Origin: a virus
Length of the DNA stretch: 64,000 nt
Direction: 5' to 3' (one strand)
Virus record (IMG/VR): IMGVR_UViG_3300046002_004036
Span: 1 to 64,000 of that record
Shown here piece by piece: positions 1 through 64,000 of this stretch. The notes under the pieces are model-generated. The model saw nothing but the letters and a program-made list of their open reading frames with translations. It was not told where the DNA came from and did no database searches. The translations under genes were made by a program, and so were the position numbers. Numbering within the stretch: the first letter of the stretch is position 1; every line of letters starts with the position of its first letter.

Positions 1-80
1 ATAGATCCTGATTGCATATGCGGTCTTGGTGCTGTTATTAATATCGGGGTATCAGACGGCAACGCCCCTATAATCACAGA

Positions 81-96
81 TGTGAGCAAGGTCACA
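81..96. promoter_or_regulatory. CRP/GlxR-type palindromic site TGTGA-N6-TCACA
   Basis: TGTGAgcaaggTCACA is a perfect consensus, 10 bp upstream of a promoter -35. Confidence 0.6.
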
Positions 97-106
97 CCCT
101 CAAATG

Positions 107-135
107 TTGTAAAAATCAACACCAACCCCTATAAT
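107..135 (+). promoter_or_regulatory. housekeeping-sigma promoter
   Basis: TTGTAA-17-TATAAT, followed by AAGGAG RBS and ATG at 164. Confidence 0.7.
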
Positions 136-163
136 TAGTATATAACCTAAAAAGGAGACCCAA

Positions 164-340
164 ATGGCAACATATGATGTAAAAGTAGTTGTAGAATATT
201 TCTACGAAGTTGAAGCAGAAAATGATTCAGAGGCAATTGACCTTGGCTGGAAGTATGAAGATTATCAGCACTTTGGCGAAGTCTATTCAATTGATGTAAC
301 AGAACAAGAAGAGTCTGAGTCAGACGAAGAAGTAATCTAA
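164..340 (+). CDS. small acidic hypothetical protein (58 aa)
   Basis: MATYDVKVVVEYFYEVEAE...; AAGGAG RBS; TAATG overlap with next gene; absent from ORF track. Confidence 0.85.
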   Translation: MATYDVKVVVEYFYEVEAENDSEAIDLGWKYEDYQHFGEVYSIDVTEQEESESDEEVI

Positions 341-600
341 TGAATACTTTTATTGAATATATGAAGATTCATTTGAAATCAGGAACTGATATCCTACATG
401 GTGAACTAAAAAACCTAATACTAGTTGCAGAGCAAGAATATGAAGAACTAGTTGCTGAGGAAAAAGACGGTGACTATGGAGACGCAATGCTTTCTATGCA
501 ACGCACAGAGGCAAGCGGAAGGCTTGACGCTTTTGTAGAAGTATATAATCTAACATACCAACTAGCATTTGCAATTGCAGAAAGGAAAAAAAATGCCTAA
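340..600 (+). CDS. hypothetical protein
   Basis: ORF translationally coupled to neighbours. Confidence 0.85.
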   Translation: MNTFIEYMKIHLKSGTDILHGELKNLILVAEQEYEELVAEEKDGDYGDAMLSMQRTEASGRLDAFVEVYNLTYQLAFAIAERKKNA

Positions 601-772
601 GTGCCTAAATTGCGGGAACACTAGTAAGTTTACTTATATGGAGAACAGTTACAACGAAGCAGAGTACGATGAGGCTGGAGAACTTATAGATGTGTTCTAT
701 AAGGAATATCATGAACTTGAGGAAGTCACTTGCAAGGAGTGCTATTCTAGCGATGTTCAAGGGAAGTTCTAA
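593..772 (+). CDS. small zinc-ribbon protein
   Basis: MPKCLNCG...CKECYS; AAGGA RBS before ATG 593. Confidence 0.8.
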   Translation: MPKCLNCGNTSKFTYMENSYNEAEYDEAGELIDVFYKEYHELEEVTCKECYSSDVQGKF

Positions 773-1209
773 TGTCTACTAATCTTGTTGACTTCATTGA
801 AATGGATTTTGATGAGTGGTGTGATACATATAAACCAATCACTAATAACATAGACACTAATGCTTCCTTCAATGGAACTATGTTTGAGACATATGGAGAA
901 GAAGTTGCTTTTGTAAAGAAGGCTGACCCTGCCTACATATGGATGTATGGTGATGGAGACGACGGTGGGTCTTATATCTGGAATGGATGGGGCTTTGTAA
1001 ATCGTATTGGTTATTTTATTACTGAAGTTCCTTGTCCCCCCAATTTAGACATACAAGTAAAAGTCAGTTCATACTGGTTTTATTGCGAAGGCTGTGAAGC
1101 AGAGTTTGAAGACGATGGTCAGGTAATCAATGAGAAATACTATGATTTGGGTTTTTGCCCAAAATGTGCTACAGTAGAACAAACCAAACAATTAGAGGAG
1201 AACGAATGA
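772..1209 (+). CDS. hypothetical protein with C-terminal zinc ribbon
   Basis: CEGC...CPKC; TAATG overlap. Confidence 0.85.
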   Translation: MSTNLVDFIEMDFDEWCDTYKPITNNIDTNASFNGTMFETYGEEVAFVKKADPAYIWMYGDGDDGGSYIWNGWGFVNRIGYFITEVPCPPNLDIQVKVSSYWFYCEGCEAEFEDDGQVINEKYYDLGFCPKCATVEQTKQLEENE

Positions 1210-1541
1210 CCACCACGCTATTATCAGGACTAACATATGCAGGCTCTTTTGCAGTTGACTCAGGGCAAGCCATGGTAGGTGACCCCTGTTATCTAGATAA
1301 GTTTGAGAACTGGGAAAATGGAACAGAGTTTGCCCATGAGGAAAATGCTGGCAAGTATAGTTATCTTGGCGCTTGCGGTGTAACTCTCAAAGACGGCTAT
1401 GGCGTTCTTGGTTCTGCAGACGCCGTTGTATTCTCCACGGGATATGGAGACGGGCTCTATCCTGTCTATGTAAAACTAAATTCTGACGGACGAGTTGGAA
1501 TGGTTGTAATTGACTTTGACGGAGAACTTGATGAAGAGTGA
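1206..1541 (+). CDS. DUF4241-like hypothetical protein
   Basis: VDSGQAMVGDPCY and STGYGDGLYPV motifs; ATGA overlap. Confidence 0.7.
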   Translation: MTTTLLSGLTYAGSFAVDSGQAMVGDPCYLDKFENWENGTEFAHEENAGKYSYLGACGVTLKDGYGVLGSADAVVFSTGYGDGLYPVYVKLNSDGRVGMVVIDFDGELDEE

Positions 1542-1824
1542 TGATAAAGATAAACTAAATAAATGCTTAGAGATTCTTGATACCACCGATCTTGGCCTAT
1601 CTATGGTCTGGTTGTGGACTTGGAGTACAATTAGCAACATCCTAGAGGATGAAACACATGAAGCCACAGTTACCATGGACGACATGTGGGAACACCTAGG
1701 AGAGGCTGTAAAGGCTGGGCAAGGCTTCTCACTAGAGTATGGGGCCGAACAACATCAGGAAGAAGTCTTTGAATGGATGATAAATCGTGGCTACATTGTA
1801 GACCTAGGGGATGAAGATGAATAA
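1531..1824 (+). CDS. hypothetical protein
   Basis: GGAG RBS before ATG 1531. Confidence 0.8.
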   Translation: MKSDDKDKLNKCLEILDTTDLGLSMVWLWTWSTISNILEDETHEATVTMDDMWEHLGEAVKAGQGFSLEYGAEQHQEEVFEWMINRGYIVDLGDEDE

Positions 1825-1890
1825 TTGGACACAACCTTCGTTATTTGATACAATTGAAGAAACCACCTACGACCTAAAGGAGCAGCAATA

Positions 1891-2241
1891 ATGGGAGCAC
1901 GAGTAAATTTTGTATTCAAGGATGACACGGACCATGCAGTTGTACTATATTCACACTGGGGTGCCGATACTTGGAAGTATGACATTGCTAATGCAATCAA
2001 TCATGCCGCTCCACGTATCAAGTTGGAAGACACATCATATGCCACCCGCATGATGATTAGTTATCTTATGTCTGAGAGCATTCTCAATGAGCACGGCTAT
2101 GGCCTTTTTGCTATCAATCCGTCTGACATTGAACCATATGATGAGACTGTCATTATTGACATGACTAATAAGACTGTTGATAATGTAGAATTTTCAGAGT
2201 TTGTAAACCAATCGTTTTTGGCTGAGCAAGTGAGAGGGTAG
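1891..2241 (+). CDS. hypothetical phage protein
   Basis: MGARVNF...LYSHWG; AAGGAG RBS; upstream TGGACA-17-TACAAT promoter. Confidence 0.85.
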   Translation: MGARVNFVFKDDTDHAVVLYSHWGADTWKYDIANAINHAAPRIKLEDTSYATRMMISYLMSESILNEHGYGLFAINPSDIEPYDETVIIDMTNKTVDNVEFSEFVNQSFLAEQVRG

Positions 2242-2259
2242 GGTCACCCTGTTCACATA

Positions 2260-2311
2260 GTGAGATGGGGTCAGGTCTTGTGGTGGGAACTTGACCCCAC
2301 TCACACTTTTT
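2260..2311 (+). terminator. intrinsic terminator overlapping next promoter
   Basis: GTGAG-TGGGGTCAG...TTGACCCCA-CTCAC stem plus T-run; 3' arm supplies TTGACC-17-TAGAAT for gene 2325. Confidence 0.6.
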
Positions 2312-2324
2312 GGTAGAATGGAGT

Positions 2325-2564
2325 ATGATGTCTAGAGGCTTTCACCTAAGAGCAAGCAAGGAAGAAAAGGTTGCCATAAGCATTGGCAAATTGATTTCTG
2401 ACTTTAGCCTTGATTTAGAGGCAGTTGGAAAATACTTAGCAACAAGTACTTCATATGTAGTTTATGCACGGGTACTTGAAATATTAGAAGCAACAGAGTA
2501 CAATAAACAAGTAGCAGAATACAGAGAGATAGGAAAATATTATGCCAACGACATTTTCAAATAA
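2325..2564 (+). CDS. hypothetical protein
   Basis: ORF starting just after a -10 box. Confidence 0.8.
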   Translation: MMSRGFHLRASKEEKVAISIGKLISDFSLDLEAVGKYLATSTSYVVYARVLEILEATEYNKQVAEYREIGKYYANDIFK

Positions 2565-2811
2565 AGTAGCAATCCTTGCTGACCTATTTGTAAACTATGC
2601 TAACGACCCAGAGTTTGAAGATTTTATTGAATACAATGATTTAGGTTTGCCACTTGCACATTTAGCAAGTCAAGGTTTATCTGAAATAACAGATGAAGGC
2701 GAAGGATACATTGAAGAAACTTGGTTGTTATTTCTTGAAGCATTTGGTGTTCAAGATTTAGGGTTTCAAACACTTGATGAATTTTTGAGCCGTATCATTC
2801 CTACAGAATAA
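2542..2811 (+). CDS. hypothetical protein, paralogue of 20903..21202
   Basis: shared FEDFIxYNDLGLPLA...GYIEETW. Confidence 0.85.
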   Translation: MPTTFSNKVAILADLFVNYANDPEFEDFIEYNDLGLPLAHLASQGLSEITDEGEGYIEETWLLFLEAFGVQDLGFQTLDEFLSRIIPTE

Positions 2812-3307
2812 TGTGATCTGCCCTTGCCGCATCATAGCGGTGGGGGCGGCCCGGCAATTCAGACAATTCAGACATTTAGGGCAAACCTTCCAAACCTTAT
2901 TTTGGCCAAACCTTATTACGAGGACATGTCAAAAATCCCTGAACTATTTTTCATAAAAGACATTACGATGGTTTGTCAAAAATCCCTGGAGTATATCACC
3001 AAACCTTATATCTGTCAAACCATCAAACCAGAAGATAAGGTTTGTATATTACCTATAGCTGTAATTGTATTGTGATCTCTATTTTATATCCCCCGCTCCG
3101 GCCTGTCTGCCAGGATAGTTAAACATTGTGCGGCGGGGGATTACGAAGATCATACCAATTCCCCCAGTATAACTACATACAAAACCTTCAAACCTTTTTG
3201 CTGGTTTTTAGAATATTATCCAAACCTTTCTATATTTTTTCCTGGTTTTCTATATATTTATTGGACATTTTGCAGCATTTTGTATAGGGTTTTTTATCTA
3301 TAAAGGT

Positions 3308-3336
3308 TTGACAAATAGAGGTTTGTAGGGTATAAT
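3308..3336 (+). promoter_or_regulatory. consensus promoter firing into non-coding DNA
   Basis: TTGACA-17-TATAAT. Confidence 0.8.
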
Positions 3337-3496
3337 CCGCATGCAGGATATGAGGTTTGACAATTGGAAGGTTTTGTGATAGGAGGTTTGGGCCGTTAGA
3401 CATTACGAACCCATCTGTCTAACATGTTCAATACTCCACTTCCCTCCACTTTCCTCCACTTTGGGATAGATCTAAAAAATATCAGTAACATATATC

Positions 3497-3593
3497 TGTG
3501 GATAAACCTGTGGATAACTATGCCAAACCACCATATCAAACCAGAAATATCAAACCTTTGCCTGTGGATAACTAAAATTTGACATGTGGATAA
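3497..3593 (-). repeat. four DnaA boxes (TTATCCACA)
   Basis: TGTGGATAA at 3497, 3509, 3563, 3585. Confidence 0.75.
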
Positions 3594-3614
3594 CTCTTGT
3601 GATATTCTAGATAT

Positions 3615-3803
3615 ATGGTAAATCTCAGAGGTATCCCAACACCTGTTTGTCCTTGTTGTGGATCAAGTTTATTACGAGTAACAGTTCAATTTGATCAAGA
3701 AACCTATGAGATCGCAGGGTATCTATTAGATGATGCTCAGTGTATGGAATGTAAATGTCTTATCACAGCACCTACTCCATTAGACCATCCAGACTATGTA
3801 TAG
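3615..3803 (+). CDS. small zinc-finger protein, leaderless
   Basis: CPCCG...CMEC; TTGACA-18-TATTCT-N6-ATG. Confidence 0.8.
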   Translation: MVNLRGIPTPVCPCCGSSLLRVTVQFDQETYEIAGYLLDDAQCMECKCLITAPTPLDHPDYV

Positions 3804-3992
3804 CCTATAAAACCAGGGGATAAATAACTCTGGCATATGGGGATATAATGGCTATATGGACCTGATCATATTCTGCGCTATCCCCTATATCCTTAGTCTA
3901 TCTCTGGTATTGTATATATGGCGTAATGTTTAGTTATACTGGTATTACGAGCATCCTTTGAATTCCCCCGCAAAATTTGATATAATTAATCT

Positions 3993-4619
3993 ATGACCCA
4001 CTATATCCCATTTGGCAAAAACTGTGCAGTTGCTTTGATTTTAAGACAAGCAGGACTAAGACAAGAAAGCCTTCCATTTGATTGGGTTCTGGGTGAGCCA
4101 CAGCATATAAAAAGATCACTTGATGTAAGGTTTGAAGACTGGTTTAGCGATGAAGCAACTATAGAAATAGATTATGATAAAGGCATAGAACTTATAAATG
4201 AAAATGAAGTTAAAGGTATTGGCACTGTTCACCCTAATTATTATATTCATAAAACACTTATGCCTAATGGAACATTTTTTACACATATGAATATGACAGA
4301 CCCAGATGTTAGAAAAACCATGAAAAAACGAATTGATCGCTTTTATAGTATTATTGACTCAGATGAGCCTATTGTATTTGTATCTTCCATTCCATATAAA
4401 ATCTTAAATGAATACGGACTAATAGATTATTTTGATAGAGATGTAAAATTTTTATTATTTAGATGGAAACAAAGCGGTGCCAAACCAGCTGTGCTTAATA
4501 AATTTATTAATTATAATGTGTTAACTTATACGGGTCCTACTGCATTTAATCAAACCGCTATAGACAATGCTGTTTCTGTATTGACTTCCCCAGAATTCTC
4601 CGATATACTTAAAATGTGA
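3993..4619 (+). CDS. DUF1796-like putative papain-like peptidase
   Basis: FGKNCAVA...LRQESLPFDW...RIDRF motif. Confidence 0.7.
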   Translation: MTHYIPFGKNCAVALILRQAGLRQESLPFDWVLGEPQHIKRSLDVRFEDWFSDEATIEIDYDKGIELINENEVKGIGTVHPNYYIHKTLMPNGTFFTHMNMTDPDVRKTMKKRIDRFYSIIDSDEPIVFVSSIPYKILNEYGLIDYFDRDVKFLLFRWKQSGAKPAVLNKFINYNVLTYTGPTAFNQTAIDNAVSVLTSPEFSDILKM

Positions 4620-4738
4620 ACAATCATAATTGTGATTTTAGATTAGACCTAGATGGGCAGATAACCTGTGCCATTTGTGGCGCAATGGATGACGATATGA
4701 AACCAGATATATTTGAGAGCCAGGTAGACTTTGAATAA
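4616..4738 (+). CDS. Cys/His microprotein (40 aa)
   Basis: GTG start overlaps upstream TGA; MNNHNCDF...TCAICGAMDD. Confidence 0.65.
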   Translation: MNNHNCDFRLDLDGQITCAICGAMDDDMKPDIFESQVDFE

Positions 4739-4835
4739 GAACGAATGTAAATTATGTGGTATATCACATAAAGATCCCCTATTTTGGGAGACTCATCAAA
4801 CCATGTCAGATGGAAATATTTGGTGTGCTCGTTGA
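4731..4835 (+). CDS. Cys/His microprotein (34 aa)
   Basis: TTG start; ECKLCGISH...H...WCAR; 8-nt overlap. Confidence 0.55.
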   Translation: MNKNECKLCGISHKDPLFWETHQTMSDGNIWCAR

Positions 4836-4936
4836 AAGAATGTAGCCATACTTGGTATATGAGGCAAGATGGTATAACTTGTACTAAGTGTTTGACATTG
4901 TGGGATAAGAGCTTAGACCAGGATATTAACCGATAG
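4832..4936 (+). CDS. Cys/His microprotein (34 aa)
   Basis: TTGA overlap; ECSHTW...TCTKC. Confidence 0.6.
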   Translation: MKECSHTWYMRQDGITCTKCLTLWDKSLDQDINR

Positions 4937-4977
4937 TGCACCTTTGGTGCATATTGAGGTTTGTAACCTCTTATCGG
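4930..4977. other. three-way-junction structure at convergent gene junction
   Basis: CCGATAG/TTATCGG closing TGCACC/GGTGCA and GAGGTT/AACCTC hairpins. Confidence 0.45.
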
Positions 4978-5020
4978 CGCGGAACTTTAAAACCTATTTT
5001 GCGGAGAACTTAAAAGATTA

Positions 5021-5254
5021 TTAAGAAATATTACCAGGGCCAACAATTGATCCAGGTCCACCAATTGATTTAGGCATGTTATAGATTTCCCAACGGGCGT
5101 CCCCAGGAGGATATCCAGTATTTCCTGGGTCTGAAACTCTAATATAGTATACCCCAACAGACCCGTACGGATTTCCATCAGTAAGGACTATATCCCCTAT
5201 TCCGTAGGCTCCTCCATTGCTATAGAAGCCTTGATAATTTGGTGGTGTTGGCAT
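5021..5254 (-). CDS. small protein, CBM5/12-like domain plus C-terminal GPG tag
   Basis: YxxGDIV...YY...PPGDARW pattern; leaderless TATACT-N6-ATG. Confidence 0.75.
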   Translation of the reverse strand: MPTPPNYQGFYSNGGAYGIGDIVLTDGNPYGSVGVYYIRVSDPGNTGYPPGDARWEIYNMPKSIGGPGSIVGPGNIS

Positions 5255-5273
5255 AAACTAAGTATATCACAAT

Positions 5274-5852
5274 TTAAATAAAATCAATATTTAATACTAT
5301 TCTTTCTTCTGCATTAATAGGTGAAGAAGATGCGTGATAGGTTAGCCCATCAAAGACAATAGCAGCACCAGATTTTGGGGTTATCCTGTTATTAACTGTC
5401 AATATTGGGGTTTCTTCAGGAACATATTTTTCATCAAAAAATACTGTATCACCGTCTGAGTCGTTTACATAATACAAGAAAACCATGTGTGGTCTTGTCA
5501 TATCTACATGGGGTGGGTGTATATGATCTTGTTTATCTGTTTTGTTTAAGATATTTGCTTTGATTCGTAAGGTTTCTTTTATCTCTATCCCGTGTTTTTT
5601 AGCAAAAATGTTTAGGATATTCCTGCCAATATCATGGATATCTGACATCTTTGTGTTATTAAAAGATGCTGCATGAGAATGTTGTTTATCCTCTGATATT
5701 GTTATGTTGTTATTTTTTAACTTTGGATATTGACGTATACCGCTTGTATTTTCAAGGGTATGCCAAATAATATCTTTATTGTCTTTTGTGACTGCTTGAC
5801 TTACTTCAAGAATTTGTTCTAAACTTAAAAAGTTATCATCATAGATAAACAT
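5274..5852 (-). CDS. 2OG-Fe(II) oxygenase
   Basis: HxD (PHVD), YYVNDSDGDT, YH...R-IVLN motifs. Confidence 0.9.
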   Translation of the reverse strand: MFIYDDNFLSLEQILEVSQAVTKDNKDIIWHTLENTSGIRQYPKLKNNNITISEDKQHSHAASFNNTKMSDIHDIGRNILNIFAKKHGIEIKETLRIKANILNKTDKQDHIHPPHVDMTRPHMVFLYYVNDSDGDTVFFDEKYVPEETPILTVNNRITPKSGAAIVFDGLTYHASSSPINAEERIVLNIDFI

Positions 5853-5861
5853 TTTTATATT

Positions 5862-6254
5862 TTAGGAATTCCAGTTCCATGTATGATCATACTTTTCGTA
5901 GGCATGAGTTCCATTAAGGCCATGTGTACTAATAAAAGCAGCAAATCCAGATACGTCAACAATTGTCTGGCTTACTCTCATAACTGTAAATGTCTGACCA
6001 TTCATTGCTGTATTATCACCGACAAGTCCGCTAACTGTTATTAGAAGTGGAGTGCTTTCTGGCATATAATCTGTTAAGTATGGAGGAAAAGAGTTATTAA
6101 AATACATTGTATTGTTGGTAAATTGTGCGTCATAGCCAACATCATTGAGGTTAACTGTTGATATACTTAGAGTTCTGGCAAATGTTGCTCCTGCGTTACC
6201 CATAATGTTACCTGGTCCTAAGATTGATCCTGGACCTAAAATTGATTTACTCAT
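5862..6254 (-). CDS. hypothetical protein with N-terminal GPG tag
   Basis: AAGGAG RBS; MSKSILGPGSILGPGNI. Confidence 0.85.
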   Translation of the reverse strand: MSKSILGPGSILGPGNIMGNAGATFARTLSISTVNLNDVGYDAQFTNNTMYFNNSFPPYLTDYMPESTPLLITVSGLVGDNTAMNGQTFTVMRVSQTIVDVSGFAAFISTHGLNGTHAYEKYDHTWNWNS

Positions 6255-6333
6255 GGAACTCTCCTTTAATTAATAAACTTATTATATCATTCTTTTATTT
6301 GACAATACCCTGCCAAAAAGGTATACTTAATGT

Positions 6334-6495
6334 ATGAGCCTAGATGATATGATGTTAAAAAAAGAAATAGCAGAACTATTAGATAAAGAATCCTATCGTA
6401 TATGGGACACTGCTAAAGTAATTAAAAATCAAGACTACCATGATGGGGTAGTCAAAGGTCTTAAAATGGCTGCCCAGTTTGTATCAAAACTATGA
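6334..6495 (+). CDS. small hypothetical protein, leaderless
   Basis: TTGACA-17-TATACT-N6-ATG; ATGA overlap downstream. Confidence 0.75.
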   Translation: MSLDDMMLKKEIAELLDKESYRIWDTAKVIKNQDYHDGVVKGLKMAAQFVSKL

Positions 6496-6698
6496 TTAAT
6501 ATGGATATTCCAGATCCATTCCAAACCTTTGTAACTAAGAAATATGCAAACTATAAAGGTATGCTTTATGATTTTTTTGCAAGGGAATGGACTGGTAAAT
6601 GTTATTGTTGTAATTTAGACCTTTATGCCCCGACTAAAAAAGAGTATACTAATAACAGGCTATACCATACAAGAAATGAGTGCACTGGTGGATACTGA
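6492..6698 (+). CDS. small zinc-binding protein
   Basis: CYCC...H...C. Confidence 0.75.
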   Translation: MINMDIPDPFQTFVTKKYANYKGMLYDFFAREWTGKCYCCNLDLYAPTKKEYTNNRLYHTRNECTGGY

Positions 6699-6810
6699 AC
6701 AAACCTTTGATGATGAGTTTAATTTAGATGAGATTACTAAAGCTATTGTAGATAATGCTAAAGCTCAGGTTAAGGCTAACTATAGCAATAAGAAACGGCA
6801 TAAACAATGA
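6688..6810 (+). CDS. microprotein
   Basis: probable GTG start; coupled to neighbours. Confidence 0.6.
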   Translation: MDTEQTFDDEFNLDEITKAIVDNAKAQVKANYSNKKRHKQ

Positions 6811-6923
6811 CAGGTATCACATGTGTAAACTGTTATGTTGCTGACGCTACTCAGGCATTACGAAGTGGTGTATATTGTGCAGAGTGCTATACTGATATGA
6901 TAAAGGGGGTTACAAATGATTAA
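6807..6923 (+). CDS. zinc-finger microprotein (38 aa)
   Basis: MTGITCVNC...YCAEC; ATGA overlap. Confidence 0.7.
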   Translation: MTGITCVNCYVADATQALRSGVYCAECYTDMIKGVTND

Positions 6924-7005
6924 TGTTTTATTTCTTCTTCCCACATTTTTTGCAGGGTATATAGTATGCTATATTTCTATGACATATAAGGTTGACCAAG
7001 ATTAA
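6916..7005 (+). CDS. single-TM microprotein (29 aa)
   Basis: AAGGGGG RBS; MINVLFLLPTFFAGYIVCYI. Confidence 0.6.
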   Translation: MINVLFLLPTFFAGYIVCYISMTYKVDQD

Positions 7006-7064
7006 AGAGCCACGCATTATGCAAATGGACTGGAAAGCCCTAGGCTATGAAAGGCAGTATAAAA

Positions 7065-7340
7065 ATGGAAGACTTAGATGGGTACCTAAAGAGGTTTACC
7101 AAGCAACACAAGACCAAGATACTACCACTGAGGTGGATAGCAAACCTTTGTGAAAAGCCTGCTCACTATCATTTAGATTGGGCTTTACACTATAGTGATC
7201 ATGATGATTATGGGTTTGTTTATAAATACCACGCAATTTTGTCTAATTGGTTTTATAAGCCTTACCTTAAGTGGGGAACTGTTTATAGGTTAGATGTTGA
7301 TAAGCCAAGTGTAATGGGTAAATCTTGGGATAAAGAATGA
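7065..7340 (+). CDS. hypothetical protein
   Basis: ORF; start uncertain (7047 or 7065). Confidence 0.65.
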   Translation: MEDLDGYLKRFTKQHKTKILPLRWIANLCEKPAHYHLDWALHYSDHDDYGFVYKYHAILSNWFYKPYLKWGTVYRLDVDKPSVMGKSWDKE

Positions 7341-7373
7341 TATAATATAGTTATTCTAACAAAGGACTAACTG

Positions 7374-7691
7374 ATGGGTCGCAAAGATTTTCCAGAGGCA
7401 TCTATCTCATCAACTAATTCTTCAATTAATACAAGTCAAACTTTAACTGCAGGAGTTAGATACTTTGTAGATACTTCTGCTGCAAGAACTTTAACTCTTC
7501 CTTCTACTCCAAATGTGGGGGATCAAATTGAAGTATTTGATGCAACAGGAACAACAGCAACGTATAATATAACAATAGTTCCAGATGGTCTTAAAATAAA
7601 CGGAGCAGTTCAAAATTACATAATTGATGTTAATGGTGCAGCAACAACACTGACATACACAGGCTCAACATATGGATGGAAGGCAAGATAA
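7374..7691 (+). CDS. small virion-appendage/tail-fibre-type beta protein
   Basis: YFVDTSAARTLTLPSTPNVGD...YTGSTYGW motif; own TGATATAAT promoter and RBS. Confidence 0.75.
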   Translation: MGRKDFPEASISSTNSSINTSQTLTAGVRYFVDTSAARTLTLPSTPNVGDQIEVFDATGTTATYNITIVPDGLKINGAVQNYIIDVNGAATTLTYTGSTYGWKAR

Positions 7692-9385
7692 TGACACTTA
7701 ATTACTCAAACATATTGGGCGGAATACAACAAGGAAATACTGCATCTAGACCAACCGATCCTGATAATGGACTACTATACTATAATACAGAATTAACTTA
7801 TTTTGAAAGTTTTGTAGGTGGGGCATGGTTTCCAATTGCAGCTCCTCCAGCCGTACCAACTTCTGTTATCCCTACAAATGCGGGAACTGGAAGAGCCTAT
7901 AATAATGGGTCGGCATCAATAGCATTTACACCATCAACTATTGGTGGATATCCAACATCCTATATAGTTACTCCTACACCTGCAACTTCACCAACAACTT
8001 TTACTGCAGCTTCCAGCCCAATTGTTGTAACTGGACTTGCTTCAAGTACACAGTACACATATGTGGCACAAAGCAGCAGCGCATACGGAACATCTGGAAA
8101 TTCAACAGTATCTTCAGCAGTTACTGCAACAACTGTGCCACAGGCACCTACAATTGGAGCAGCATCTGCTGCAGCTGGATATACAGCTCAAGTAACATAT
8201 ACAGCAGGAGCAACTGGAGGCGCAGTCGCTACATATACTGCAACATCTACTCCAGGATCACTTACAGGTACTGGCACAAGCCCAATTACTGTCGCTGGAC
8301 TAACAAACGGCACTGCATATACATTTACAGTTACAGCAACTAATGCAAATGGAACATCTTTGCAAAGCGCTGCATCAAATTCAATAACAGCAGAATTAGC
8401 ACCAATCCCTAGCTACCTTGCAGTTGGCAACTACAGTACACCTTATATATATGCTGCATCTTTTTCTAAAGGTGGTGGAGTAAGTTCAGCTTTTGCTAAT
8501 CCTGCTTCATTGCCTGCAAATATAACATCTAATGTTGAATTTAATTCAGATAGTTCAAGACTTGCTTATGCAGATAATCAATCCCCATACTTAGTATACA
8601 ACTATGGATTCTCTGCATCTGGATTTGGAACTAAAAGCGCTTCTGCAACTTTAGCTCAGGTTAAAGCTGCAGGCGGTTATGAATCTTCTATTATGAATAA
8701 AGCAAAAACTATATCAATCTGGGGTGATGGTAATTTTAGAGTAGTTTCAATTCCATTTACTGGAGCAGGATTTGGTACGGGTAACGTAAATATTCTTGGT
8801 GGCAACGGCTGCATGGCTTTAGAAATGAATTCAAATGATACTGTACTTTTTGCTGGAGGATCTACAACACAATTGACTGCTGTAAATTATTCTAATTCAA
8901 CTTATGCTGGTACTGCTTTTACTGCTCCCGCTAGCATGCCTGCATCAGGTACTACTTATGGTATATCAATAAATTCAACTGAAAATGTTGTTGCATTTGC
9001 TACAGTAAATTTAAAAAATATTTATTCATATGCTTGGTCAAACTCAACTGGATGGGGAACTAAATATACTGATACCGTATCTAGTTCTTCAAGTATAGGA
9101 AGAGTGGCTCAGTTTAGCGGTGATGGAAACTATCTTTTTGCGGGTTGCGACAATGGCCTTTATCAATTTCCTTTTTCAGTAGGATCAGGATTTGGCACTA
9201 GAGTAACTACTGCAATTGGAGCTACAAATTCTGCAAGATTTAATACTGCAAAAGACACACTTGCAGTTACTTCTTATTCTGCTGGTTTTAAAGTGTATCC
9301 CTGGACTGGTACTGAATTTGGGACTAGATATTCTGGTGGAACATTGCCTACTACAGGACAACAGAGACTAGCATTCTCAGGATAA
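7691..9385 (+). CDS. virion appendage/adhesin: N-terminal anchor, 2x FN3, beta-propeller
   Basis: GNTASRP..YYNT; two FN3 (GLTNGTAYTFTVTATN); ~45-aa WSxxxGxGTKY blades. Confidence 0.8.
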   Translation: MTLNYSNILGGIQQGNTASRPTDPDNGLLYYNTELTYFESFVGGAWFPIAAPPAVPTSVIPTNAGTGRAYNNGSASIAFTPSTIGGYPTSYIVTPTPATSPTTFTAASSPIVVTGLASSTQYTYVAQSSSAYGTSGNSTVSSAVTATTVPQAPTIGAASAAAGYTAQVTYTAGATGGAVATYTATSTPGSLTGTGTSPITVAGLTNGTAYTFTVTATNANGTSLQSAASNSITAELAPIPSYLAVGNYSTPYIYAASFSKGGGVSSAFANPASLPANITSNVEFNSDSSRLAYADNQSPYLVYNYGFSASGFGTKSASATLAQVKAAGGYESSIMNKAKTISIWGDGNFRVVSIPFTGAGFGTGNVNILGGNGCMALEMNSNDTVLFAGGSTTQLTAVNYSNSTYAGTAFTAPASMPASGTTYGISINSTENVVAFATVNLKNIYSYAWSNSTGWGTKYTDTVSSSSSIGRVAQFSGDGNYLFAGCDNGLYQFPFSVGSGFGTRVTTAIGATNSARFNTAKDTLAVTSYSAGFKVYPWTGTEFGTRYSGGTLPTTGQQRLAFSG

Positions 9386-9457
9386 CTTACAAAACATATT
9401 GACTATAACTAAAAAGATGATATACTAATAATCTACAGATAGGAAGGAAGTACAAAA

Positions 9458-9742
9458 ATGTCAGATTTAACACCGTACCAAATGAGAGAGCAAGAAGTTG
9501 CTGCATATAAAGCTAATATTGATACTTATACAGCAATTATTAATTCAATTGAAGGAACATGGGATGCCGACCTTGTTCAATTTAAAGATATGGATCCACA
9601 TACTGCAGCAGGACAATGCTCATTAGAGCGTATTGAGCGCCTAGCAGAATTGCAATTGCATGATCGTATGCAATACCTTGTCCGCACAGAAACAATTGAG
9701 TGGTTCAAGTCAAAATCAATTCTTGCAACAATGACTCCATAG
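9458..9742 (+). CDS. hypothetical helical protein
   Basis: GGAAGG RBS. Confidence 0.8.
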   Translation: MSDLTPYQMREQEVAAYKANIDTYTAIINSIEGTWDADLVQFKDMDPHTAAGQCSLERIERLAELQLHDRMQYLVRTETIEWFKSKSILATMTP

Positions 9743-9948
9743 GCTATACAATATTTATTTAATATAATAGATTGGTTTGTCAATAGCCCTGTCGTCACCA
9801 ATAATGACACGACCAGATTTTTCCATATCTAATAGGATAGGATTAACCTGACCATAGACTATCGGGATCAATGGGGAACTACATTTTGTACATATAATTT
9901 AATCATACCACACTTGCAGCCAAACCCAAAGTTTGCTATACTAAGTAT

Positions 9949-10074
9949 ATGAAAAACACTTATAAATGTCCAGATTGCAAAACCTCTATAGTTATTACTA
10001 CTAAGGTTCATGAGTTACCAGAATCAATTATATGCCCTTGCGAAACGGTAATGCCTCTCAATTCTTCTAAATAA
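9949..10074 (+). CDS. zinc-ribbon microprotein (41 aa), leaderless
   Basis: YKCPDC...CPC; TATACT-N6-ATG. Confidence 0.7.
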   Translation: MKNTYKCPDCKTSIVITTKVHELPESIICPCETVMPLNSSK

Positions 10075-10110
10075 ATGATATAATGTTATTATCTAATTTA
10101 GGAGTAATTA

Positions 10111-10536
10111 ATGGCTCAAAACTTTTTTCCACTAAATCAAACAGGTACAGGATCAACTGTACTTAACACCTCTCCAACTCTTGCAACACCTATTATTAGT
10201 TCACCTAAAATCTCTAGCACTTATAGTGCTAAGACTGCTGCATATACATTTGCATCTGGCGATGAAGGTAACATCTTCTCAATGAACAACGCTGCATCTG
10301 TGCAGTTCAACATTCCTACCGATGCTACGTTCAACTTTGCAGTTGGTACTGAGTTTACAGTCTTTTGGACAACTGGTGCAGGTCAACCTACTATTGGTGC
10401 AGCAACTCCAGGCACAACAACTGTTATTTCAACTGGTGCTACTAGTGCCACACCTAAACTTCGTGTAGCCAACTCTGGTGCAACTTGCAAGAAAATTGCA
10501 GCCGACTCTTGGATTGTTTTTGGAGACCTTGCCTAA
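10111..10536 (+). CDS. small virion-appendage/tail-fibre-type protein
   Basis: TGSTVLNTSPTL...IPTDATFNFAVGT...WIVFGDLA motif; AGGAG RBS. Confidence 0.75.
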   Translation: MAQNFFPLNQTGTGSTVLNTSPTLATPIISSPKISSTYSAKTAAYTFASGDEGNIFSMNNAASVQFNIPTDATFNFAVGTEFTVFWTTGAGQPTIGAATPGTTTVISTGATSATPKLRVANSGATCKKIAADSWIVFGDLA

Positions 10537-11618
10537 TGCCAATGCTAGGAATTATGGCTTCAGCACTTTCTAGTATACCTCGTAGTTTAGGTTTAGTAGG
10601 ATATGCGTATCAAAGCGCAGCCAATGCAGTAGCCGCAAACATATACCCTTTGACAGCAAGTGCAGGTTTTGGTACTAAATATACCAATGCTTCATGGAGT
10701 CCTTTTGTTGGTAACGGGACTAATTTGAGTTCTACGCCAGATTTCAAATACATTGCGTCTGGTAGTACTAATCAACCTAACTCTGTTTTGAATTGGTCTT
10801 TTACTTCTGGCGGTGGTTGGGGTTCTCAACTTGCTCTTGGAACAGATGCCGCAACATACAGAAACAGAGTAACAACGTTTAGCGACAATTCTGCTTATTT
10901 TTCAATGTCAAGTTTTGACCCTTATTCAGGTGTTAGTTCTCCAAGAACTTATACATATACAAGTGCAGGAATGGGAAGTAAATACGCTGACCCTGCGGGA
11001 ACATATGGACCACTTGATGGTGGTGTTTCTACTAGCGTGGTATTTAGTCATTCAGGAACTGTATTGATTTCTGGTGCAAGTAAAGATGTTGTAGGTACAA
11101 GGTCAATTTTTAGTTGGCCGTGGAGTGCAAGTGGATATGGAACTAGAATGGCTGGTCCGCCAAATACTTTTTTTGACGTGACTCATCTAGCAAATATAAA
11201 TTATCAAGATACTTATGTTGTTGTAAGTGCTGATGGTTCATCTGGCGCACCATATAGTCAAGTTTATGCTTGGTCAAACTCATCAGGATTTGGAAGCGCA
11301 ATTAGTTCTCCAACCGTAACAGGTGCTACTGCTTCAAAAGGCGCAGGTTGGAATCGTGCAGGAACCGCTTTGGGAGTTCAATACAATGTTCTTGGTCCCA
11401 AGATATATGCTTGGTCGTCAGCAGGATACGGAACCGCTTACACAACAAGTTTGAGCGGTTTGGAATTTTCTCATTGGAATGTAGGAGATTCCATTATGAC
11501 TATGGGTGGCGGAAATGCTTTTCCTTGGTCAGACGCATCAGGTGTCGGAACACAATTTACTGCCCCTTCACCATCAGTTCCCGCCAACTATCAGGCTTTC
11601 GGAACGATAATTTCATGA
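10536..11618 (+). CDS. beta-propeller adhesin-like protein
   Basis: MPMLGIMAS start; repeated (F/Y)xWSxxxGxGT blades like those in 7691..9385. Confidence 0.75.
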   Translation: MPMLGIMASALSSIPRSLGLVGYAYQSAANAVAANIYPLTASAGFGTKYTNASWSPFVGNGTNLSSTPDFKYIASGSTNQPNSVLNWSFTSGGGWGSQLALGTDAATYRNRVTTFSDNSAYFSMSSFDPYSGVSSPRTYTYTSAGMGSKYADPAGTYGPLDGGVSTSVVFSHSGTVLISGASKDVVGTRSIFSWPWSASGYGTRMAGPPNTFFDVTHLANINYQDTYVVVSADGSSGAPYSQVYAWSNSSGFGSAISSPTVTGATASKGAGWNRAGTALGVQYNVLGPKIYAWSSAGYGTAYTTSLSGLEFSHWNVGDSIMTMGGGNAFPWSDASGVGTQFTAPSPSVPANYQAFGTIIS

Positions 11619-11776
11619 AACGTGCAATATACGGCGCAGTCGCCGCAGCAACTGCTGCTGGTGGTTTAGGTGGTGGAGGAACAAACTACGGCGGTGGCGG
11701 TGGTGGTGGTTCTGGTATTACTAATACTACTGGTGGTGCGGGTGCTCCTGGCGTTGTTCGTATTGTCAAATACTAA
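11615..11776 (+). pseudogene. remnant of a glycine-rich virion domain (53 aa)
   Basis: GGGGGGS...GGAGAPGVVRIVKY is the typical C-terminus of phage Gly-rich domains; N-terminal part missing. Confidence 0.55.
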
Positions 11777-11884
11777 ATAAATAATTGGATACATTTGTAA
11801 GCAGTCTTATACCCCTGTTTAGGGATATAGATGATGCAGTAGATCAATATTGACAAACCTCCCAACCTCTGATACACTTATATC

Positions 11885-12094
11885 ATGTGGTCGTGGGTAT
11901 TAGCCTGTATAGGCATTTTGGGGATATTTCTTGTTGGTCGTAAGACCGTATGGGGATGGCTTATTCTTTGCGCTAATGAATGCCTTTGGATTGCCTATGC
12001 CCTTAGTACAAAACAATATGGATTTATTTTTATGGCTGTAGCATATGCTGCGGTATATATTAAATCATTTATACATTGGAGAAAAGATGTCTGA
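11885..12094 (+). CDS. PnuC-like small membrane protein, leaderless
   Basis: 3 TM helices, GRKxxWGW..NE.LWI.Y..QYG; TTGACA-17-TACACT-N6-ATG. Confidence 0.75.
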   Translation: MWSWVLACIGILGIFLVGRKTVWGWLILCANECLWIAYALSTKQYGFIFMAVAYAAVYIKSFIHWRKDV

Positions 12095-12317
12095 TTGGAC
12101 AGATGAATTAACGGATAAACAAAAGAATAACATTATGGATCTTATTGTTACTACTGTTAAAGAAATTAGAACTCAGATGGATCAAGATATTTTATTTACC
12201 CAGCAAATTTGGGAACGTAAAGGGTTTTTAAAGAGTCGCAGGACTCGTAAAGCTTTTGATGCATGCCGTTCAATTGTGCAAGGTAAAAATGAAGTGTTTG
12301 AAGATAGTAATGGCTAA
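12087..12317 (+). CDS. hypothetical protein
   Basis: GGAG RBS before ATG 12087. Confidence 0.75.
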   Translation: MSDWTDELTDKQKNNIMDLIVTTVKEIRTQMDQDILFTQQIWERKGFLKSRRTRKAFDACRSIVQGKNEVFEDSNG

Positions 12318-12335
12318 TTTAAAACCTAAAACCAA

Positions 12336-12409
12336 GCAGCAGTAGCTTAGTTGGTCAAAGCCCCGAACTCATGATTCGGTAATCGTAGGTTCAAGTCCTA
12401 CCTGCTGTA
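12336..12409 (+). tRNA. tRNA with CAT anticodon (elongator Met or Ile2)
   Basis: GCAGCAG/CTGCTGT acceptor, CCGAA-CTCATGA-TTCGG arm, GTAGG-TTCAAGT-CCTAC T-arm; no encoded CCA. Confidence 0.9.
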
Positions 12410-12412
12410 CTT

Positions 12413-13318
12413 TTAGTACTTACCACCACGGCGTTTGTATTCAGCAACTACCCAAGCATTTGCAACTGCTGATGGATATACTTCAAACTTTGCTTTTGCT
12501 GCAGCTTTTACTCTTGCATATAATTCTTTGTCTTTTGGCTCACCTTTACGTGGTTTAATAATGTTTGCGTAGTTAGGTTTTGCTGCCTTGCCCATTTGTG
12601 CATCATACATTGCCATGCTAACTTCTGAATCCGTATCTTCTTCATCTTCGTATTCCATTGTGTGGCTATTCATATCAACGAGTTCAGCATCTTTATACAT
12701 CATCCCAATACTGTATGCCGTTGGTTCCCACATACCGTCTTCTTCTTCGTAAATTCTAACAGCCATGGCTGGATTTTCTGGAGGCATAGATTGAATAGCA
12801 TACTCAGTTCCAGGAACTCCGTAGACTCCACCTTCAGTCATAATATGTTCAACCATGCCATGAATAATACCTTCAGAGGTACTTCCCATTACAAAGTCGC
12901 CTTCTTTAATCATGTGCTCATTTTTTTCTATAGCAAAAATTGTTGTGAGCATTTCTGCACCACCAATAAACTTACCAAAATCCATAAAGATATCTGATGA
13001 TTCTTTCATCCTATTTACAATTGCTCTTGACCAAGAGAACCCTGCATCTCCGCCCCAAGCATCCCACATGATACGACCATTAGATGGATTAGATGTATTG
13101 TAAAAGTCTTTTCCTTTTTTATCTACTTCATGCCTTGAAAAAAATGAGTACATTCTTTTAACTGTGTCAAGTGACATTGCAGATCCATTAACGATATCTG
13201 TTGCTCTGCCCCAACCTACAGGTGTTCCAGCACCAGTTGCCTTGCCTTCTTCTTTCCATTTTAATGCACGTCGGGCAGCAGACTTCATGCCAGAGTTCGG
13301 GGTATATGTATCAGCCAT
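12413..13318 (-). CDS. multi-domain phage protein with DUF5872-like C-terminus
   Basis: N-terminal VKRMYSFFSRHE..WDAWGG domain; C-terminal LYARVKAAAK..YPSA...EYKRRGGKY. Confidence 0.7.
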   Translation of the reverse strand: MADTYTPNSGMKSAARRALKWKEEGKATGAGTPVGWGRATDIVNGSAMSLDTVKRMYSFFSRHEVDKKGKDFYNTSNPSNGRIMWDAWGGDAGFSWSRAIVNRMKESSDIFMDFGKFIGGAEMLTTIFAIEKNEHMIKEGDFVMGSTSEGIIHGMVEHIMTEGGVYGVPGTEYAIQSMPPENPAMAVRIYEEEDGMWEPTAYSIGMMYKDAELVDMNSHTMEYEDEEDTDSEVSMAMYDAQMGKAAKPNYANIIKPRKGEPKDKELYARVKAAAKAKFEVYPSAVANAWVVAEYKRRGGKY

Positions 13319-13369
13319 CCTAATATTATACTACAGATTGTGGTACAATTATTATAAAAGGGGTGCATT

Positions 13370-14323
13370 TTGGCTAAAATTGTTTTCTTAGGTAACTTTG
13401 GTGTGGACTATAGTAGTGAGAATCATCACGTAAAGTCTTTGGAATCCCTTGGACATACCGTCGTTAAAATGCAGGAACGTGAGGCAAAAAGCCAGCATAT
13501 CCTTGGGGAGTCCTTAGATAGCGATCTATTTATCTGGGTGCATACGCATGGCTGGAATACTCCAGGAAATATTGGTATGGAAGATGTTTTAATCAAACTA
13601 AAAGAAGCAAACATTCCAACAATGACCTATCATCTGGATTTATGGTTTGGAATTGAGCGTCAAAAAGACCTTGAAGAAGATCCATTCTATAAGACCATCG
13701 GACATTTCTTTGCCACAGATAAACTAATGACTGATTGGTTTAACGAAAATACAGAAGTAAAAGGCCACTTTCTGCCTGCTGGGGTATATGATAAAGAATG
13801 TTATGTTCATCCAGCCTACGACAATACCTTTGATTATGATGTTATCTTTGTTGGAAGTAAAGGGTATCATCATGAGTACCCATACCGCCCAGAATTAATA
13901 AACCACTTAAGATCAGTGTATGGCAAACGTTTTCTTCACGTAGGTGGAGATGGAGATACAGGTACAATTCGTGGGGATACATTAAATAAAATTTATGCTC
14001 GCAGCAAGATAGCAATTGGTGATAGCCTTAACATTGGGTTTAATTATCCTTACTATACAAGTGATAGAATGTTTGAGAGTACTGGTCGTGGTGGTTTTAC
14101 TATCTACCCTCGTATTAAAGGCCTTGAAGACTTGTTTACAGATAAAGAGATTGTTTTATATGATCACGGTAACCTAAAAGACTTAGATGAAAAGATTAAT
14201 TATTATCTTGAGAATGATGAAGAACGAGAAAATATTCGTATGGCTGGACACAACAGGACAAAGACTGATCATACCTATGTGCACAGATGGACTACAATTT
14301 TAAAAGAACTGGGCATCAAATGA
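13370..14323 (+). CDS. glycosyltransferase (CgeB/GT-B type)
   Basis: DVIFVGS...SDRMFE..GRGGF...HTYVHR. Confidence 0.85.
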   Translation: MAKIVFLGNFGVDYSSENHHVKSLESLGHTVVKMQEREAKSQHILGESLDSDLFIWVHTHGWNTPGNIGMEDVLIKLKEANIPTMTYHLDLWFGIERQKDLEEDPFYKTIGHFFATDKLMTDWFNENTEVKGHFLPAGVYDKECYVHPAYDNTFDYDVIFVGSKGYHHEYPYRPELINHLRSVYGKRFLHVGGDGDTGTIRGDTLNKIYARSKIAIGDSLNIGFNYPYYTSDRMFESTGRGGFTIYPRIKGLEDLFTDKEIVLYDHGNLKDLDEKINYYLENDEERENIRMAGHNRTKTDHTYVHRWTTILKELGIK

Positions 14324-15204
14324 ATTGCTTAGTAACTGGAGGAGCGGGATTTATTGGATCCAACCTTGTTGATAAGTTAATTAGTATTGGTCACGATGTT
14401 GTTTGTATTGATGATGAGTCTGCAGAATGTCATGAGCGGTTCTATTGGAATGATAGAGCACAAAACTATAAGTATGACATTTGTGATTATGATCTGATTG
14501 CCCCACTCTTTAAAGATATTGATTGCGTATTTCACGTTGCATCTGATGCAAGAATACAGCCAGCAATACTAAATCCTAAAAAATCTATTCAATCAAACGC
14601 AGTGGGAACAGCCAATGTTCTTGAACTTTGTAGGGTCAATAATGTAGATAGATTAATCTATTCAAGCACATCTTCTTCTTATGGGAAAAAAGCCCTACTT
14701 CCAAACCAAGAAACACAATCACCTGATCCATTGACCCCATACTCTGCTGCCAAAGTTTTTGGTGAAAACCTTGCAAGAGTTTACTATAATCTTTATGGTC
14801 TTGAGACTATATCACTTAGATATTTTAATGTTTATGGAGATAGGCAGCCACTTAAAGGTCAGTATGCGCCAGTAATAGGACTATTTTTAAAACAATGCCA
14901 CGAAGGAAAGCCATTAACAGTTGTTGGAGATGGATCTCAGCGCAGAGACTTTACGCATATCTCTGATGTGGTAGAAGCAAACATACTTGCATCTGAAGCA
15001 AGTCATGGCTTTGGTGAGGTATATAACATTGGGTATGGAAGTAACTATTCTATAATTGATATTGCTAATATGATTTCAAATGATGTTAAGTTTATCCCGT
15101 CAAGAATTGGGGAAGTGCAAGAAACTCTTGCATCAAATCAAAAGTTTAAAGATTTAACTGGTTGGATGCCAAAAGTATCCCTTATGGAATGGATACAAAA
15201 ATGA
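14320..15204 (+). CDS. NAD-dependent nucleotide-sugar epimerase/dehydratase
   Basis: TGGAGFIGS, YSAAK, LRYFNVYG, GDGSQRRDF. Confidence 0.95.
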   Translation: MNCLVTGGAGFIGSNLVDKLISIGHDVVCIDDESAECHERFYWNDRAQNYKYDICDYDLIAPLFKDIDCVFHVASDARIQPAILNPKKSIQSNAVGTANVLELCRVNNVDRLIYSSTSSSYGKKALLPNQETQSPDPLTPYSAAKVFGENLARVYYNLYGLETISLRYFNVYGDRQPLKGQYAPVIGLFLKQCHEGKPLTVVGDGSQRRDFTHISDVVEANILASEASHGFGEVYNIGYGSNYSIIDIANMISNDVKFIPSRIGEVQETLASNQKFKDLTGWMPKVSLMEWIQK

Positions 15205-15914
15205 CAGAAATGGTTAAAGCAGTTTTAAACGGAGAGTTTGAAATGATCTTGCCTAAGCATCGTGCAGATAGACCAGAGTGGTATCTGCCAAGTGGTTGGG
15301 AGAAGCCTAGACTAAAGTCAATGCATGATAATCTTGGCAATGGTGATATTGTTTATTATGTTGGTGCAGAAGAAGGAGAGTTCCCAGCACTGTGTCAAAT
15401 GTGGGGAGCAGAAGTAGTATTGTTTGAGCCAAATCCTAAAGTTTGGTCACACTTTCCTGCAACTTGGACAGCAAACAACCTAGAACTTCCTATGGTATGT
15501 ATTCCTGGATTCGCATCTGACAAGATAAATAAACTTTCTAGAATATATTACAATGAATGGCCTCCAGAGGTTAACGATGTAATTGAAGCAGCACATGGCT
15601 TTAAAGAGTTATATCTTGAAGGAGATACCTATGGTCAGATCACAATAGATTCTTGTGTTTATGACCATGGTATTAAGCCACCTACCGCCATTTCATTGGA
15701 CGTAGAAGGTAGTGAATGGAGGGTTCTAGGAGGGGCTGAGAGGGTGCTTAGAGAACACAAACCAAAGATCTGGCTATCTGGACACCCTGAGTTTATGTTA
15801 CAGCAATGGGATGAATCTTTATATAATCTTAGACAGTGGATCAAGGGATTAGGATATATTGAAATAATTTTAGACTATCAGCATGAGGTGCATCTTTATT
15901 ATGAATCATGCTAA
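15201..15914 (+). CDS. FkbM-family methyltransferase
   Basis: VGAEEG, FEPNP, LDVEGSEWRVLGGA. Confidence 0.85.
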   Translation: MTEMVKAVLNGEFEMILPKHRADRPEWYLPSGWEKPRLKSMHDNLGNGDIVYYVGAEEGEFPALCQMWGAEVVLFEPNPKVWSHFPATWTANNLELPMVCIPGFASDKINKLSRIYYNEWPPEVNDVIEAAHGFKELYLEGDTYGQITIDSCVYDHGIKPPTAISLDVEGSEWRVLGGAERVLREHKPKIWLSGHPEFMLQQWDESLYNLRQWIKGLGYIEIILDYQHEVHLYYESC

Positions 15915-16449
15915 AACTTTTTGGGATAACGCTGCTAAAGATCCAGATGTAAGGTATAAGTATATTGCAGATGAGTGGGCAACTACGGAAACATTTTTGG
16001 ATCTTATAAAAAATAATAATCACGAATGGAATAGTGTTTTAGAAATTGGTTGCGGAATAGGCAGACTGCTAGTTCCTTTTGCAGATATGCACAAAGAGTG
16101 TAACTTTTATGGGATAGACATATCTGATGAAATGATAAACCTTGCACCTAAAAGAGATAATATAAAGTATCAAGAACTTGCAGACAACCTTGATCTTGTA
16201 TATTCAATGTTAGTCTTTCAACATATTGAACACCAAGAAAAGATTAACTACATAAAACTTGCTTATGAAAAATTAAAAGTTGATGGTATTTTATTCTTTC
16301 AGTTTGTTGTTGGGGAAGAGAACTCTCCATACTCTTATCAAACATCAAGGTTTGAAATTGAAAAAATGCTGAGTAGTGCAGGATTTAAAAACTTAATCTT
16401 TACAGATCATATGCATCCTGAGTGGATGTTTGTTAGGGCTACAAAATGA
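15901..16449 (+). CDS. class I SAM-dependent methyltransferase
   Basis: VLEIGCGIGR, GIDIS, VFQHI. Confidence 0.9.
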   Translation: MNHAKTFWDNAAKDPDVRYKYIADEWATTETFLDLIKNNNHEWNSVLEIGCGIGRLLVPFADMHKECNFYGIDISDEMINLAPKRDNIKYQELADNLDLVYSMLVFQHIEHQEKINYIKLAYEKLKVDGILFFQFVVGEENSPYSYQTSRFEIEKMLSSAGFKNLIFTDHMHPEWMFVRATK

Positions 16450-17294
16450 CTAATGCATACATATATTCTATTGATCCGCTTGATGCTGCGGATGGCAAAT
16501 GGGACTATGGATTACTTAAAGAAACATTTGAAAAAAATAATGTTAGTCAGATAGTTGTAAAAGAAATACCAAAAGCAGATCGTGGGTTTGTTGTTATTCC
16601 TGGACAAGGTAATGCTGGAAAAGAAGATGCAATATCCAAACAATTAAAAAACCTTGATAGGGCTGTTCTATTTATTACTGGTGATGAATGTGCATTTTTT
16701 GATGTAGATAAAATTGATCATCCTAATATATCTATTTGGATTCACTATGCACACAAAAAACATGAAAAATATAATAAGTTTTTTATTGGTGTGCCCCAAC
16801 ATTTAAAGTCTAACTTGCCTGATTATCCTGTTAAAGAATATGATATTTATTTTGGTGGACAGATAACTCATCAGCGTAGAAAGCAGTTGTCCGAAGTCAT
16901 GCCAAACCTTCCTAATGCCCTTTATAGGCCCACAGAGGGCTTTGCACAGGGCGAGCAGCCTAAAGACTACTACAAGACTCTATCAAAGGCTAAGGTTGTT
17001 CCAGCCCCTGCTGGTGCCCAAGTTATAGACACCTTTAGATTCTTTGAGGCTATTGAAATGTTGGCTTTGCCTATTGGTGATCGTGTTGATTCTAAAGGTG
17101 AAATGATTGATTATTTTAACTATGTTTATCCCGCAGGAATTCCAATTGAAAAAGTTAAAAACTGGAACCAACTGCAAGAAATGCTTCCTAATCTTATTAA
17201 TAATTACCCAAATAATATGCATCAGGTTGTGTGTTGGTGGATTAAATATAAAAGAGATTTTTCTATTAAAGTAATGAAGGATCTGTATGAATAA
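16446..17294 (+). CDS. putative glycosyltransferase (exostosin/GT47-like)
   Basis: IYFGGQ..H.RR, PAPAG...TFRFFEAI. Confidence 0.65.
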   Translation: MTNAYIYSIDPLDAADGKWDYGLLKETFEKNNVSQIVVKEIPKADRGFVVIPGQGNAGKEDAISKQLKNLDRAVLFITGDECAFFDVDKIDHPNISIWIHYAHKKHEKYNKFFIGVPQHLKSNLPDYPVKEYDIYFGGQITHQRRKQLSEVMPNLPNALYRPTEGFAQGEQPKDYYKTLSKAKVVPAPAGAQVIDTFRFFEAIEMLALPIGDRVDSKGEMIDYFNYVYPAGIPIEKVKNWNQLQEMLPNLINNYPNNMHQVVCWWIKYKRDFSIKVMKDLYE

Positions 17295-18048
17295 AAATGA
17301 TGTAACTATCGTTGTTGCTACCTCTGTTCTGCCAAGCCACCCAGATACTGCAATCATTGATGAGACAATTTCCACAATAAGGGTGCACTTCCCTAACAAT
17401 GAGATTATCTTGCAAATGGATGGTCTGCGTGAAGAGCGCTTATCCCACAAAACAAATTACGATGAATATAAAAATAGAGTTCTGTGGAAATGTTTGCATC
17501 AATGGAAAAATGTTTTACCAATAATTTTTGATGAGCATAGCCACCAAACAACAATGATGAAAAAAACAATTGATATTATTGATACTGCGGTAATACTTTA
17601 TGTTGAAGGAGATGCACCAATTACTCCAGACTGTGAAATTGATTGGCAAGAGTGTTTAGATATGCTTGAATATGAAAAGGCTAACACTATTAGGTTTCAC
17701 TTTGAAGCCTCTATACCAAAACCACACAAACATTTAATGTTTGGACTTGAGAATGGTTTTATGAGAACTGCTCAGTGGAGTCAGCGTCCACACTTAAGCA
17801 CAGTTAAATATTACAAAGATGTTGTTCTTCCTTTCTCTGATGACAAAACTTTTATTGAAGATAGGTTTCACGGCAAGATTCAAGACGATATTTTGCCTTA
17901 TGGTGAGTTTGATCAAATAGGTTGGAACAAACATAAACTTTGGATATATCATCCAGAAGGAAACATTAAGCGCTCATACCATTTAGATGGTCGCCAGGGT
18001 ACACAAAAATTTACAGTAGATGATGAAGCCTGGGGGTATACAGAATGA
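17287..18048 (+). CDS. putative GT-A/GT2 glycosyltransferase
   Basis: VTIVV start, YVEGD (DxD-like), HLDGR; cluster context. Confidence 0.65.
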   Translation: MNKNDVTIVVATSVLPSHPDTAIIDETISTIRVHFPNNEIILQMDGLREERLSHKTNYDEYKNRVLWKCLHQWKNVLPIIFDEHSHQTTMMKKTIDIIDTAVILYVEGDAPITPDCEIDWQECLDMLEYEKANTIRFHFEASIPKPHKHLMFGLENGFMRTAQWSQRPHLSTVKYYKDVVLPFSDDKTFIEDRFHGKIQDDILPYGEFDQIGWNKHKLWIYHPEGNIKRSYHLDGRQGTQKFTVDDEAWGYTE

Positions 18049-19091
18049 GATTAGGGATCATTGCAAGATCTGATAATACTGGTCTCGGTAATCAAACTAG
18101 GAATATAGTCAATATGCTTAACCCTAATAAAATATTGCTTATTGACTCTACACCATTTAATGAAAATAAACAACATCCAGAGTGGTACTCTGGGTATAAT
18201 TGCATAACTACAAAATATGGTTTTGCTAAAAAAGAAGAAATAGTAGAATTCCTTCATGAACTTGACGTTGTTTTAACTTGTGAATCTTTTTACAGCGATT
18301 TATTTTTACGACTTGCTGAAAAAAGAGGAGTAAAAACAATTTTGCAATACAATTATGAGTTTTTAGATTTAGTTATTAATCCAGAACAGAGGATACCTAA
18401 TGTTTTATTATCACCTAGTGAATGGAAAATTGATCACGTAAGAAAAGTTCTTGGTCATTTAACACAGGTCATTCACATTCCACCACCAATTGAACCATCT
18501 GTATTTTCTAAACAAAAAGAAATAAATATGTCTAAAAATCATAACAGGATCCTGCATATTGCTGGAAAGTTTGCATCAAAAGATAGGAACGGTACCAGTA
18601 CTGTAATTGATATGCTTAATTACTCAAAAGAAAACTATGAATTAGTTATTAAAAGTCAAACACCGATTGAAACAGACTGCAAAGACCCTAGACTAACTAT
18701 TGACATGTCTAGTCCTGAAAATAGTGCAGATCTTTATAGTGGTTTTGATGCTATGGTTCTTCCAAGAAGATATGCTGGACTTTGTTTACCCATGAACGAA
18801 TCTCTTATGAGTGGTTTGCCAGTGTTTATGACTGATATATCCCCAAATAATGCTGTTTTGCCCAATAAATGGTTAGTTGAATCAAAAAACATTGATAGGC
18901 TTTTAACCAGAATGACCCTTGATGTTTACGAGGCAGACACTAAAAAACTTGCAAACATGATTGATAGTTATATTAAGCTAGAAAATAAAAAAGATTTAAA
19001 ACAAGAGGCATTTGATATAGCAATTAATAACTTTAATGCAAATATTCTTAAACAGCAATACCTAAACGTTATTAATAATATTATTAGTTGA
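18045..19091 (+). CDS. GT4-like glycosyltransferase
   Basis: VLPRRYAGLCLPMNESLMSGLPVFMTD. Confidence 0.85.
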   Translation: MRLGIIARSDNTGLGNQTRNIVNMLNPNKILLIDSTPFNENKQHPEWYSGYNCITTKYGFAKKEEIVEFLHELDVVLTCESFYSDLFLRLAEKRGVKTILQYNYEFLDLVINPEQRIPNVLLSPSEWKIDHVRKVLGHLTQVIHIPPPIEPSVFSKQKEINMSKNHNRILHIAGKFASKDRNGTSTVIDMLNYSKENYELVIKSQTPIETDCKDPRLTIDMSSPENSADLYSGFDAMVLPRRYAGLCLPMNESLMSGLPVFMTDISPNNAVLPNKWLVESKNIDRLLTRMTLDVYEADTKKLANMIDSYIKLENKKDLKQEAFDIAINNFNANILKQQYLNVINNIIS

Positions 19092-19769
19092 AAAATTTCT
19101 TTTTAAATCTTCTAAGCCAACAAATGTTGCTTTATCGTCATAGATAAACTGAATGTCTGTTTTTAATAGTTTTATTTTATAGTCTGTATATTTTAAAATA
19201 TAATGAGATAACCATAAGTCATCAATAATATGATATTCTTTTGGACATTCAAAAAACTTATCATCTAAAAATATTTTAGCAGAACAAATAAGTCCACCAG
19301 TGCCAGCATAGTTGCCTTCTTCTCCGTCAACAAGTCTTACCTTGTCCCAGTAATCGTCATCAAATTTATGTGCGTAAAATGATTTGATAGATTTTTCATC
19401 ATATTGATTGTAACAATCTTGAATAAAAGATATTGGCAACATCTGATCATCATCAATAAAAATTACACGCTCATATCCTTGATGAGCTAAGTCTCTAGCA
19501 AGATAAAACCTTGAAAACATTTTATATATATTATTATATTTTTTTATATAAAAATTAAACTGTAAATCATTTTCATATTTTTTAAAGTATGATATTAATT
19601 TATTGTCTTGGTCTTCTGAATTATTGCATATATAAAAGTCAAAATCTTTATTTGTTTGATCTTTTAATCTTTTTAAAGTTTTAGGAATGTTTGTGAGTCT
19701 GCGAAATGTACACATGATTAGTGCTGTGTTAGATTTACCCTTAGTTTGTTTTTGATACATATATGTCAT
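19062..19769 (-). CDS. GT2-like glycosyltransferase
   Basis: IMCTFRR...QT.KDF, IFIDDD, DDLWLS. Confidence 0.8.
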   Translation of the reverse strand: MTYMYQKQTKGKSNTALIMCTFRRLTNIPKTLKRLKDQTNKDFDFYICNNSEDQDNKLISYFKKYENDLQFNFYIKKYNNIYKMFSRFYLARDLAHQGYERVIFIDDDQMLPISFIQDCYNQYDEKSIKSFYAHKFDDDYWDKVRLVDGEEGNYAGTGGLICSAKIFLDDKFFECPKEYHIIDDLWLSHYILKYTDYKIKLLKTDIQFIYDDKATFVGLEDLKRNFSTNNIINNV

Positions 19770-19775
19770 AGTATT

Positions 19776-19812
19776 AAAGAAAGAGAGGGATAGGCCAATT
19801 AGACATATCCCT
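19776..19812 (-). terminator. probable terminator after holin-like gene
   Basis: GAGGGATA/TATCCCTC stem with U-rich tail on - strand. Confidence 0.5.
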
Positions 19813-19822
19813 CCCTAAAGAA

Positions 19823-20089
19823 TTACTTCTTTGCTGTAGCTTTTCTAGCTGTTGGCTTCTTGACTACCTTAGCAGCCTTCAGAGCCTTATCTACGGCTTT
19901 CATATCTGGCAGGCGACCAAAAGCCGCGTCTGCTGGATTGATTGCTCTCATTGCTACTGGCACGATTGCACCAAGTAGTGAGTATACAAGTGTTTCTGGA
20001 TCAGTGATTCCAGCAGCATACATTGCTGTAGCTGCACCAATTGCTGATCTTGCGTATGAGGCAAGTGCCTTTTTAATTTGTTCGTTCAT
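19823..20089 (-). CDS. holin-like membrane protein
   Basis: ASYARS, 2 TM, RAINPADAAFG, basic tail; GGAGG RBS. Confidence 0.65.
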   Translation of the reverse strand: MNEQIKKALASYARSAIGAATAMYAAGITDPETLVYSLLGAIVPVAMRAINPADAAFGRLPDMKAVDKALKAAKVVKKPTARKATAKK

Positions 20090-20098
20090 TTTTTCCTC

Positions 20099-20257
20099 CT
20101 AGGATATAGCTCGTGTTAATATTGTAAAACCAATCCATAGACCAATGATTCCTGCGACTCCCGCAAAAACTGGTGGTGCTGGTACTGGCAATTTGAATGC
20201 TGCAAACACGACACCGCATCCAAAACCTGTTAGTGTTGATAGTATAACATCTTTCAT
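20099..20257 (-). CDS. XapX/DUF1427-like small membrane protein (52 aa)
   Basis: FKLPVPAPPVFAGVAGIIGLWIG; absent from ORF track. Confidence 0.8.
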   Translation of the reverse strand: MKDVILSTLTGFGCGVVFAAFKLPVPAPPVFAGVAGIIGLWIGFTILTRAIS

Positions 20258-20673
20258 TTTATTTCCTCTGCTGGCAATAATTTTATAAGATCTTTATAGG
20301 ATTTAGATATTTGAACCATGGCTGAATAATCTGGTCTTTCAACCGAGATAGTGTCTCCGTAATCATCAAAATGACTAATATAAGAATCTACATCGTCAAC
20401 AAATTTAGATAAACCTTCTTGAACATCTTCAATGTATTGATATGCCCAGTCACGAGAGTCAGAAAGGAACTTAACAAAGTTTTCTTTATGAACATTATCG
20501 TCACCTTTAATTTGAGAATCTTCAATTTCGTTAACATATTTTTCAAGGACAAGCATGTCAATAAATAATTTTTCATATTGTTTGCGGATTTTAACAAAGT
20601 TATAAGATAAAGTTAAATATGCAACGCTTACTGAAAATAAACATGTTGAAATAATGATAGTAGAAATATTCAT
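20254..20673 (-). CDS. membrane-anchored hypothetical protein
   Basis: N-terminal TM; FLSDSRDWAYQYIE. Confidence 0.8.
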   Translation of the reverse strand: MNISTIIISTCLFSVSVAYLTLSYNFVKIRKQYEKLFIDMLVLEKYVNEIEDSQIKGDDNVHKENFVKFLSDSRDWAYQYIEDVQEGLSKFVDDVDSYISHFDDYGDTISVERPDYSAMVQISKSYKDLIKLLPAEEIK

Positions 20674-20903
20674 TACTTTACTACCTCTCTGGTTACTAAA
20701 ACAATTGCTCCGTTTTGTTCAAGAACTTCTTTTATTTTTGCTACATACTGAATAGCTTTAATCTTTTCGTCATGTACCATATGAATAAAATCATGTTCAT
20801 TAAGTTTAACAGTTAAGAATTGCTCATTATCAATTATATTAATTCCAAAATCTTTTGGAGGAATAATTGAATGTACTGCCCTACGCATCTCATTTGTATA
20901 CAT
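20673..20903 (-). CDS. hypothetical protein
   Basis: coupled ORF. Confidence 0.8.
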   Translation of the reverse strand: MYTNEMRRAVHSIIPPKDFGINIIDNEQFLTVKLNEHDFIHMVHDEKIKAIQYVAKIKEVLEQNGAIVLVTREVVK

Positions 20904-21202
20904 TATTCTTGCTCGCCTTCAGAATAACGAAATATATCTTCAAGGCAAGTAAAACCTGAATCTTCTTTAATCTCAAGAGAGGATAACAAAATTCTCCAAG
21001 TTTCTTCAATATAACCTTTTGCAATTTCTGTATGTGTTACTAATTCAGAATCAATTAAAAAAGCAAGTGGCAAACCTAAATCATTATAAGAAATAAAATC
21101 CTCAAATGTTTTTTCATGTTTATGGTTTATCCACAATTCAGCAAGGATAGAACAAACATCTTCAAAAGATGTTAATTCGTTTCCATCGTTAGCGCTTGCC
21201 AT
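20903..21202 (-). CDS. hypothetical protein, paralogue of 2542..2811
   Basis: YNDLGLPLA motif. Confidence 0.8.
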   Translation of the reverse strand: MASANDGNELTSFEDVCSILAELWINHKHEKTFEDFISYNDLGLPLAFLIDSELVTHTEIAKGYIEETWRILLSSLEIKEDSGFTCLEDIFRYSEGEQE

Positions 21203-21459
21203 ATTTTACCCCATTGATTTTTATTTTTATGTTTATTAAATTCTTTTGATACTTCTCCACCTTCTAAGTATACACCACCCCATACGCCCCACTCTTTACC
21301 AGATACTCCGTTAGCAAAACATATTTTTGCAACGGGACAAGAGGCGCAGAAATTATCTATATTGGATCTTAGATCAATATCATCTTCATATTTATCAAAG
21401 TATAGATTAGTATCTAAGCCTAAACATTTTGCTTCATCTTTCCATAAATGCTGCTTCAA
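21172..21459 (-). CDS. whiB: WhiB-family transcription factor
   Basis: C-x(n)-CASCPVAKIC...GVWGG. Confidence 0.9.
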   Translation of the reverse strand: MKQHLWKDEAKCLGLDTNLYFDKYEDDIDLRSNIDNFCASCPVAKICFANGVSGKEWGVWGGVYLEGGEVSKEFNKHKNKNQWGKIWQALTMETN

Positions 21460-21462
21460 GGA

Positions 21463-21672
21463 TTACTCCTTATACTTATTTGGAATATCCCAGCCTTTTT
21501 CATCTACTTTATAAATTTTATGTAGATACCATTGACCATTAATTCTAATACCCTGCGGAGATGTGCGAGCCATTTCTGATTTCTTAAGATCTAAAATATT
21601 CCAGCCATCCCAGAGAAGATTATAATTCTTTTTAACAATTTTTTCCATTACGTCTAACTTACTTACTATCAT
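21463..21672 (-). CDS. hypothetical protein
   Basis: ORF with AAGGA RBS. Confidence 0.8.
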   Translation of the reverse strand: MIVSKLDVMEKIVKKNYNLLWDGWNILDLKKSEMARTSPQGIRINGQWYLHKIYKVDEKGWDIPNKYKE

Positions 21673-21680
21673 TTTTATCC

Positions 21681-22031
21681 TTAATACCTATAAATTCCGA
21701 CTTCAATATTTTTGAGTTCGGCTGATGCTACTAACTTTGATACTGGCTCTTTAGGCTTACTTAAAAAAGCAAGATAACTTACCTGCTCCATGTTTTCTTC
21801 AATGTAAGAAGCAGGAACCTTAAAGAACTTAATTTTTTTTCCTCTAGCCTTCATGCCTCTTTCAGACAAATTAGAAAACTCAGAAACCATTGAATTAATT
21901 TTTGCAGGACCTGCTGAATAAATTAAAAACTCTTTATCTTCATCTTTCATTGAAGACATAGCAACGCCCATAGCACGAAGAAAAACTTGATAATCATCAA
22001 AGTCTTTAGTCCCCTGTACTGCTACTATCAT
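21681..22031 (-). CDS. hypothetical protein (SLOG/YspA-like start)
   Basis: MIVAVQGTKDFDDY. Confidence 0.7.
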   Translation of the reverse strand: MIVAVQGTKDFDDYQVFLRAMGVAMSSMKDEDKEFLIYSAGPAKINSMVSEFSNLSERGMKARGKKIKFFKVPASYIEENMEQVSYLAFLSKPKEPVSKLVASAELKNIEVGIYRY

Positions 22032-22419
22032 TACTATTTCCATTCTTTAAGTTGTCTAAAATAAATAACATCTTTTCAATGTCTTTTTTTGACATATTGG
22101 TTGTATCAACTGGACTTGTAGTGTCTATGTTGACATTGTTTTCAAATGCATCAGCACAATAAAATATATTGTTGTTGACCCAATAAGCTTTTCCATCTAT
22201 AAAAATAACTTTTACAGTATTTCTCTCAATATGCTTTAATGATTGAGAGTTCTGTATTGGTTTTTCATATAAAGTTTTTGGAAGAAAATCTTTAATCATT
22301 AAGTGCACACTGCTTTGGCTGTATGTAATTTTTGAAAAAGGTTTAGTTTTTCTTCCTTTATAAAGTATATAGGAGGTAATGAGCAATGTCAAGCCCACAG
22401 CCATAAAATACTTAATCAT
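22006..22419 (-). CDS. membrane-anchored hypothetical protein
   Basis: N-terminal TM; AGGAG RBS. Confidence 0.75.
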   Translation of the reverse strand: MIKYFMAVGLTLLITSYILYKGRKTKPFSKITYSQSSVHLMIKDFLPKTLYEKPIQNSQSLKHIERNTVKVIFIDGKAYWVNNNIFYCADAFENNVNIDTTSPVDTTNMSKKDIEKMLFILDNLKNGNSNDSSSTGD

Positions 22420-22458
22420 AATGGCTTTCTCCTATTTCTATAATATGATTATATCAGA

Positions 22459-22785
22459 TTACTTCAGAAGAAGCCGTTTGATTTCAGCCAATGCTGATTT
22501 ATGTTCCACGGATAAGCAATTAATTTGTTCTTGATCTAAAGATTTATCTGTTAGGATAACCAGCGGATCATTTGACAGCAAGTCTATATCCAAAAACCCC
22601 TGCTCCCAAAGGTACATAATGTCACGATTAACTTCAGTTAAATGTTCTTTATAAAGTTCTGGCATTATTTCTTTTATTTTTTGGTTAAAAGAGTAAAGAA
22701 ATTGACCAGTTTCAGAATCAATACCTACAACTTCAATTGCACCATTAAGAATTAATGACTGAATTGTTTCGTCAATTGGATCCAT
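22459..22785 (-). CDS. hypothetical protein
   Basis: ORF coupled to thioredoxin. Confidence 0.8.
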   Translation of the reverse strand: MDPIDETIQSLILNGAIEVVGIDSETGQFLYSFNQKIKEIMPELYKEHLTEVNRDIMYLWEQGFLDIDLLSNDPLVILTDKSLDQEQINCLSVEHKSALAEIKRLLLK

Positions 22786-23029
22786 TTATAAACTCTTCTA
22801 ACTGTTCCCTGGTTTTAGCACCATTTATACGACTTACTTCTTTACCATCTTGAATTAAAATAAAAGTTGGAACTGATTTAATTTCAAATTGTTTACAAAG
22901 CTCTACGTTGTCGTCGGCGTCAATATACTGAAACTTAATAATTCCTTCACGGTCTAATTCTTCAGCAATGGGTCTTACCATTTTGCAAGGATTACACCAT
23001 TCGGCAGTAAAATAAAGAATGTGACTCAT
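22772..23029 (-). CDS. trx: thioredoxin
   Basis: FTAEWCNPCK, SVPTF. Confidence 0.95.
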   Translation of the reverse strand: MSHILYFTAEWCNPCKMVRPIAEELDREGIIKFQYIDADDNVELCKQFEIKSVPTFILIQDGKEVSRINGAKTREQLEEFINGSN

Positions 23030-23433
23030 TTACCACTCTTTGTTCTTGCTTTGGCAAGAGCATTAAAATCTTTAACCTTAGTATCTCCAAGGTATCCCCA
23101 GGCATAGCCATCATTAATCATCATGTCATTAAGAGATACGGTGTCTCCATTTATGTATACCCAGCCCAAAATGCGACCATACTTTTCAGATGAGTCCATC
23201 TTTTCAGTTTTAATTACAACAGACTTGGCATCTTTTAAAGACTTCTTTAGATACTCTTTAGCCTCTAGTCCTAGAGCCTTCTCAGCAAGATCCTTTGTAC
23301 GGGACTCAGGAGTATCAATACCAGCCAGTCTAACGCGGGATGCAAATAGGATATCAAACCCTAAATCAATAAGAACGTCAATGGTATCTCCATCTACAAC
23401 ATTTTCTACTTTTCTTACATAATATTCATACAT
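23026..23433 (-). CDS. staphylococcal-nuclease (SNase)-like protein
   Basis: VVDGDTI, VRLAGIDTPE, KYGRILG. Confidence 0.9.
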   Translation of the reverse strand: MYEYYVRKVENVVDGDTIDVLIDLGFDILFASRVRLAGIDTPESRTKDLAEKALGLEAKEYLKKSLKDAKSVVIKTEKMDSSEKYGRILGWVYINGDTVSLNDMMINDGYAWGYLGDTKVKDFNALAKARTKSGK

Positions 23434-23687
23434 TAGTAATCTTGCCCCTTTGCTTTATCTTCAATTAATTTATCTCTCTCATCAAGAACTGTGAGGGCAA
23501 AGGACATCATTTTTTTATATCCTTCTGGATTATTCATTACTTTATTGTAATGGTGACCACAAAATAATAAGTCTCCAGACACTCCTGTAACTTGTACTAA
23601 TGCTTCTGCTGCACATGAATCACAACGATCTGTTGGTCCAAGAATCCATTCTTTAACTTTAACTTCTTCTGCAATCATTGTATTCAT
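23433..23687 (-). CDS. small Cys/His actinobacterial-type protein
   Basis: DRCDSCAAEA...LLFCGHH. Confidence 0.8.
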   Translation of the reverse strand: MNTMIAEEVKVKEWILGPTDRCDSCAAEALVQVTGVSGDLLFCGHHYNKVMNNPEGYKKMMSFALTVLDERDKLIEDKAKGQDY

Positions 23688-23694
23688 AATTATA

Positions 23695-23871
23695 CTACTT
23701 CTTTCTATTATCAGTTGAATAAAATCCAGTACCGTTAAAAAGAACTCCTGGAGATGACCATTGTCTACTCATTGTTGCATTACAACACACAGGCTCTGTA
23801 CTATCACCAAATTCTCTTTTAAATTCAATGGTTGCAGAGCACTGTGTGCATTTGTAATCATAAACTGGCAT
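23695..23871 (-). CDS. FmdB-family zinc-ribbon protein (58 aa)
   Basis: MPVYDYKCTQC...FNGTGFYSTD; absent from ORF track. Confidence 0.9.
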   Translation of the reverse strand: MPVYDYKCTQCSATIEFKREFGDSTEPVCCNATMSRQWSSPGVLFNGTGFYSTDNRKK

Positions 23872-23874
23872 GCA

Positions 23875-24450
23875 TTAAGCCTTCTTTGTTGCCTTTGGTG
23901 CCACCTTTGTTGCTGGCTTTACAGCAAGTGGTATACCATCTTCTCCAGTATAAACTGGACGGCCCCAACCAACTACTGCATTGATTAATTTCTTTTTGTT
24001 ATTTTTTATGTAACCACGAGTTTTTTCTACGCACATACCTCCGTTGCGTTGATCTCCTTTTGCAGTTCCTGAAGTATTTCCTTCAATAACTTGGATAGTT
24101 CCATCACCATTATTTTTAATGCAAAGACCTACGTGTGAAATTCTATTTACACCGTCATCTGGAAAATCAAAAAAGATCCAGTCTCCTGGAGTTGGGTCAT
24201 CATTACGAGCATCTGCCCAACGACCTTCTTTTTTAAATTGATCTGATGCTGCAACTGTTGATGCTGACTTAGGGAACTTTGCAACCCCTGCTGTCATAGC
24301 GCACCAAGAAACAAATGACTGGCACCAAGGTTGGAAATTTACTTTCATCCATGCACCGTATTTTGTTTCGTTATCCTTTGGACCTTCAATGGTTCCAACT
24401 TCTTTCTTTGCAACCTCAATGATTGCTTCTACTGAGCCTTTGACAGCCAT
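23875..24450 (-). CDS. CHAP-domain endolysin
   Basis: PWCQSFVSW, SHVG, IEGNT. Confidence 0.9.
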   Translation of the reverse strand: MAVKGSVEAIIEVAKKEVGTIEGPKDNETKYGAWMKVNFQPWCQSFVSWCAMTAGVAKFPKSASTVAASDQFKKEGRWADARNDDPTPGDWIFFDFPDDGVNRISHVGLCIKNNGDGTIQVIEGNTSGTAKGDQRNGGMCVEKTRGYIKNNKKKLINAVVGWGRPVYTGEDGIPLAVKPATKVAPKATKKA

Positions 24451-24486
24451 ATATAACCTCCTAAAGTTAGTATTTCAATTATAGCA

Positions 24487-24762
24487 TTAAGCAGTCTTGG
24501 TTGTCAACCTGTTGTAAGTTCTTATCCTATGACAGTTTGCACAGACTACTTCACATTTTGCTATTTCTTTTTTTATTGCTGCCCACGAAAATCCATCGTG
24601 AATCATTCTAGAAACATTATATTTTTTATCTTTAAGATGATCAAAATCTAACACTATTGGATTAGTAACTCCACAATCCATACAACCAGATGCTTCTTTT
24701 ATCTCTGACAGTCTTTTTTTAAACTGCTGCTTATTGTAGTGAACCAACTCTTTGTCAGTCAT
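24487..24762 (-). CDS. small HNH endonuclease
   Basis: CMDC...LDFDH...CEVVCANCHRIRT. Confidence 0.9.
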   Translation of the reverse strand: MTDKELVHYNKQQFKKRLSEIKEASGCMDCGVTNPIVLDFDHLKDKKYNVSRMIHDGFSWAAIKKEIAKCEVVCANCHRIRTYNRLTTKTA

Positions 24763-24791
24763 ATAATGCAATTATATCAGAACAAATTAGA

Positions 24792-24875
24792 AGCCCCACA
24801 CAGGCAATTCACCTGACTTGCGCCTCGGTCATATAAATGGGTAACTAAACCATCTCTAAGGTCCTGTGTGGGGAC
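24792..24875 (-). ncRNA. candidate small structured ncRNA
   Basis: 11-bp CCCCACACAGG/CCTGTGTGGGG closing stem, two internal hairpins, own TACAAT -10 box. Confidence 0.6.
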
Positions 24876-24887
24876 AGTTATATTGTA

Positions 24888-25883
24888 CTACTTGATTTTT
24901 GATATTTGAGATTTAGCAAGTTTTAGGGCATTGCCACTTATTGCTGAATACCCAAACTCTTCAGCCTTACATTTTGTTATAGCAAAGGTAAAGAAATTAG
25001 CCACATCCTTTGATCCAACTGCTGCTATACCATAACTAAATGTAGATATGTTATAGGCCATCTTAGCAGTGTTGTTGTAGTTTGGCGTAATAGTTCCATT
25101 AGGGTTAGCAGAGAACTCTGACAAGAACCTTGATGCACCACCTGTTGTAGGCTTAACAAAGTTTCCAGCACCATTTTCAATATATGCTACGCCAAAGGCT
25201 TTTGTAAATGAAACCTCATTATAAGCAATTGATCCGTCTGTTCTTGATTGAAGCATCGCCACTCCTTGAGAGCCTGATGCTGATACAAACGCTCCAATTT
25301 TTTCATTTATATCCCCTGGAAATGCTGATGCAAATGCTTTGTTTCCAGATTTTGTCCATATATCTTTTGCAACTGCATTTAGATATGTGGTAAAAACTTC
25401 AGAAGTTCCAGATCCATCTGCTCTATATATAACAGTAATTTTTTTTGCTGGAAGTTTCATAGGATTGTCTTTTTTTAGCAGTGGATCATTCCACATACTA
25501 ATTTTCCCTGAAAAAATCTTTGCCAAGTTATCCTTAGTTAGCTTTACTTGACCTTTATATCCATCTAATTTATAACTAATTGCAATAGGTCCAGCAACAA
25601 TTGGTACGTAAACAAAGTCTTGCTTAGGCTTTACTTCTGATGCCCCATATGGAACATCGCTTATAGCAAAGTCTGCAAGGCCTAAAGCAAATTGATTCTT
25701 GCCAGAACCAGACCCATTTGGAATGTATGAAATGCTGTTGCCTGTGACTGCATATGCCACTCTACATTTTTCTACAAAGTTAAGAGCAAACGAAGAGCCT
25801 GAGCCCTTTATGTCTGCTGCTTCAGCGGTTGGTATAAATAAAACACTAGATAATAGTGCTATGATAATGAACTTGATCTTCAT
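24888..25883 (-). CDS. pstS: phosphate ABC transporter substrate-binding protein
   Basis: signal peptide, GSGSS, GSGSG, RADGSGTS. Confidence 0.92.
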   Translation of the reverse strand: MKIKFIIIALLSSVLFIPTAEAADIKGSGSSFALNFVEKCRVAYAVTGNSISYIPNGSGSGKNQFALGLADFAISDVPYGASEVKPKQDFVYVPIVAGPIAISYKLDGYKGQVKLTKDNLAKIFSGKISMWNDPLLKKDNPMKLPAKKITVIYRADGSGTSEVFTTYLNAVAKDIWTKSGNKAFASAFPGDINEKIGAFVSASGSQGVAMLQSRTDGSIAYNEVSFTKAFGVAYIENGAGNFVKPTTGGASRFLSEFSANPNGTITPNYNNTAKMAYNISTFSYGIAAVGSKDVANFFTFAITKCKAEEFGYSAISGNALKLAKSQISKIK

Positions 25884-25991
25884 AACAATAAGTATACTTT
25901 AATATGCATATGAATATTGTTATATACAGCAAACTATGAGTTAATTTTAAATGAATATTGAGCAGTTTTAGACTTGCTCAGGTCTATTATA

Positions 25992-26408
25992 TTACTTAAT
26001 CGTGATTGTTTTAGGCTTTTTATCTTCTGGAATAATACGATCAATACTAATATTGAGCATACCATCCTTTAGATCTGCCCCAGTTACTTCCATGTATTCA
26101 CCAAGAGCAAAAGATCTTGCAAATTTTCTACTTGCAATACCTTTGTGGACTATCTCAGCATCTACAACTTCCGTGATTTCACCCTTGATTACAACTGTTC
26201 CATTATCTACTGAAACATCAATGTCGTCTTTTGTGAATCCCGCAACTGCAATAGACAAACGATATGTATCTTCATCTAGTTTTAGAATGTCATATGGAGG
26301 ATATGAGTGTGAATTGGTTTGGTGTGCACTGTTAAGACGGGCTAGGTCTCTATTAAAGCCAATAAAAAAAGGATCATTGAATAGATCCATTGCGAACTGT
26401 GTTACCAT
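25992..26408 (-). CDS. hsp20: small heat-shock protein (IbpA-like)
   Basis: YPPYDI, AVAGF, HKGIASRKF, DGML. Confidence 0.95.
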   Translation of the reverse strand: MVTQFAMDLFNDPFFIGFNRDLARLNSAHQTNSHSYPPYDILKLDEDTYRLSIAVAGFTKDDIDVSVDNGTVVIKGEITEVVDAEIVHKGIASRKFARSFALGEYMEVTGADLKDGMLNISIDRIIPEDKKPKTITIK

Positions 26409-26409
26409 T

Positions 26410-26459
26410 TTATTCCCCTTTCAAGCGAATAAGTTAATGTACCCCCGTAGGCAGTACAT
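26410..26459 (-). promoter_or_regulatory. ROSE-like RNA thermometer in hsp20 5'UTR
   Basis: UUAUUCGCUU-GAA-AGGGGAAUAA hairpin hides the SD; a second hairpin lies 5' of it. Confidence 0.65.
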
Positions 26460-26478
26460 ATATATTATACCAAACATT

Positions 26479-26554
26479 TGGAGCAAAAGACGAGATTTGA
26501 ACTCGCAACATCTACCTTGGCAAGGTAGTACTCTACCAATTGAGTTACTTTTGC
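26479..26554 (-). tRNA. tRNA-Gly(GCC)
   Basis: cloverleaf, CTACC-TTGCCAA-GGTAG, encoded CCA. Confidence 0.95.
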
Positions 26555-26558
26555 ATTG

Positions 26559-26631
26559 CTGGTCTGGTAGGACTCGGACCTACGACTTGCGAATTAACAG
26601 TTCGCCACTCTACCAACTGAGTTACAGACCA
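26559..26631 (-). tRNA. tRNA-Asn(GTT)
   Basis: cloverleaf, GCGAA-CTGTTAA-TTCGC; T-loop TCCGAGT; no CCA. Confidence 0.9.
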
Positions 26632-26638
26632 AAACCTA

Positions 26639-27526
26639 CTAACTTAAAAGCGAAGGATACTTTCCTGCTTTTGGTAATGAACCTACAAATACATCCCAGG
26701 ATTCATCTTTAATTTTGTTAACTGCCATGGATGCTGCTACTACTGTTGCAACTGAAGTACCACTCATTGCAGTCATATTGCCACGATAATCAGGAATCTT
26801 TAGACATGCCGTTCCAATAAAGTTAGCACATACTCTAGAGACAATGCTTGTTGTGTCATTTATATTGCTATTTTTAACTACCGTTCCATCAGCGACAGCA
26901 CCTGCAACAGAATAAACTCCAGTTACACAGGAAGGAAATCCAATATGGTTTTTCTTTGAATCATTACCTGTTGCCACAAAAGTTGCAACATTGTTTGACT
27001 TTAAAATAGAAACAGAAGACTCAAATAAAGCATCTGTTGGACAGGTTCCCACTGGAAAGTTACTTCTAGACTGACTAATAGATACAGCCTTGATATTAAA
27101 CTTAGATGAGTTTACTGAAACCCATGCAAGTGCACGAGCCAAAGATCCTCCATCATTGCGAATCATTGAAAAAGTATCATAAACTTTTTCATCGGAAATG
27201 CGAATAAATACAATTTTAATATTAGGATTAATTACTGTTGCAATTTTTGCCATGTTATAACCATGGTCTGAACCTTTAATCTTAAAATCATTTATTGCTG
27301 CAACTCCAGCCCCTTCAGAGAAAGAATAAGCTCCTTTTGAATCTGAAAGATTTTTGCCATTTGGACAAGTTTTTAAAGTAAAGCAAACTTCATAAACAAT
27401 GTTTGTAAACTTTGATGAATCAATTGCTGAATCAATAATTGCAATTGTTTGATTTTCTGCTGCTTGAACTGGTTGAACTAATACAAGTCCAAATACTGCT
27501 AGTAATAACCCCACTGCTTTTTTCAT
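26639..27526 (-). CDS. secreted subtilisin-like (S8) serine protease
   Basis: signal peptide; AIIDS, DHG, ATGND, SGTS triad motifs. Confidence 0.9.
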   Translation of the reverse strand: MKKAVGLLLAVFGLVLVQPVQAAENQTIAIIDSAIDSSKFTNIVYEVCFTLKTCPNGKNLSDSKGAYSFSEGAGVAAINDFKIKGSDHGYNMAKIATVINPNIKIVFIRISDEKVYDTFSMIRNDGGSLARALAWVSVNSSKFNIKAVSISQSRSNFPVGTCPTDALFESSVSILKSNNVATFVATGNDSKKNHIGFPSCVTGVYSVAGAVADGTVVKNSNINDTTSIVSRVCANFIGTACLKIPDYRGNMTAMSGTSVATVVAASMAVNKIKDESWDVFVGSLPKAGKYPSLLS

Positions 27527-27535
27527 TTTTTCTCC

Positions 27536-27727
27536 TTATATCATTAGACGGACTACATGGCAACATGGGTCACCACCGTCATCCCATTCTTTAACTTCTT
27601 CTTCGCTCATGAACTCATATCCACCATCATGAGTATTACAGTATGGATCTGAAATCCATCCCCGCTCAATACCGCTTGTTAGCCAAATACCAAACTCTGC
27701 ATCTTCTATGCTATCTTCTTTATGCAT
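27536..27727 (-). CDS. small Cys/His protein, leaderless
   Basis: CNTHDG...DPCCHVVRL; TATACT-N6-ATG. Confidence 0.8.
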   Translation of the reverse strand: MHKEDSIEDAEFGIWLTSGIERGWISDPYCNTHDGGYEFMSEEEVKEWDDGGDPCCHVVRLMI

Positions 27728-27742
27728 ATTATAAGTATACTC

Positions 27743-28273
27743 CTAAACGCTTACTACGTCAACTGGGCCCATACATGATGGACTAAATTTAATTGCTGAA
27801 TTTACTGCACCTACTACACGTTTTCTTGCATCTTTTGCTTTTTCCGTGGCATTTAAATATCCATAAGCATACTCAGCTCCTGACCCCATAGCAAGGTATG
27901 GAAGTGTATATTTAGACAAAGACATGTCTGCTGAACTATGTTCATATATATTTCCACGAACTGCAATTATTAAACCAAGGTCACCTTCTTTTGAAGTATC
28001 CACCCAGAAATCATTATAGAATGCACGAAGTTGTTTAATAAATTTAGTTTGCATAAATTTATCTGTATCTTTAATATCTGGTACATAAGGGTTAAAGTTA
28101 TAGCGTATTCGCTCACCATCCATTGATCCAGCATATCCAATTAAATAGGGTCCTAGTTTCCAAACCTTTGGACTAGATAGTGCTAAGATAGTGCCATCGT
28201 CAGATGCACCACGTTCTCCAGCCATATATATTTTATTATTTATTTCATCACGAACTACTGCAATACAAGTCAT
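27743..28273 (-). CDS. Ntn-hydrolase, proteasome-beta/HslV-like peptidase
   Basis: M-T-C-I start (Thr1), K33-equivalent PKV, GYAG, MGSG. Confidence 0.85.
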   Translation of the reverse strand: MTCIAVVRDEINNKIYMAGERGASDDGTILALSSPKVWKLGPYLIGYAGSMDGERIRYNFNPYVPDIKDTDKFMQTKFIKQLRAFYNDFWVDTSKEGDLGLIIAVRGNIYEHSSADMSLSKYTLPYLAMGSGAEYAYGYLNATEKAKDARKRVVGAVNSAIKFSPSCMGPVDVVSV

Positions 28274-28303
28274 GCAGAAACCCCTCCCAAAGCGATATAT
28301 TTA

Positions 28304-28332
28304 AGTATACCACCCCTAGGAGGGGCTGTCAA
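28304..28332 (-). promoter_or_regulatory. promoter for proteasome-like gene
   Basis: TTGACA-17-TATACT on - strand. Confidence 0.75.
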
Positions 28333-28352
28333 ACAAGGTCAAATATGTTTAA

Positions 28353-28652
28353 CTATGCTGTCTTTGATTTTGATCTGCGTGTTTCTACTACTTCATCTTG
28401 TACAGTTTTTGCATTTTTATCTGTTGTAGAAAATGCTGCGTTGATTTCATCTCTTGTAAGTCTTCCGTCATCCATAAATGCACGAGCCAACTTCTCAACA
28501 ACGACTGCTACTGCACTAAGGCCTGCTACTGTCATTGCTTTTGCTACTGATATTCCTGCAATTGCACCAGCGCCGATTACTGCAAGTGCATTTGCTGCAA
28601 ACACTGCGAGAATACGCATGAGAATATTCCATATATTTGTTATGCTATTCAT
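28353..28652 (-). CDS. 2-TM membrane protein
   Basis: hydrophobic helices then DDGRLTRDEINAAF. Confidence 0.8.
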   Translation of the reverse strand: MNSITNIWNILMRILAVFAANALAVIGAGAIAGISVAKAMTVAGLSAVAVVVEKLARAFMDDGRLTRDEINAAFSTTDKNAKTVQDEVVETRRSKSKTA

Positions 28653-28654
28653 TT

Positions 28655-28834
28655 TTACTCCTCTCTATTTCTAATTGGACTAGTAATAATCCAAAGACCA
28701 AGTGTCGCTATAATTCCATAGCCAACGATAGTTTTTGCACTACCGTCCAAAACAACCCAGGCAATAAACATTCCAAGAAGGGTCCATGCCTGATCTATTA
28801 GGTCTTTCATTATATTTTTTAGTATTCTTACCAT
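28655..28834 (-). CDS. small 2-TM membrane protein (59 aa)
   Basis: DQAWTLLGMFIAWVVLDGSAK; GGAGG RBS; absent from ORF track. Confidence 0.8.
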   Translation of the reverse strand: MVRILKNIMKDLIDQAWTLLGMFIAWVVLDGSAKTIVGYGIIATLGLWIITSPIRNREE

Positions 28835-30900
28835 TTTCTTCCTCCTCTTGAACCTGGTGAATTGCTGCCTGAGCCTCCACCAGAACTTCCTCCACCACTA
28901 GAGCCTCCTGCTGCTCCTCCTGCTGCAACCGCTGCTGCGTTAATTGCTGCACCTGTTGCTACAACTGTTGCAACAACCATATCTGTTGCCTCTTCTCTTT
29001 CGCTTTCTGTCATGTCGGCACCAATACTTCCAATGGCTGCTAAGGCTGCCCCTGGATCAGTGAATACTGCTTCTATTAATGCTCCTGGATCTTGAACTAA
29101 TTCTACGTTTGCTGCAACTTCTGCAGTAATAACAAGCACCTCACCAGACTCTGATGTTCTAACTTCAATTGGAGTATCTGGTGGCAAGTCTTTAAGTTCA
29201 ACTCCAGAGGCTTGAATTTCTGCTACTGAAATTGATTCTCCTGGCTTAAGGTCTTCTATTAATGTTGCTATCACAACATCTTTTTGCTCTTCAGTTAATT
29301 CTTTTCCAGACTCTACATCTTTCTTTATATCATCAATAATTTTTTCTTCTTCTGCAATAACCGCTAACTCTTCTGCAATTTCCGCTTCTTCCTCTGCTAT
29401 GGCTGCTTCCTTTTCTGCTATAGCATTTGCTATTTCTTGTTCCATAGCCTCTTGCTCAGCAGCAATTTTTTCTTCTTCTGCTTTGGCATTTGCCTCTTCT
29501 TGCGCTTCTGCTTCTTCTTGTGCAATACGGTCTGCTTCTGCTTGGGCTTCTGCTTCCATTTGTGCTTGTGCCGCTTCAAGTTCTGCTGCTATACGATCAG
29601 CCTCTGCATTTGCATCTATCTCTGCCTGTATTCTTGCTGCCTCTTCTGCCATTGCTGCTTCTTCTTCTGCAATTTTGGCAGCAAGTTCTGCTGCAATTCT
29701 ATTTGCTTCTGCATTGGCTGCAGCAATTTCTGCAAGCCTGTTTGCTTCTGCTTGTGCTTCTGCTGCTTGCTGTGCAATTAACGCTGCTGTTTCTGCTTGT
29801 ATCCTTGCTGCTTCTGCTTGTTGTGCAGATAACTGGGCTGCTACCTGTGCAGCAATTTCTGCCTCAGTTGGTCCAGTAGGTACTACTGTAACTGGTCCTG
29901 TTGGAACCGCTGGTGTTGTTACAGTTGTTGTTTCGCTAGGTATTGTAACAGTTGCTGTTTCAGGTGTTGGTGTTGTTACGGTTGTTGTTTCAGAGGGGCT
30001 GGGAGTCGGAGTAGGGGAAGGCTCTGGAACAGGTGCTACATATGTAGAACCAGTAACAACATTTGAATTTACAGAGTAAAGGGCAAATGTATCGTTATCT
30101 GATCTAATATGAAATGACCATACTGTTCCTGCTGGCATAAGACCATCTAGTAAAGAATGATTGATTGTAATTGTTGTATTTAAAGAATTTGGTCCACCAA
30201 CATTTCCAGTTGCAATTCCCCAGCCATTGCATCCAGAACAATTAAAACTAATTGCATATCTTTCTGGTTGAGTGTTTCCAGTGTCTGGTGCTTCCCAACT
30301 TAAAACTGTTGATGTTTCTCCACTAATTATTGTTAAGTTTCTTGGAGGACCTATTGTTTTTATTACTGGGGCTGCCTGTGAAGTAAATGCTGATGCTGGA
30401 ATAATATCCATAGATCCAGATTGATCCCAGTTTAAAAATACGTTTGCTCCCCCGCCATTTTCATAGTACATTAACTCTATGGTTTTTGGAACTCCAGCTG
30501 TAAAAGATATTGGATCAGTCGTAGTTCCTCCACCACCTTTATCAACCCAGTCATCTGCCACTAATACTTCATCAATATATAACCTTGTACCATCGTCTGC
30601 TGTTGCTAAAAATGATATATTTTGAGTTGTATTACTAACAATAGACCCAGTAAATCGTACGATAACATCCTCTGAAGGGCCACCTAAGACACTACCACCA
30701 CCCCACTGGAAGTCAATGTTGGGTACATTTGTAGTTACTACTGGAGAGGCTCCCTGTGGTATATAAGGGGCACCATTCTGTCCCAGTACATCATAGACCT
30801 GAGCAGTCAAACCTTCTGCTGCGTGGGCCTTATCAATTATTAAAAGCAGGGGAAATAGAGCAAGGGATAAGACCAATGCTATTCTTAATAATATTTTAAT
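28828..30900 (-). CDS. exported PA14 + FN3 + P/T linker + coiled-coil membrane-anchored protein
   Basis: ADDGTRLYID, YYENGGGA (PA14); EA-rich helix; likely ATT start at 30900. Confidence 0.85.
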   Translation of the reverse strand: MKILLRIALVLSLALFPLLLIIDKAHAAEGLTAQVYDVLGQNGAPYIPQGASPVVTTNVPNIDFQWGGGSVLGGPSEDVIVRFTGSIVSNTTQNISFLATADDGTRLYIDEVLVADDWVDKGGGGTTTDPISFTAGVPKTIELMYYENGGGANVFLNWDQSGSMDIIPASAFTSQAAPVIKTIGPPRNLTIISGETSTVLSWEAPDTGNTQPERYAISFNCSGCNGWGIATGNVGGPNSLNTTITINHSLLDGLMPAGTVWSFHIRSDNDTFALYSVNSNVVTGSTYVAPVPEPSPTPTPSPSETTTVTTPTPETATVTIPSETTTVTTPAVPTGPVTVVPTGPTEAEIAAQVAAQLSAQQAEAARIQAETAALIAQQAAEAQAEANRLAEIAAANAEANRIAAELAAKIAEEEAAMAEEAARIQAEIDANAEADRIAAELEAAQAQMEAEAQAEADRIAQEEAEAQEEANAKAEEEKIAAEQEAMEQEIANAIAEKEAAIAEEEAEIAEELAVIAEEEKIIDDIKKDVESGKELTEEQKDVVIATLIEDLKPGESISVAEIQASGVELKDLPPDTPIEVRTSESGEVLVITAEVAANVELVQDPGALIEAVFTDPGAALAAIGSIGADMTESEREEATDMVVATVVATGAAINAAAVAAGGAAGGSSGGGSSGGGSGSNSPGSRGGRKW

Positions 30901-30962
30901 ATTTAACTCCTTGTAGTCGTAGTGGTGGTATGACTAACAAGACTATTATATCATTTTATAGA

Positions 30963-30995
30963 AACAAAAAAGGGGCTAGCACTTGGCTAACCCCC
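30963..30995 (-). terminator. intrinsic terminator
   Basis: GGGGTTAGC-caagt-GCTAGCCCC + TTTTTT on - strand. Confidence 0.8.
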
Positions 30996-31010
30996 TAATT
31001 GTTGGATTAA

Positions 31011-32717
31011 TTAAGCACGAACCTTCTTTTGGATCTTTACGACCAAAGCGGTTAGTGATGTAAGTTGCTTCTTTAGTGAAGCAATTAATGTTGCAACTTC
31101 AGTTGACAACTTAGCAACTGCATCAACTGCAGCCTGTGCAGAAACTGTTGCTGCATCTGCTGCTTTTGCTGCTGCATTTGCTGCATCTGTAGCAGCCTGT
31201 GCTGCTTTTGCTGCATCTTCAGAAGCCTTTGTAGCAGCTTTTGCTGCTTCATTAGAAACCTTTGCTGATGCTGCGACAAGAACTTGTCCAGCAAGTGGAA
31301 GTGAAGTTCCACCTGTTGCTGAGATAGTTACAGTATTTTCTGACAAAGGCATAAATACCTTATAAGACTTTACTGTTTCTGTATCAGTTGTAATTGATGT
31401 TGCTGTAATAACATCGGATCCTGAACCAAATGCATATGTAGAAGTAATTCCACCTGTAGCAAATAGGTTAGCATGTGTCTTTCCAGATACTGGAAGACCT
31501 GATGCATCAAGAACTTGAACCTTAACGGTTGCTGCTTCTCCTGGCATATAAACTTCTTTGTCAAAAGACAACTTTACAGTTGCTGCTGTACCCTCTACAC
31601 GAGTAGATACTGGGTTAGAAGAAATTGTGCCAGACTTAATTGTAACTGCAACTCCGCCAGCCTTAACGCCTGTAAGAGTGAACACTGCTTCACCATTGAC
31701 AATAGTTGCTGCTGTACCTGTATCAGATACTACTGCAATATCGCTTGAGTACGCATTAAGTGTTCCTGCACCTACTGTTACGCCTGCTGCATCTTTTGCA
31801 ACTGCCTTAACAGTTGTTACGTTTGCACCAACAGCAATAACAGACTTAATTGAAGTTGCTACGATTGAAGCAATGTCTCCATAGAATGTTACTTGCTCTG
31901 TTGCAATTACTGTGCCTGTAAGAGTTGTAAGAGTAATTGTTGATACTCCTGCTGTACCGTCAGCAAATACACCAATGTAATTGCCTGTAGGAATTACTAA
32001 TGCACGACCAGTTGCTGACATTGTTGTAGCATTTGATCCGTACCCAATAAGTCCTGAACCTGAAACAGTTGCAAGGATTGACTCTGTTGCTGATCCGCCT
32101 GCTGCATTTTTAGGTGTAACAACGATAACCGCTGCTGCATCTGTTGCTGTAGCCTTTGGAGCATAAACTGAAGCATCTGCTGTTGCAGTTGTAACTTCAC
32201 CAGAATTTAAAAATGAAGTTGTAGTTGAAGCAGAAGGTGTTAGATCCGCTGCCTTAACTGTAACTGTCCATGCTACTGAAGGACCATTTGCTGGTGTTGT
32301 AGTAAGAATTCGTGCATCATATGTACCTGCAACTGAAGGTGCATTCAAAGTTACCAAGAACTTTGCTGTTACATATGTAGGTGTATTAACTGTTGAGTTA
32401 ATATCTGCTGAAACATTATTGCCTGCAATAACTACAGATGCAGTTGAAGTTTCAATTAGTGACATAGTTGCAGACTTTGCTGCACCTGTTGGTTGTGAAA
32501 ACATAGCAGAGATAACTGTTGCAGTATCTGCTAATGTTTGAGAAATAAATGACAATGTGACTACTGCAGTTGCAGACTCACCAGCGGTAACGGCATCAGT
32601 TGCCGCATCAATAGTTAGAGTTGGTGCATTTACAGCAGCACTTGTCGGAAGTGCCGATAGTACGCCAAAAGACATTGCTGCAGCTAGTCCTAGAGCGATT
32701 TTTTTAAATGAATTCAT
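31011..32717 (-). CDS. secreted Ala/Thr/Val-rich Ig-like surface protein with C-terminal coiled coil
   Basis: MNSFKKIALGLAAA signal peptide; Big-like beta repeats; AAxAAxDAA tail. Confidence 0.8.
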   Translation of the reverse strand: MNSFKKIALGLAAAMSFGVLSALPTSAAVNAPTLTIDAATDAVTAGESATAVVTLSFISQTLADTATVISAMFSQPTGAAKSATMSLIETSTASVVIAGNNVSADINSTVNTPTYVTAKFLVTLNAPSVAGTYDARILTTTPANGPSVAWTVTVKAADLTPSASTTTSFLNSGEVTTATADASVYAPKATATDAAAVIVVTPKNAAGGSATESILATVSGSGLIGYGSNATTMSATGRALVIPTGNYIGVFADGTAGVSTITLTTLTGTVIATEQVTFYGDIASIVATSIKSVIAVGANVTTVKAVAKDAAGVTVGAGTLNAYSSDIAVVSDTGTAATIVNGEAVFTLTGVKAGGVAVTIKSGTISSNPVSTRVEGTAATVKLSFDKEVYMPGEAATVKVQVLDASGLPVSGKTHANLFATGGITSTYAFGSGSDVITATSITTDTETVKSYKVFMPLSENTVTISATGGTSLPLAGQVLVAASAKVSNEAAKAATKASEDAAKAAQAATDAANAAAKAADAATVSAQAAVDAVAKLSTEVATLIASLKKQLTSLTALVVKIQKKVRA

Positions 32718-32737
32718 CTTTCTCCTTGTTAGTATTT

Positions 32738-34525
32738 TTATAATAAATTGAAATTAACGAGATAATCCCGAACTTCTTCAGGAATTTCCCGATTATCCAA
32801 TTCTACCATACGTTGTTCTTGTTCTGCAAGTCGTTGCGATGAACGTGACCAAGTATGAATATCAATCTCTAGATTAGTGTTCTTAGGGGTGTGCGATAAA
32901 GCACCAAATACCGCACCTGTTACGGCATCCGATAAGTCTTTTGACTTTTTACGTGGGTGATCTACCTTTTTATCATTAATAATCTTAAGCTCTGACATTT
33001 CATCAAGCAATAAAGGAATTCTTGGCATAGCAACACGCTCTTCATATATCATCATTGCAAGATCTTCATAATGTTTTTTACCAACAGACACAGTATCTGT
33101 TCTTATTCCTACTGCCTGAAGTTCTTGTTGAATATCAAATGACTGCCATCTATCAAACGTTACCATTCCAAGATTAAAACCTTGTCTGCGAAGGTTTTGA
33201 ATCCACTGCTTAACCTCAGAAAGATTAACTGGTCCTTCTACTTTTGGCTCCCACCAAACCACAGCATCAACAATAATAATTGGAGCAACCTGTTCATAAT
33301 CTTTAACTACTTGCAAGTTTACCCACTTATCTACATGTGCAATTGCTACTGCACACTTGTCGTGTTTCTGTGCAAGGTCAGCGTGAACATAGTAAACTTT
33401 GTCTGGATCTGGCTTAAATGATTCATCAAACCTTTTATTATTATCAATTGGGTTTCTAAGAGTCATACACTTTTCAAGTTTATCTTTTTGTTTAAAGAAT
33501 GCATCGGATGCAAATGTTGGTACACAAGCAAAGCGTTGCATGGCATCTCCCATGTCTGTAAAGAATGCTAACCTAAAGTCATCTATTTTACGAGTAGGGT
33601 TTACTACCCATGTAGGTCTTTTTAATGCAAATACTCCAGGGTATTTATAGGCAATGATTTGATCTTCATCCCAGGCAATATCTAAATAGTTACCCTCAAG
33701 GTCATCTGGGAAATCTGGATTCATAATAAATCTGTGTGTATATGTTATTGCTTCTTTTTCCATAATTGAATCTTCATATTTTTGTGATATAAAGTCCCCT
33801 GGAAAACGTGGGAATGATAGAAGTGCAACCTTACCAAGATCTGGAAAACGAGAGTCAACAGATGCACGGAATGCTTTATAAATATTATCAGCAGTTTTTC
33901 CTTGATCATTGCCAGTTCCAACTTCTTGTGCAAACCCAGAAATTTCATCAAGTACTGCAAGTATAAGGTTTAACCCTTCATGTGATTCACGTTCTGAGTG
34001 ACCAGAATAAACAGTTATTGCTTTATCAAACTCAATGCTTTCAGCTTTTGCATTATACTTTCCTGCAAACCATTCAGACTTCTCAATCTTGGTTTTAAAA
34101 CCTTTAAAGAAAACGTTCTTAGCCTGTTGAGCATTAATGGCAACGTTAATAATGTCAATAGCATCTCCTGCAGGCTTACCAAAATATCTAGCAGGATCCT
34201 TCAAGCATAATAGTTTATATACTATGTATGCACACGCTACAGTTGATGTAAAGTCTTTTCCAGATCCCTTGCCAAGTTGCAGAATTACTTCATTCTTTGT
34301 ATATTTTTTATAGTAACGGTGGCCTTCTTCTGCACCCAAAAGATCAACAAGGTCTTCTTCTCTGTATATTTGGCTCATTGCTTCAACTATGTCGTATTGA
34401 ACATCTGAAAGTGGTGGCTGATTTAAATATGCTTCACCCTCAACAAATGTTTTAGCATCTACTGGAAGTTCTTCAAAGTTATTATTTTTTAGTGCCTCAA
34501 AAAAATCATTGAACATTGTGGACAA
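32738..34525 (-). CDS. terL: terminase large subunit
   Basis: GKGSGKD Walker A, VLDE Walker B, HADLA, TFDRWQS, DHP..SKDLSDA. Confidence 0.9.
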   Translation of the reverse strand: MSTMFNDFFEALKNNNFEELPVDAKTFVEGEAYLNQPPLSDVQYDIVEAMSQIYREEDLVDLLGAEEGHRYYKKYTKNEVILQLGKGSGKDFTSTVACAYIVYKLLCLKDPARYFGKPAGDAIDIINVAINAQQAKNVFFKGFKTKIEKSEWFAGKYNAKAESIEFDKAITVYSGHSERESHEGLNLILAVLDEISGFAQEVGTGNDQGKTADNIYKAFRASVDSRFPDLGKVALLSFPRFPGDFISQKYEDSIMEKEAITYTHRFIMNPDFPDDLEGNYLDIAWDEDQIIAYKYPGVFALKRPTWVVNPTRKIDDFRLAFFTDMGDAMQRFACVPTFASDAFFKQKDKLEKCMTLRNPIDNNKRFDESFKPDPDKVYYVHADLAQKHDKCAVAIAHVDKWVNLQVVKDYEQVAPIIIVDAVVWWEPKVEGPVNLSEVKQWIQNLRRQGFNLGMVTFDRWQSFDIQQELQAVGIRTDTVSVGKKHYEDLAMMIYEERVAMPRIPLLLDEMSELKIINDKKVDHPRKKSKDLSDAVTGAVFGALSHTPKNTNLEIDIHTWSRSSQRLAEQEQRMVELDNREIPEEVRDYLVNFNLL

Positions 34526-35042
34526 CGGTAATCACTTCCCCATCTTTTGCAACAGATGAAAGTCTGTACATAATTAGGTCTCTAATGTCTGGATGAGTGG
34601 AAGCAATATCTCTAAGAATACCAACTAAAACTTCTTGTCTTTTTTCAATCTCAACTATTTCTTCTGCAAGTTCTTTGTTTTCAAGAAGGCCTGCTTTTTG
34701 TAGCATATCAATTCTTGCTTTTTCAATATCAACAACTAGCTTAATTGCTTGTGTCTTTGCGCTAAGATTATTTACCATAGAGGCTTCATCAATAACTTCA
34801 TAAGACTTTGTAATTAATTTACTATAGTGAGCATCCATTGCGGCAAGTGCTTCCTTAGCACGAGCACGAATTGCATCATTAGCGGAAGCCATGACTTTCC
34901 ACTCATTTATAAGTTCTACAACACGAACTCTAGGAATTGCTAATTCTTTAGAAATTCTAGTTGGGTCAGTTCCTTTAAGATACTCTGAGACAACAGTATT
35001 TACCTGATCAAGATGTTTTACTAAATCTTCTTCAGTTGACAT
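34506..35042 (-). CDS. HTH/helical protein, candidate terminase small subunit
   Basis: N-terminal HTH; directly upstream of terL. Confidence 0.55.
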   Translation of the reverse strand: MSTEEDLVKHLDQVNTVVSEYLKGTDPTRISKELAIPRVRVVELINEWKVMASANDAIRARAKEALAAMDAHYSKLITKSYEVIDEASMVNNLSAKTQAIKLVVDIEKARIDMLQKAGLLENKELAEEIVEIEKRQEVLVGILRDIASTHPDIRDLIMYRLSSVAKDGEVITVVHNVQ

Positions 35043-35283
35043 ATTTTCCCTCTAGCCTGTTAATTTCATCCTTGATATAAAATATTGCCTTTTCAAGATC
35101 TTGAATTGTTTTTGATTCATCTTTAAGACCTGCTCGCCAGAGATACTTAAAAGCATTACCAATATTAAAATTGCGATGGCGAGTAATATCTATACATTCT
35201 ACGCCTGAAGGATCTGTTGTGTAATGTTGTGGATGATTGACTTGATCAACTGTAATGTTTAAATTATTACTCAATTGGCTCAT
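35032..35283 (-). CDS. DUF3310-like protein
   Basis: VNHPQHY...ECID...GNAFKYLWRAGLK...DLEKA. Confidence 0.9.
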   Translation of the reverse strand: MSQLSNNLNITVDQVNHPQHYTTDPSGVECIDITRHRNFNIGNAFKYLWRAGLKDESKTIQDLEKAIFYIKDEINRLEGKYVN

Positions 35284-35395
35284 CCTCTTCTAAATCAAAT
35301 GCCTCTGGCAAAACTTTAAATATTGTAAGAATATAAGTTATTCCTACTGCTCCAGCAATACCAAGACCAATAATGGTTTTTTGTAACTTGTTCAT
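35267..35395 (-). CDS. single-TM microprotein (42 aa)
   Basis: MNKLQKTIIGLGIAGAVGITY; ATGA overlap. Confidence 0.7.
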   Translation of the reverse strand: MNKLQKTIIGLGIAGAVGITYILTIFKVLPEAFDLEEDEPIE

Positions 35396-35547
35396 CGTTT
35401 TGACTTCCTTAATCCAAACTTAGCAAGATAAACGTAGATAGTTTCTACGCTTGCTCCACACTCTTTGGCAATTTCTTCTGGGGTTTTTTTATCCATAAGA
35501 TACCTCTTACGCATAAAAACCTCTGATGTATATAGTTTAGCAGCCAT
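35392..35547 (-). CDS. small HTH DNA-binding protein
   Basis: KTPEEIAKECGASVETIYVYLAKFGL. Confidence 0.8.
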   Translation of the reverse strand: MAAKLYTSEVFMRKRYLMDKKTPEEIAKECGASVETIYVYLAKFGLRKSKR

Positions 35548-35551
35548 ATTA

Positions 35552-36196
35552 TTATTTGTCAACTTCCGTATTAATAACATCATAGTTGTAGGCATTAGAG
35601 TCTTCAAGTATCCACTTATCGTAACTCTCAACATCCCATTTGTTTGTATTAATGAGTCTTTGTATTACTAGATCTTTCTTTGTTACAAATGATGGCTCCT
35701 TTAGCCTTACCCGATTATTTGGCTGTATTGCAAAATTTCCATCATCTCTTTGAATGACGTGACCACATTTATGCTGACCTGGATTTTCAGAATACCCATC
35801 ATCTAAAATGTTTGTTTCTGGGTTGTGCCAATCAAGTGTAAATAGGTATGTTCCAGGTACAGTTGTCTTAGATCTATCAAGATAGGACATTCTCATGTTA
35901 CTCAAGTTTTCAAACTTTGTAACTGAAACATATGGACTAAAAGAATTCCAAAGAACAAGATTATGAATTGGCTCTTCTGGTACTCCTGGCTTAGTGCAAA
36001 AAGCATTAATTGGCATTCTCCACCAGATACCACCGTCTTCCATTAAAAAATGAAATAAGGGACTTCTACTTTTAATACTTGATACACCAAATATAACGCA
36101 TGGAAAATATTGATCATGGCTATCTTCTTGGTCTCTTAAAAAATTACCACGGACGTAACACTCTATCGGTGGTATGTTTGCATTTAACTCAGGCAT
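35552..36196 (-). CDS. conserved phage hypothetical protein
   Basis: LNANIPP...YLFTLDW...QPNNR. Confidence 0.85.
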   Translation of the reverse strand: MPELNANIPPIECYVRGNFLRDQEDSHDQYFPCVIFGVSSIKSRSPLFHFLMEDGGIWWRMPINAFCTKPGVPEEPIHNLVLWNSFSPYVSVTKFENLSNMRMSYLDRSKTTVPGTYLFTLDWHNPETNILDDGYSENPGQHKCGHVIQRDDGNFAIQPNNRVRLKEPSFVTKKDLVIQRLINTNKWDVESYDKWILEDSNAYNYDVINTEVDK

Positions 36197-36786
36197 TATT
36201 TATCAACTCCTATTGCTTTGTCCCAGTTTTTAATAGCCCAATGACCAATACCGCAAGCATCTGCAACATCATTGTCTGTAATTGTTCTATCATAAATAGT
36301 ATTTATAAATTTAATTGTTCTTTGTTTTCGTAGTTCTCTTTCATGAGATTTATACCAAGAAACAGATTTGCCTGGATTTTGTGCACGGATCAAAAGCTGT
36401 TCTTCTTTAGAAATTTTTTTGTTTCCAATATAATTTTGCCATGTGATTGGGGACACCTTTCCAATAACTTTTGTTCCTGATTGACCTGCTGCTCCTAAAA
36501 TTGCCCCTTGAACTAAAGCAAGATCTGCAGCAGTCTTAGGACTGTTCATAAAAACAGTATGCTCAATTATAACTGCTTCAAATCCATTATAAAAGTCAAG
36601 AAATGCTTTTACTTTTTTACCAGCATCCATTACTTTTTCGTATGTGTTATTTCCCTCAAAGTTAATTTTTCCAATTGCTCCAAGATTATCTTTAGTGTAT
36701 AAGGCAAATGCAAGGCTGTTTGTGCTTGCATCAATTGCACATATTGTGTCTGGTTGTACTTGATACCCCCACTTATTCTTGCTCAT
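36196..36786 (-). CDS. RuvC-like Holliday junction resolvase
   Basis: AIDAS, IIE, DNDVADA acidic motifs. Confidence 0.8.
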   Translation of the reverse strand: MSKNKWGYQVQPDTICAIDASTNSLAFALYTKDNLGAIGKINFEGNNTYEKVMDAGKKVKAFLDFYNGFEAVIIEHTVFMNSPKTAADLALVQGAILGAAGQSGTKVIGKVSPITWQNYIGNKKISKEEQLLIRAQNPGKSVSWYKSHERELRKQRTIKFINTIYDRTITDNDVADACGIGHWAIKNWDKAIGVDK

Positions 36787-37063
36787 AATCAAAAAATCCT
36801 TTTATTTGTTTTAACATTTTATCAACTTCTTTTTTGCTTATATTACAATTAGAACAAAATCCAGAGTCGTTATAGATTGAAAGATCAACACCACAACCGC
36901 CCAAACATTTTCTAATTCTTCCAATTCTTTTTTGTCTGCGAGTAATCTGATAGCGTTCTGCTATTTTTTCTTTTGTAGCGTCGTCTCTACAAGATTCACT
37001 ACAGTAAATCTGATAAGAAACTTTTGGTGTGAAATATAAGTCACATCTGCTACAAAGTTTCAC
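36773..37063 (-). CDS. Cys-rich hypothetical protein
   Basis: CSRC..YCSESC..CLGGC..CSNC. Confidence 0.8.
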   Translation of the reverse strand: MKLCSRCDLYFTPKVSYQIYCSESCRDDATKEKIAERYQITRRQKRIGRIRKCLGGCGVDLSIYNDSGFCSNCNISKKEVDKMLKQIKGFFDYEQE

Positions 37064-37883
37064 TCAATTCCTCCAAAGAAGCTATCTTAATTATTCCATC
37101 GCCAGCTTCTGCACAAGCTGCTTTTACTGGACATGTCTTACAAATCTTAGAATTTCCACGATAGTTTTTAGTAGGAAGTGTTTGATCTTCCCAAGCTTTA
37201 CGAACTTCACGCATCCAATTAAATGCATAGTCAATCCATTGACGATAACCATCATTTACTTCTACAGGAATAATCATTAAGTCATGGTTATTTTTGTTTT
37301 CATAAACAAGTGCGCCCTTTGATTTTCCAAGTATCTTCATATAAATAAGTAATTGAATAAGGTGTGCACCTTTTGGTTTATTTGTTTTCTTTCGGTATTC
37401 AAATGCTTCACTCATCATTGTCTTAATTTCACCAACAATTTCTTCGCCTTCCCAATTAAACATTACGTCACCGTAACCAAAAATTGGTGGATCATTTGCA
37501 ATAACCTTAAACTCTGTTGTTTTTTCACCTTTATCATTAATATATGGAACTGCAACTCCAGAGGACAACATTGCTCCTTGAATTCTTTCATGCCCCATAG
37601 TTCCAGCACTCATGTTAGCAACGCCATAGGCATCTGTATAGTCATCAAACACATTACCATTAAATGCTAAGTACCAATAACGTGGACATTGCCCATGCTG
37701 GTATGCAATAGTAGATGGAGCAAATGTTTTCTTTGTTGTCATCTTTGGACCACGAGATACCGTGTATCCAGATCTAATCTTTGTAATCATGTCTTCAGCA
37801 TTAAAGATTATATTCTGCCTTGTGATGGCTTCTTTCTTATCTGCCTCTTTTAGCATAACCTGCTTTAGTAAACTTTTTGTCAT
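37050..37883 (-). CDS. Cas4-like PD-(D/E)XK exonuclease
   Basis: CPR, GD..GEIK, QLLIY, CKTCPVKAAC. Confidence 0.85.
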   Translation of the reverse strand: MTKSLLKQVMLKEADKKEAITRQNIIFNAEDMITKIRSGYTVSRGPKMTTKKTFAPSTIAYQHGQCPRYWYLAFNGNVFDDYTDAYGVANMSAGTMGHERIQGAMLSSGVAVPYINDKGEKTTEFKVIANDPPIFGYGDVMFNWEGEEIVGEIKTMMSEAFEYRKKTNKPKGAHLIQLLIYMKILGKSKGALVYENKNNHDLMIIPVEVNDGYRQWIDYAFNWMREVRKAWEDQTLPTKNYRGNSKICKTCPVKAACAEAGDGIIKIASLEELSETL

Positions 37884-37916
37884 TTTTATTCCCTTTGTTT
37901 ATATAAGTATAGCAGG

Positions 37917-38234
37917 TTAGCGCATTATATACTTGAGTGCTGACACCAAGCTATTAATAGATTCCGCTGCAGTATAGTAAATATTTTTCTTTGCTCTATC
38001 ATTCTTATCAACATTTGCCATCCAAGTTGCTTTAAAAGCCATCTTTGCTGCAATTGCTTGTAACCTTACGATCTCAATACTTGCTACTTGCGTTGGAATA
38101 TCTGGCTTAATAATTACCTTAGCAATAAATGTCAGAGCAGCAGTAAGCTCTTCATCTTGCATATAATCTGCAATTTCAGTCAAACCGTTTACCATCTCTA
38201 GTGTTGTTTTTGCTGGTTCAATTTGTTCAGCCAT
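37917..38234 (-). CDS. hypothetical protein
   Basis: coupled ORF. Confidence 0.8.
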   Translation of the reverse strand: MAEQIEPAKTTLEMVNGLTEIADYMQDEELTAALTFIAKVIIKPDIPTQVASIEIVRLQAIAAKMAFKATWMANVDKNDRAKKNIYYTAAESINSLVSALKYIMR

Positions 38235-38520
38235 TGTCTTGCCCTTCTGTTAGTTGTTCTAATAATTCTACTTCTATTACTGCTAAACGAACCTTTGAAT
38301 CTGCTTCCCCAAGTACAATAAAGATTGCTGGATCATTATGATTTTTGATTGCATCCGTTACTGCTTTTGCCCAGATATCTTTATTGATTGTTATACCCTT
38401 TGGATATTCCTTAAAGTCAACTGTAAAGTTTCTCCATGTAGCATCACCTTTATGTGTACCACGTCCAGAATTCTTGTGCTGTTTGGCACCAATTCTTTTT
38501 GACTCACTTCTTTCGCTCAT
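38227..38520 (-). CDS. small PD-(D/E)XK nuclease (Hjc-like)
   Basis: NSGRG..KGD...VDFKE. Confidence 0.7.
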   Translation of the reverse strand: MSERSESKRIGAKQHKNSGRGTHKGDATWRNFTVDFKEYPKGITINKDIWAKAVTDAIKNHNDPAIFIVLGEADSKVRLAVIEVELLEQLTEGQDNG

Positions 38521-38683
38521 AGTCCTTCTTTGTCATAATTAATGGAACTTTTGAAATATGTTTTTTACTGCACATCCAAGTTAGTTCTGCTGTTTGAATC
38601 CACAAACGCAAAGACTTTACGTCTTCTTTACATATTTGGCAATTAAAATCACCATTAAATATTTTAAATCTTTCTTCAGGCAT
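38504..38683 (-). CDS. small zinc-finger protein (59 aa)
   Basis: FNCQIC...WMCSKKH; absent from ORF track. Confidence 0.75.
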   Translation of the reverse strand: MPEERFKIFNGDFNCQICKEDVKSLRLWIQTAELTWMCSKKHISKVPLIMTKKDYERKK

Positions 38684-39689
38684 TCATTAGCTTATTTCTA
38701 AGAGATTCCTGAAGATCAAGATCTTCTTTTACACGGTTGATAAAACCTTCACGACCTTGTACCTTTGTTCCATCTTCAAGTTTATACCATGCTCCTGTGC
38801 GCTCTACAAGTCCCGCAAGTTCTGCGGTATCAACAAGATCTCCAATGCCATCAATACCAACATTATCACCACGAAAATAAAAGTCATACTCTCCAGACTG
38901 AAATCCAGGAGATGTCTTAGAGAATTGTAATTCCCATTTAATTTTGCGACCAATTTTTTCTTCAATAAGTTTATCTCCTACTTGAATCTTGCCCTTAATA
39001 GCTTGATTATCTGATTCAGAGGAAAATAACTTAATAACAACTGAGGAATAAAACTTAGTAGCCTGACCGCCAGAAGGCTGCTGACTAGTATACATAGCAC
39101 TAATATTATTACGAGACTGGCTAATAAGCACAAGCATAGTAGGCTTAACTTTATTATTAGCATAGTTAAGCATTTTCCATGCATTGCTAAAGTCTCTAGA
39201 TTCCGCTCCAATTTGTTTTGTATTTTCAAGTTGCTTAAGTTCATCTGTATCCTTTTCAAAATATATGGCAGGAAGCAAAGATGTAATACTATCTATAACA
39301 ATAATATCAACTCCTGCATTCATTAGATTTGTTCCTACATCTACCATTTCATTAATTGTTCTTGCTTGTGAGTAGATTAATTTTGTTGAGTCTACCCCAA
39401 GTTTATCAGCCCATGCTGAATCGTATGACATTTCTGCATCAATCCATGCACAAACCTTTCCTTCTGCTTGCGCTAGAGCAATCATCTGAAGGCACATAGA
39501 GGACTTTGCAGAAGACTTTGAGCCCCAAACCAGTACTTGTCTACCATAAGGAAGACCGCCCTTTAGAGCACGGTTTAAACCAAAACTAGGGGTTGCTGCA
39601 TATTCAACTTTTTGACCAGTAGCGTCTCCTAAACGCTTGCGAATGCGTGGATCTAATTGTGCTAATACTTCTTCCATTGTTACTGACAT
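38676..39689 (-). CDS. recA: RecA/UvsX-like recombinase
   Basis: GGLPYGR, GSKSSAKS, WIDAE, VIDS, SGG. Confidence 0.92.
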   Translation of the reverse strand: MSVTMEEVLAQLDPRIRKRLGDATGQKVEYAATPSFGLNRALKGGLPYGRQVLVWGSKSSAKSSMCLQMIALAQAEGKVCAWIDAEMSYDSAWADKLGVDSTKLIYSQARTINEMVDVGTNLMNAGVDIIVIDSITSLLPAIYFEKDTDELKQLENTKQIGAESRDFSNAWKMLNYANNKVKPTMLVLISQSRNNISAMYTSQQPSGGQATKFYSSVVIKLFSSESDNQAIKGKIQVGDKLIEEKIGRKIKWELQFSKTSPGFQSGEYDFYFRGDNVGIDGIGDLVDTAELAGLVERTGAWYKLEDGTKVQGREGFINRVKEDLDLQESLRNKLMNA

Positions 39690-40018
39690 TAAAATCGTAC
39701 CCCGTGTTTTTCTGGTCTAGTTTTATTGAAGTCTACTTTTTCTCTCAATGCTTGATCAAGTGATAATCTAGTATACCCTGCTTCTACTGCTCCTGCATAT
39801 AGATCTAGAGTACGTATAATAATATCTGCAAACTCTTTTGTTATTTCTTCTTCACCTTTATCTTTTCTAATTGCCTCCATAACTTCTGTTACTTCAGAAA
39901 CAATCATCATGCATTGCTTAGCAATAAAAATATCATCAACTTCTTCAGGCCAAAAACCTTTTTCAACTGCAACCTCATGCAAATTAATTGCTAGATTATC
40001 AAATAAATTATCATACAT
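39689..40018 (-). CDS. MazG-like NTP pyrophosphohydrolase
   Basis: SEVTEVMEAIRK...EFADIIIR. Confidence 0.85.
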   Translation of the reverse strand: MYDNLFDNLAINLHEVAVEKGFWPEEVDDIFIAKQCMMIVSEVTEVMEAIRKDKGEEEITKEFADIIIRTLDLYAGAVEAGYTRLSLDQALREKVDFNKTRPEKHGVRF

Positions 40019-43000
40019 TTACTACATCCTCCAATATAACGGTTCCATCTTTAGTCTTACCCAAAGAAACTTTATATACATTTCCTTCTTCAATAGTCAT
40101 ATATGCTTTAGAAAATACTGTTGGAAATACAAGAATTGAATGAAGTTCTCTTGCTGCATCTGCTACAACAAGATTAGCCATTTTTTTACCAGCCTTGGTC
40201 ATTCTTGGTTTGAATGAAACTACAAATTGTTCTTCACCTTTATACGGTAATTGTTTATAATTTAAAAACTTTACTAATGCATCTTTTGATTCTTTAATGC
40301 TATCAGCTGGTATAGCATTTACAATTCTGTTATCACTGACAAGAATTAAATATGTTCTACCAGTTTCAATTAATGTATTTTCATCATCAAAAATTCCTAC
40401 ACTTCCAGTTTTATCAAGAAACTCAACTCTTGACCAACCCTTACCACGTTTAATTGATTTGATCATACCAAGCATAACAAAAGATCCAGTCTCTTCATAT
40501 TCTTCTGCTTCCTGAATATAAGCATAGTAATGTTGAGGCACCGTCATATTAAACTCAGGTAGGTTTAAGTATTCGTATAAATTTTCTTTGATTTCTTGAT
40601 CATTGCGTTCACTGTCAGCAAACGTTGCTGCACCAATTACTCTTAGTGCTTGTAATGCACGAGAGTTTACTCCGTTACCTTTTGTGAATGTAAACTCTTC
40701 AAGTTCTTTGTATGAACTAAATGGTCGTGCTGCAATATATCTTTCTGCAATTTTATCAGAAATAAACTTGATAGAACTGAGTCCAAACCTAATGCCTTTA
40801 CCTTCAATCTTAAAATCCATATCCGAATCGTTAATGTGAGGTAGCTTAACACTAATGCCCATTCTTTTTGCTTCAATAAGATATTCAGTTCTTGCATCTT
40901 TATCCTTTTCATTCTTTAATAGTGAATACATAAACTCAAGTGGATAATGATATTTTAGCCAAGCTGTCCAGTATGACAGTGTTGAGTATGCTACTGCGTG
41001 TGACTTATTAAATGAATACCCTGCGTGGGCCTCAAAGTCATGCCATAAATCTAGTGCTTGATTTGGAGAAATGTATTGCGAAGCACCTTTAACAAACTGG
41101 TCTTTAAAAACATCAAATTCTTTAGCATCTTTTTTCTTACCAATAATCTTTCTAACTTTGTCTGCTTCAGACATTGACATACCACCAAGTTGTACACATG
41201 CTTGCATAACTTGTTCCTGATAAAGAATACATCCATATGTTTCTTCTGTAAATGACTTTAAGATCTGATGCTTATAGTCTGGGTTTTGACGACCATGCTT
41301 GATAGCAATATAATCTTTGCCAATAGTATTCATAGCACCTGGGCGAACCAAAGCGTTTGATGCAGATAATTCTTCAAGATTCTTTACACGCATTTTAACT
41401 AAAAGGTTTGTGTATGGTGCTGCTTCACACTGAAACACACCTTTTGTATATCCATCAGAAAGCATAGTATATACATTAGCATCTTCCATATCAATCTTTA
41501 ATGGATCAATTTTTGTTCCTTCACGCTCTTTAATAATATCAATACAATCTTTGAGTACCGTTAAAGTTTTAAGACCTAAAGCGTCAATCTTAATTAGGCC
41601 AATGTTTTCAGCCTCTCCCATATCTACAGCAACAACAGGAATGCGGTCATCGCTGCCAGCAACAGAACGTGTTTCCATTGGGGCATACCTAAATATAGGG
41701 TCCTTACTAGTAACAACACCTGCAGCGTGAATACCAGTGCCCTTAATTCTTCCACGTAATTGTTCACCATACACCTCTACTTCTGGATATTTATCTCTAA
41801 ACCATTGTGCACTTTTTGACATGCAGTATTCATCCCAAGTATCAATTTGCTTATTTACTTTATTTGCATCAGCGAGTGGGATATTTAAAACACGAGAAAC
41901 ATCTTTAACAATATTTTTATCTTTAAACTGCATGAATGTAGCAATAGATGCAACATGTCGGTATTGACGAACAAGATAATCTTTTACTTCATCACGGCGA
42001 TTATCCTGAATATCTGAATCAATATCTGGAAAGTCATTACGGTCAGGGTTAATGAAGCGGAAGAACAAAAGACCGTGCTTAATTGGATCAATGTCTGTAA
42101 TACCTAAAGCATAACAAAGCAAAGATCCTGCTGCAGAACCACGACCTGGGCCAACCATAATGCCTTCTTTTTTTGCCCAGTTAAGCATGTTACGGACAAC
42201 TAGAAAGTAAGGACCAAAATTCTTTTCACCAATAATTTTTAATTCTTCATCAAGACGATCAAGATATTCTTTATTATTTTCTAGACCACGTTGAGATAAA
42301 CCTTCAATAGCAAAAGTTTTTAATTCCTGCATTGGTTTTTTATATTGAACTGGAAGTAAATCAAGTCCCGACTTAATATCATATTCTTCAATTTTGTCTG
42401 CAATCTCTAAAGAACTTGTAAACATTTCTTCATCTGTATGACCTTGCTCTGCCATAGCAGATTTCATTTCTTCATAAGACAAAAGGTGAATGTCAAAAGT
42501 TCTAAATGACATTTTACGATCTTCGCCATATAAATAATCTAGACGCTCCATCATGTTGTTAATTTTCTTTGACTTGTCAAATGTTGATTCTTTTAATACT
42601 TTGCCATGCGTATTAAGCAGAAGCATCATTTCTTGAATTTCTTTTTGACTTGTATCTGCATGGTGACAATCGGGGGTAACTACTACTTTTACATTAAATG
42701 CTTTGGCAAGTGCTACAAGTTCATCATTAATATTCTTTGGATTATGAGGCATCAATTCAATATAAAAGTCATCTTTAAAACGATTCTTAAACCATTGAAC
42801 CTTTTCTTTTGCAAATGCATACTCTTCATTCTCAATAGCTTTTGCAATAAGTCCACCCTGACATGCAGACAATACAATTAATCCATCTCCGTATTGATCT
42901 AATACTTCAAAATCAATTCTTGGTTTTCTATAAAAACCATCTGTCCATGCAATTTCATTTAGTTTATTAAGGTTTTCTAATCCTTGTTGATTCTTAGCAA

Positions 43001-43286
43001 GAAGGACTATATGGAAAAAATTAACATCAAGTGGACCTACCCTTTCGGACTTATCCCTTTTATCATGTCTATCTAATGCCAAATAGCCTTCTATGCCAAG
43101 AATTGGCTTGATGCCCTTTGCTTTTGCAATTCGGTACAGTTCCCGATGCCCAGATAAGGTTCCGTGATCTGTGATAGCCAATGCTGGCATACCAAGTTCA
43201 ACTGCTCGGTCAATATATTCTTCTGGAGTAGCAACACCATCCATTAAGGAATAGTGTGTATGGACATGCAAGCCTACATAATTCAC
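40011..43286 (-). CDS. dnaE: DNA polymerase III alpha subunit
   Basis: HVHTHYSLMDG PHP domain, GRGSAAGS, PDIDSD, FNKSH; no intein visible. Confidence 0.97.
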   Translation of the reverse strand: MNYVGLHVHTHYSLMDGVATPEEYIDRAVELGMPALAITDHGTLSGHRELYRIAKAKGIKPILGIEGYLALDRHDKRDKSERVGPLDVNFFHIVLLAKNQQGLENLNKLNEIAWTDGFYRKPRIDFEVLDQYGDGLIVLSACQGGLIAKAIENEEYAFAKEKVQWFKNRFKDDFYIELMPHNPKNINDELVALAKAFNVKVVVTPDCHHADTSQKEIQEMMLLLNTHGKVLKESTFDKSKKINNMMERLDYLYGEDRKMSFRTFDIHLLSYEEMKSAMAEQGHTDEEMFTSSLEIADKIEEYDIKSGLDLLPVQYKKPMQELKTFAIEGLSQRGLENNKEYLDRLDEELKIIGEKNFGPYFLVVRNMLNWAKKEGIMVGPGRGSAAGSLLCYALGITDIDPIKHGLLFFRFINPDRNDFPDIDSDIQDNRRDEVKDYLVRQYRHVASIATFMQFKDKNIVKDVSRVLNIPLADANKVNKQIDTWDEYCMSKSAQWFRDKYPEVEVYGEQLRGRIKGTGIHAAGVVTSKDPIFRYAPMETRSVAGSDDRIPVVAVDMGEAENIGLIKIDALGLKTLTVLKDCIDIIKEREGTKIDPLKIDMEDANVYTMLSDGYTKGVFQCEAAPYTNLLVKMRVKNLEELSASNALVRPGAMNTIGKDYIAIKHGRQNPDYKHQILKSFTEETYGCILYQEQVMQACVQLGGMSMSEADKVRKIIGKKKDAKEFDVFKDQFVKGASQYISPNQALDLWHDFEAHAGYSFNKSHAVAYSTLSYWTAWLKYHYPLEFMYSLLKNEKDKDARTEYLIEAKRMGISVKLPHINDSDMDFKIEGKGIRFGLSSIKFISDKIAERYIAARPFSSYKELEEFTFTKGNGVNSRALQALRVIGAATFADSERNDQEIKENLYEYLNLPEFNMTVPQHYYAYIQEAEEYEETGSFVMLGMIKSIKRGKGWSRVEFLDKTGSVGIFDDENTLIETGRTYLILVSDNRIVNAIPADSIKESKDALVKFLNYKQLPYKGEEQFVVSFKPRMTKAGKKMANLVVADAARELHSILVFPTVFSKAYMTIEEGNVYKVSLGKTKDGTVILEDVVNV

Positions 43287-43294
43287 CTAGTGTA

Positions 43295-43948
43295 TTACCA
43301 GTCCATGTTTGTGGATGTAGTACCTGGTGTATCAAAGCCTAGATAAAAGGCTTCTTGTTCAGCATAAGGAATTTTGTTGAGTGCCTTTTCTAGTGGAAAT
43401 GGCTCTGTTGCTGCCCAATCAAATGGTTCCTTATCTGGACCACCTGGAATAAGTGTGTACGATGTTTCAGTTCCCTGACCATTGCGCTTTACTTTCCAAG
43501 TAAGATTTGAAATACTGCCTGTCTCCAGTGCGTATTCACGAATAGTGTTAAATGCAGATTGCTTGCTAACACCCATTGACCAAATAGCCACATATGGTGC
43601 TTCAATACCGTCATCTACAAGTACGTTGCAATAAAAACGAAGACGTGCTCTCCAGCCTGCCTTCATGTCCTTGCGGTGCATCTCTTCTGCCCAGTCACGA
43701 CCTTCTGTGTCCATTGTATCTACAGCCTTACGCTTATAGTCTTTTGGATTTGTGTGTTCTGAAACAACAAGTGCGAGACCACGAGCCTCATTGTAATTTG
43801 CTGAATCTTCATCAAGTTCTTCAATGAAGCGAATTTTTACTGCTTGTCCGTCAGCCAACTTAAGCCAACGAACTTTTGTTCCTGTACCTTCATACTTGGG
43901 CTTGTCTACCAATGCGTTGATATTTTTTAGTCCCTTTACAATAGCCAT
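43295..43948 (-). CDS. single-stranded DNA-binding protein (gp32-like)
   Basis: KIRF...KRNGQGTETSY; lies between primase and polymerase. Confidence 0.7.
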   Translation of the reverse strand: MAIVKGLKNINALVDKPKYEGTGTKVRWLKLADGQAVKIRFIEELDEDSANYNEARGLALVVSEHTNPKDYKRKAVDTMDTEGRDWAEEMHRKDMKAGWRARLRFYCNVLVDDGIEAPYVAIWSMGVSKQSAFNTIREYALETGSISNLTWKVKRNGQGTETSYTLIPGGPDKEPFDWAATEPFPLEKALNKIPYAEQEAFYLGFDTPGTTSTNMDW

Positions 43949-43979
43949 ATTATTTTTCTCCTATGTGTTTTGTTATGTT

Positions 43980-44906
43980 TTATTTTAGCATAGAGATGAT
44001 TGAATTGTCAAACTGGAATTCCAATTTTTTAATTGCATCATCATCCATATCGCCGATATCTTTATATTTTTTATCTAACTGTATTACTGTAACAAGGTGA
44101 CCTAGTTTTTCAACTAGTTTATCTTTCATGATAGAGCCAGCCTCATCATTATCTGCAACCAGTACAACATTATTGAAGTACTTTGCTAATAACTTAATCT
44201 GCGAAGCAGACACATTAGCACCCAGCGTTGCAACTGCTGGGAAACCTACTTGATCTAGTCTTATAGCATCAAATGATGATTCAACTACATAGACTGTTGT
44301 TGATGTTTTAACCTTGTGCAAGTTAAACAAAATTTTACTTTTTGGTAGTCCAGGAGTATTTTTAAAATCTTTACCCTCAACTGTTCTAGCAACAAAACCA
44401 ATACACATTCCATCAGGTGTTGCCATTGGAATAATTACTGAATCTTGCTTTTCAGAAAATCCTAGATTAAATTTTACCACAGAATCTTTTGTAATGCTGC
44501 GACCTTCAAAATATCTCATTGCTCTTGGTGACTCAAGCGCTTGATTATTTAATCTTTTAATTAATACTTCGTCATACTGAACAAAATCAGCGGGTGCGTA
44601 TAAAGCTTTATCAATTATTGATGAAAGGTTTGACTCTTGTTCTTTGCTTTTAATATATCTTGCTGCTTCAAAGTATGTTCTGTTTGACATAAACATAATT
44701 AACTCTGTTAAATTCTTAGTCACTTGACAGCCAAAACAAAAAAACAAACCAGACTCTTTGGATACTTCTCCTGCAGGTGTTCTGTTGTTATTGTGATAAG
44801 GACAGAATATAATAAAGTCAGATCCAAACTCTGCTTCAATATCAATTCCTGCCCCGTTAAGAACACGGCGGATTTGATCCTCTGTGTATATATCGTTACT
44901 TGCCAT
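43980..44906 (-). CDS. dnaG: DNA primase (CHC2 zinc finger + Toprim)
   Basis: CPYH..CFGC, VVESSFD, DND. Confidence 0.9.
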   Translation of the reverse strand: MASNDIYTEDQIRRVLNGAGIDIEAEFGSDFIIFCPYHNNNRTPAGEVSKESGLFFCFGCQVTKNLTELIMFMSNRTYFEAARYIKSKEQESNLSSIIDKALYAPADFVQYDEVLIKRLNNQALESPRAMRYFEGRSITKDSVVKFNLGFSEKQDSVIIPMATPDGMCIGFVARTVEGKDFKNTPGLPKSKILFNLHKVKTSTTVYVVESSFDAIRLDQVGFPAVATLGANVSASQIKLLAKYFNNVVLVADNDEAGSIMKDKLVEKLGHLVTVIQLDKKYKDIGDMDDDAIKKLEFQFDNSIISMLK

Positions 44907-46119
44907 CTTCAAAATCCTTATAACGATAATAACCTTTGTCAAAGTCACACTGAACCAGAAAGTCTCCCATAAAACCATTACGGTTCTTTCTGAAAGCACA
45001 TTCAATAATGTCGCTATTAGTTGCACGACCCATTGCTAAAACCCAGTCAGCATCATATGCAATCTGCCTAGACCATGCAGTCTGTGCAAGTGTTGGAACT
45101 GTAGATAGATCTTTTACATCGTCTGGTGTAGCAGATGAAATAGCAATAATAGGTACTTCTTCACCAATAGCCATTAGTTTAAGTTCTCGTGAAAGGTTTT
45201 TCATCTTTACCGTTTCATTATCAGCTTTTTGATTTGGATTCATTAGCTGGAGATAATCTACTACAACAAAATCAGGCTTGTATTGATCTAGTTTTCCACG
45301 AATAATAGATGGTGTTACTTCACCACCTGAGTCATTTGAGATAATATGAAATGGTGGACGACCTTCAATTTTATCTGCATGCCATTTTTTCATCATATCA
45401 AGTTCTACTTCACCGTTTGACAACTTGCGATGAGACCAAAGACCTTCACCCATAATTGTAAATGCACGATTACGTACTTCTGTTTCACTCATTTCAAGTG
45501 AGATTACAAGGGGTGTCTTACCCTGCTTCCAGGCCTGTACAGCAAAGTAGAGAGCCATCCAAGACTTTCCTATGCCTGGGTATGCTAAGAAGACTCCTAG
45601 TTGACCTGGCATAATTCCAGAAGGTAGATAATTATCAAACCCTGGCAAACCTGTTTTGATTCCTCTATGACCTAGACGATGCTGCTCTTTAACTTGTTCA
45701 AAGTATGCAATTGCAGAATCAATATCTGTTGCATCAATATCTCTAATTGCTGCTGTATTCTTTTTTAACTGTGATGTTTTTGTAATTAATTCTTCAAGGG
45801 CTTGGCCTCCTTGCCCATTTTGTACTTCTCCTGCTGCAGATCGTAAAATATCTTTAAGGCTATCATTTAAATATTCTGATTGTAATTCTTCAAGGTGATG
45901 CTTTGTTGCACCTATACCCTGGACTGGTTGAAAGTCTCTAAACTTTTCAACTACCAAAGATGTTGGTGGAACAGTGCCATTATTTTCTGCATACAATCTA
46001 ATAAAATTCCACACGTCATTATGTGTGCGAAGCAATGTTTCTACATTTGCCTGTAGCAAAACGTGAAGTTGTTTATCTGCTAGGACTGCGGAGATTACTT
46101 TTGCTTCTGTATTATTCAC
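44896..46119 (-). CDS. dnaB: replicative helicase
   Basis: AYPGIGKS, SLEMS, VDYLQLM, KNRNG. Confidence 0.95.
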   Translation of the reverse strand: MNNTEAKVISAVLADKQLHVLLQANVETLLRTHNDVWNFIRLYAENNGTVPPTSLVVEKFRDFQPVQGIGATKHHLEELQSEYLNDSLKDILRSAAGEVQNGQGGQALEELITKTSQLKKNTAAIRDIDATDIDSAIAYFEQVKEQHRLGHRGIKTGLPGFDNYLPSGIMPGQLGVFLAYPGIGKSWMALYFAVQAWKQGKTPLVISLEMSETEVRNRAFTIMGEGLWSHRKLSNGEVELDMMKKWHADKIEGRPPFHIISNDSGGEVTPSIIRGKLDQYKPDFVVVDYLQLMNPNQKADNETVKMKNLSRELKLMAIGEEVPIIAISSATPDDVKDLSTVPTLAQTAWSRQIAYDADWVLAMGRATNSDIIECAFRKNRNGFMGDFLVQCDFDKGYYRYKDFEDGK

Positions 46120-46420
46120 TCAGCCACTCCTTTGCTTTTTTTCTTAGTTCTGCTCTTTGTTTAATATCTTGTTGTACTTCTAGTTTACCATTAAGAATTT
46201 TTTCTGCATTATATGCAAAGTAATTCCATGTAGGATCTTGTGCAATCTTAAAGTAATACTCTAATAAATCATAGCATTCAGAGATACCATAGGATTCAAT
46301 GAGACCATCTGCTGCCCACTGTTCAACATTTAAATTAATATTAGACTTACGCTCATACCTTTGGGTATAAAATTTGTTATAGCGACTGAGCAAAGCCATT
46401 CTGTCTTTGCGTTCAGCCAT
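46112..46420 (-). CDS. hypothetical protein (possible helicase loader)
   Basis: coupled upstream of dnaB. Confidence 0.75.
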   Translation of the reverse strand: MAERKDRMALLSRYNKFYTQRYERKSNINLNVEQWAADGLIESYGISECYDLLEYYFKIAQDPTWNYFAYNAEKILNGKLEVQQDIKQRAELRKKAKEWLSE

Positions 46421-46629
46421 TATCCTTCAGATGCCTCTTCTTGTGCTTCCTTAATCTTTTCTGTAAGCTTGTCTTCAACAAACTTATAAACACGATCAAA
46501 AGCCTGCTCTGTGGTTTCACCATCACGCTTATTGTCAATAACGCCAAGATCAAGTCTTAGTGATTGAAAATTTCCTAGATTAAGTGTATATCCTAATGTT
46601 ACGTTTACTTTAGTTGAATCATTTTCCAT
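46420..46629 (-). CDS. hypothetical protein
   Basis: LGYTLNLGNFQSLRLD. Confidence 0.8.
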   Translation of the reverse strand: MENDSTKVNVTLGYTLNLGNFQSLRLDLGVIDNKRDGETTEQAFDRVYKFVEDKLTEKIKEAQEEASEG

Positions 46630-46679
46630 TGTCCCACCCATTTTCTTTGTTTTAATAATTGTAGCACATAACCAAACCT

Positions 46680-47222
46680 TTAGATACTTTCACTCCATGT
46701 AGGAATAAATCTACCGTCTTCTGTCTTTGTATATGTAAGTATACCGTCTCCCATGCGCCGTGTCAATTCTTGTGTTGTTGGAGTCATGTTATTAGTTATT
46801 AATTTATCTTTTCTTGGTTGCCCAATATGAATACTTGCTAGTATTGCACGTATCTCTCTTACTTGTGATTCAGAATAGTATGCTCTGACTTGCCATCCTG
46901 TTTCCCCTCCAAATTTTGATCCTGTTGGTTTTGGTATAGTTCCTGCTTTTATTAGCCTTGGCATATATTTACGATGCCTATTGACAAGTATTGCTGTTTC
47001 TGCTATGGTATATGCTCGTTCTCTGTTCCGCCTGAAATCTGTACGTAGACAAGTTTCAAGTCTATCTTTTGTAATGTTATAAAAAGAAACCATTCCAGTA
47101 GATCTTGAGCTATGGTGAATTCTAACTAAATCATTATTTAAAAACCAAACTTTTTGATTTCCTTTTATTACAGATTCGTTATTGTATTCATCGCTCTGTA
47201 TTTTTCGTTTAGCAGTAGCCAT
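46680..47222 (-). CDS. MerR-like HTH DNA-binding protein
   Basis: YTIAETAILVNR...GTIPKP...RAYYSESQV. Confidence 0.7.
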   Translation of the reverse strand: MATAKRKIQSDEYNNESVIKGNQKVWFLNNDLVRIHHSSRSTGMVSFYNITKDRLETCLRTDFRRNRERAYTIAETAILVNRHRKYMPRLIKAGTIPKPTGSKFGGETGWQVRAYYSESQVREIRAILASIHIGQPRKDKLITNNMTPTTQELTRRMGDGILTYTKTEDGRFIPTWSESI

Positions 47223-47359
47223 CTGCCCTCCCGACTATCTTGCGGTGGATGATAAAATTTTCTTTCTCCACATCGGATACAATAAGTTTCAAGATGCATC
47301 TGAGAAGTATATTGTCTATCAAGAAACACTCTGCCTTTGCATTTATTACAGCTTATCAA
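47168..47359 (-). CDS. small zinc-ribbon protein
   Basis: CNKCKG...YCIRCG. Confidence 0.8.
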   Translation of the reverse strand: MISCNKCKGRVFLDRQYTSQMHLETYCIRCGERKFYHPPQDSREGRWLLLNEKYRAMNTITNL

Positions 47360-47552
47360 TTTTTTTATTTTCTAAAATAATTTTTTCTTTTAAGTCATCC
47401 GAGTATTCTTTTATTGTTTTTTCTTTTAATTTATTATCGTCTAGCATTTGAGTTATTTCTGCACGAAGAATTGCAATTTGTGTTTCATAATTTGATACTA
47501 ACTCACCTATACGTTGCTGTAAGGCGGTAATAATTAATTCGGCTTTTTCCAT
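47346..47552 (-). CDS. small coiled-coil protein
   Basis: heptad pattern. Confidence 0.8.
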   Translation of the reverse strand: MEKAELIITALQQRIGELVSNYETQIAILRAEITQMLDDNKLKEKTIKEYSDDLKEKIILENKKIDKL

Positions 47553-47560
47553 TTAATTTC

Positions 47561-47773
47561 CTATGCTTGTAGTGTAGCTAATTCAGATAATAGTGCTTCT
47601 TTTTTGGAAGTCTCATTATCAATCTGTTGATTTAAATTGTCTACGTTAGCCTGATTAATAGTCTCAACAGCTTGTTCTGCTATTAGACTAACATAAAGGT
47701 TATAGATATTTGATACAACAGATTTAATATGCTGTGTTACTATATTTGATTTTTCTTCATTAGTTAGTTCCAT
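47561..47773 (-). CDS. small coiled-coil protein
   Basis: ORF with RBS. Confidence 0.8.
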   Translation of the reverse strand: MELTNEEKSNIVTQHIKSVVSNIYNLYVSLIAEQAVETINQANVDNLNQQIDNETSKKEALLSELATLQA

Positions 47774-47785
47774 TTTATTTCCATT

Positions 47786-48058
47786 CTATATAAAGTCAGG
47801 GACATCTTGTACTGCGCCCCATTTTCCTAGTGGGCATTCAGCATGTGGAAGTTTTGCCTTTTGAGCCATAAAGCATCCACATTTTTTGCATTGTCCAGTA
47901 GACTTAAGAAATGACGGACATTTTTTGCATAGACTATATCTATCATTAAATGTTTCTTTATCTACGTTTTCAATTTTTGGATTTAATAGGTCCCACGGCC
48001 TTGCTGCATCCCCTGCGCTTTTTTCTTTCCAAAGTTGCCAAGCAGATTTTTCTGTCAT
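47786..48058 (-). CDS. DUF6171-like Cys-rich protein
   Basis: RYSLCKKC..QCKKCGCFM..K...CPLGKW. Confidence 0.8.
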   Translation of the reverse strand: MTEKSAWQLWKEKSAGDAARPWDLLNPKIENVDKETFNDRYSLCKKCPSFLKSTGQCKKCGCFMAQKAKLPHAECPLGKWGAVQDVPDFI

Positions 48059-48276
48059 TATAAGACCTCTGGTTCTGTAAATATTCCAGTTTCGGAATCA
48101 TATTTAGCACCTGTAGCAACTGATAATGGATCATCAATAAATCTTTGTGAAACATCTATAACAATTGGATTACTAGTAAAAATAGCAGCTAGTCTTTCAT
48201 CTGTATGCAAAACATCTGTAACTTCGCCATCTAAAATAAATGCTAACTTTATAGGTGTTTTATCTTGTTCTGTCAT
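48058..48276 (-). CDS. hypothetical protein
   Basis: AAGGAG RBS; LAFILDGEV..LAAIFTSNP. Confidence 0.85.
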   Translation of the reverse strand: MTEQDKTPIKLAFILDGEVTDVLHTDERLAAIFTSNPIVIDVSQRFIDDPLSVATGAKYDSETGIFTEPEVL

Positions 48277-48337
48277 TATTTTCTCCTTTCGCTTATCTTT
48301 TAATTATATCACAAACAACAAACACTTGACAACTAAA

Positions 48338-50908
48338 TTAATTAATTTGAAAATCATCAAATTGAGTTCCGCCACTGCCTGTTCCTGGCGGTGTTTTTAT
48401 TATTCCAAAAGCGCTCTGGCCTACAAGCGAAGATTTTGTTGGGTTTGATGCGGTATAAGATTTTGTAGTTATTGTTGAACTTCTTGCCGTATTAGAATAT
48501 AATGTTGTAGATATATTATTACCTGAAGTGGATACAGAAATTCCACCAATTGTTGATGGAGATTCTTCATTTGAAAAAATATTTTCTGTATTAACTGTAG
48601 AAACACTAGAACCATCCGCTTTTAATGTATCAAGTCTTGTATTATAAACAGTTACACTAGATGAGCTATTTGAACAATTTGTTGGTAGCGATCCTCCATA
48701 TTGTGTATTTGGTCCAACAGTACATCCATAAACTGAAGCATCATATTCTGTTGTAGAAGCAGAACTGTCATAGACTGTTGTATTTACGTATGCATCATAT
48801 ACAATAGTTGAACCTGGATAATCGTATACGGTTGTATTTGTAGAAACAGAACTGTCATAAACGGTTGTATTTACGTATGCATCATATATAATAGTTGAAC
48901 TTGTAGAGTCGTATATAGTTGTATTTACAGTTGCATCATATACAAGAAATCCATTTACGAATCTTGTTTTGCAGTTATTTCCAGCACTTCCTAGACCGTT
49001 ATTTGGGCAACTACTTGAAGTTCTTGTTTTGCAATTGCTTCCAGCACTTCCCGATCCATTGTCTGGGCAGGAGCTTGTAGTTCTTGATTTACAGTTACTA
49101 AATAAGTTTCCTGATCCATTATTTGGGCAAGTACTTGAGGTTCTTGACTTACAGTTGCTTCCAGCACTTCCCGATCCATTGTCTGGGCAAGAAGTAGAAC
49201 TCACAGTTCTTGACTTACAGTTGCTTCCAGCACTTCCCGATCCATTGTCTGGGCAAGTACCTACAGTTCTTTGTTTACAATAGCTCAATAAATTTCCTGA
49301 GCTATTGTCTGGGCAAGTACTTACAGTTCTTGTTTTGCAATTGCTTCCAGCACTTCCAGAGCTGTTATCTGGGCAACTGGTAACAATTCTTGTTTTACAG
49401 TTAGTTCCTAAGCTTCCTGTATTGTTATCTGGGCAAGTAGGAATAGTTGCAGTTGTATAATATACATATTTAGTTACAGCAGATGAAGTTTTATTAACTC
49501 TTGAAGCCCACCAAGACCCAGCATCTGTTGACCAAAATGTTAGTCCAAGGCCTTCCGAGCCAGAAGGAAAACTAGCAGAAACAACTGCATCGGTAGTTCC
49601 ATCTAAAATAACTGATTGTTGCGGATATGTAGTTGGAGTTGATCCCGAAACAGTACTTGTAATAGATGCTACAGAACCGTTAACGCTCCAAAGAGAACCG
49701 TTAGAGCTAAGGCTATATATATAGGAATTTGGACTCATAGCAGAATTAATAATTGGAGTCATTGTACCTAATCCCCCAGATACCGTTCTTGTATAATTAT
49801 CTATTACTTGACCAATTTTTGCATCAATTGATGAACTGTAGTAGTAGTAAAATGTTGTTCCATCAAGTGCAAGAACTTCGTCAATATAGTAAAAATAATA
49901 TTTTGGGGCAGTAGCATCATTTTGATTTACATTATATGGAGAAGAACCTGCATTAGATATAGATGAACTGGTTAATCCACTTGTTAGTGGGGTAGAAAAA
50001 ATTGTTCTTCCAATGTATGAAGTTTTAGATTGAAATGTTCCAGATTGATAAGTACCAGATGTTCCAGTTATTGCTGCAAATGCGTACCCAGTTCCACTAA
50101 TAGATGGGGAAGTTAATTGAGTTGGAACAGGTGAGGCATTTGTAGTAATTGTTAAAGTATTTGAATCATTACCTTGATAGCCTCTATATGTAGCATTTAT
50201 ACCAGTAATTGGAATTACTTTAAAATCATAAGATGTGCTGGATAAAAGACTAGATATTGTTGCTGTAGTTCCAGATTCTACTGAAGAAAATGAAAAAGTG
50301 GCATCTGAAGATAATTTGTAATAAACTAAATAATTAGCAGCATTTGCCGCGGCGGTAGAAGTCCAATTAATACTAACTGAGTTATATGTGTGGCTTGTTT
50401 CTACAATTGTTATATTTTCTGGCCCATATATAGTTGTATTGCCAGAAGTTGATGATGCGGAGGTGGAATAAGTTGAATTAGTAGCAGTTACAACATACCT
50501 ATATATATTAGTAGCATTTGGAGATACGTCAGTTAAATTATTTTGTAATAAATATGTATTTGTATTACTTGATCCAGAAGATGGATTAGTTGCGGATCCA
50601 GATGCTATTTGTGTCCAATTTGTTCCGCTATCTGTACTTTTATCAAATCTATATGTCATTCCAGTTGAATTAATCCAATAATAGTTTGTTCCAGTTAATG
50701 TTTTAGCATATGTTATTCCATCAGTAGATTGTGATATTGTTACCGTATTTTGAATTGATGGGGTTAAAGAAGAAGAAAATATTAATTTCCAAGATCCCGA
50801 AACTTTTAAATATGCAGAAGAAAGATTTTTCCAGACATCAGAATTTTTTAAATATACAGATGCTACATTTCTCCAGTCCCCATCACTCCCCTTTAGTTTT
50901 ATTGTCAT
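48338..50908 (-). CDS. tail fibre/receptor-binding protein (Ig/FN3 domains, lectin-like C-terminal domain with Cys-repeat insert)
   Basis: triple W-K/R N-terminal repeats, FN3, Ser/Thr-rich; in tail module. Confidence 0.85.
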   Translation of the reverse strand: MTIKLKGSDGDWRNVASVYLKNSDVWKNLSSAYLKVSGSWKLIFSSSLTPSIQNTVTISQSTDGITYAKTLTGTNYYWINSTGMTYRFDKSTDSGTNWTQIASGSATNPSSGSSNTNTYLLQNNLTDVSPNATNIYRYVVTATNSTYSTSASSTSGNTTIYGPENITIVETSHTYNSVSINWTSTAAANAANYLVYYKLSSDATFSFSSVESGTTATISSLLSSTSYDFKVIPITGINATYRGYQGNDSNTLTITTNASPVPTQLTSPSISGTGYAFAAITGTSGTYQSGTFQSKTSYIGRTIFSTPLTSGLTSSSISNAGSSPYNVNQNDATAPKYYFYYIDEVLALDGTTFYYYYSSSIDAKIGQVIDNYTRTVSGGLGTMTPIINSAMSPNSYIYSLSSNGSLWSVNGSVASITSTVSGSTPTTYPQQSVILDGTTDAVVSASFPSGSEGLGLTFWSTDAGSWWASRVNKTSSAVTKYVYYTTATIPTCPDNNTGSLGTNCKTRIVTSCPDNSSGSAGSNCKTRTVSTCPDNSSGNLLSYCKQRTVGTCPDNGSGSAGSNCKSRTVSSTSCPDNGSGSAGSNCKSRTSSTCPNNGSGNLFSNCKSRTTSSCPDNGSGSAGSNCKTRTSSSCPNNGLGSAGNNCKTRFVNGFLVYDATVNTTIYDSTSSTIIYDAYVNTTVYDSSVSTNTTVYDYPGSTIVYDAYVNTTVYDSSASTTEYDASVYGCTVGPNTQYGGSLPTNCSNSSSSVTVYNTRLDTLKADGSSVSTVNTENIFSNEESPSTIGGISVSTSGNNISTTLYSNTARSSTITTKSYTASNPTKSSLVGQSAFGIIKTPPGTGSGGTQFDDFQIN
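48722..48943 (-). repeat. 8 x ~27-nt [VI]YD repeats (return array)
   Basis: YD spacing 9,9,9,11,9,9,9 aa. Confidence 0.9.
48962..49438 (-). repeat. 8 x ~60-nt CPxNxxGxxxxxCKxR repeats (outgoing array)
   Basis: CP spacing 20,20,20,22,20,20,20 aa. Confidence 0.95.
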
Positions 50909-50917
50909 ATTATTACC

Positions 50918-53314
50918 TTAAGGGGTATACACCAATAAGACTGAGCCATTGCCTGCATCTGGAAAAGCCGTAGGATTGCTTCCAAATGCAGATGTTGTAA
51001 TAGTGTACATATTTCTTAATCCACCTGATCTATAGTCTTCAGCACTACCACTATATGATCCAGATATTTGTGCATTTTTTGCAATTTCAACTTGGCGACC
51101 TTCTTGCCCTAAAGAAAGTCTATAGATAAACGTTGATCCAGTTGCTGACTCATCACCTGCAATATCATATCTTTTAAAATCTGTATACATTAGGTATTGC
51201 GAAAGGTTATCATCATAGATTAAAAAGTCAGATCCTGTGTTACTTTGAATTGAATAGTTTCCTACTTTTATTCTTCCAGTGCCAGTTGAAATAATTCCTG
51301 CTTCATCAATAGTCCAACCATTTGTAAGGGTTCCTAGATAACCACCTCCTGCTTTTATATCTCCAGTAATCTCTGCATCTGTTGCAAATACTTTACCTGC
51401 TACTGTTACTCTAAACTTGTTTGCTGTATCATTTGGGCCTGTTCCGTTACCCGCCCAAAATACAGAATGAGTTACATCATTTCCTGGGCTATTAATGCCA
51501 GCCTTGTATGTGCTAATAGATGAATTTGAAACTGCAATGTATCCATTAGTTGAGTCTATTTCTATATTACCTTTTCCAGATATTGACGTTTTAAAAATAC
51601 TACTTGATGATACGTCCCAGCCTCCGATATTTGCAGAGGCGGTAGTTAGTTTTCCATTGCTTGCATCAATTGTTGTAATACCTGATACAGAAGATGAGTT
51701 AAATGTTAAACCTGAAGAGTTTAATATGTACCCAGCACCTGAAAGGCTGCCCGAAACTATAGTTCCTGAATATAAAGATCCTCCAGAAATTATTCCAACA
51801 TTGCCAGCAAAGTATCCACTTCTTGCAGTTATGTCTCCATCAATTGTAAATGTAGATCCATCCCAAGAAATATAGTTTGTCGTGCTTCCGCCTACTTTTA
51901 ATGATGCTGATTGTGCTGAGTCTATATACCAATAGTTATGTGTATTAAATACTAAACCTCTTTTACCAGTATCTACTCCATATCCAAATTTAAATGTTCC
52001 AGTATCGGTTCCACTTACTCCTGCTTGAAAATATCCTGTAGTTGATACATTTGTTCCTATAAACGGTGTTCCGCTAATTGCAACATTTGAGCCAGCAATG
52101 TAAGAAGTAGAATCGTTATTGTATTCATCGTATGTAGCAACTGCAAATTCATATGTTAGTCCTACTCCTAAACCAGATAACCTGTATGCCGTTCCAGTAC
52201 CTGGTGAGTCGGCATATGAGTAGGATGATACAGGACTTGTTACTGGTCTATATCTTATTCTGTATCCACGAATACCGCCAGTTGTGACGGCAGCCCAAGA
52301 AATATCTGCATAACCATTAAACCCAATTGTTCCAGTAGTATCTAATCCGCCTGTTGTTGTAACTGTTGCTACATCTGCTGGTCCTGTTGTATCTGCTACA
52401 ACTGGGTTTGTTGGAGTAATTTTGTATGCAGTTGAAAATGGTGTTGCAAGTCCCGCATCTGAATAAAACCTTGCCTTAACCCAACGTGCATTAAAGTTTG
52501 AAGTAATAATATTTGCGGGATTAACTGTTCCAAAATATGATCTAAGATAAGTAACTCCTGTTGGAGCAGTAGAACTTGTTGACTCATATTCTACAATTTC
52601 AATTGAGTTATATCGTGCTTCAGTTGGTGTGGTATAGGCAACGCTATAACCAGCATTGATTGCTGTTACAGTAATTGTTGGGGTTGGTAGGTCTAAGGTA
52701 TAGGTAGGAATAGATGCAACACACGCTGTGCTACTTTTATTATAAAATGGATCTATTGATAAAACGCAGATGGCTGTAAATACTGTTCTTTGGATTCCAA
52801 ACATTGATTCGTTTAGTGCTTTTGTTACTGTAAGGGTTTGTGCGGTTTGAGTTCTATTTACTAAAAATGATTGAAGGGGTGTTTGCTTTGTTACTCCATC
52901 TGCGGTTAGTTCAACTATAAATTCAGATACCGTTGAATTTAATGAGTCCAAATAATCCCAGTTAAAACCAATTACTAGATCATCTCCAGACCAAGATGCA
53001 GTAACACTTGATACTGCAGTTGGCGTAACTGCTCCATAACCAGTTTTATAACCTGGATTTCCATTAGATGGTGGAACATACTGTTTTTCTTTTGTTCCCG
53101 AAGGGTTTGCAGATCCTTTTACTCCTGTAGGATTAGAAGTGTTGGTTCCCCCAGAAGCTATCAGCTTTCCGTCAAAACCAACAATATCAATTTCTGCACC
53201 TTGACGTGATTTTGTTTGTGAAACTTTATTCCAAGCAACTCTAGGGTCATCAGCACTTATTGGTACCGTGGGATTTTTTGCAACGCTTTTGCCACTTTTA
53301 TATTTTGAGTTCAT
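50918..53314 (-). CDS. minor tail protein with FN3 domains
   Basis: FN3 (GLGVGLTYEFAVA), beta-rich fibre repeats. Confidence 0.8.
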   Translation of the reverse strand: MNSKYKSGKSVAKNPTVPISADDPRVAWNKVSQTKSRQGAEIDIVGFDGKLIASGGTNTSNPTGVKGSANPSGTKEKQYVPPSNGNPGYKTGYGAVTPTAVSSVTASWSGDDLVIGFNWDYLDSLNSTVSEFIVELTADGVTKQTPLQSFLVNRTQTAQTLTVTKALNESMFGIQRTVFTAICVLSIDPFYNKSSTACVASIPTYTLDLPTPTITVTAINAGYSVAYTTPTEARYNSIEIVEYESTSSTAPTGVTYLRSYFGTVNPANIITSNFNARWVKARFYSDAGLATPFSTAYKITPTNPVVADTTGPADVATVTTTGGLDTTGTIGFNGYADISWAAVTTGGIRGYRIRYRPVTSPVSSYSYADSPGTGTAYRLSGLGVGLTYEFAVATYDEYNNDSTSYIAGSNVAISGTPFIGTNVSTTGYFQAGVSGTDTGTFKFGYGVDTGKRGLVFNTHNYWYIDSAQSASLKVGGSTTNYISWDGSTFTIDGDITARSGYFAGNVGIISGGSLYSGTIVSGSLSGAGYILNSSGLTFNSSSVSGITTIDASNGKLTTASANIGGWDVSSSSIFKTSISGKGNIEIDSTNGYIAVSNSSISTYKAGINSPGNDVTHSVFWAGNGTGPNDTANKFRVTVAGKVFATDAEITGDIKAGGGYLGTLTNGWTIDEAGIISTGTGRIKVGNYSIQSNTGSDFLIYDDNLSQYLMYTDFKRYDIAGDESATGSTFIYRLSLGQEGRQVEIAKNAQISGSYSGSAEDYRSGGLRNMYTITTSAFGSNPTAFPDAGNGSVLLVYTP

Positions 53315-53326
53315 GGCTGTTCCTAA

Positions 53327-53845
53327 TTATTTTGGACCTGTTGCTTGCCAATTTAAATAAAAATATCCAGTCAAAGGATCAGGATCTTCGCTTGTGCTAG
53401 TTGCCCTTGTTACTCTAAAACTAAACTGTGAATCAGTTACGTGAAAAATATTAAAAATAATATTATGATTTGTATCGTCAAGTGCTCCAAATGATGAATG
53501 TCCAAATCGCATTGTTCCAGTTACAATAGGTTTGGCACTAAAGGCTGTTGTTCCAGATACTGCGTCTATAAAAGATATGTCTCCATAAAATATTTGATCT
53601 CCTGTGTTGCTAGATGCAGTTGTGGTATCAATTTTAGTTGTGCCATAAAGCATTTTTTGTGGTCCTGGATTATATTCATGAACTACATCATTATCGCCAT
53701 TCCAGTCTACGGTACCCGAACCCTGCACACCAAAATTATTTGTAATAGAGCTAATACTATCGCTATGCTGATTAACAACATTAATGACTTGCTGCCATGC
53801 ACCAAGGTCTATAATATTTGGATCTGATATTTTTACATAAGGCAT
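53327..53845 (-). CDS. minor tail protein
   Basis: C-terminal LNWQATGP (H-type lectin/gp53-like); tail module. Confidence 0.7.
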   Translation of the reverse strand: MPYVKISDPNIIDLGAWQQVINVVNQHSDSISSITNNFGVQGSGTVDWNGDNDVVHEYNPGPQKMLYGTTKIDTTTASSNTGDQIFYGDISFIDAVSGTTAFSAKPIVTGTMRFGHSSFGALDDTNHNIIFNIFHVTDSQFSFRVTRATSTSEDPDPLTGYFYLNWQATGPK

Positions 53846-53892
53846 TCTTGTTCTCCTATTTTATCAATTATACCATAGCAGAATGTTGTCAT

Positions 53893-56800
53893 TTATTGTA
53901 TCCTTTTAAGTCCCAGCCTTGTTTCAAGGCCTTGATTAAATGAGTGAGATACAGAATGAACAAAATATTTTTGCTGGCTTATACCATTTAGAGAATAAGT
54001 AAGAGTAATTATGTCTCCAACTTGGATTAAAGGATTACCAAATATACTAAGGTTGGCATCTTTTGAAAAACCTTCAATTCCCATTTGTACCAGCTTAAGC
54101 ATTCTTTGTGCTGCTTGCTTTGACTGTATCCATTCTGAGTCTAGTTGTGCTACTTCTGAGCTATTAGATTGATCAATCAATACCTCCAAAATTTCAGGGT
54201 CAGAAGGAGCAACAATTTCATGTGTCCAGAGATTTAAGTTAATTGTAAATTGATCAAGGTCATCTGCCTCTTTATGTAAAAATACCATGTTTGATGAATT
54301 ATTAGCAATTACCATCTTTGCTCTAAATCCTGTGTTAATTGGGGTTGAGTAAGAAAGTGAATATTCATCAATTAACTTTTTTTGATAATTAGTCTGATCT
54401 TCTTTTTCATTTCCTGGAAAATAATACCACATATATTCAACTGGTAACACATCTACTGAAACTGCTGCAGGAGTTGTATATTGAACATCGTAATAGTTAA
54501 TTCCAGCTACTTCAGGGCTTGTCTGCATTAAATAAGTAATTGAATTTGAGTATAGTGGTTGACCTTGGACTAAACCATTTAAAAATTCTCTATCTTGGTA
54601 AAAATAACTAACGCTTCTTTCTGTTAATGCTTTTTCTGTTGCATGAATTTCTCTAAGGGCGGCAGGAGAAACTCTTGTTCCCTGATCAAAATATTCAGGT
54701 TCTGGGTGTAGATCTGGAACCATTGTAGGATACATTGATGCATGAAAGCCAAACTTAGTTCCTGTTTGAATGTCATCATCAAAGTATGGTTTTTGTCTCA
54801 TACCAGTTAAACCATTTACTTCAGTTGATTTCCAGCCAGAACCTCCAGGATTTGTTGTTACATCATAATCATCTGTTTTAGATTCTTGCCATCCAACTAT
54901 TTCTACGTTGTTTAAAAATATTGATAAAATTATTTTGTTGTTTCCTACGGTACCGCTTTCTCCATCTGAACCATCTGAAGAAGTTATTGCAACTTTTAAA
55001 TTAAATGGGTTATCTGTTACATAAGAGTATTCATATTCTTTACCAACCAAAGTTTTTTTAATTATCTTTGAAAAATTATTTACGATACTGTTACACTCTC
55101 CAGTAACCTCTGACCAAAACATTACACCAGTTGTTACATTTTTTGCTAATAATACATACTTGTATTTTGGTGGATCGTAAAGATCTCCTGGTGATTTTGG
55201 ATTTTCTTGGTTATACCTTACAAGCTCAATAAAATAAGCTTCTGCAGAAGATGTTGTACTTGCCATGTTAAAGAATAGACCAGCAGAAGCCACAGACTGA
55301 TCTGGCATATCAAACTTTACAGAATAGGTGTGATAACCTATATCTGTTTCAGTTGTTGGATATATGAGAAGTTTATTATTTATACCAATATCATATATGG
55401 TTTCACTAACGTTTATTTTTGAAATGCTTGGCAAAGTACTTTCATTATCATTGTCATCTATTATTGATGTATATCCTGAAGATGTTGCTAATGCAAGGGT
55501 TGAATCATTAAATCGTTTTTCAGAAAGACTCTTGCTGGCTAAAGTAGTAATTCTTGTATGTGCTGCTGGCACTGTTCCATATAGTCCACGCTGAACATTT
55601 GTAATATTTCCAGTAGGAGTTACTATAACTTCATAGTCAAACGGAACTGTTGCCTCTCCGCCAGAGACATAAGTGCCTGCTGCTGGATCAATAATTGAAA
55701 AAGAAGTATTTGTTCTGCTAGAAATAATTCCATTTATGTTATATGTTTTAGGATTAACTGCAGTGACAATCACTTTTTGTCCTACCTTAAAAGTATTTGC
55801 TGCCGTATAAACTACTGCGCTTCCGCTTCTAGCAACATTTGTAACAGTTGCATAAGAAGTTTTTAGCCCAACATTATTTTGTTTAATAAAATTGTTTATT
55901 TCCGATTGAAGTTCCGTATCATTTTTTATTGAAACTGTAATTGGACTTTCTCCAAACTTTCCAATCTCATATTCTTTATAAAGAAATGAAACAATTTCAT
56001 TTTCAATAAAAGCATAACCACTTGCATCACGATTAAAAGTATGAAAAATGTCTTGAAGATCATTAACATTTATGTTAAACATATTTGAATTTTTTTCCAT
56101 GTTGCTATTTATATAGTTAAACCCAACAGAGTCTATGCTTTGTTGCTGCCATACAACATCATTAGATGTTGCATAAACAAAAGATGGAGAATTTTTAACC
56201 ATTGGGTTTGTAACATTTTGTAAAGAAGGAGATTGTTTAACTTTAGGAATTTGATATCTTAAAGAAATTTTTCCTGGCTTTGCTTTATTAGAGATAGAAA
56301 ATCCACCTTGTTTAATGTTAAAGTCTGAGACTGTTAGATTAGATGTGCTTGAAGATAAAATATTATGCAAACTTAAAAATTTCATAATTCCATATTCATC
56401 AATATATGCTCCAATTTGATAAGCAACAAATATCTTATTAAGTGTGTCTACAATAGTTGAGTCTTTTGAGTTGCAGTAAAAGTATGCTAGATCCATTGGA
56501 TTAGCTTTATTGTTACAAACGTTGTAAAGAGAGTCATAGTCGTAATCTGTAAAACCAGCCAAATCAAGAATATTAGTGATTACATCAAATACGTTTTTTA
56601 AGTTAACTACATAATCAGGAACTGGGGTTGATTGGAGATATCTTGAGATATCAAAAGACTGAATAGAAACTGTATCTATATCTGATTCATCCCAAGAGTC
56701 TGAATAAAATACCCCTGCTGGAACATAGGCTGTTGTAGATGTTACGGTATTTGTAGATAAATCAGAGTACTCAAAAAGATTAAAATTAACATAAAACTTA

Positions 56801-58248
56801 ATATTTTTTCTAAGAATACTTGAAAGCAATGTAGAGGCACTATCGCTTTGACTAGAAAAAACATTAACTATTTCATTATTATATAAAAGTGGTATTGCTG
56901 AAAGTGTTATGTTACAACTGTTTGTGTTCATTGAGGAAATAGGCAATAGATTATTTTGTCCGTCTAAGGATTTATCTATTGATATATTTTCAACAAAACT
57001 TGATAAATCTACTTCAAGTCTTGGAGAAACCTCAACAAGTTGCATCTTGACTAAATCACTAGTTAAATTAGCATTGTCATAAGAAGAAAATTCGGATCTG
57101 GTTGTTTTTGATATTTGTGATACAGATAATGATGTTAATGACATTGTTTGGCTTATAGACCCAGAACTTGTAAAACTAGGCATAGAAGACCACTTTGTTT
57201 TTGTCCATTCCGAGCCTGTGTAGTATAGAGTCAATAGACCTGTGGTAAAACTATCTGCGTTAGCTGGCATAGATATGGTTTCACTGCCGTCAACACTAAT
57301 AAAAGAATTATTTACTTTTATTTTTATTGAAGGTATTGTTACTAGTGTATTAAACTTAACAATAATTTTGTTAGTAAGAATACCCTTTTCATATTTTGCC
57401 GTTATCATATTACTTGTACCATCTGAAACAAAATATTTATAAGCAGAAATGTCTGTTGGTAAAGCACTCTTTAGTGCTGGTACTGGGGAAGATGCTAGAA
57501 AAAATGACGGCATTTGCGTTATAGAACTTATTGGAGAATATACAGCAGATGTATAACCAGTTATTGTAGGTGAGGTAATTTTTCTATAATTAGAAGGAAA
57601 TAAACAATTTATATTTCCAGATGGTACGTATGACTCACCTGGTCTAAAGTATGAGAAAACGCTATCGGTTGGCCAAAAAGATCCATACTTATAGTCCTCA
57701 TAAGAGGTTTTGTATACTTCTGGTACCGTAAAATATACTATTGGATTATCAGTTATACCACTTAAAACATTAAAATTAACTCTATAAGTAAATGAAGATA
57801 TAGTATCTCCTGATGCTTGCGATGTTCCAATGTATGTGGTAATTTTAGTCCACCCAAGAGAACTAACTTCTTCTTGGGTTGATCCGTATTGACTACTTGT
57901 TCCTTCGGCAAAAGCAGTAGCCATAATTGGCATAGAGTTATTTGTTTTTACATAGGTAATTATTTTATATGCTTTACCGCCATTAGCAGTAACAGAATAT
58001 TGTAAAAAACCTTGTCCACTTGACATTGTAAATTTTTTAGTTGTAAAGTTAGGTTTTGATTCACCTGTGGTTGCAGAAGCTAGGGTACCCGTAGAAGAAG
58101 GCGATGTTAAGCTCATTGCTGTAATATCACCTGCAATAGTTACATAAGGTGGATTAAATAAGTTATGATTCCACTCAGCAGAAACTACGGGGACTAAACC
58201 AATTGAATCAGAATCATTAAAGATTGCAGAGTTAATGTTATCTAACAC
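53893..58248 (-). CDS. large tail-tip/central tail protein
   Basis: 1451 aa; C-terminal GNPLIQVGDII hub motif. Confidence 0.8.
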   Translation of the reverse strand: MLDNINSAIFNDSDSIGLVPVVSAEWNHNLFNPPYVTIAGDITAMSLTSPSSTGTLASATTGESKPNFTTKKFTMSSGQGFLQYSVTANGGKAYKIITYVKTNNSMPIMATAFAEGTSSQYGSTQEEVSSLGWTKITTYIGTSQASGDTISSFTYRVNFNVLSGITDNPIVYFTVPEVYKTSYEDYKYGSFWPTDSVFSYFRPGESYVPSGNINCLFPSNYRKITSPTITGYTSAVYSPISSITQMPSFFLASSPVPALKSALPTDISAYKYFVSDGTSNMITAKYEKGILTNKIIVKFNTLVTIPSIKIKVNNSFISVDGSETISMPANADSFTTGLLTLYYTGSEWTKTKWSSMPSFTSSGSISQTMSLTSLSVSQISKTTRSEFSSYDNANLTSDLVKMQLVEVSPRLEVDLSSFVENISIDKSLDGQNNLLPISSMNTNSCNITLSAIPLLYNNEIVNVFSSQSDSASTLLSSILRKNIKFYVNFNLFEYSDLSTNTVTSTTAYVPAGVFYSDSWDESDIDTVSIQSFDISRYLQSTPVPDYVVNLKNVFDVITNILDLAGFTDYDYDSLYNVCNNKANPMDLAYFYCNSKDSTIVDTLNKIFVAYQIGAYIDEYGIMKFLSLHNILSSSTSNLTVSDFNIKQGGFSISNKAKPGKISLRYQIPKVKQSPSLQNVTNPMVKNSPSFVYATSNDVVWQQQSIDSVGFNYINSNMEKNSNMFNINVNDLQDIFHTFNRDASGYAFIENEIVSFLYKEYEIGKFGESPITVSIKNDTELQSEINNFIKQNNVGLKTSYATVTNVARSGSAVVYTAANTFKVGQKVIVTAVNPKTYNINGIISSRTNTSFSIIDPAAGTYVSGGEATVPFDYEVIVTPTGNITNVQRGLYGTVPAAHTRITTLASKSLSEKRFNDSTLALATSSGYTSIIDDNDNESTLPSISKINVSETIYDIGINNKLLIYPTTETDIGYHTYSVKFDMPDQSVASAGLFFNMASTTSSAEAYFIELVRYNQENPKSPGDLYDPPKYKYVLLAKNVTTGVMFWSEVTGECNSIVNNFSKIIKKTLVGKEYEYSYVTDNPFNLKVAITSSDGSDGESGTVGNNKIILSIFLNNVEIVGWQESKTDDYDVTTNPGGSGWKSTEVNGLTGMRQKPYFDDDIQTGTKFGFHASMYPTMVPDLHPEPEYFDQGTRVSPAALREIHATEKALTERSVSYFYQDREFLNGLVQGQPLYSNSITYLMQTSPEVAGINYYDVQYTTPAAVSVDVLPVEYMWYYFPGNEKEDQTNYQKKLIDEYSLSYSTPINTGFRAKMVIANNSSNMVFLHKEADDLDQFTINLNLWTHEIVAPSDPEILEVLIDQSNSSEVAQLDSEWIQSKQAAQRMLKLVQMGIEGFSKDANLSIFGNPLIQVGDIITLTYSLNGISQQKYFVHSVSHSFNQGLETRLGLKRIQ

Positions 58249-58754
58249 TAGATCTCCGTAAATTCAATACTTATATCTACATAGTCTGCTACTGAGGTTC
58301 TTTTTGAAAGAGTCTTTGAAAATGAGGTTATAAAAACACTATATGTTCTAGATCCCGTTGCATTTGTCGTAGATGTTTCTGTGTACGCCGTTTTAAAATT
58401 AGTGCCAGATTCGTCTGGAATTGCACCTAGAGCAGGGTCTGCATTAAGTTTAGATTCAATAACCTTAACATATATTGGGATCCCAGCGTTAGCATTATAA
58501 AATGATTCCATCCAAGCAGCGCCTTTATTGCCGTCTGCTGTCTCTGCTGTCTTTGTAGGCAAAAATGTCCAAGAAGTTGAAATGTTATGTTTTTTAGCAA
58601 CTACATATTTTCTCATAGCACCATTGGCCATACGAGATGATGACTCAATTAGATCCACGTCTATCTGGATAGGTTCTCTATTATGGTCTGTTAGTTTGTA
58701 CCAAGTTGATCCATTTAAGGATACCTGTATACCTGCTTGAATTTTATATACCAT
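58248..58754 (-). CDS. distal-tail-like protein
   Basis: immediately downstream of tape measure; RMANGAMRKY. Confidence 0.7.
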   Translation of the reverse strand: MVYKIQAGIQVSLNGSTWYKLTDHNREPIQIDVDLIESSSRMANGAMRKYVVAKKHNISTSWTFLPTKTAETADGNKGAAWMESFYNANAGIPIYVKVIESKLNADPALGAIPDESGTNFKTAYTETSTTNATGSRTYSVFITSFSKTLSKRTSVADYVDISIEFTEI

Positions 58755-61700
58755 TACATCATCACCGCATTTGATTTATTATTTTTTGAGGTTTCAAGTT
58801 TAAGTTTTCTAATTACTTGGTTTGCTATTTCACTTGGATTTGAACTTCCACCATTTATAGTCATATCAATATTATACACTGCTCCACCCATTGAAGTGCT
58901 TGAATTTGATGTACCAACCTTTTGATTGTTAATTGCATCCATAAATCCAACACCATAGTTTTTAACTGAATCTGCTTTTACTATATATTCTCCATTAGAT
59001 ACACGAAGTTGTGGTAGTCCACCACTTGCAAATCTAGCAGCGATTGAGTCTGATGTTCCCGTGCCTGGACCTTTAATAAGACCACCCATGTAGTTGCCTT
59101 TTGCTTTTGCTTTATTTAATGCTGTTTCTGCATTAGTAACTCTTGCTCCAGCAGTTAATTCTGAGATTCTATTTTCTAGATCTGTTATTTTTTTATCAAG
59201 TGCAATAGATGCTGTTTCTTTATTAAATTCTGCTCTTTGGAATGATTTTTGTTGATCAATTATTGCAGCACCAATATAGTTACCTGAAATTTTTGCTTGA
59301 ACTGCCTCTTGTTGCAATTGCATTAATTTTTGTTGATACTCATATTCACGTTTTACTTCGTCGGCAGATTCTTTAGATGCATCTCTAATTTTCTTTTTTT
59401 GCACAAGCTCTTGTTGAAGTCTAGCAATTGTAAGCTTTGCTTGTTTAGAAAGCACATCAGTATTTGTTCCACCAGCGCTGCCGCCGTCTTCAATACCGCC
59501 AAACATCTCTGCTAAAGTTTTTTGAGTTTGATCATACAATTCTTTAAAATCTTTTGATTTTGCGTATGCTTCAATTTGTTTAGCTAGGCTAGTTTTTCTC
59601 ATTAAATTGTTTTTTTCAGCAAATGATCTAACTGCTGGAATACGAATATTGCCTTTTTCGTCACGCTCTATAGGTGTTGTTTGCATTACAGCATTTGCTA
59701 ACATTATTTGTCCAGCACTTAATTTTGCCGCTAGTCCTGCAGATTTGTAGACTTCTTTAATTTGATTAAGTCTATCAATAGCATCTTTATTTCCACTATT
59801 ATTTATTGCAGTACTAAGTGCAATAACTCCAATTTTTGCATTAAGCGAAGAAGCATTTACTCCGTCTATTCTTTGTTTCATTTGATCAAAAGTAAGTGAT
59901 CCATTACTAGTAATACTAAATATATTTAACAATTGATCTGCAAATGCTTTTTGTACTGCAGTTAATTCTTTATATGATTTTGCAAATTCTCCTGCAACAT
60001 TTACATTATATAAAAATGAATCACCATTTTTTTGAATTAAAGTATCAAGTTTGTTTAAACTTTTAGTTGTAGCTGTTTGAGCATCAACAACATCTTTAGA
60101 AACAGACTGCCAAACCGCTCCAAAATCTTTTGTTCTGTTCGCAGCGGCAAGTAAAACTTGTACATATTGTTGTGCATTTTTTGGATCAAGTCCACCAGTT
60201 GCAATTGCTGAAGTAACTTGTGATCTAATTGAACCTGTAACACTTTGTAGATCAGACTTATTAGATGATATATTTTTAATAAATTTTGATATTGGGTCAT
60301 CTTCTGGAAGTGCTTTAATAGAAGCAACCATATTTTGAATTTCTGGAGAAAGAAAACCTAAAGAATCTTTAAGGGTTTTTGAAGAATCGGTAATACTAGT
60401 TATTTTTAAACTAGTGTCTAAAGCAGTATCGCCAAACATTTTAATAACTTCTGTACTTGCTGTAAAAGTTGCTTTTACTGTAGCATCATGTTCTTTTTCT
60501 TTTGATATAAGTGTAACTAGTGCAGAAGAAACTAATCCTATTGCAGCCCCTGCTGCAGTACCCCAGGGACCAAAAAGCATACCCATATTAGCACCAGTCA
60601 TGGTAGATTGAATAACTCCTTTACCAGCAAAGTCTGGCATGGATCCAAGTGCCATGTTTGCACCAAGGAGGCCAAGACCTCCACCAAGTCCTCCAACCCT
60701 ACCCATTCCTCCACGCATTCTTCCTGCTACTGAAGTGTTTTGTGCTTGTGGTCTAGGGATTACTGATAATTCTTGTGTTCCCGCAGGAATTATAGGACCA
60801 ATTGGGGCAGGGCCTTGTCCTCTTGTTGCACGTCGTGCTCCAGTTCTGGTTCCATTTACTGCTGTTGAACTTAATTGTTCTGCTTGTGTCTTAACATTCT
60901 TTTTACGCTTTTTCATTCCAACTTCAAGGCCACGAGCAATGTCTTCACCAATTGGAATTGTTTTTTTAGAAGGAGATGCAGTACCTGCTGCTTTAGCTGC
61001 AGATTTAATTGCGCCATTTGAAATTTCTGCTGCTTGCCCGTTCATAACTTGTGCAGCTTTTGATACAGATCCTGAAGCCATTGGATTAGCTTGCAAAGAT
61101 GCAATGTCTGTCATCTGTGGTTTAAATACGTGACCCATCTGTAAATCTGCTGCAGAGTTTCCAGTCATTCTTTCATATAGAGTTTTAACTCCAGGTCTGA
61201 TTGCTGTGTAAGACCTTGTTCCAAATAGTTTAGTTTGAAAAGCTCCTCTTCTTCCACGAGATGGGTTTGTTTCTCCAGGTTTTCTTGCCTCTGTAGGAAT
61301 TGTTCCATATACATCTGGATCTAATCCAAAAGTTTTTCTTACAACTCCTCGTTCTGCCTCAGATGCTATCTGGTTAACTTCTTTTTCTACCGTTTGTCCT
61401 GCATTTGTCCAAGCGCTAGCAAATCTTTCATTACTATCTTTTATGTCTTTATATGTTGTATCAAGATCTAAGTTTAATTTATCAACAAAAGACTTAGTAA
61501 GGTTTTCGTATTCTTTTGCAATAGGATCAAATTTTCCTACACGTATATTTGATTGTGTTGGAGCAATTCCTCTTGACTCACCAATTCTTGCTATTAGGTT
61601 TGATAAAACAGAAGGGACGTCTGTTGCTCCTGCTTTTTGTTTCATATTTTCTGTTTTGTTTTGTAGTCTCATTGCAAATTCTGGAAATATTGGAATTTTT

Positions 61701-63850
61701 CCATTTGCAAAACCTGGAATATTTCCAGCAACTAGTCCTGCAACCATTCCTGGATATTTTTTTACACTTGCTGCTGGTATTACTGCTTCACCATTTGAAA
61801 CCATTGCTGGAATAGAATCTGAAGTACCATTTCCTGGACCAGTGATAATTCCACCATTTGCAAGTTTTCTTGGAATTCTCATCATTCCAGGATTGATCGC
61901 TGCAAACCTTGCTCCTGCTGCTGCTGCTGATTGATATGCAGCAATAAGTTTATTTAATTCTGCAGTCTCAACTGTAAATTGTTGTGTGAGTCTTGCATGT
62001 GACTGATTAAGTGAATGTGCTGCGGCAGCTGCTTCTAGTTGCTCGGTTGTCATGTACTGTGTTTGTTCACCAAGATTTTTTGATTGCCCTGTTAAATTTT
62101 GATAACCAGTACGAAGTGTTAAGAATAATTTCATTATATTTGCAACACCGTTTGCAAGTAAACCAAAAGTCATAAGTAGTATTGGTCCAAGACCACCAAT
62201 AACAGTTACCATTACGGTAATTGCTTTTTTAGTTCCATCGGAAAGATCTGCAAATCTGCTTGCAATTTTTGAAACAAAGTCAAGAACAGGAGTTACTGCT
62301 TCTAGAAATGCTTGTCCTACTGGAATTATTGCAGCCTTAAGATCTTCAACAGATTTTTTAAATTTATTCATTGATGAATTGGCTGTAATGCCTAATTCTT
62401 TATTTGATAAAGATGCAAGTTCTTGTACCGATGATCCTGCTAAATCTAAAACTCTAGAAGCTTGTGTTCCATCTTTAGTTACGTTTTGAAATAATGTAGA
62501 CAAACGAGCAAACTGAAATTTACCAAACATCTGTTCAATGGCTCTGGCCCTCTGTAAAGGTGCAAGAGTATCAAGTGCTTGAGCAAAACCAATTACAGTA
62601 GCTTTTAGATCGCCTTTGTTATTTTCTACAATACCATTAATATCAATGCCCAGTCCCTGAAACATTGCTCTTGCTTTTGTACTTGGATTAATTAATGATG
62701 CAAGGCCAGACTTAAGTGCGTTAGCTCCTTCTGATGCATTTACTCCGCCTTCTTTCATAGCAGTGAGGAAGAATGCTAAATCTTTTACATCTCCACCAAG
62801 TTGCTGAATAATTGGTGCAACTTTTGGAATTGCAATTGTTACGTCGTCAAGAGATAAAACAGTCTGGTTTTCTACTGCGTTAAGAAAATCAATGCTATTG
62901 GCAAGATTGGCACTTGAAGTTCCAAATGCATTTTGTAAAGAAATTGTAGTTTGAAGAGCCTGTTGATTATCAATTTGTCCAAGGACCGATAGTCTTGTTG
63001 CTTCTGTTGTCTGGCGTTGTAGATCTAGCCCTTTAAAGCCTGCTGCAGCCGCATCAGCGGCCAAACCAACAGTATCTGCAACTGCTATACCATATTTAGT
63101 AAACTCGCTTGCAAGGGCCTGTACGTCTGCTAGAGCTTGTTGTGTTTCTTCTTGTGGAGTAAATAAATCTCCATATACCTTTTTAAATTTAAGTGCTTGT
63201 GCTTCCATCTTCATAAAGGCTTGGGATGCAGCAGAGCCAACAGCCATAAGTGGCAGGGTAAAACCAACCATTAACTGACGTCCAGCCCACTGTGTATTTT
63301 TACCAAAGTTTAATAGATTAGTTGAACCTTGCTTCATTAGCTGATTAAACAGTGCTTGTTTCTGTGCAGCAATTTGAGTCTGTGTTGCAAAGTTACCCAT
63401 ATCTAACTGATTAGGAATAATAGCAATAGCTTTCATTACTCCAGAAGCATCTCTGCCCATCTTAATGTATTGGGTTTGAAGTTTCTTTACCCGATCTTCT
63501 GCTACCTTGCCAATTGTGTCATACTCTGATTTAAATAATCTACCAAATGTTTTTGTAGATGCTCCAGCATAACGGAAATATTCTCGCATTGAGAACTTGT
63601 TCTTTTCAAGAGAGCTAGTAAAAGACTCTGATGTTGTTTTTACATTGCGGAGTTCTGCAGAAAAAGATCCAATAGCATTTACGCTACTAAGAAAATTTCT
63701 CTGCAGATCCCTTTGTGCAAGTGCTGCTGCTGAACTTGATTTAGCTATTGAAGAGTGAAACTGAGATATCTGACGTTGTAGGTCCTTAAGTTGGCCCAAT
63801 GCTTTGGACGTGTCAATATTTACGCCAATATTAGCATTTACATCAGCCAT
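58754..63850 (-). CDS. tape measure protein
   Basis: 1698 aa helical, TP901-like core, two GPGxGTSDSI motifs, TM-like Gly/Ala segments. Confidence 0.95.
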   Translation of the reverse strand: MADVNANIGVNIDTSKALGQLKDLQRQISQFHSSIAKSSSAAALAQRDLQRNFLSSVNAIGSFSAELRNVKTTSESFTSSLEKNKFSMREYFRYAGASTKTFGRLFKSEYDTIGKVAEDRVKKLQTQYIKMGRDASGVMKAIAIIPNQLDMGNFATQTQIAAQKQALFNQLMKQGSTNLLNFGKNTQWAGRQLMVGFTLPLMAVGSAASQAFMKMEAQALKFKKVYGDLFTPQEETQQALADVQALASEFTKYGIAVADTVGLAADAAAAGFKGLDLQRQTTEATRLSVLGQIDNQQALQTTISLQNAFGTSSANLANSIDFLNAVENQTVLSLDDVTIAIPKVAPIIQQLGGDVKDLAFFLTAMKEGGVNASEGANALKSGLASLINPSTKARAMFQGLGIDINGIVENNKGDLKATVIGFAQALDTLAPLQRARAIEQMFGKFQFARLSTLFQNVTKDGTQASRVLDLAGSSVQELASLSNKELGITANSSMNKFKKSVEDLKAAIIPVGQAFLEAVTPVLDFVSKIASRFADLSDGTKKAITVMVTVIGGLGPILLMTFGLLANGVANIMKLFLTLRTGYQNLTGQSKNLGEQTQYMTTEQLEAAAAAHSLNQSHARLTQQFTVETAELNKLIAAYQSAAAAGARFAAINPGMMRIPRKLANGGIITGPGNGTSDSIPAMVSNGEAVIPAASVKKYPGMVAGLVAGNIPGFANGKIPIFPEFAMRLQNKTENMKQKAGATDVPSVLSNLIARIGESRGIAPTQSNIRVGKFDPIAKEYENLTKSFVDKLNLDLDTTYKDIKDSNERFASAWTNAGQTVEKEVNQIASEAERGVVRKTFGLDPDVYGTIPTEARKPGETNPSRGRRGAFQTKLFGTRSYTAIRPGVKTLYERMTGNSAADLQMGHVFKPQMTDIASLQANPMASGSVSKAAQVMNGQAAEISNGAIKSAAKAAGTASPSKKTIPIGEDIARGLEVGMKKRKKNVKTQAEQLSSTAVNGTRTGARRATRGQGPAPIGPIIPAGTQELSVIPRPQAQNTSVAGRMRGGMGRVGGLGGGLGLLGANMALGSMPDFAGKGVIQSTMTGANMGMLFGPWGTAAGAAIGLVSSALVTLISKEKEHDATVKATFTASTEVIKMFGDTALDTSLKITSITDSSKTLKDSLGFLSPEIQNMVASIKALPEDDPISKFIKNISSNKSDLQSVTGSIRSQVTSAIATGGLDPKNAQQYVQVLLAAANRTKDFGAVWQSVSKDVVDAQTATTKSLNKLDTLIQKNGDSFLYNVNVAGEFAKSYKELTAVQKAFADQLLNIFSITSNGSLTFDQMKQRIDGVNASSLNAKIGVIALSTAINNSGNKDAIDRLNQIKEVYKSAGLAAKLSAGQIMLANAVMQTTPIERDEKGNIRIPAVRSFAEKNNLMRKTSLAKQIEAYAKSKDFKELYDQTQKTLAEMFGGIEDGGSAGGTNTDVLSKQAKLTIARLQQELVQKKKIRDASKESADEVKREYEYQQKLMQLQQEAVQAKISGNYIGAAIIDQQKSFQRAEFNKETASIALDKKITDLENRISELTAGARVTNAETALNKAKAKGNYMGGLIKGPGTGTSDSIAARFASGGLPQLRVSNGEYIVKADSVKNYGVGFMDAINNQKVGTSNSSTSMGGAVYNIDMTINGGSSNPSEIANQVIRKLKLETSKNNKSNAVMM

Positions 63851-63872
63851 GCATCACCTCTTTTAAGTTTTA

Positions 63873-64000
63873 TTATTCAAATGCAAGAGTGTTTGCTACA
63901 GATCCAAGTTCAATTCCTGATGCTGCTTCAACAATCTTATAGACCGTAGGAAGATCAAGAATTTCTTCAAGTGCTTCCAAGTCTTTTGCCAATTCTGGCT
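63873..64000 (-). CDS. 3' end of probable tail assembly chaperone (partial)
   Basis: ...LEEILDLPTVYKIVEAASG...FE*; directly upstream of tape measure. Confidence 0.6.
   Translation of the reverse strand, partial: PELAKDLEALEEILDLPTVYKIVEAASGIELGSVANTLAFE

What the first reader, a model, noticed from the sequence alone, without database searches (positions are those of the whole stretch)
24792..24887. Separately promoted ~80-nt structured RNA between pstS and an HNH nuclease
Seen (- strand): TACAAT-N6 followed directly by GUCCCCACACAGG...CCUGUGUGGGGC, a GC-rich closing stem in AT-rich DNA. It encloses ACCU/AGGU plus hairpins AUGG/CCAU and UGAC/GUCA, forming a multi-way junction, and loop GCAA could pseudoknot with UUGC. 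The predicted start coincides with the 5' end of the stem. The downstream HNH gene has its own TGATATAAT. The ~58-nt interior is too large for a terminator and there is no tRNA T-loop. Inference: a discrete phage ncRNA (protein decoy, ribozyme, packaging-type RNA, or partner of the neighbouring minimal HNH).
Basis: partly seen in the sequence, partly recalled or inferred. Interest (0 to 1): 0.72.

Follow-up and report, generated by a model that had tools for sequence, protein, structure and literature searches.

The report
Phage small RNA antisense to ribosome helix 69
A separately promoted 83-nt structured RNA, conserved in hundreds of freshwater actinobacterial phage contigs and matching no known RNA family, carries an invariant stretch complementary to the helix 69-70 region of its host-type 23S ribosomal RNA, which suggests but does not prove that the phage targets the ribosome with an RNA.

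Summary
On the minus strand, TACAAT (24882-24887) is followed after 6 nt by an 83-nt RNA (24793-24875). It is closed by an 11-12 bp GC-rich stem.

It belongs to a large family. P1 shows compensatory changes at 7-8 of 11 pairs. Every genomic context keeps a -10 box 6-7 nt upstream. Rfam 15, ARAGORN and INPHARED phage genomes give no match.

The fold is a three-way junction: P1, P2 (AUGG/CCAU with an invariant 9-nt loop) and a variable P3.

The usual gene order is tRNAs, hsp20, RNA, then a leaderless 91-aa HNH gene. pstS is an insertion. Divergent relatives keep the RNA without an adjacent HNH gene.

New lead: the invariant 23 nt (ACCUUAG-N-GAUGG-NN-UAGUUACC) are antisense to actinobacterial 23S rRNA G1909-U1931 (helix 69 and linker). 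This gives 19-22 Watson-Crick pairs in every variant. J3/1 (GAAUU) is complementary to the helix-70 loop just downstream.

Best reading, about 40%: a trans-acting RNA that pairs with host 23S rRNA. First-stage readers flagged the same RNA in at least five other genomes, and none of those notes was followed up.

The parts
24882..24887 (-). -10 promoter element TACAAT of the RNA gene. The predicted start is at or next to G24875.
   Evidence: A TAYAAT-type hexamer lies 6-7 nt before P1 in nearly every locus, whatever the upstream sequence (hsp20, pstS, hairpin, tRNA). The exceptions are L121/L141, where it lies about 45 nt upstream with a TAAAAT 9 nt from P1, L086 (TACAAG) and L183.
24793..24875 (-). 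83-nt structured small RNA, a three-way junction of P1, P2 and P3.
   Evidence: Model R1 scores it 95 bits and finds a single copy in the 98-kb genome.
24863..24873 (-). P1 5' strand, CCCCACACAGG.
   Evidence: It pairs with 24794-24804. 7-8 of 11 pairs carry compensatory changes.
24794..24804 (-). P1 3' strand, CCUGUGUGGGG.
24840..24862 (-). Invariant stretch ACCUUAG-A-GAUGG-UU-UAGUUACC (J1/2, P2 5' strand, P2 loop). It is antisense to 23S rRNA G1909-U1931 (helix 69 plus linker).
   Evidence: 22 of 23 nt match, score 36 against shuffles of 21.4 +/- 2.4, 0 of 1000 shuffles as high. All 24 versions keep 19-22 Watson-Crick and 0-2 G-U pairs.
24836..24854 (-). P2 hairpin, GAUGG / CCAUU, with the 9-nt loop NNUAGUUAC.
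   Evidence: The loop UAGUUAC is invariant even in loci that were selected only on P1.
24811..24829 (-). P3 hairpin, ACC-G-AGGC-GCAA-GUCA-GGU. It is variable across the family.
   Evidence: Alternative P3 forms in types 1, 2 and 3. The three-pair core GGC/G(C,U)C of type 2 shows only G-C/G-U exchange, with no double changes.
24805..24810 (-). J3/1, GAAUUG. It is complementary to 23S AAUUC in the helix-70 loop.
   Evidence: 72 of 84 variants keep at least 4-5 nt of complementarity at that site. Random 23S windows reach this level in 1.5% of cases.
24780..24792 (-). U-rich tail after P1, a weak terminator-like tract.
   Evidence: There are 5.2 T in the first 10 nt on average, against about 30% in the genome. 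T-runs are 3-4 long.
24771..24779 (-). Extended -10 TGATATAAT of the HNH gene.
   Evidence: It begins 14-17 nt after P1, and the start codon lies 7-9 nt after it in most loci, so the mRNA is leaderless.
24487..24762 (-). 91-aa HNH-type nuclease gene (CxxC...DFDH...N...CANCH).
   Evidence: Alignment. tblastn gives 43-60% identity to annotated HNH endonucleases of Streptomyces, Mycobacterium and Gordonia phages.
24888..25883 (-). pstS-like phosphate-binding protein gene. It is an insertion between hsp20 and the RNA.
   Evidence: PBP_like_2, E = 1.4e-35. It is present upstream of the RNA in only 17 of 183 loci.
25992..26408 (-). hsp20 gene, the usual upstream neighbour of the RNA.
   Evidence: HSP20, E = 2.3e-18. 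It is the upstream neighbour in 151 of 183 loci.
26479..26631 (-). tRNA-Gly(GCC) and tRNA-Asn(GTT) genes.
   Evidence: Same-strand tRNAs lie 0.5-1.5 kb upstream of the RNA in many loci.

Best explanation
Shown: this is a real, independently transcribed gene for a stable 83-nt RNA. It folds into a three-way junction closed by an 11-12 bp helix that joins its 5' and 3' ends. It is a core gene of a large clade of AT-rich freshwater phages. These carry WhiB, so they are probably actinobacterial phages.

Inferred: the RNA acts in trans by base pairing with the host large-subunit rRNA. Its single-stranded J1/2 pairs with 23S C1925-U1931. The 5' strand of P2 pairs with the 3' strand of helix 69 (C1920-C1924). 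The P2 loop plus the next C pairs with G1909-A1916, which is the helix-69 loop and the top of its stem. J3/1 pairs with A1937-C1941 in the helix-70 loop.

P2 is roughly the reverse complement of helix 69, and both loops are 9 nt. Binding could therefore begin as a loop-loop kiss and spread along the flanking single strand, as in natural antisense RNAs.

The likely target is nascent or free-50S 23S rRNA. The consequence is not known. It could block 50S maturation or subunit joining, which would shut off the host. It could instead cover a region that actinobacterial toxins cut.
For: Family and structure:
- There are 84 distinct sequences.
- P1 covaries.

Promoter and strand:
- A -10 box lies 6-7 nt upstream of P1 in nearly all contexts.
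- G-U pairs are frequent: 46 of 55 at the base of P2 and 20 of 55 in P3.
- This strand folds better than the opposite strand in 72 of 84 sequences.

Selection:
- Nucleotide identity is 0.92 for the RNA, 0.78 for hsp20 and 0.80 for HNH.
- 46 distinct loci share an identical 85-nt RNA while their flanks are 0.67-0.73 identical.

Complementarity to 23S rRNA:
- The window RNA matches 22 of 23 nt, and 0 of 1000 shuffles score as high. Type 1 gives 5 of 1000.
- Every one of the 24 versions keeps 19-22 Watson-Crick and 0-2 G-U pairs with at most one mismatch. All substitutions inside the paired blocks create G-U wobbles, not mismatches.
- 19 of 20 complementary positions are at least 90% conserved, against 12 of 38 other interior positions (Fisher p = 3e-6).
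- The variable RNA positions fall at the unpaired spots of the duplex.
- GAUGG and the terminal CC match the actinobacterial version of helix 69. The exact 23-mer occurs in 60 of 121 genomes of the class. All 65 sites found in two other phyla have CGGUC instead.
- J3/1 is complementary to the adjacent helix-70 loop (p about 0.015).
- cofold gives a net -5.7 to -8.7 kcal/mol, against about 0 for interior shuffles.
Against: - No experiment or transcript data exist. The pairing is a computed complementarity that I found after several other target ideas had failed, so the statistics are partly post hoc.
- Helix 69 is a folded hairpin inside a ribonucleoprotein particle. Half of the RNA's antisense stretch is itself held in P2, so both partners must open.
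- From memory of E. coli, U1911, U1915 and U1917 are pseudouridines and position 1915 is N3-methylated. That would weaken pairing with mature rRNA.
- A phage needs ribosomes, so blocking them has a cost.
- rRNA is very abundant, so stoichiometric action would need very high expression.
- Pairing explains about 28 of 83 nt. It does not explain the near-invariance of J2/3 and P3 within type 1.
- The cofold model opens P1, which is probably unrealistic.
Confidence: 0.4

Rival explanations
1. It is a protein-binding scaffold or decoy RNA, like Y RNA, 6S or VA RNA. The junction and the P2 loop form a platform for a host or phage protein. The similarity to antisense helix 69 is then a relic of origin or a coincidence.
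For: - The 5' and 3' ends are locked in a long helix, which is typical of stable RNP RNAs and not of seed-pairing sRNAs.
- Almost every nucleotide is constrained within type 1, including J2/3 and the P3 loop. Pairing to rRNA does not explain that.
- No enrichment of complementary sites was found in the phage genome.
Against: - No candidate partner was found. There is no TROVE/Ro in the phage or in 41 genomes of the putative host order.
- There is no host homologue of the RNA to mimic in 151 plus 151 actinobacterial genomes.
- It does not explain why conservation tracks complementarity to 23S, or why the lineage-specific helix-69 bases are matched.
Confidence: 0.25
2. It is functionally tied to the neighbouring HNH nuclease, in one of two ways. 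At the DNA level, the helix-69-like segment would be the nuclease's recognition or immunity site, since helix-69 rDNA is a known homing-endonuclease target. At the RNA level, the RNA would be a guide, activator or inhibitor of the 91-aa HNH protein.
For: - The RNA lies directly upstream of the HNH gene in 78 of 80 HNH loci, at a fixed spacing of 14-17 nt to its -10 box.
- RNA type is largely congruent with the HNH tree: 14 changes, against 49 for shuffled labels.
- rDNA coding for 1915-1938 is a hot spot for homing endonucleases, including I-PpoI (PMC2602781). From memory, I-PpoI shares the beta-beta-alpha-metal fold with HNH enzymes.
Against: - Divergent relatives keep the RNA with the HNH gene 1.6-3 kb away (L112, L134) or not found in 10 kb (L116).
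- GSHPx is inserted between the two in about 8 loci.
- L322 has the HNH gene without the RNA.
- HNH homologues in Vibrio and Streptomyces phages sit in tRNA arrays without this RNA.
- A 91-aa HNH core has no obvious sequence-reading or RNA-binding domain.
- The J3/1 complementarity is not collinear in DNA, and the G-U-preserving substitutions point to RNA-level pairing.
Confidence: 0.15
3. The functional transcript comes from the opposite (+) strand. It would then be a sense mimic of helix 69, acting as a decoy for a factor that binds or cuts helix 69.
For: P1 and P2 are palindromic enough to form on either strand. The + strand carries GGUAACUA..CCAUC.CUAAGGU, which is close to real helix 69. 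Nucleases that cut helix 69 exist (title of PMC13189344, listed).
Against: - G-U pairs would become A-C mismatches, including one in the middle of the 4-bp type 1 P3 stem.
- The + strand folds less well in 72 of 84 sequences.
- The conserved -10 box, the U-rich tail and all neighbouring genes are on the minus strand.
- The mimic would shift the helix-69 loop by one base and alter its 3' half.
Confidence: 0.07
4. It is only a cis element: a terminator or 3' stabiliser of the upstream hsp20 or pstS mRNA, or a promoter-proximal antitermination RNA for downstream genes.
For: In most loci the hsp20 stop codon abuts the -10 box with no other terminator between them. hsp20 transcripts must therefore run into P1. 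P1 is followed by a U-enriched tract.
Against: - A 58-nt interior with invariant loops and junctions is not needed for termination.
- The RNA has its own promoter in every context.
- It persists when the upstream gene changes.
- Each downstream gene has its own promoter.
Confidence: 0.05
5. It is a small self-cleaving ribozyme or a ligand-binding aptamer of a new class.
For: It is a three-way junction with conserved junction strands and an invariant loop.
Against: - No match to any ribozyme or riboswitch model in Rfam 15, even at E <= 10.
- P1 is too stable to act as a switch helix.
- The downstream gene has its own promoter and a leaderless mRNA.
- No loop-loop or pseudoknot covariation was seen.
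Confidence: 0.05

Closest known systems
Natural antisense RNAs that start with a loop-loop kiss (CopA/CopT of plasmid R1, RNA I/RNA II of ColE1); comparison from general knowledge
   Same: It has a hairpin that is the reverse complement of the target hairpin. Next to it lies a single-stranded stretch complementary to the target's flank. It is a small, stable RNA with its own promoter.
   Different: Those RNAs are transcribed from the opposite strand of their target gene and act on an mRNA or a primer. This RNA is encoded in trans on a phage, and the apparent target is host rRNA. Its complementarity is interrupted by single-base bulges, and it is embedded in a three-way junction.
Archaeal and eukaryotic snoRNAs/sRNAs that pair with pre-rRNA (C/D and H/ACA guides)
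   Same: It is a small structured RNA with a terminal stem and bipartite complementarity to conserved rRNA. Helix 69 is itself a guide-RNA target in those domains.
   Different: There are no conserved C/D boxes: the UGAUGG resemblance fails in half the family, and CUGA is absent from type 1. There is no H/ACA pocket or ACA box, and no partner proteins are known in bacteria. Membership is not met.
Bacterial and phage Y RNAs (Rsr/Ro partners)
   Same: The size is similar, the 5' and 3' ends form a long stem, and the RNA sits near tRNA genes.
   Different: There is no Rfam Y RNA or YrlA match. There is no TROVE gene in the phage or in 41 genomes of the putative host order.
phi29-type packaging RNA (pRNA)
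   Same: It is a phage-encoded RNA with a three-way-junction core, its own promoter and a closing 5'/3' helix.
   Different: The two loops are not complementary, so there is no inter-molecular loop-loop pairing. The P3 loop varies. The RNA is much shorter. From memory, pRNA belongs to small protein-primed podophages, whereas this genome is about 100 kb.
Homing-endonuclease targets in helix-69 rDNA (I-PpoI, I-Vdi141I; PMC2602781)
   Same: The same universally conserved sequence (23S 1909-1941 here, 1915-1938 there) lies next to a nuclease gene of the beta-beta-alpha-metal type.
   Different: Here the sequence is an interrupted copy in the antisense direction, inside an expressed phage RNA gene. 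It is not an intron insertion site in rDNA. The HNH protein is a 91-aa core without recognisable DNA-reading modules.

Membership tests
tRNA / tRNA-like | Cloverleaf with a 7-bp acceptor stem and D, anticodon and T arms; recognised by ARAGORN or Rfam RF00005 | tested here: not met
   ARAGORN and Rfam find the three true tRNAs of the window but not this element. It has an 11-12 bp closing stem and no T-loop.
Any Rfam 15 family (riboswitches, ribozymes, sRNAs, CRISPR repeats) | Covariance-model match | tested here: not met
   No hit on the element at E <= 10 in the window. No hit at E <= 1 in six divergent homologous loci.
Intrinsic terminator (only) | Short GC-rich hairpin with a 3-8 nt loop followed by a U-tract | tested here: not met
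   The terminator scan does not call it. The interior is 58 nt and conserved. The tail is U-enriched but has runs of only 3-4.
Y RNA | Ro/Rsr (TROVE) partner gene in the same genome or in the host | tested here: not met
   PF05731 is absent from the phage and from 41 genomes of the putative host order, while the control genomes ring.
23S rRNA GTPase-associated-centre mimic (H42-44) | Detectable similarity in sequence and structure to the L11-binding three-way junction | tested here: not met
   R1 with filters off gives no hit at the GAC of L404. The junction lengths also differ.
Type III toxin-antitoxin RNA | Tandem repeats of the antitoxin RNA upstream of an endoribonuclease toxin | tested here: not met
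   The RNA is single-copy. The neighbour is an HNH-type protein, and one HNH locus lacks the RNA.
Trans-acting antisense RNA against 23S rRNA (proposed) | Extended, conserved, lineage-matched complementarity to the target | tested here: met
Trans-acting antisense RNA against 23S rRNA (proposed) | Physical pairing with 23S rRNA in infected cells, with a functional consequence | not testable with these tools
   This needs crosslinking or ligation assays, binding assays and mutants.
HNH endonuclease (the neighbouring gene) | CxxC...DH...N...CxxCH beta-beta-alpha-metal motif | tested here: met
   C27, C30, D41, H42, N49, C74, C77 and H78 are invariant in the alignment. tblastn hits annotated phage HNH endonucleases. 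There is no Pfam hit at E <= 0.01.

The most novel reading that the evidence does not exclude
The RNA and the minimal 91-aa HNH protein form a two-part RNA-guided nuclease. The 23-nt antisense stretch would direct cutting of the host 23S rDNA (its non-template strand) or of 23S rRNA at helix 69. The genomes of the putative host order that I sampled usually carry this site only once, so one cut could disable host ribosome production. That would be by far the smallest RNA-guided nuclease system known.
Probability: 0.05. Interest if true: 0.95.

Novelty: new variant of a known kind. Interest (0 to 1): 0.78.

Why it matters
Low-GC freshwater Actinobacteria are very abundant in lakes worldwide (PMC10202952), and their phages are little known. 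This RNA is the most conserved gene in its neighbourhood, across phages whose shared proteins are only 30-60% identical. It has no Rfam family.

If it pairs with helix 69-70, it would be the first phage RNA I know of that is aimed at ribosomal RNA. Helix 69 forms the B2a intersubunit bridge. It contacts A- and P-site tRNAs and ribosome recycling factor (PMC2602781). The adjacent helix-70 loop is cut by MazF-mt3 and MazF-mt6 (PMC5408214).

That would open a testable route to RNA-based control or protection of ribosomes during infection. It would also be a bacterial-virus counterpart to rRNA-pairing small RNAs, which I know only from archaea and eukaryotes. Whatever the function turns out to be, the family deserves an Rfam entry.

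Tried and rejected
- Rfam at the gathering threshold and at E <= 10 gave nothing on the element.
- blastn and megablast against INPHARED phages found only HNH gene matches and noise.
- My genome contigs pattern scan was too loose. None of the 121 pattern matches (120 loci) had a P1, so the scan was wasted.
- R1 searches of 151 genomes of the putative host order and 151 of the class gave only two noise hits, which I inspected.
- BLAST of the RNA against 61 host-order genomes gave short chance hits. One recurrent hit lies inside a coding gene on the other strand. BLAST missed the 23S match because its longest exact block is 8 nt.
- I looked for targets of the P2 loop in the phage genome and found no enrichment of GTAACTA-type sites.
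- GTPase-centre mimicry of 23S H42-44 fits only in topology and has no covariance-model support.
- The anticodon arm of the phage tRNA-Asn is not similar to P2.
- The Y RNA idea fails because no TROVE gene is found.
- CRISPR-repeat mimicry (an RNA anti-CRISPR) rested on a remembered resemblance of GUCCCCAC...GUGGGG to type I-E repeats. Rfam CRISPR-DR models do not hit the element. I did not pursue it further, so it is not excluded.
- Recent spread of the RNA by homing or gene conversion is not shown. RNA type follows the HNH tree, and the AU test for one type 1 clade gives p = 0.056, which is borderline.
- Assigning the host through pstS is uninformative, at only 40-46% identity. The actinobacterial host rests on the WhiB-like ORF and on the HNH relatives. 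The acI/Nanopelagicales assignment is an inference.
- A first RNAduplex shuffle test timed out. I replaced it with local-alignment and cofold tests.

Full report
**1. The observation**

Read on the minus strand, the pstS-like ORF ends with TAG at 24888-24890. TACAAT follows at 24882-24887, then six bases, then G at 24875. The strands CCCCACACAGG (24863-24873) and CCUGUGUGGGG (24794-24804) pair and enclose 58 nt. The element is therefore 24793-24875, 83 nt.

A U-enriched tract follows P1. TGATATAAT lies at 24771-24779, and 8 nt later comes the ATG of a small HNH-type gene (24760-24762). RNAfold gives a three-way junction with a modest z-score of -2.1 for the 106-nt stretch. ARAGORN and Rfam find three real tRNAs in the window but nothing here.

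**2. It is a large family, not a chance hairpin**

All 32 distinct interiors are clearly homologous.
- A second scan, for the P2 hairpin, again hit the limit and brought in members with different stems.
- A protein scan with the HNH neighbour found at least 556 relatives. 78 of the best 80 loci carry the RNA.
- In all I collected 84 distinct RNA sequences.
- The window's 98-kb record has one copy.

**3. Structure**

On 66 distinct sequences, 7 of 11 P1 pairs show changes on both sides and 99.6% of cells are paired. Slid controls give 37-57%. A second alignment of 55 type 2 sequences gives 8 of 11.

P2 (GAUGG/CCAUU) has one pair with a double change (A-U to G-C in L064 and L096) and several G-C/G-U exchanges. 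Its 9-nt loop is NNUAGUUAC, and UAGUUAC is invariant even among loci that were selected only on P1.

P3 is a variable hairpin. Type 1 is ACC-G-UGGC-GCAA-GUCA-GGU. Type 2 has GGC, then N, a four-base loop and U, then GCC, with different extensions. A third form has CCGU...ACGG. Its three-pair core GGC/G(C,U)C does not covary, so P3 rests on these alternative forms.

**4. Strand, promoter and ends**

G-U pairs are common on this strand: 46 of 55 at the base of P2, 20 of 55 in P3, and several in P1. They would be A-C mismatches on the other strand. This strand folds better than the opposite strand in 72 of 84 sequences.

A TAYAAT-type hexamer lies 6-7 nt before P1 in nearly every locus, whatever lies upstream. 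The upstream contexts are the hsp20 stop codon, the pstS stop codon, a terminator-like hairpin, or a tRNA 3' end in L123. The few exceptions are L121/L141, L086 and L183.

After P1 the first 10 nt hold 5.2 T on average, with runs of 3-4. That makes a weak terminator-like tail.

In most loci the hsp20 stop codon abuts the -10 box. hsp20 transcripts must therefore also run into P1, so the RNA may arise both from its own promoter and as an mRNA 3' end.

**5. Context and host**

The usual order is same-strand tRNAs, hsp20, the RNA, then a 91-aa HNH gene.

- hsp20 is upstream in 151 of 183 loci, and the HNH gene is downstream in 159 of 183.
- pstS is inserted between hsp20 and the RNA in 17 loci, including this window.
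- A glutathione-peroxidase-like gene is inserted between the RNA and the HNH gene in about 8 loci.
- The HNH mRNA is leaderless. Its -10 box begins 14-17 nt after P1, and the start codon lies 7-9 nt after the box in most loci.
- Divergent relatives (L112, L116, L134) share the early gene block at 30-60% amino-acid identity. They keep the RNA but place it elsewhere, and no HNH gene is adjacent.
- L322 has the HNH gene without the RNA.

The RNA is thus an autonomous gene.

A WhiB-like ORF near 21288 on the minus strand points to an actinobacterial host. So do the HNH protein's best matches, which are in Streptomyces, Mycobacterium and Gordonia phages. The 36% GC content and the lake origin suggest acI/Nanopelagicales, but that is an inference. 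pstS identity of 40-46% to genomes of that order does not settle it.

The RNA was not found in 151 genomes of that order or in 151 of the class.

**6. Selection**

- Pairwise nucleotide identity is 0.92 for the RNA, 0.78 for the hsp20 3' part and 0.80 for HNH.
- 46 distinct loci share an identical 85-nt type 1 RNA, while their flanks are 0.67 and 0.73 identical.
- RNA type mostly follows the HNH tree: 14 changes, against 49 for shuffled labels. The AU test for a single type 1 clade gives p = 0.056.

Purifying selection fits this better than recent transfer, but exchange is not excluded.

**7. The new lead: complementarity to 23S rRNA**

I looked for targets of the invariant loop and found that 23S rRNA of the putative host order contains GGUAACUAUAACCAUCCUAAGGU. 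By homology with E. coli numbering (from memory), this is G1909-U1931. It covers the top of the helix-69 stem, its loop, its 3' strand and the linker to helix 70.

The RNA stretch ACCUUAG-N-GAUGG-NN-UAGUUACC is its reverse complement, in three blocks of 7, 5 and 8 bp.

- In the window RNA, 22 of 23 target bases are matched, with one bulge on each strand.
- The local-alignment score is 36, against 21.4 +/- 2.4 for shuffles, and 0 of 1000 shuffles reach it. Type 1 gives 5 of 1000, and L131 gives 22 of 1000 when G-U counts as a mismatch.
- All 24 distinct versions keep 19-22 Watson-Crick and 0-2 G-U pairs, with at most one mismatch.
- Variants that lack the bulged N give a contiguous 10-11 bp duplex.
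- Substitutions inside the blocks (A to G opposite U, C to U opposite G) all preserve pairing.
- 19 of 20 complementary positions are at least 90% conserved, against 12 of 38 other interior positions (p = 3e-6).
- The bases that distinguish actinobacterial helix 69 from other phyla are the ones matched. The exact 23-mer is in 60 of 121 genomes of the class. All 43 sites in the phylum of a Legionella handle and all 22 in the phylum of a Flavobacterium handle read CGGUC instead of CCAUC.
- J3/1 (GAAUU or GGAAU) lies across the junction from J1/2. It is complementary to AAUUC or AUUCC, which lie 5-6 nt further 3' in 23S, in the helix-70 loop. 72 of 84 variants keep this. Random 23S windows do as well in 1.5% of cases.
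- cofold predicts a net gain of 5.7-8.7 kcal/mol, against about 0 for interior-shuffled controls.

**8. Reading**

P2 is roughly the reverse complement of helix 69, and both loops are 9 nt. Next to it lies a single-stranded J1/2 that is complementary to the target's flank. This is the architecture of natural kissing antisense RNAs, but here it is encoded in trans on a phage.

I therefore rank a trans-acting anti-23S RNA first, at about 0.4. The step from complementarity to function is inference.

The consequence is open:
- It could block 50S maturation or subunit joining. Helix 69 forms bridge B2a (PMC2602781).
- It could shield a region that actinobacterial MazF-mt3 and MazF-mt6 cut in free 50S subunits, at UU^CCU in helix/loop 70 (PMC5408214). 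J3/1 would cover that site.

The caveats are these:
- The find is partly post hoc.
- Both hairpins must open for full pairing.
- Mature helix 69 is modified and protein-bound.
- rRNA is very abundant.
- Pairing does not explain the constraint on J2/3 and P3.

**9. Rivals**

- A protein-binding scaffold or decoy RNA: 0.25.
- A functional tie to the HNH gene: 0.15. Helix-69 rDNA is a known homing-endonuclease hot spot (PMC2602781). But adjacency breaks in distant relatives, and the non-collinear J3/1 match and the wobble-preserving changes favour RNA-level pairing.
- A plus-strand helix-69 mimic: 0.07.
- A purely cis terminator or stabiliser: 0.05.
- A new ribozyme or aptamer: 0.05.

**10. Known relatives and novelty**

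No Rfam family matches, and there is no tRNA, Y RNA (no TROVE gene), pRNA-like loop pairing or C/D or H/ACA features. Full-text searches found no report of a phage small RNA complementary to 23S rRNA. First-stage readers of this scan flagged the same RNA in at least five other genomes, and none of those notes was followed up.

I class it as a new RNA family. It is a new variant of the trans-acting antisense kind, and if the pairing is real its target class is unprecedented.

Noticed in passing
window 26406-26469 (-); L112 10349-10406 (-): The hsp20 leader of a related contig (L112) gives a weak Rfam ROSE_3 thermometer hit (29.7 bits, E = 0.035, below the gathering score of 43). This echoes another first-stage note about a ROSE-like element on this window's hsp20.
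   Followed up: partly
window 24888-25991 (-): pstS is an insertion. Its last codons and stop (AAAATCAAGTAG) copy the hsp20 3' end that normally abuts the RNA promoter. The hairpin GAGCAA..CUGCUC that precedes the RNA promoter in other contigs lies here between hsp20 and pstS (25958-25981).
   Followed up: partly
window 24760-24779 (-) and 3978 (+): Several genes have TGATATAAT 6-8 nt before the ATG with no Shine-Dalgarno sequence, so their mRNAs are leaderless. Most other genes have AGGAG leaders.
   Followed up: partly
window ~21175-21480 (-): A WhiB-like ORF (C...CxxC...C...GVWGG). It marks the phage as an actinophage.
   Followed up: no
L194 (Vibrio phage D260), L195 (Streptomyces phage JimJam): Homologues of the small HNH protein in cultured phages sit inside tRNA gene arrays.
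   Followed up: partly
L322 1300-1560: One related contig keeps the HNH gene and its promoter but has no RNA gene. Only the AT-rich spacer that normally follows P1 remains.
   Followed up: partly
L021, L045, L054 and similar loci: A 251-aa glutathione-peroxidase-like gene is inserted between the RNA and the HNH gene in about 8 contigs. The RNA neighbourhood is a hot spot for accessory genes (pstS, GSHPx, M23 and S8 peptidases, a methyltransferase).
   Followed up: partly

Follow-up and report, generated by a model that had tools for sequence, protein, structure and literature searches.

Two unlike tandem arrays in one viral protein co-vary in copy number, in insertions and deletions and in module type, and this co-variation is nested. 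Sequence comparison makes it probable that the arrays are the two arms of a single nested, hairpin-like stalk in the C-terminal body of a tail-fibre-type protein from a freshwater siphophage. The arms would pair physically as an extended ribbon, carry disulfides and serve a binding function.

Gene, domain plan and layout of the two arrays

The gene is the last of the tail module in the window (the whole stretch of DNA that was analysed, 64,000 nucleotides), and lies downstream of the genes for the tape measure and the distal tail. This setting suggests a product of the tail fibre or receptor-binding class, a label taken only from gene position. The fibre-like upstream neighbour is also kept beside a homologue in L009. 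The phage is known solely from metagenomes, and given that an identical protein occurs on 21 contigs, the array is not an accident of assembly. The features are as follows.

48338..50908, minus strand: whole gene, 856 aa, last gene of the tail module (ORF list)
50774..50908, minus strand: N-terminal segment, aa 1-45, containing three short strands of the W...YLK type (sequence and AlphaFold2 strands, pLDDT ~75)
50123..50761, minus strand: tandem FN3-like domains, ~aa 50-262 (AlphaFold2 pLDDT ~90)
49439..50125, minus strand: conserved body domain, aa 262-490
48962..49435, minus strand: outgoing array of eight modules, in each of which two Cys bracket an 11-residue loop and the linker K-x-R-T-V-x-T comes next
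49190..49216, minus strand: linker after module 4, the sole 9-residue linker (+2)
48944..48961, minus strand: turn FVNGFL, aa 650-655
48722..48943, minus strand: return array of eight [VI]-Y-D units, aa 656-729, period 9 aa
48830..48862, minus strand: return unit 4, the sole 11-residue unit (+2), opposite the +2 linker in antiparallel register
48341..48721, minus strand: C-terminal domain, aa 730-856, conserved in the wider family
50918..53314: upstream neighbour, gene for a 798-aa fibre-like protein
53893..58248: upstream, minor tail protein gene (PHROG match)
58754..63850: upstream, tape measure protein gene (PHROG match)

The first 45 residues probably form the part that attaches to the virion. 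Foldseek matched ~aa 50-262 to FN3 tandems at E ~1e-8 and a PDB profile search returned FN3 domains only, and the FN3 fold is predicted for this N-terminal region alone, with the stalk excluded. The body domain, which has many invariant columns in the 14-protein alignment described below, is common to relatives bearing other stalks and ends in ...GSWWAS...YVYYT directly before the stalk. For the flanking domain, which the preliminary description had called lectin-like, the searches gave no family match and AlphaFold2 no confident model. At the C-terminal domain, C729 and C745 form an invariant pair and are the sole cysteines of the protein outside the modules.

Both arrays and the turn together occupy positions 48722..49438, exactly aa 491-729. 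The outgoing C-P-x-N...C modules start at aa 492, 512, 532, 552, 574, 594, 614 and 634, a period of 20 aa from which module 4 alone departs, with 22. In most homologues, the FVNGFL turn is replaced by a disulfide-type hairpin module, C-P-S-G-Y-x-L-x-G-x-x-C-Y. The C, P, N, G, C and R of the outgoing modules and the Y and D of the return units are invariant or nearly so in the alignment. The repeats of both arrays are far above chance: Tandem Repeats Finder reported a period-60 array of 7.2 copies (score 360), a 186-nt higher-order period relating modules 2-4 to 5-7 (80% matches) and an 87-nt higher-order period relating returns 2-4 to 5-7 (88% matches). A unit identity matrix of the P0001 DNA likewise gave a period of 3 for the return units, while the outgoing modules were too uniform to tell a mirrored from a tandem duplication history. 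Some 100-700 nt (approximately) separate the two DNA tracts of one proposed rung.

The preliminary description of this sequence had drawn attention to four correspondences, and the product of 48338..50908 bears them out. Module and unit numbers are equal at eight, and the unit positions confirm that units 4 and 5 are set apart by a single +2 in either array. The GNLL/GNLF variants are in modules 3 and 6 and the YDAYV variants in returns 3 and 6; the lone glycine of the inter-module linkers (after module 3) faces the lone glycine of the inner returns (unit 5) in antiparallel register only.

Co-variation of the arrays among homologues

A protein search yielded the homologue set of 14 array-bearing proteins. 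Scans of viral contigs and metagenomes returned no array-bearing members beyond this set, a 'shorter' search for family members found a single fragment, and an annotated phage collection held no relative, its one match being spurious and of low complexity. Outgoing and return counts were equal in every one of the 14 proteins (7:7 in ten, 8:8 in three and 10:10 in one). Counts that vary independently among homologues, which would have spoken against the nested arrangement, were not seen across the values 7, 8 and 10. Random re-pairing of the observed counts matches all of them in 1 of 4004 arrangements, a figure that is descriptive only. In a tree of the flanking domains, the 10:10 protein adjoins a 7:7 one, and the 8:8 proteins fall in two separate clades beside 7:7 ones; these positions therefore imply at least three independent matched count changes, and because the 14 proteins are related, the independent events are few, about 3 to 5. 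Array-free relatives nest among array-bearing ones in the same tree and a short-loop variant occurs in two clades; as judged from these sequences, lineages have clearly traded stalk types. The base of the stalk varies in the same paired manner: 12 of the 14 proteins carry two additional Cys-loop modules (35-38 aa with 4 Cys), and these are exactly the proteins whose basal return has 16 extra aa; P0001 and P0002 lack both.

Insertions are mirrored as well. Each of the 14 proteins has a single 9-residue linker and a single 11-residue return unit, and the two lie at the same position counted from the turn, the fourth in P0001, the second in P0003 and the first in the rest; parallel register fails for this pair in all but the symmetric P0001. 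Loops are 8, 10, 11 or 12 residues long with an unchanged return period, whereas a change in linker length always comes with a matching change in the return. Free loops and compensated linkers are what would be expected of a looped-out excursion and of a linker placed alongside the return arm. Subtracting the 11-aa loop from the 20-aa outgoing period leaves 9 aa, the return period.

Module types also correspond in antiparallel register, although the patterns that define them were written after the pairing was known. Among 28 'G-S-T-S-S-N' loops, 27 have an antiparallel partner of the Y-D-[NST]-[YF] type, and exactly 27 such units exist; parallel register gives 11 such partners. The one P0005 'S-S-S-S-N' loop lacks the expected partner type. 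Short loops lie opposite V-S-D units in 8/8 cases when read antiparallel and in none when read parallel, first modules lie opposite the last-unit type in 11/11, and parallel and shifted registers do not fit. Within single proteins the type numbers agree too, with three S-T-S-S-N loops and three Y-D-N-Y units in each of P0002 and P0010.

Statistics over the whole set point the same way. The pooled similarity correlation was 0.31 in antiparallel register, against a null of 0.05 ± 0.056 and with 0 of 3000 random registers reaching 0.31, and ~0 in parallel register. Total mutual information was 38.0 for the antiparallel versus 29.7 for the parallel register, with an orthology-keeping null of 28.6 ± 1.1 (maximum 33.5). 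The top covarying columns join loop positions 5 and 8-10 with return positions 3-4, and the most variable columns are loop positions and the return positions facing them. Per-protein similarity tests were mixed: taken alone, P0001 and P0002 fit parallel register at least equally well, an effect of the internal periodicity (period-3) and palindromic order of their arrays. These two proteins do not discriminate direction, and we therefore relied on the pooled and cross-protein tests. On this comparative evidence, the antiparallel direction is fixed only by homologues other than P0001 and P0002.

The preliminary description had further proposed that each unit is split between two strands nested in antiparallel order, and that a change in length needs matched changes in two DNA tracts. 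The homologues support this proposal as a whole through equal counts, mirrored indels and module-type pairing in antiparallel register only.

Distant relatives follow the same rule in other chemistries, as counted by eye or with post hoc patterns. Modules with four Cys accompany T-T-Y-S-W units (2:2, 2:2 and 4:4), and C-T-G..I-S-T-N..G-C-G-G-C modules accompany T-Y-S-C-N units (1:1, 2:2 and 3:3); in L013, which is of the latter type, the order of the arrays is swapped. Some relatives place a Cys-rich head of ~110 aa between only two module pairs.

Proposed architecture and alternative folds

In the nested stalk that we favour, each 11-residue outgoing loop would be closed at its ends by its two cysteines, most probably through a disulfide. 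The 7-residue linker K-x-R-T-V-x-T after each loop would run antiparallel to the return arm, with the 9 residues of a module outside its loop equalling the V-Y-D-x-x-V-x-T-T period. For module k of n, the loop would adjoin the residues right after the Y-D of return unit n+1-k, so that each rung would be a composite knob whose coding sequence is divided between two DNA tracts. The stalk would jut from the body and show a row of variable knobs, to which relatives would add a tip hairpin or the ~110-aa Cys-rich head, and its length could change only via matched gain or loss in both arms. The target of the displayed knobs is likely the host surface.

Structure prediction bears on the stalk in neither direction. 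The full-length AlphaFold2 model (14-row alignment) was confident for aa 1-366 only, with pLDDT <50 for aa 367-856 and 25-35 in the stalk. For aa 470-760 alone the mean pLDDT was 34 and the sole hairpin drawn is not trustworthy; these low-confidence models, which contain no helix in the stalk, speak neither for nor against nested pairing. A three-copy prediction of aa 478-750 gave an uncertain fold that bears neither way on a trimer. The ESM Atlas provided no usable feature match, its structural neighbours (TM <= 0.31) being meaningless, and the stalk had no Pfam family at E<=1, no PHROG and no PDB sequence match. Of its 239 residues, 46 are S, 34 T, 26 N and 23 G. Histidine is missing from aa 491-729 and occurs once in the full protein, all 14 proteins have an even number of Cys, and each module pair is charge-balanced. 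Further glycines occur at the turn (NG) and at the stalk base (YGC).

Three other readings have to be weighed. Separate folding of the two arrays, as successive segments of a shaft whose equal numbers arose by exchange of a central segment or by chance, was already disfavoured and we regard it as very improbable. Stalk types do move between lineages, as the interspersed array-free relatives and the short loops in two clades indicate, and if a contiguous tip segment were swapped, basal units would stay orthologous when counted from both ends. However, segment exchange alone does not give equal numbers in 14/14 proteins, and it leaves unexplained the matching type numbers within P0002 and P0010, the mirrored +2 insertions at three positions, the paired presence or absence of basal modules and the recurrence of the rule in other chemistries, including one with swapped order. 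A compact solenoid with split rungs is a more serious candidate, though still an unlikely one. Module k and unit n+1-k would form a rung of ~29 residues with a rise of ~0.5 nm, stacked into a block of ~4 nm, and the same co-variation of count and type would be expected. Disulfide-braced beta-helices are known, for example the Tenebrio antifreeze protein, and a stacked body with a real core is more readily imagined for one chain. Against the extended form, a two-stranded ribbon of ~24 nm would contain few hydrophobic residues, and its stability as a monomer is difficult to envisage. The solenoid nevertheless offers no reason for +2 linkers to match +2 returns while loop length is free, leaves unexplained why module minus loop equals the return period, and sits poorly with the ~110-aa head between two module pairs in relatives, an arrangement suggestive of a stalk bearing a tip.

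The remaining reading keeps the nested stalk and differs in its chemistry: the Cys pairs would bind metal or bridge the chains of a trimer, and the arms may pair between chains. Phage fibres are usually trimers, and virions are assembled in a reducing cytoplasm. The T4 gp37 needle is itself a trimer with seven iron sites along its length, held by seven axial iron atoms (PMC6957217). On the other hand, the stalk has just two Cys per module and lacks His, the loop shrinks from 11 to 8 residues without change elsewhere, which fits closure by its own two Cys, and the Cys count is always even among the 14 proteins. We judge this variant to be improbable, at about the level of the compact solenoid.

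Significance and relation to known systems

Normally a tandem repeat expands or contracts as a single array. In this protein two arrays change together, and mismatched intermediates were not seen among the natural sequences found (14 proteins); the family offers a clear case, open to testing, in which structural coupling shapes how repeats evolve. A broader reading, to which we give a little under even weight as one joint claim, is that these are split or nested tandem repeats of an undescribed class, in which rungs of a disulfide-braced beta ladder come from two tracts, expansion is matched and the product is an adjustable host-binding stalk. The joint claim includes reuse of the plan with at least three module chemistries and with either array first, within a freshwater phage tail protein family that displays a row of variable host-binding knobs. 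For phage biology, the stalk would represent a new way of building a fibre shaft of adjustable length with many variable loops, in phages of very abundant freshwater bacteria that are difficult to culture. The earlier proposal that stalk length tunes receptor reach is speculative. For structure prediction, the stalk is a conserved and highly regular region without a confident AlphaFold2 model, for which the comparative register supplies explicit pair restraints.

Several known systems share parts of this plan. In work from 2010, Bartual and colleagues reportedly described the T4 gp37 chain as going to the tip and back, with a short motif repeated both ways, so that two separate parts of the same chain determine the length of the stalk. 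Our protein resembles gp37 in having a distal fibre part that would run out to a tip and return antiparallel, here proposed from comparative evidence only. Unlike gp37, which uses His-x-His and iron, the stalk has Cys pairs and no such iron motif, and its arms are two unlike, countable arrays, of 20 aa and 9 aa, with copy numbers that change in step from one relative to another. No sequence, Pfam or PHROG similarity links the two proteins, and PDB searches returned FN3 domains only or nothing. The arms of SMC, Rad50 and MukB are antiparallel coiled coils in which outgoing and returning segments of one chain have to keep matching lengths as they evolve. Here too, a long stalk would be built from an outgoing and a returning segment, but in place of alpha-helical heptads there is no predicted stalk helix, and the Ser/Thr/Gly-rich arms with Cys-closed loops consist of discrete modules with recognisable partner types.

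In gp38, the S16-type phage adhesin, conserved glycine-rich motifs alternate with hypervariable loops that are the likely host-binding surface. The stalk similarly appears as a conserved repetitive scaffold bearing a series of variable loops, although gp38 does not have its motifs in a nested pair of arrays of equal copy number and there is no sequence similarity. Tenebrio-type antifreeze proteins are disulfide-braced beta-helices of short Thr/Ser/Cys-rich repeats with one disulfide each. The stalk has similarly short Thr/Ser/Cys-rich tandem repeats, but the antifreeze repeats are contiguous and form a single array, while the units here would be split between two. Ordinary contiguous solenoid repeats likewise do not describe the stalk, in which two unlike arrays, of 20-aa and 9-aa period, co-vary in mirror order.

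Layout of the two repeat arrays

Judged from its sequence, the region of residues 491-729 in the window's tail-fibre-type protein most likely forms a nested hairpin stalk, in which an outgoing array of Cys-loop modules and a return array of Y-D units are separated by a turn:

48338..50908 (-): ORF encoding the 856-aa protein
aa 492, 512, 532, 552, 574, 594, 614 and 634: starts of the eight outgoing C-P-x-N...C modules (by script)
aa 650-655: turn, FVNGFL, directly after the outgoing array
aa 656-729: return array of eight [VI]-Y-D units, with a period of 9 and unit 4 alone being 11

The script found 11 residues between the two Cys in each of the eight modules; the outgoing linkers are of the type K-x-R-T-V-x-T, and the outgoing period is 20 aa with module 4 (22 aa) as the sole exception. 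Outside the eight modules, the only Cys are C729 and C745. The span given in the preliminary description, 48722..49438, translates to exactly residues 491-729, and running the script on the ORF bore out all four of its array details: equal copy numbers, a matched two-residue insertion in each array, two variant modules matched by two variant returns, and lone linker glycines facing each other in antiparallel register. Tandem Repeats Finder detected the 60-nt repeat array and two higher-order repeats, with periods of 186 nt (modules 2-4 versus 5-7) and 87 nt (returns 2-4 versus 5-7), indicating that a three-unit duplication is present in each array. The identical protein sequence occurred on 21 contigs. 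Two repetitive open frames overlapping the array, 48969..49283 (+; 104 aa) and 48991..49179 (-; 62 aa), look like repeat by-products and not genes.

Covariation of number, length and module type

Protein searches yielded 13 further array-bearing proteins, making a set of 14 that was counted by hand and by script, and no protein with just one of the two arrays was found in these searches. Outgoing and return counts were equal in 14/14 proteins: 7:7 in ten, 8:8 in P0001 (the window's protein) and its homologues P0002 and P0003, and 10:10 in P0005. In a tree built on the flanking, non-repeat domains, the 10:10 protein had a 7:7 protein as its sister, P0001 and P0002 adjoined a 7:7 protein, and P0003 grouped with two other 7:7 proteins, a placement that indicates at least three changes in number, involving both arrays each time. 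The counts thus do not vary independently, in agreement with the mirrored arrays of the preliminary description. In most homologues, a hairpin-type module (C-P-S-G-Y-x-L-x-G-x-x-C-Y) replaces the short turn; it was lost in P0001 and P0003, members of separate clades. The close homologue P0035 (548 aa, 2930-nt contig, 73% identity) follows the family sequence as far as ...GSWWA and continues as unrelated Arg-rich sequence exactly at the expected array start, which probably reflects a frameshift or a broken assembly at the repeats.

Each of the 14 proteins has exactly one linker of 9 residues instead of 7 and exactly one return unit of 11 residues instead of 9; counted from the turn, both stand in fourth position in P0001, in second in P0003 and in first in the others, and so mirror each other. 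Parallel register, with module k facing unit k, fits these positions in the symmetric P0001 only among the 14 proteins. Loop length varies (8, 10, 11 or 12) with the return period unchanged, and linker length alone is compensated; module minus loop is 9 residues, equal to the return period. Given these two observations, it would fit that the Cys pair closes the loop as an excursion, with the linker running beside the return arm. Two extra degenerate Cys-loop modules (4 Cys, 35-38 aa) precede module 1 in 12 proteins, and the basal return is 16 aa longer in the same 12, while P0001 and P0002 have neither.

Module types pair almost one to one in antiparallel register across the 14 proteins. The 28 loops ending in G-S-T-S-S-N have 27 antiparallel partners of the form Y-D-[NST]-[YF], out of 27 such units in all, versus 11 in parallel register; short loops face V-S-D units (Tyr to Ser) in 8/8 cases antiparallel and in none parallel; and an N-N-I-V-N-C-G-V-T-V module faces R-Y-D-S-T in three proteins, as module 7 of 10, 5 of 7 and 4 of 7. 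Given that these type patterns were written after the pairing had been seen, blind statistics were run. The pooled correlation between outgoing-module similarity and partner similarity was 0.31 in antiparallel and about 0 in parallel register, and 0/3000 random registers reached 0.31 (null, 0.05 ± 0.056; to keep orthology, all 7-unit proteins shared a single random register). Total mutual information was 38.0 antiparallel and 29.7 parallel, versus a null of 28.6 ± 1.1 (maximum 33.5). The columns that covary most strongly pair loop positions 5 and 8-10 with positions 3 and 4 of the return unit; they fall in the neighbourhood predicted independently by the indel register. Per-protein similarity tests were mixed: those of P0001 and P0002 leave direction unfixed, as had been noted for the matched insertions and variant modules.

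Proposed form and known systems

In the nested hairpin, each rung would combine an outgoing Cys-closed loop and its linker with one Y-D unit of the return arm. The linker Arg and the return-unit Asp are invariant, charge is balanced within each module pair, the Cys count is even in 14/14 proteins and the stalk lacks His, all of which is consistent with, but not proof of, disulfides and cross-arm salt bridges. Variability is highest in the loops and in the return residues that face them, which would suit a host-binding surface. With extended arms, the eight rungs would reach a length of about 24 nm; a compact stacked form is conceivable instead, but it leaves the coupling of linker and return lengths unexplained. 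No usable stalk model came out of AlphaFold2, so what is said here of three-dimensional form, oligomeric state and Cys chemistry is inference.

To our knowledge, no described repeat family has, within a single chain, two dissimilar tandem arrays that covary in mirrored order, and literature searches returned none. By analogy, the stalk would fall under the out-and-back fibre shaft, a known kind, and a solved structure stands a fair chance of revealing a separate repeat class. SMC-type antiparallel coiled-coil arms are likewise two matched arms but are helical. The nearest analogue in how the stalk works is the T4 gp37 needle, in which the chain runs to the tip and then back. It is trimeric and carries seven iron sites (PMC6957217). 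Given that the stalk contains no His-x-His motif and that sequence searches found no similarity to gp37, it is not a gp37-type needle.

Distant relatives and gene neighbourhood

More remote family members have the same body and C-terminal domain and carry other inserts at the stalk site. Several appear to follow the same two-array plan, which we take as supportive only, the counts being visual or based on post hoc patterns: four-Cys modules accompany T-T-Y-S-W-x-T-R-S units at 2:2 in P0037 and P0040, 4:4 in P0038 and about 5-6 per side in P0047, and C-T-G-x-x-I-S-T-N-x-x-G-x-G-C-G-G-C modules accompany T-Y-S-C-N units at 1:1 in P0049, 2:2 in P0039 and 3:3 in contig L013 and near-copies. L013:1479-3960 (also L014, L015 and L019) opens with three T-S-Y-S-C-N-T-P units and ends with three C-T-G-G-P-I-S-T-D..G-C-G-G-C modules, whereas P0039 has two Cys modules first and two units last, so that chain order is swapped with the pair type the same and the counts matched. 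P0037 and P0040 (the latter being L010:1125-3522) have two module pairs only, with a ~110-aa Cys-rich domain between the arms, as if it were a head displayed on a short nested stalk.

Upstream of the stalk gene lie:

58754..63850: tape measure protein (PHROG match)
53893..58248: minor tail protein (PHROG match)
50918..53314 (-): 798-aa fibre-like protein (FN3 match), immediately preceding the stalk gene

Replication genes, including a DnaB-like helicase (44896..46119), come after the stalk gene, which, given the tail genes upstream, closes a siphovirus-type tail module. The 50918..53314 product, which also has a long Gly/Ser/Thr-rich region, probably serves as a second fibre or as a spike protein. 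Its C-terminal end (...RSGGLRNMYT...LLVY) is kept in L009:1453-3498 (31% identity, E 2e-30), the neighbour of a stalk-protein homologue, and the upstream neighbour is conserved in this other contig.

AlphaFold2 was confident for aa 1-366, comprising an N-terminal strand segment and tandem FN3 domains; the N-terminal motif (aa 1-45; 50774..50908, -) consists of three W-K/R-N-V...Y-L-K strands. This motif and the FN3 region are common to dozens of otherwise unlike metagenomic proteins (matches P0075-P0119, 45-50% identity across 15-20% of the query) and may represent a common attachment module fused to many distal parts. Two genes downstream of the stalk gene, 47786..48058 (-) encodes a 90-aa protein with several C-x-x-C-type Cys pairs, matching phrog_13558 (unknown function).
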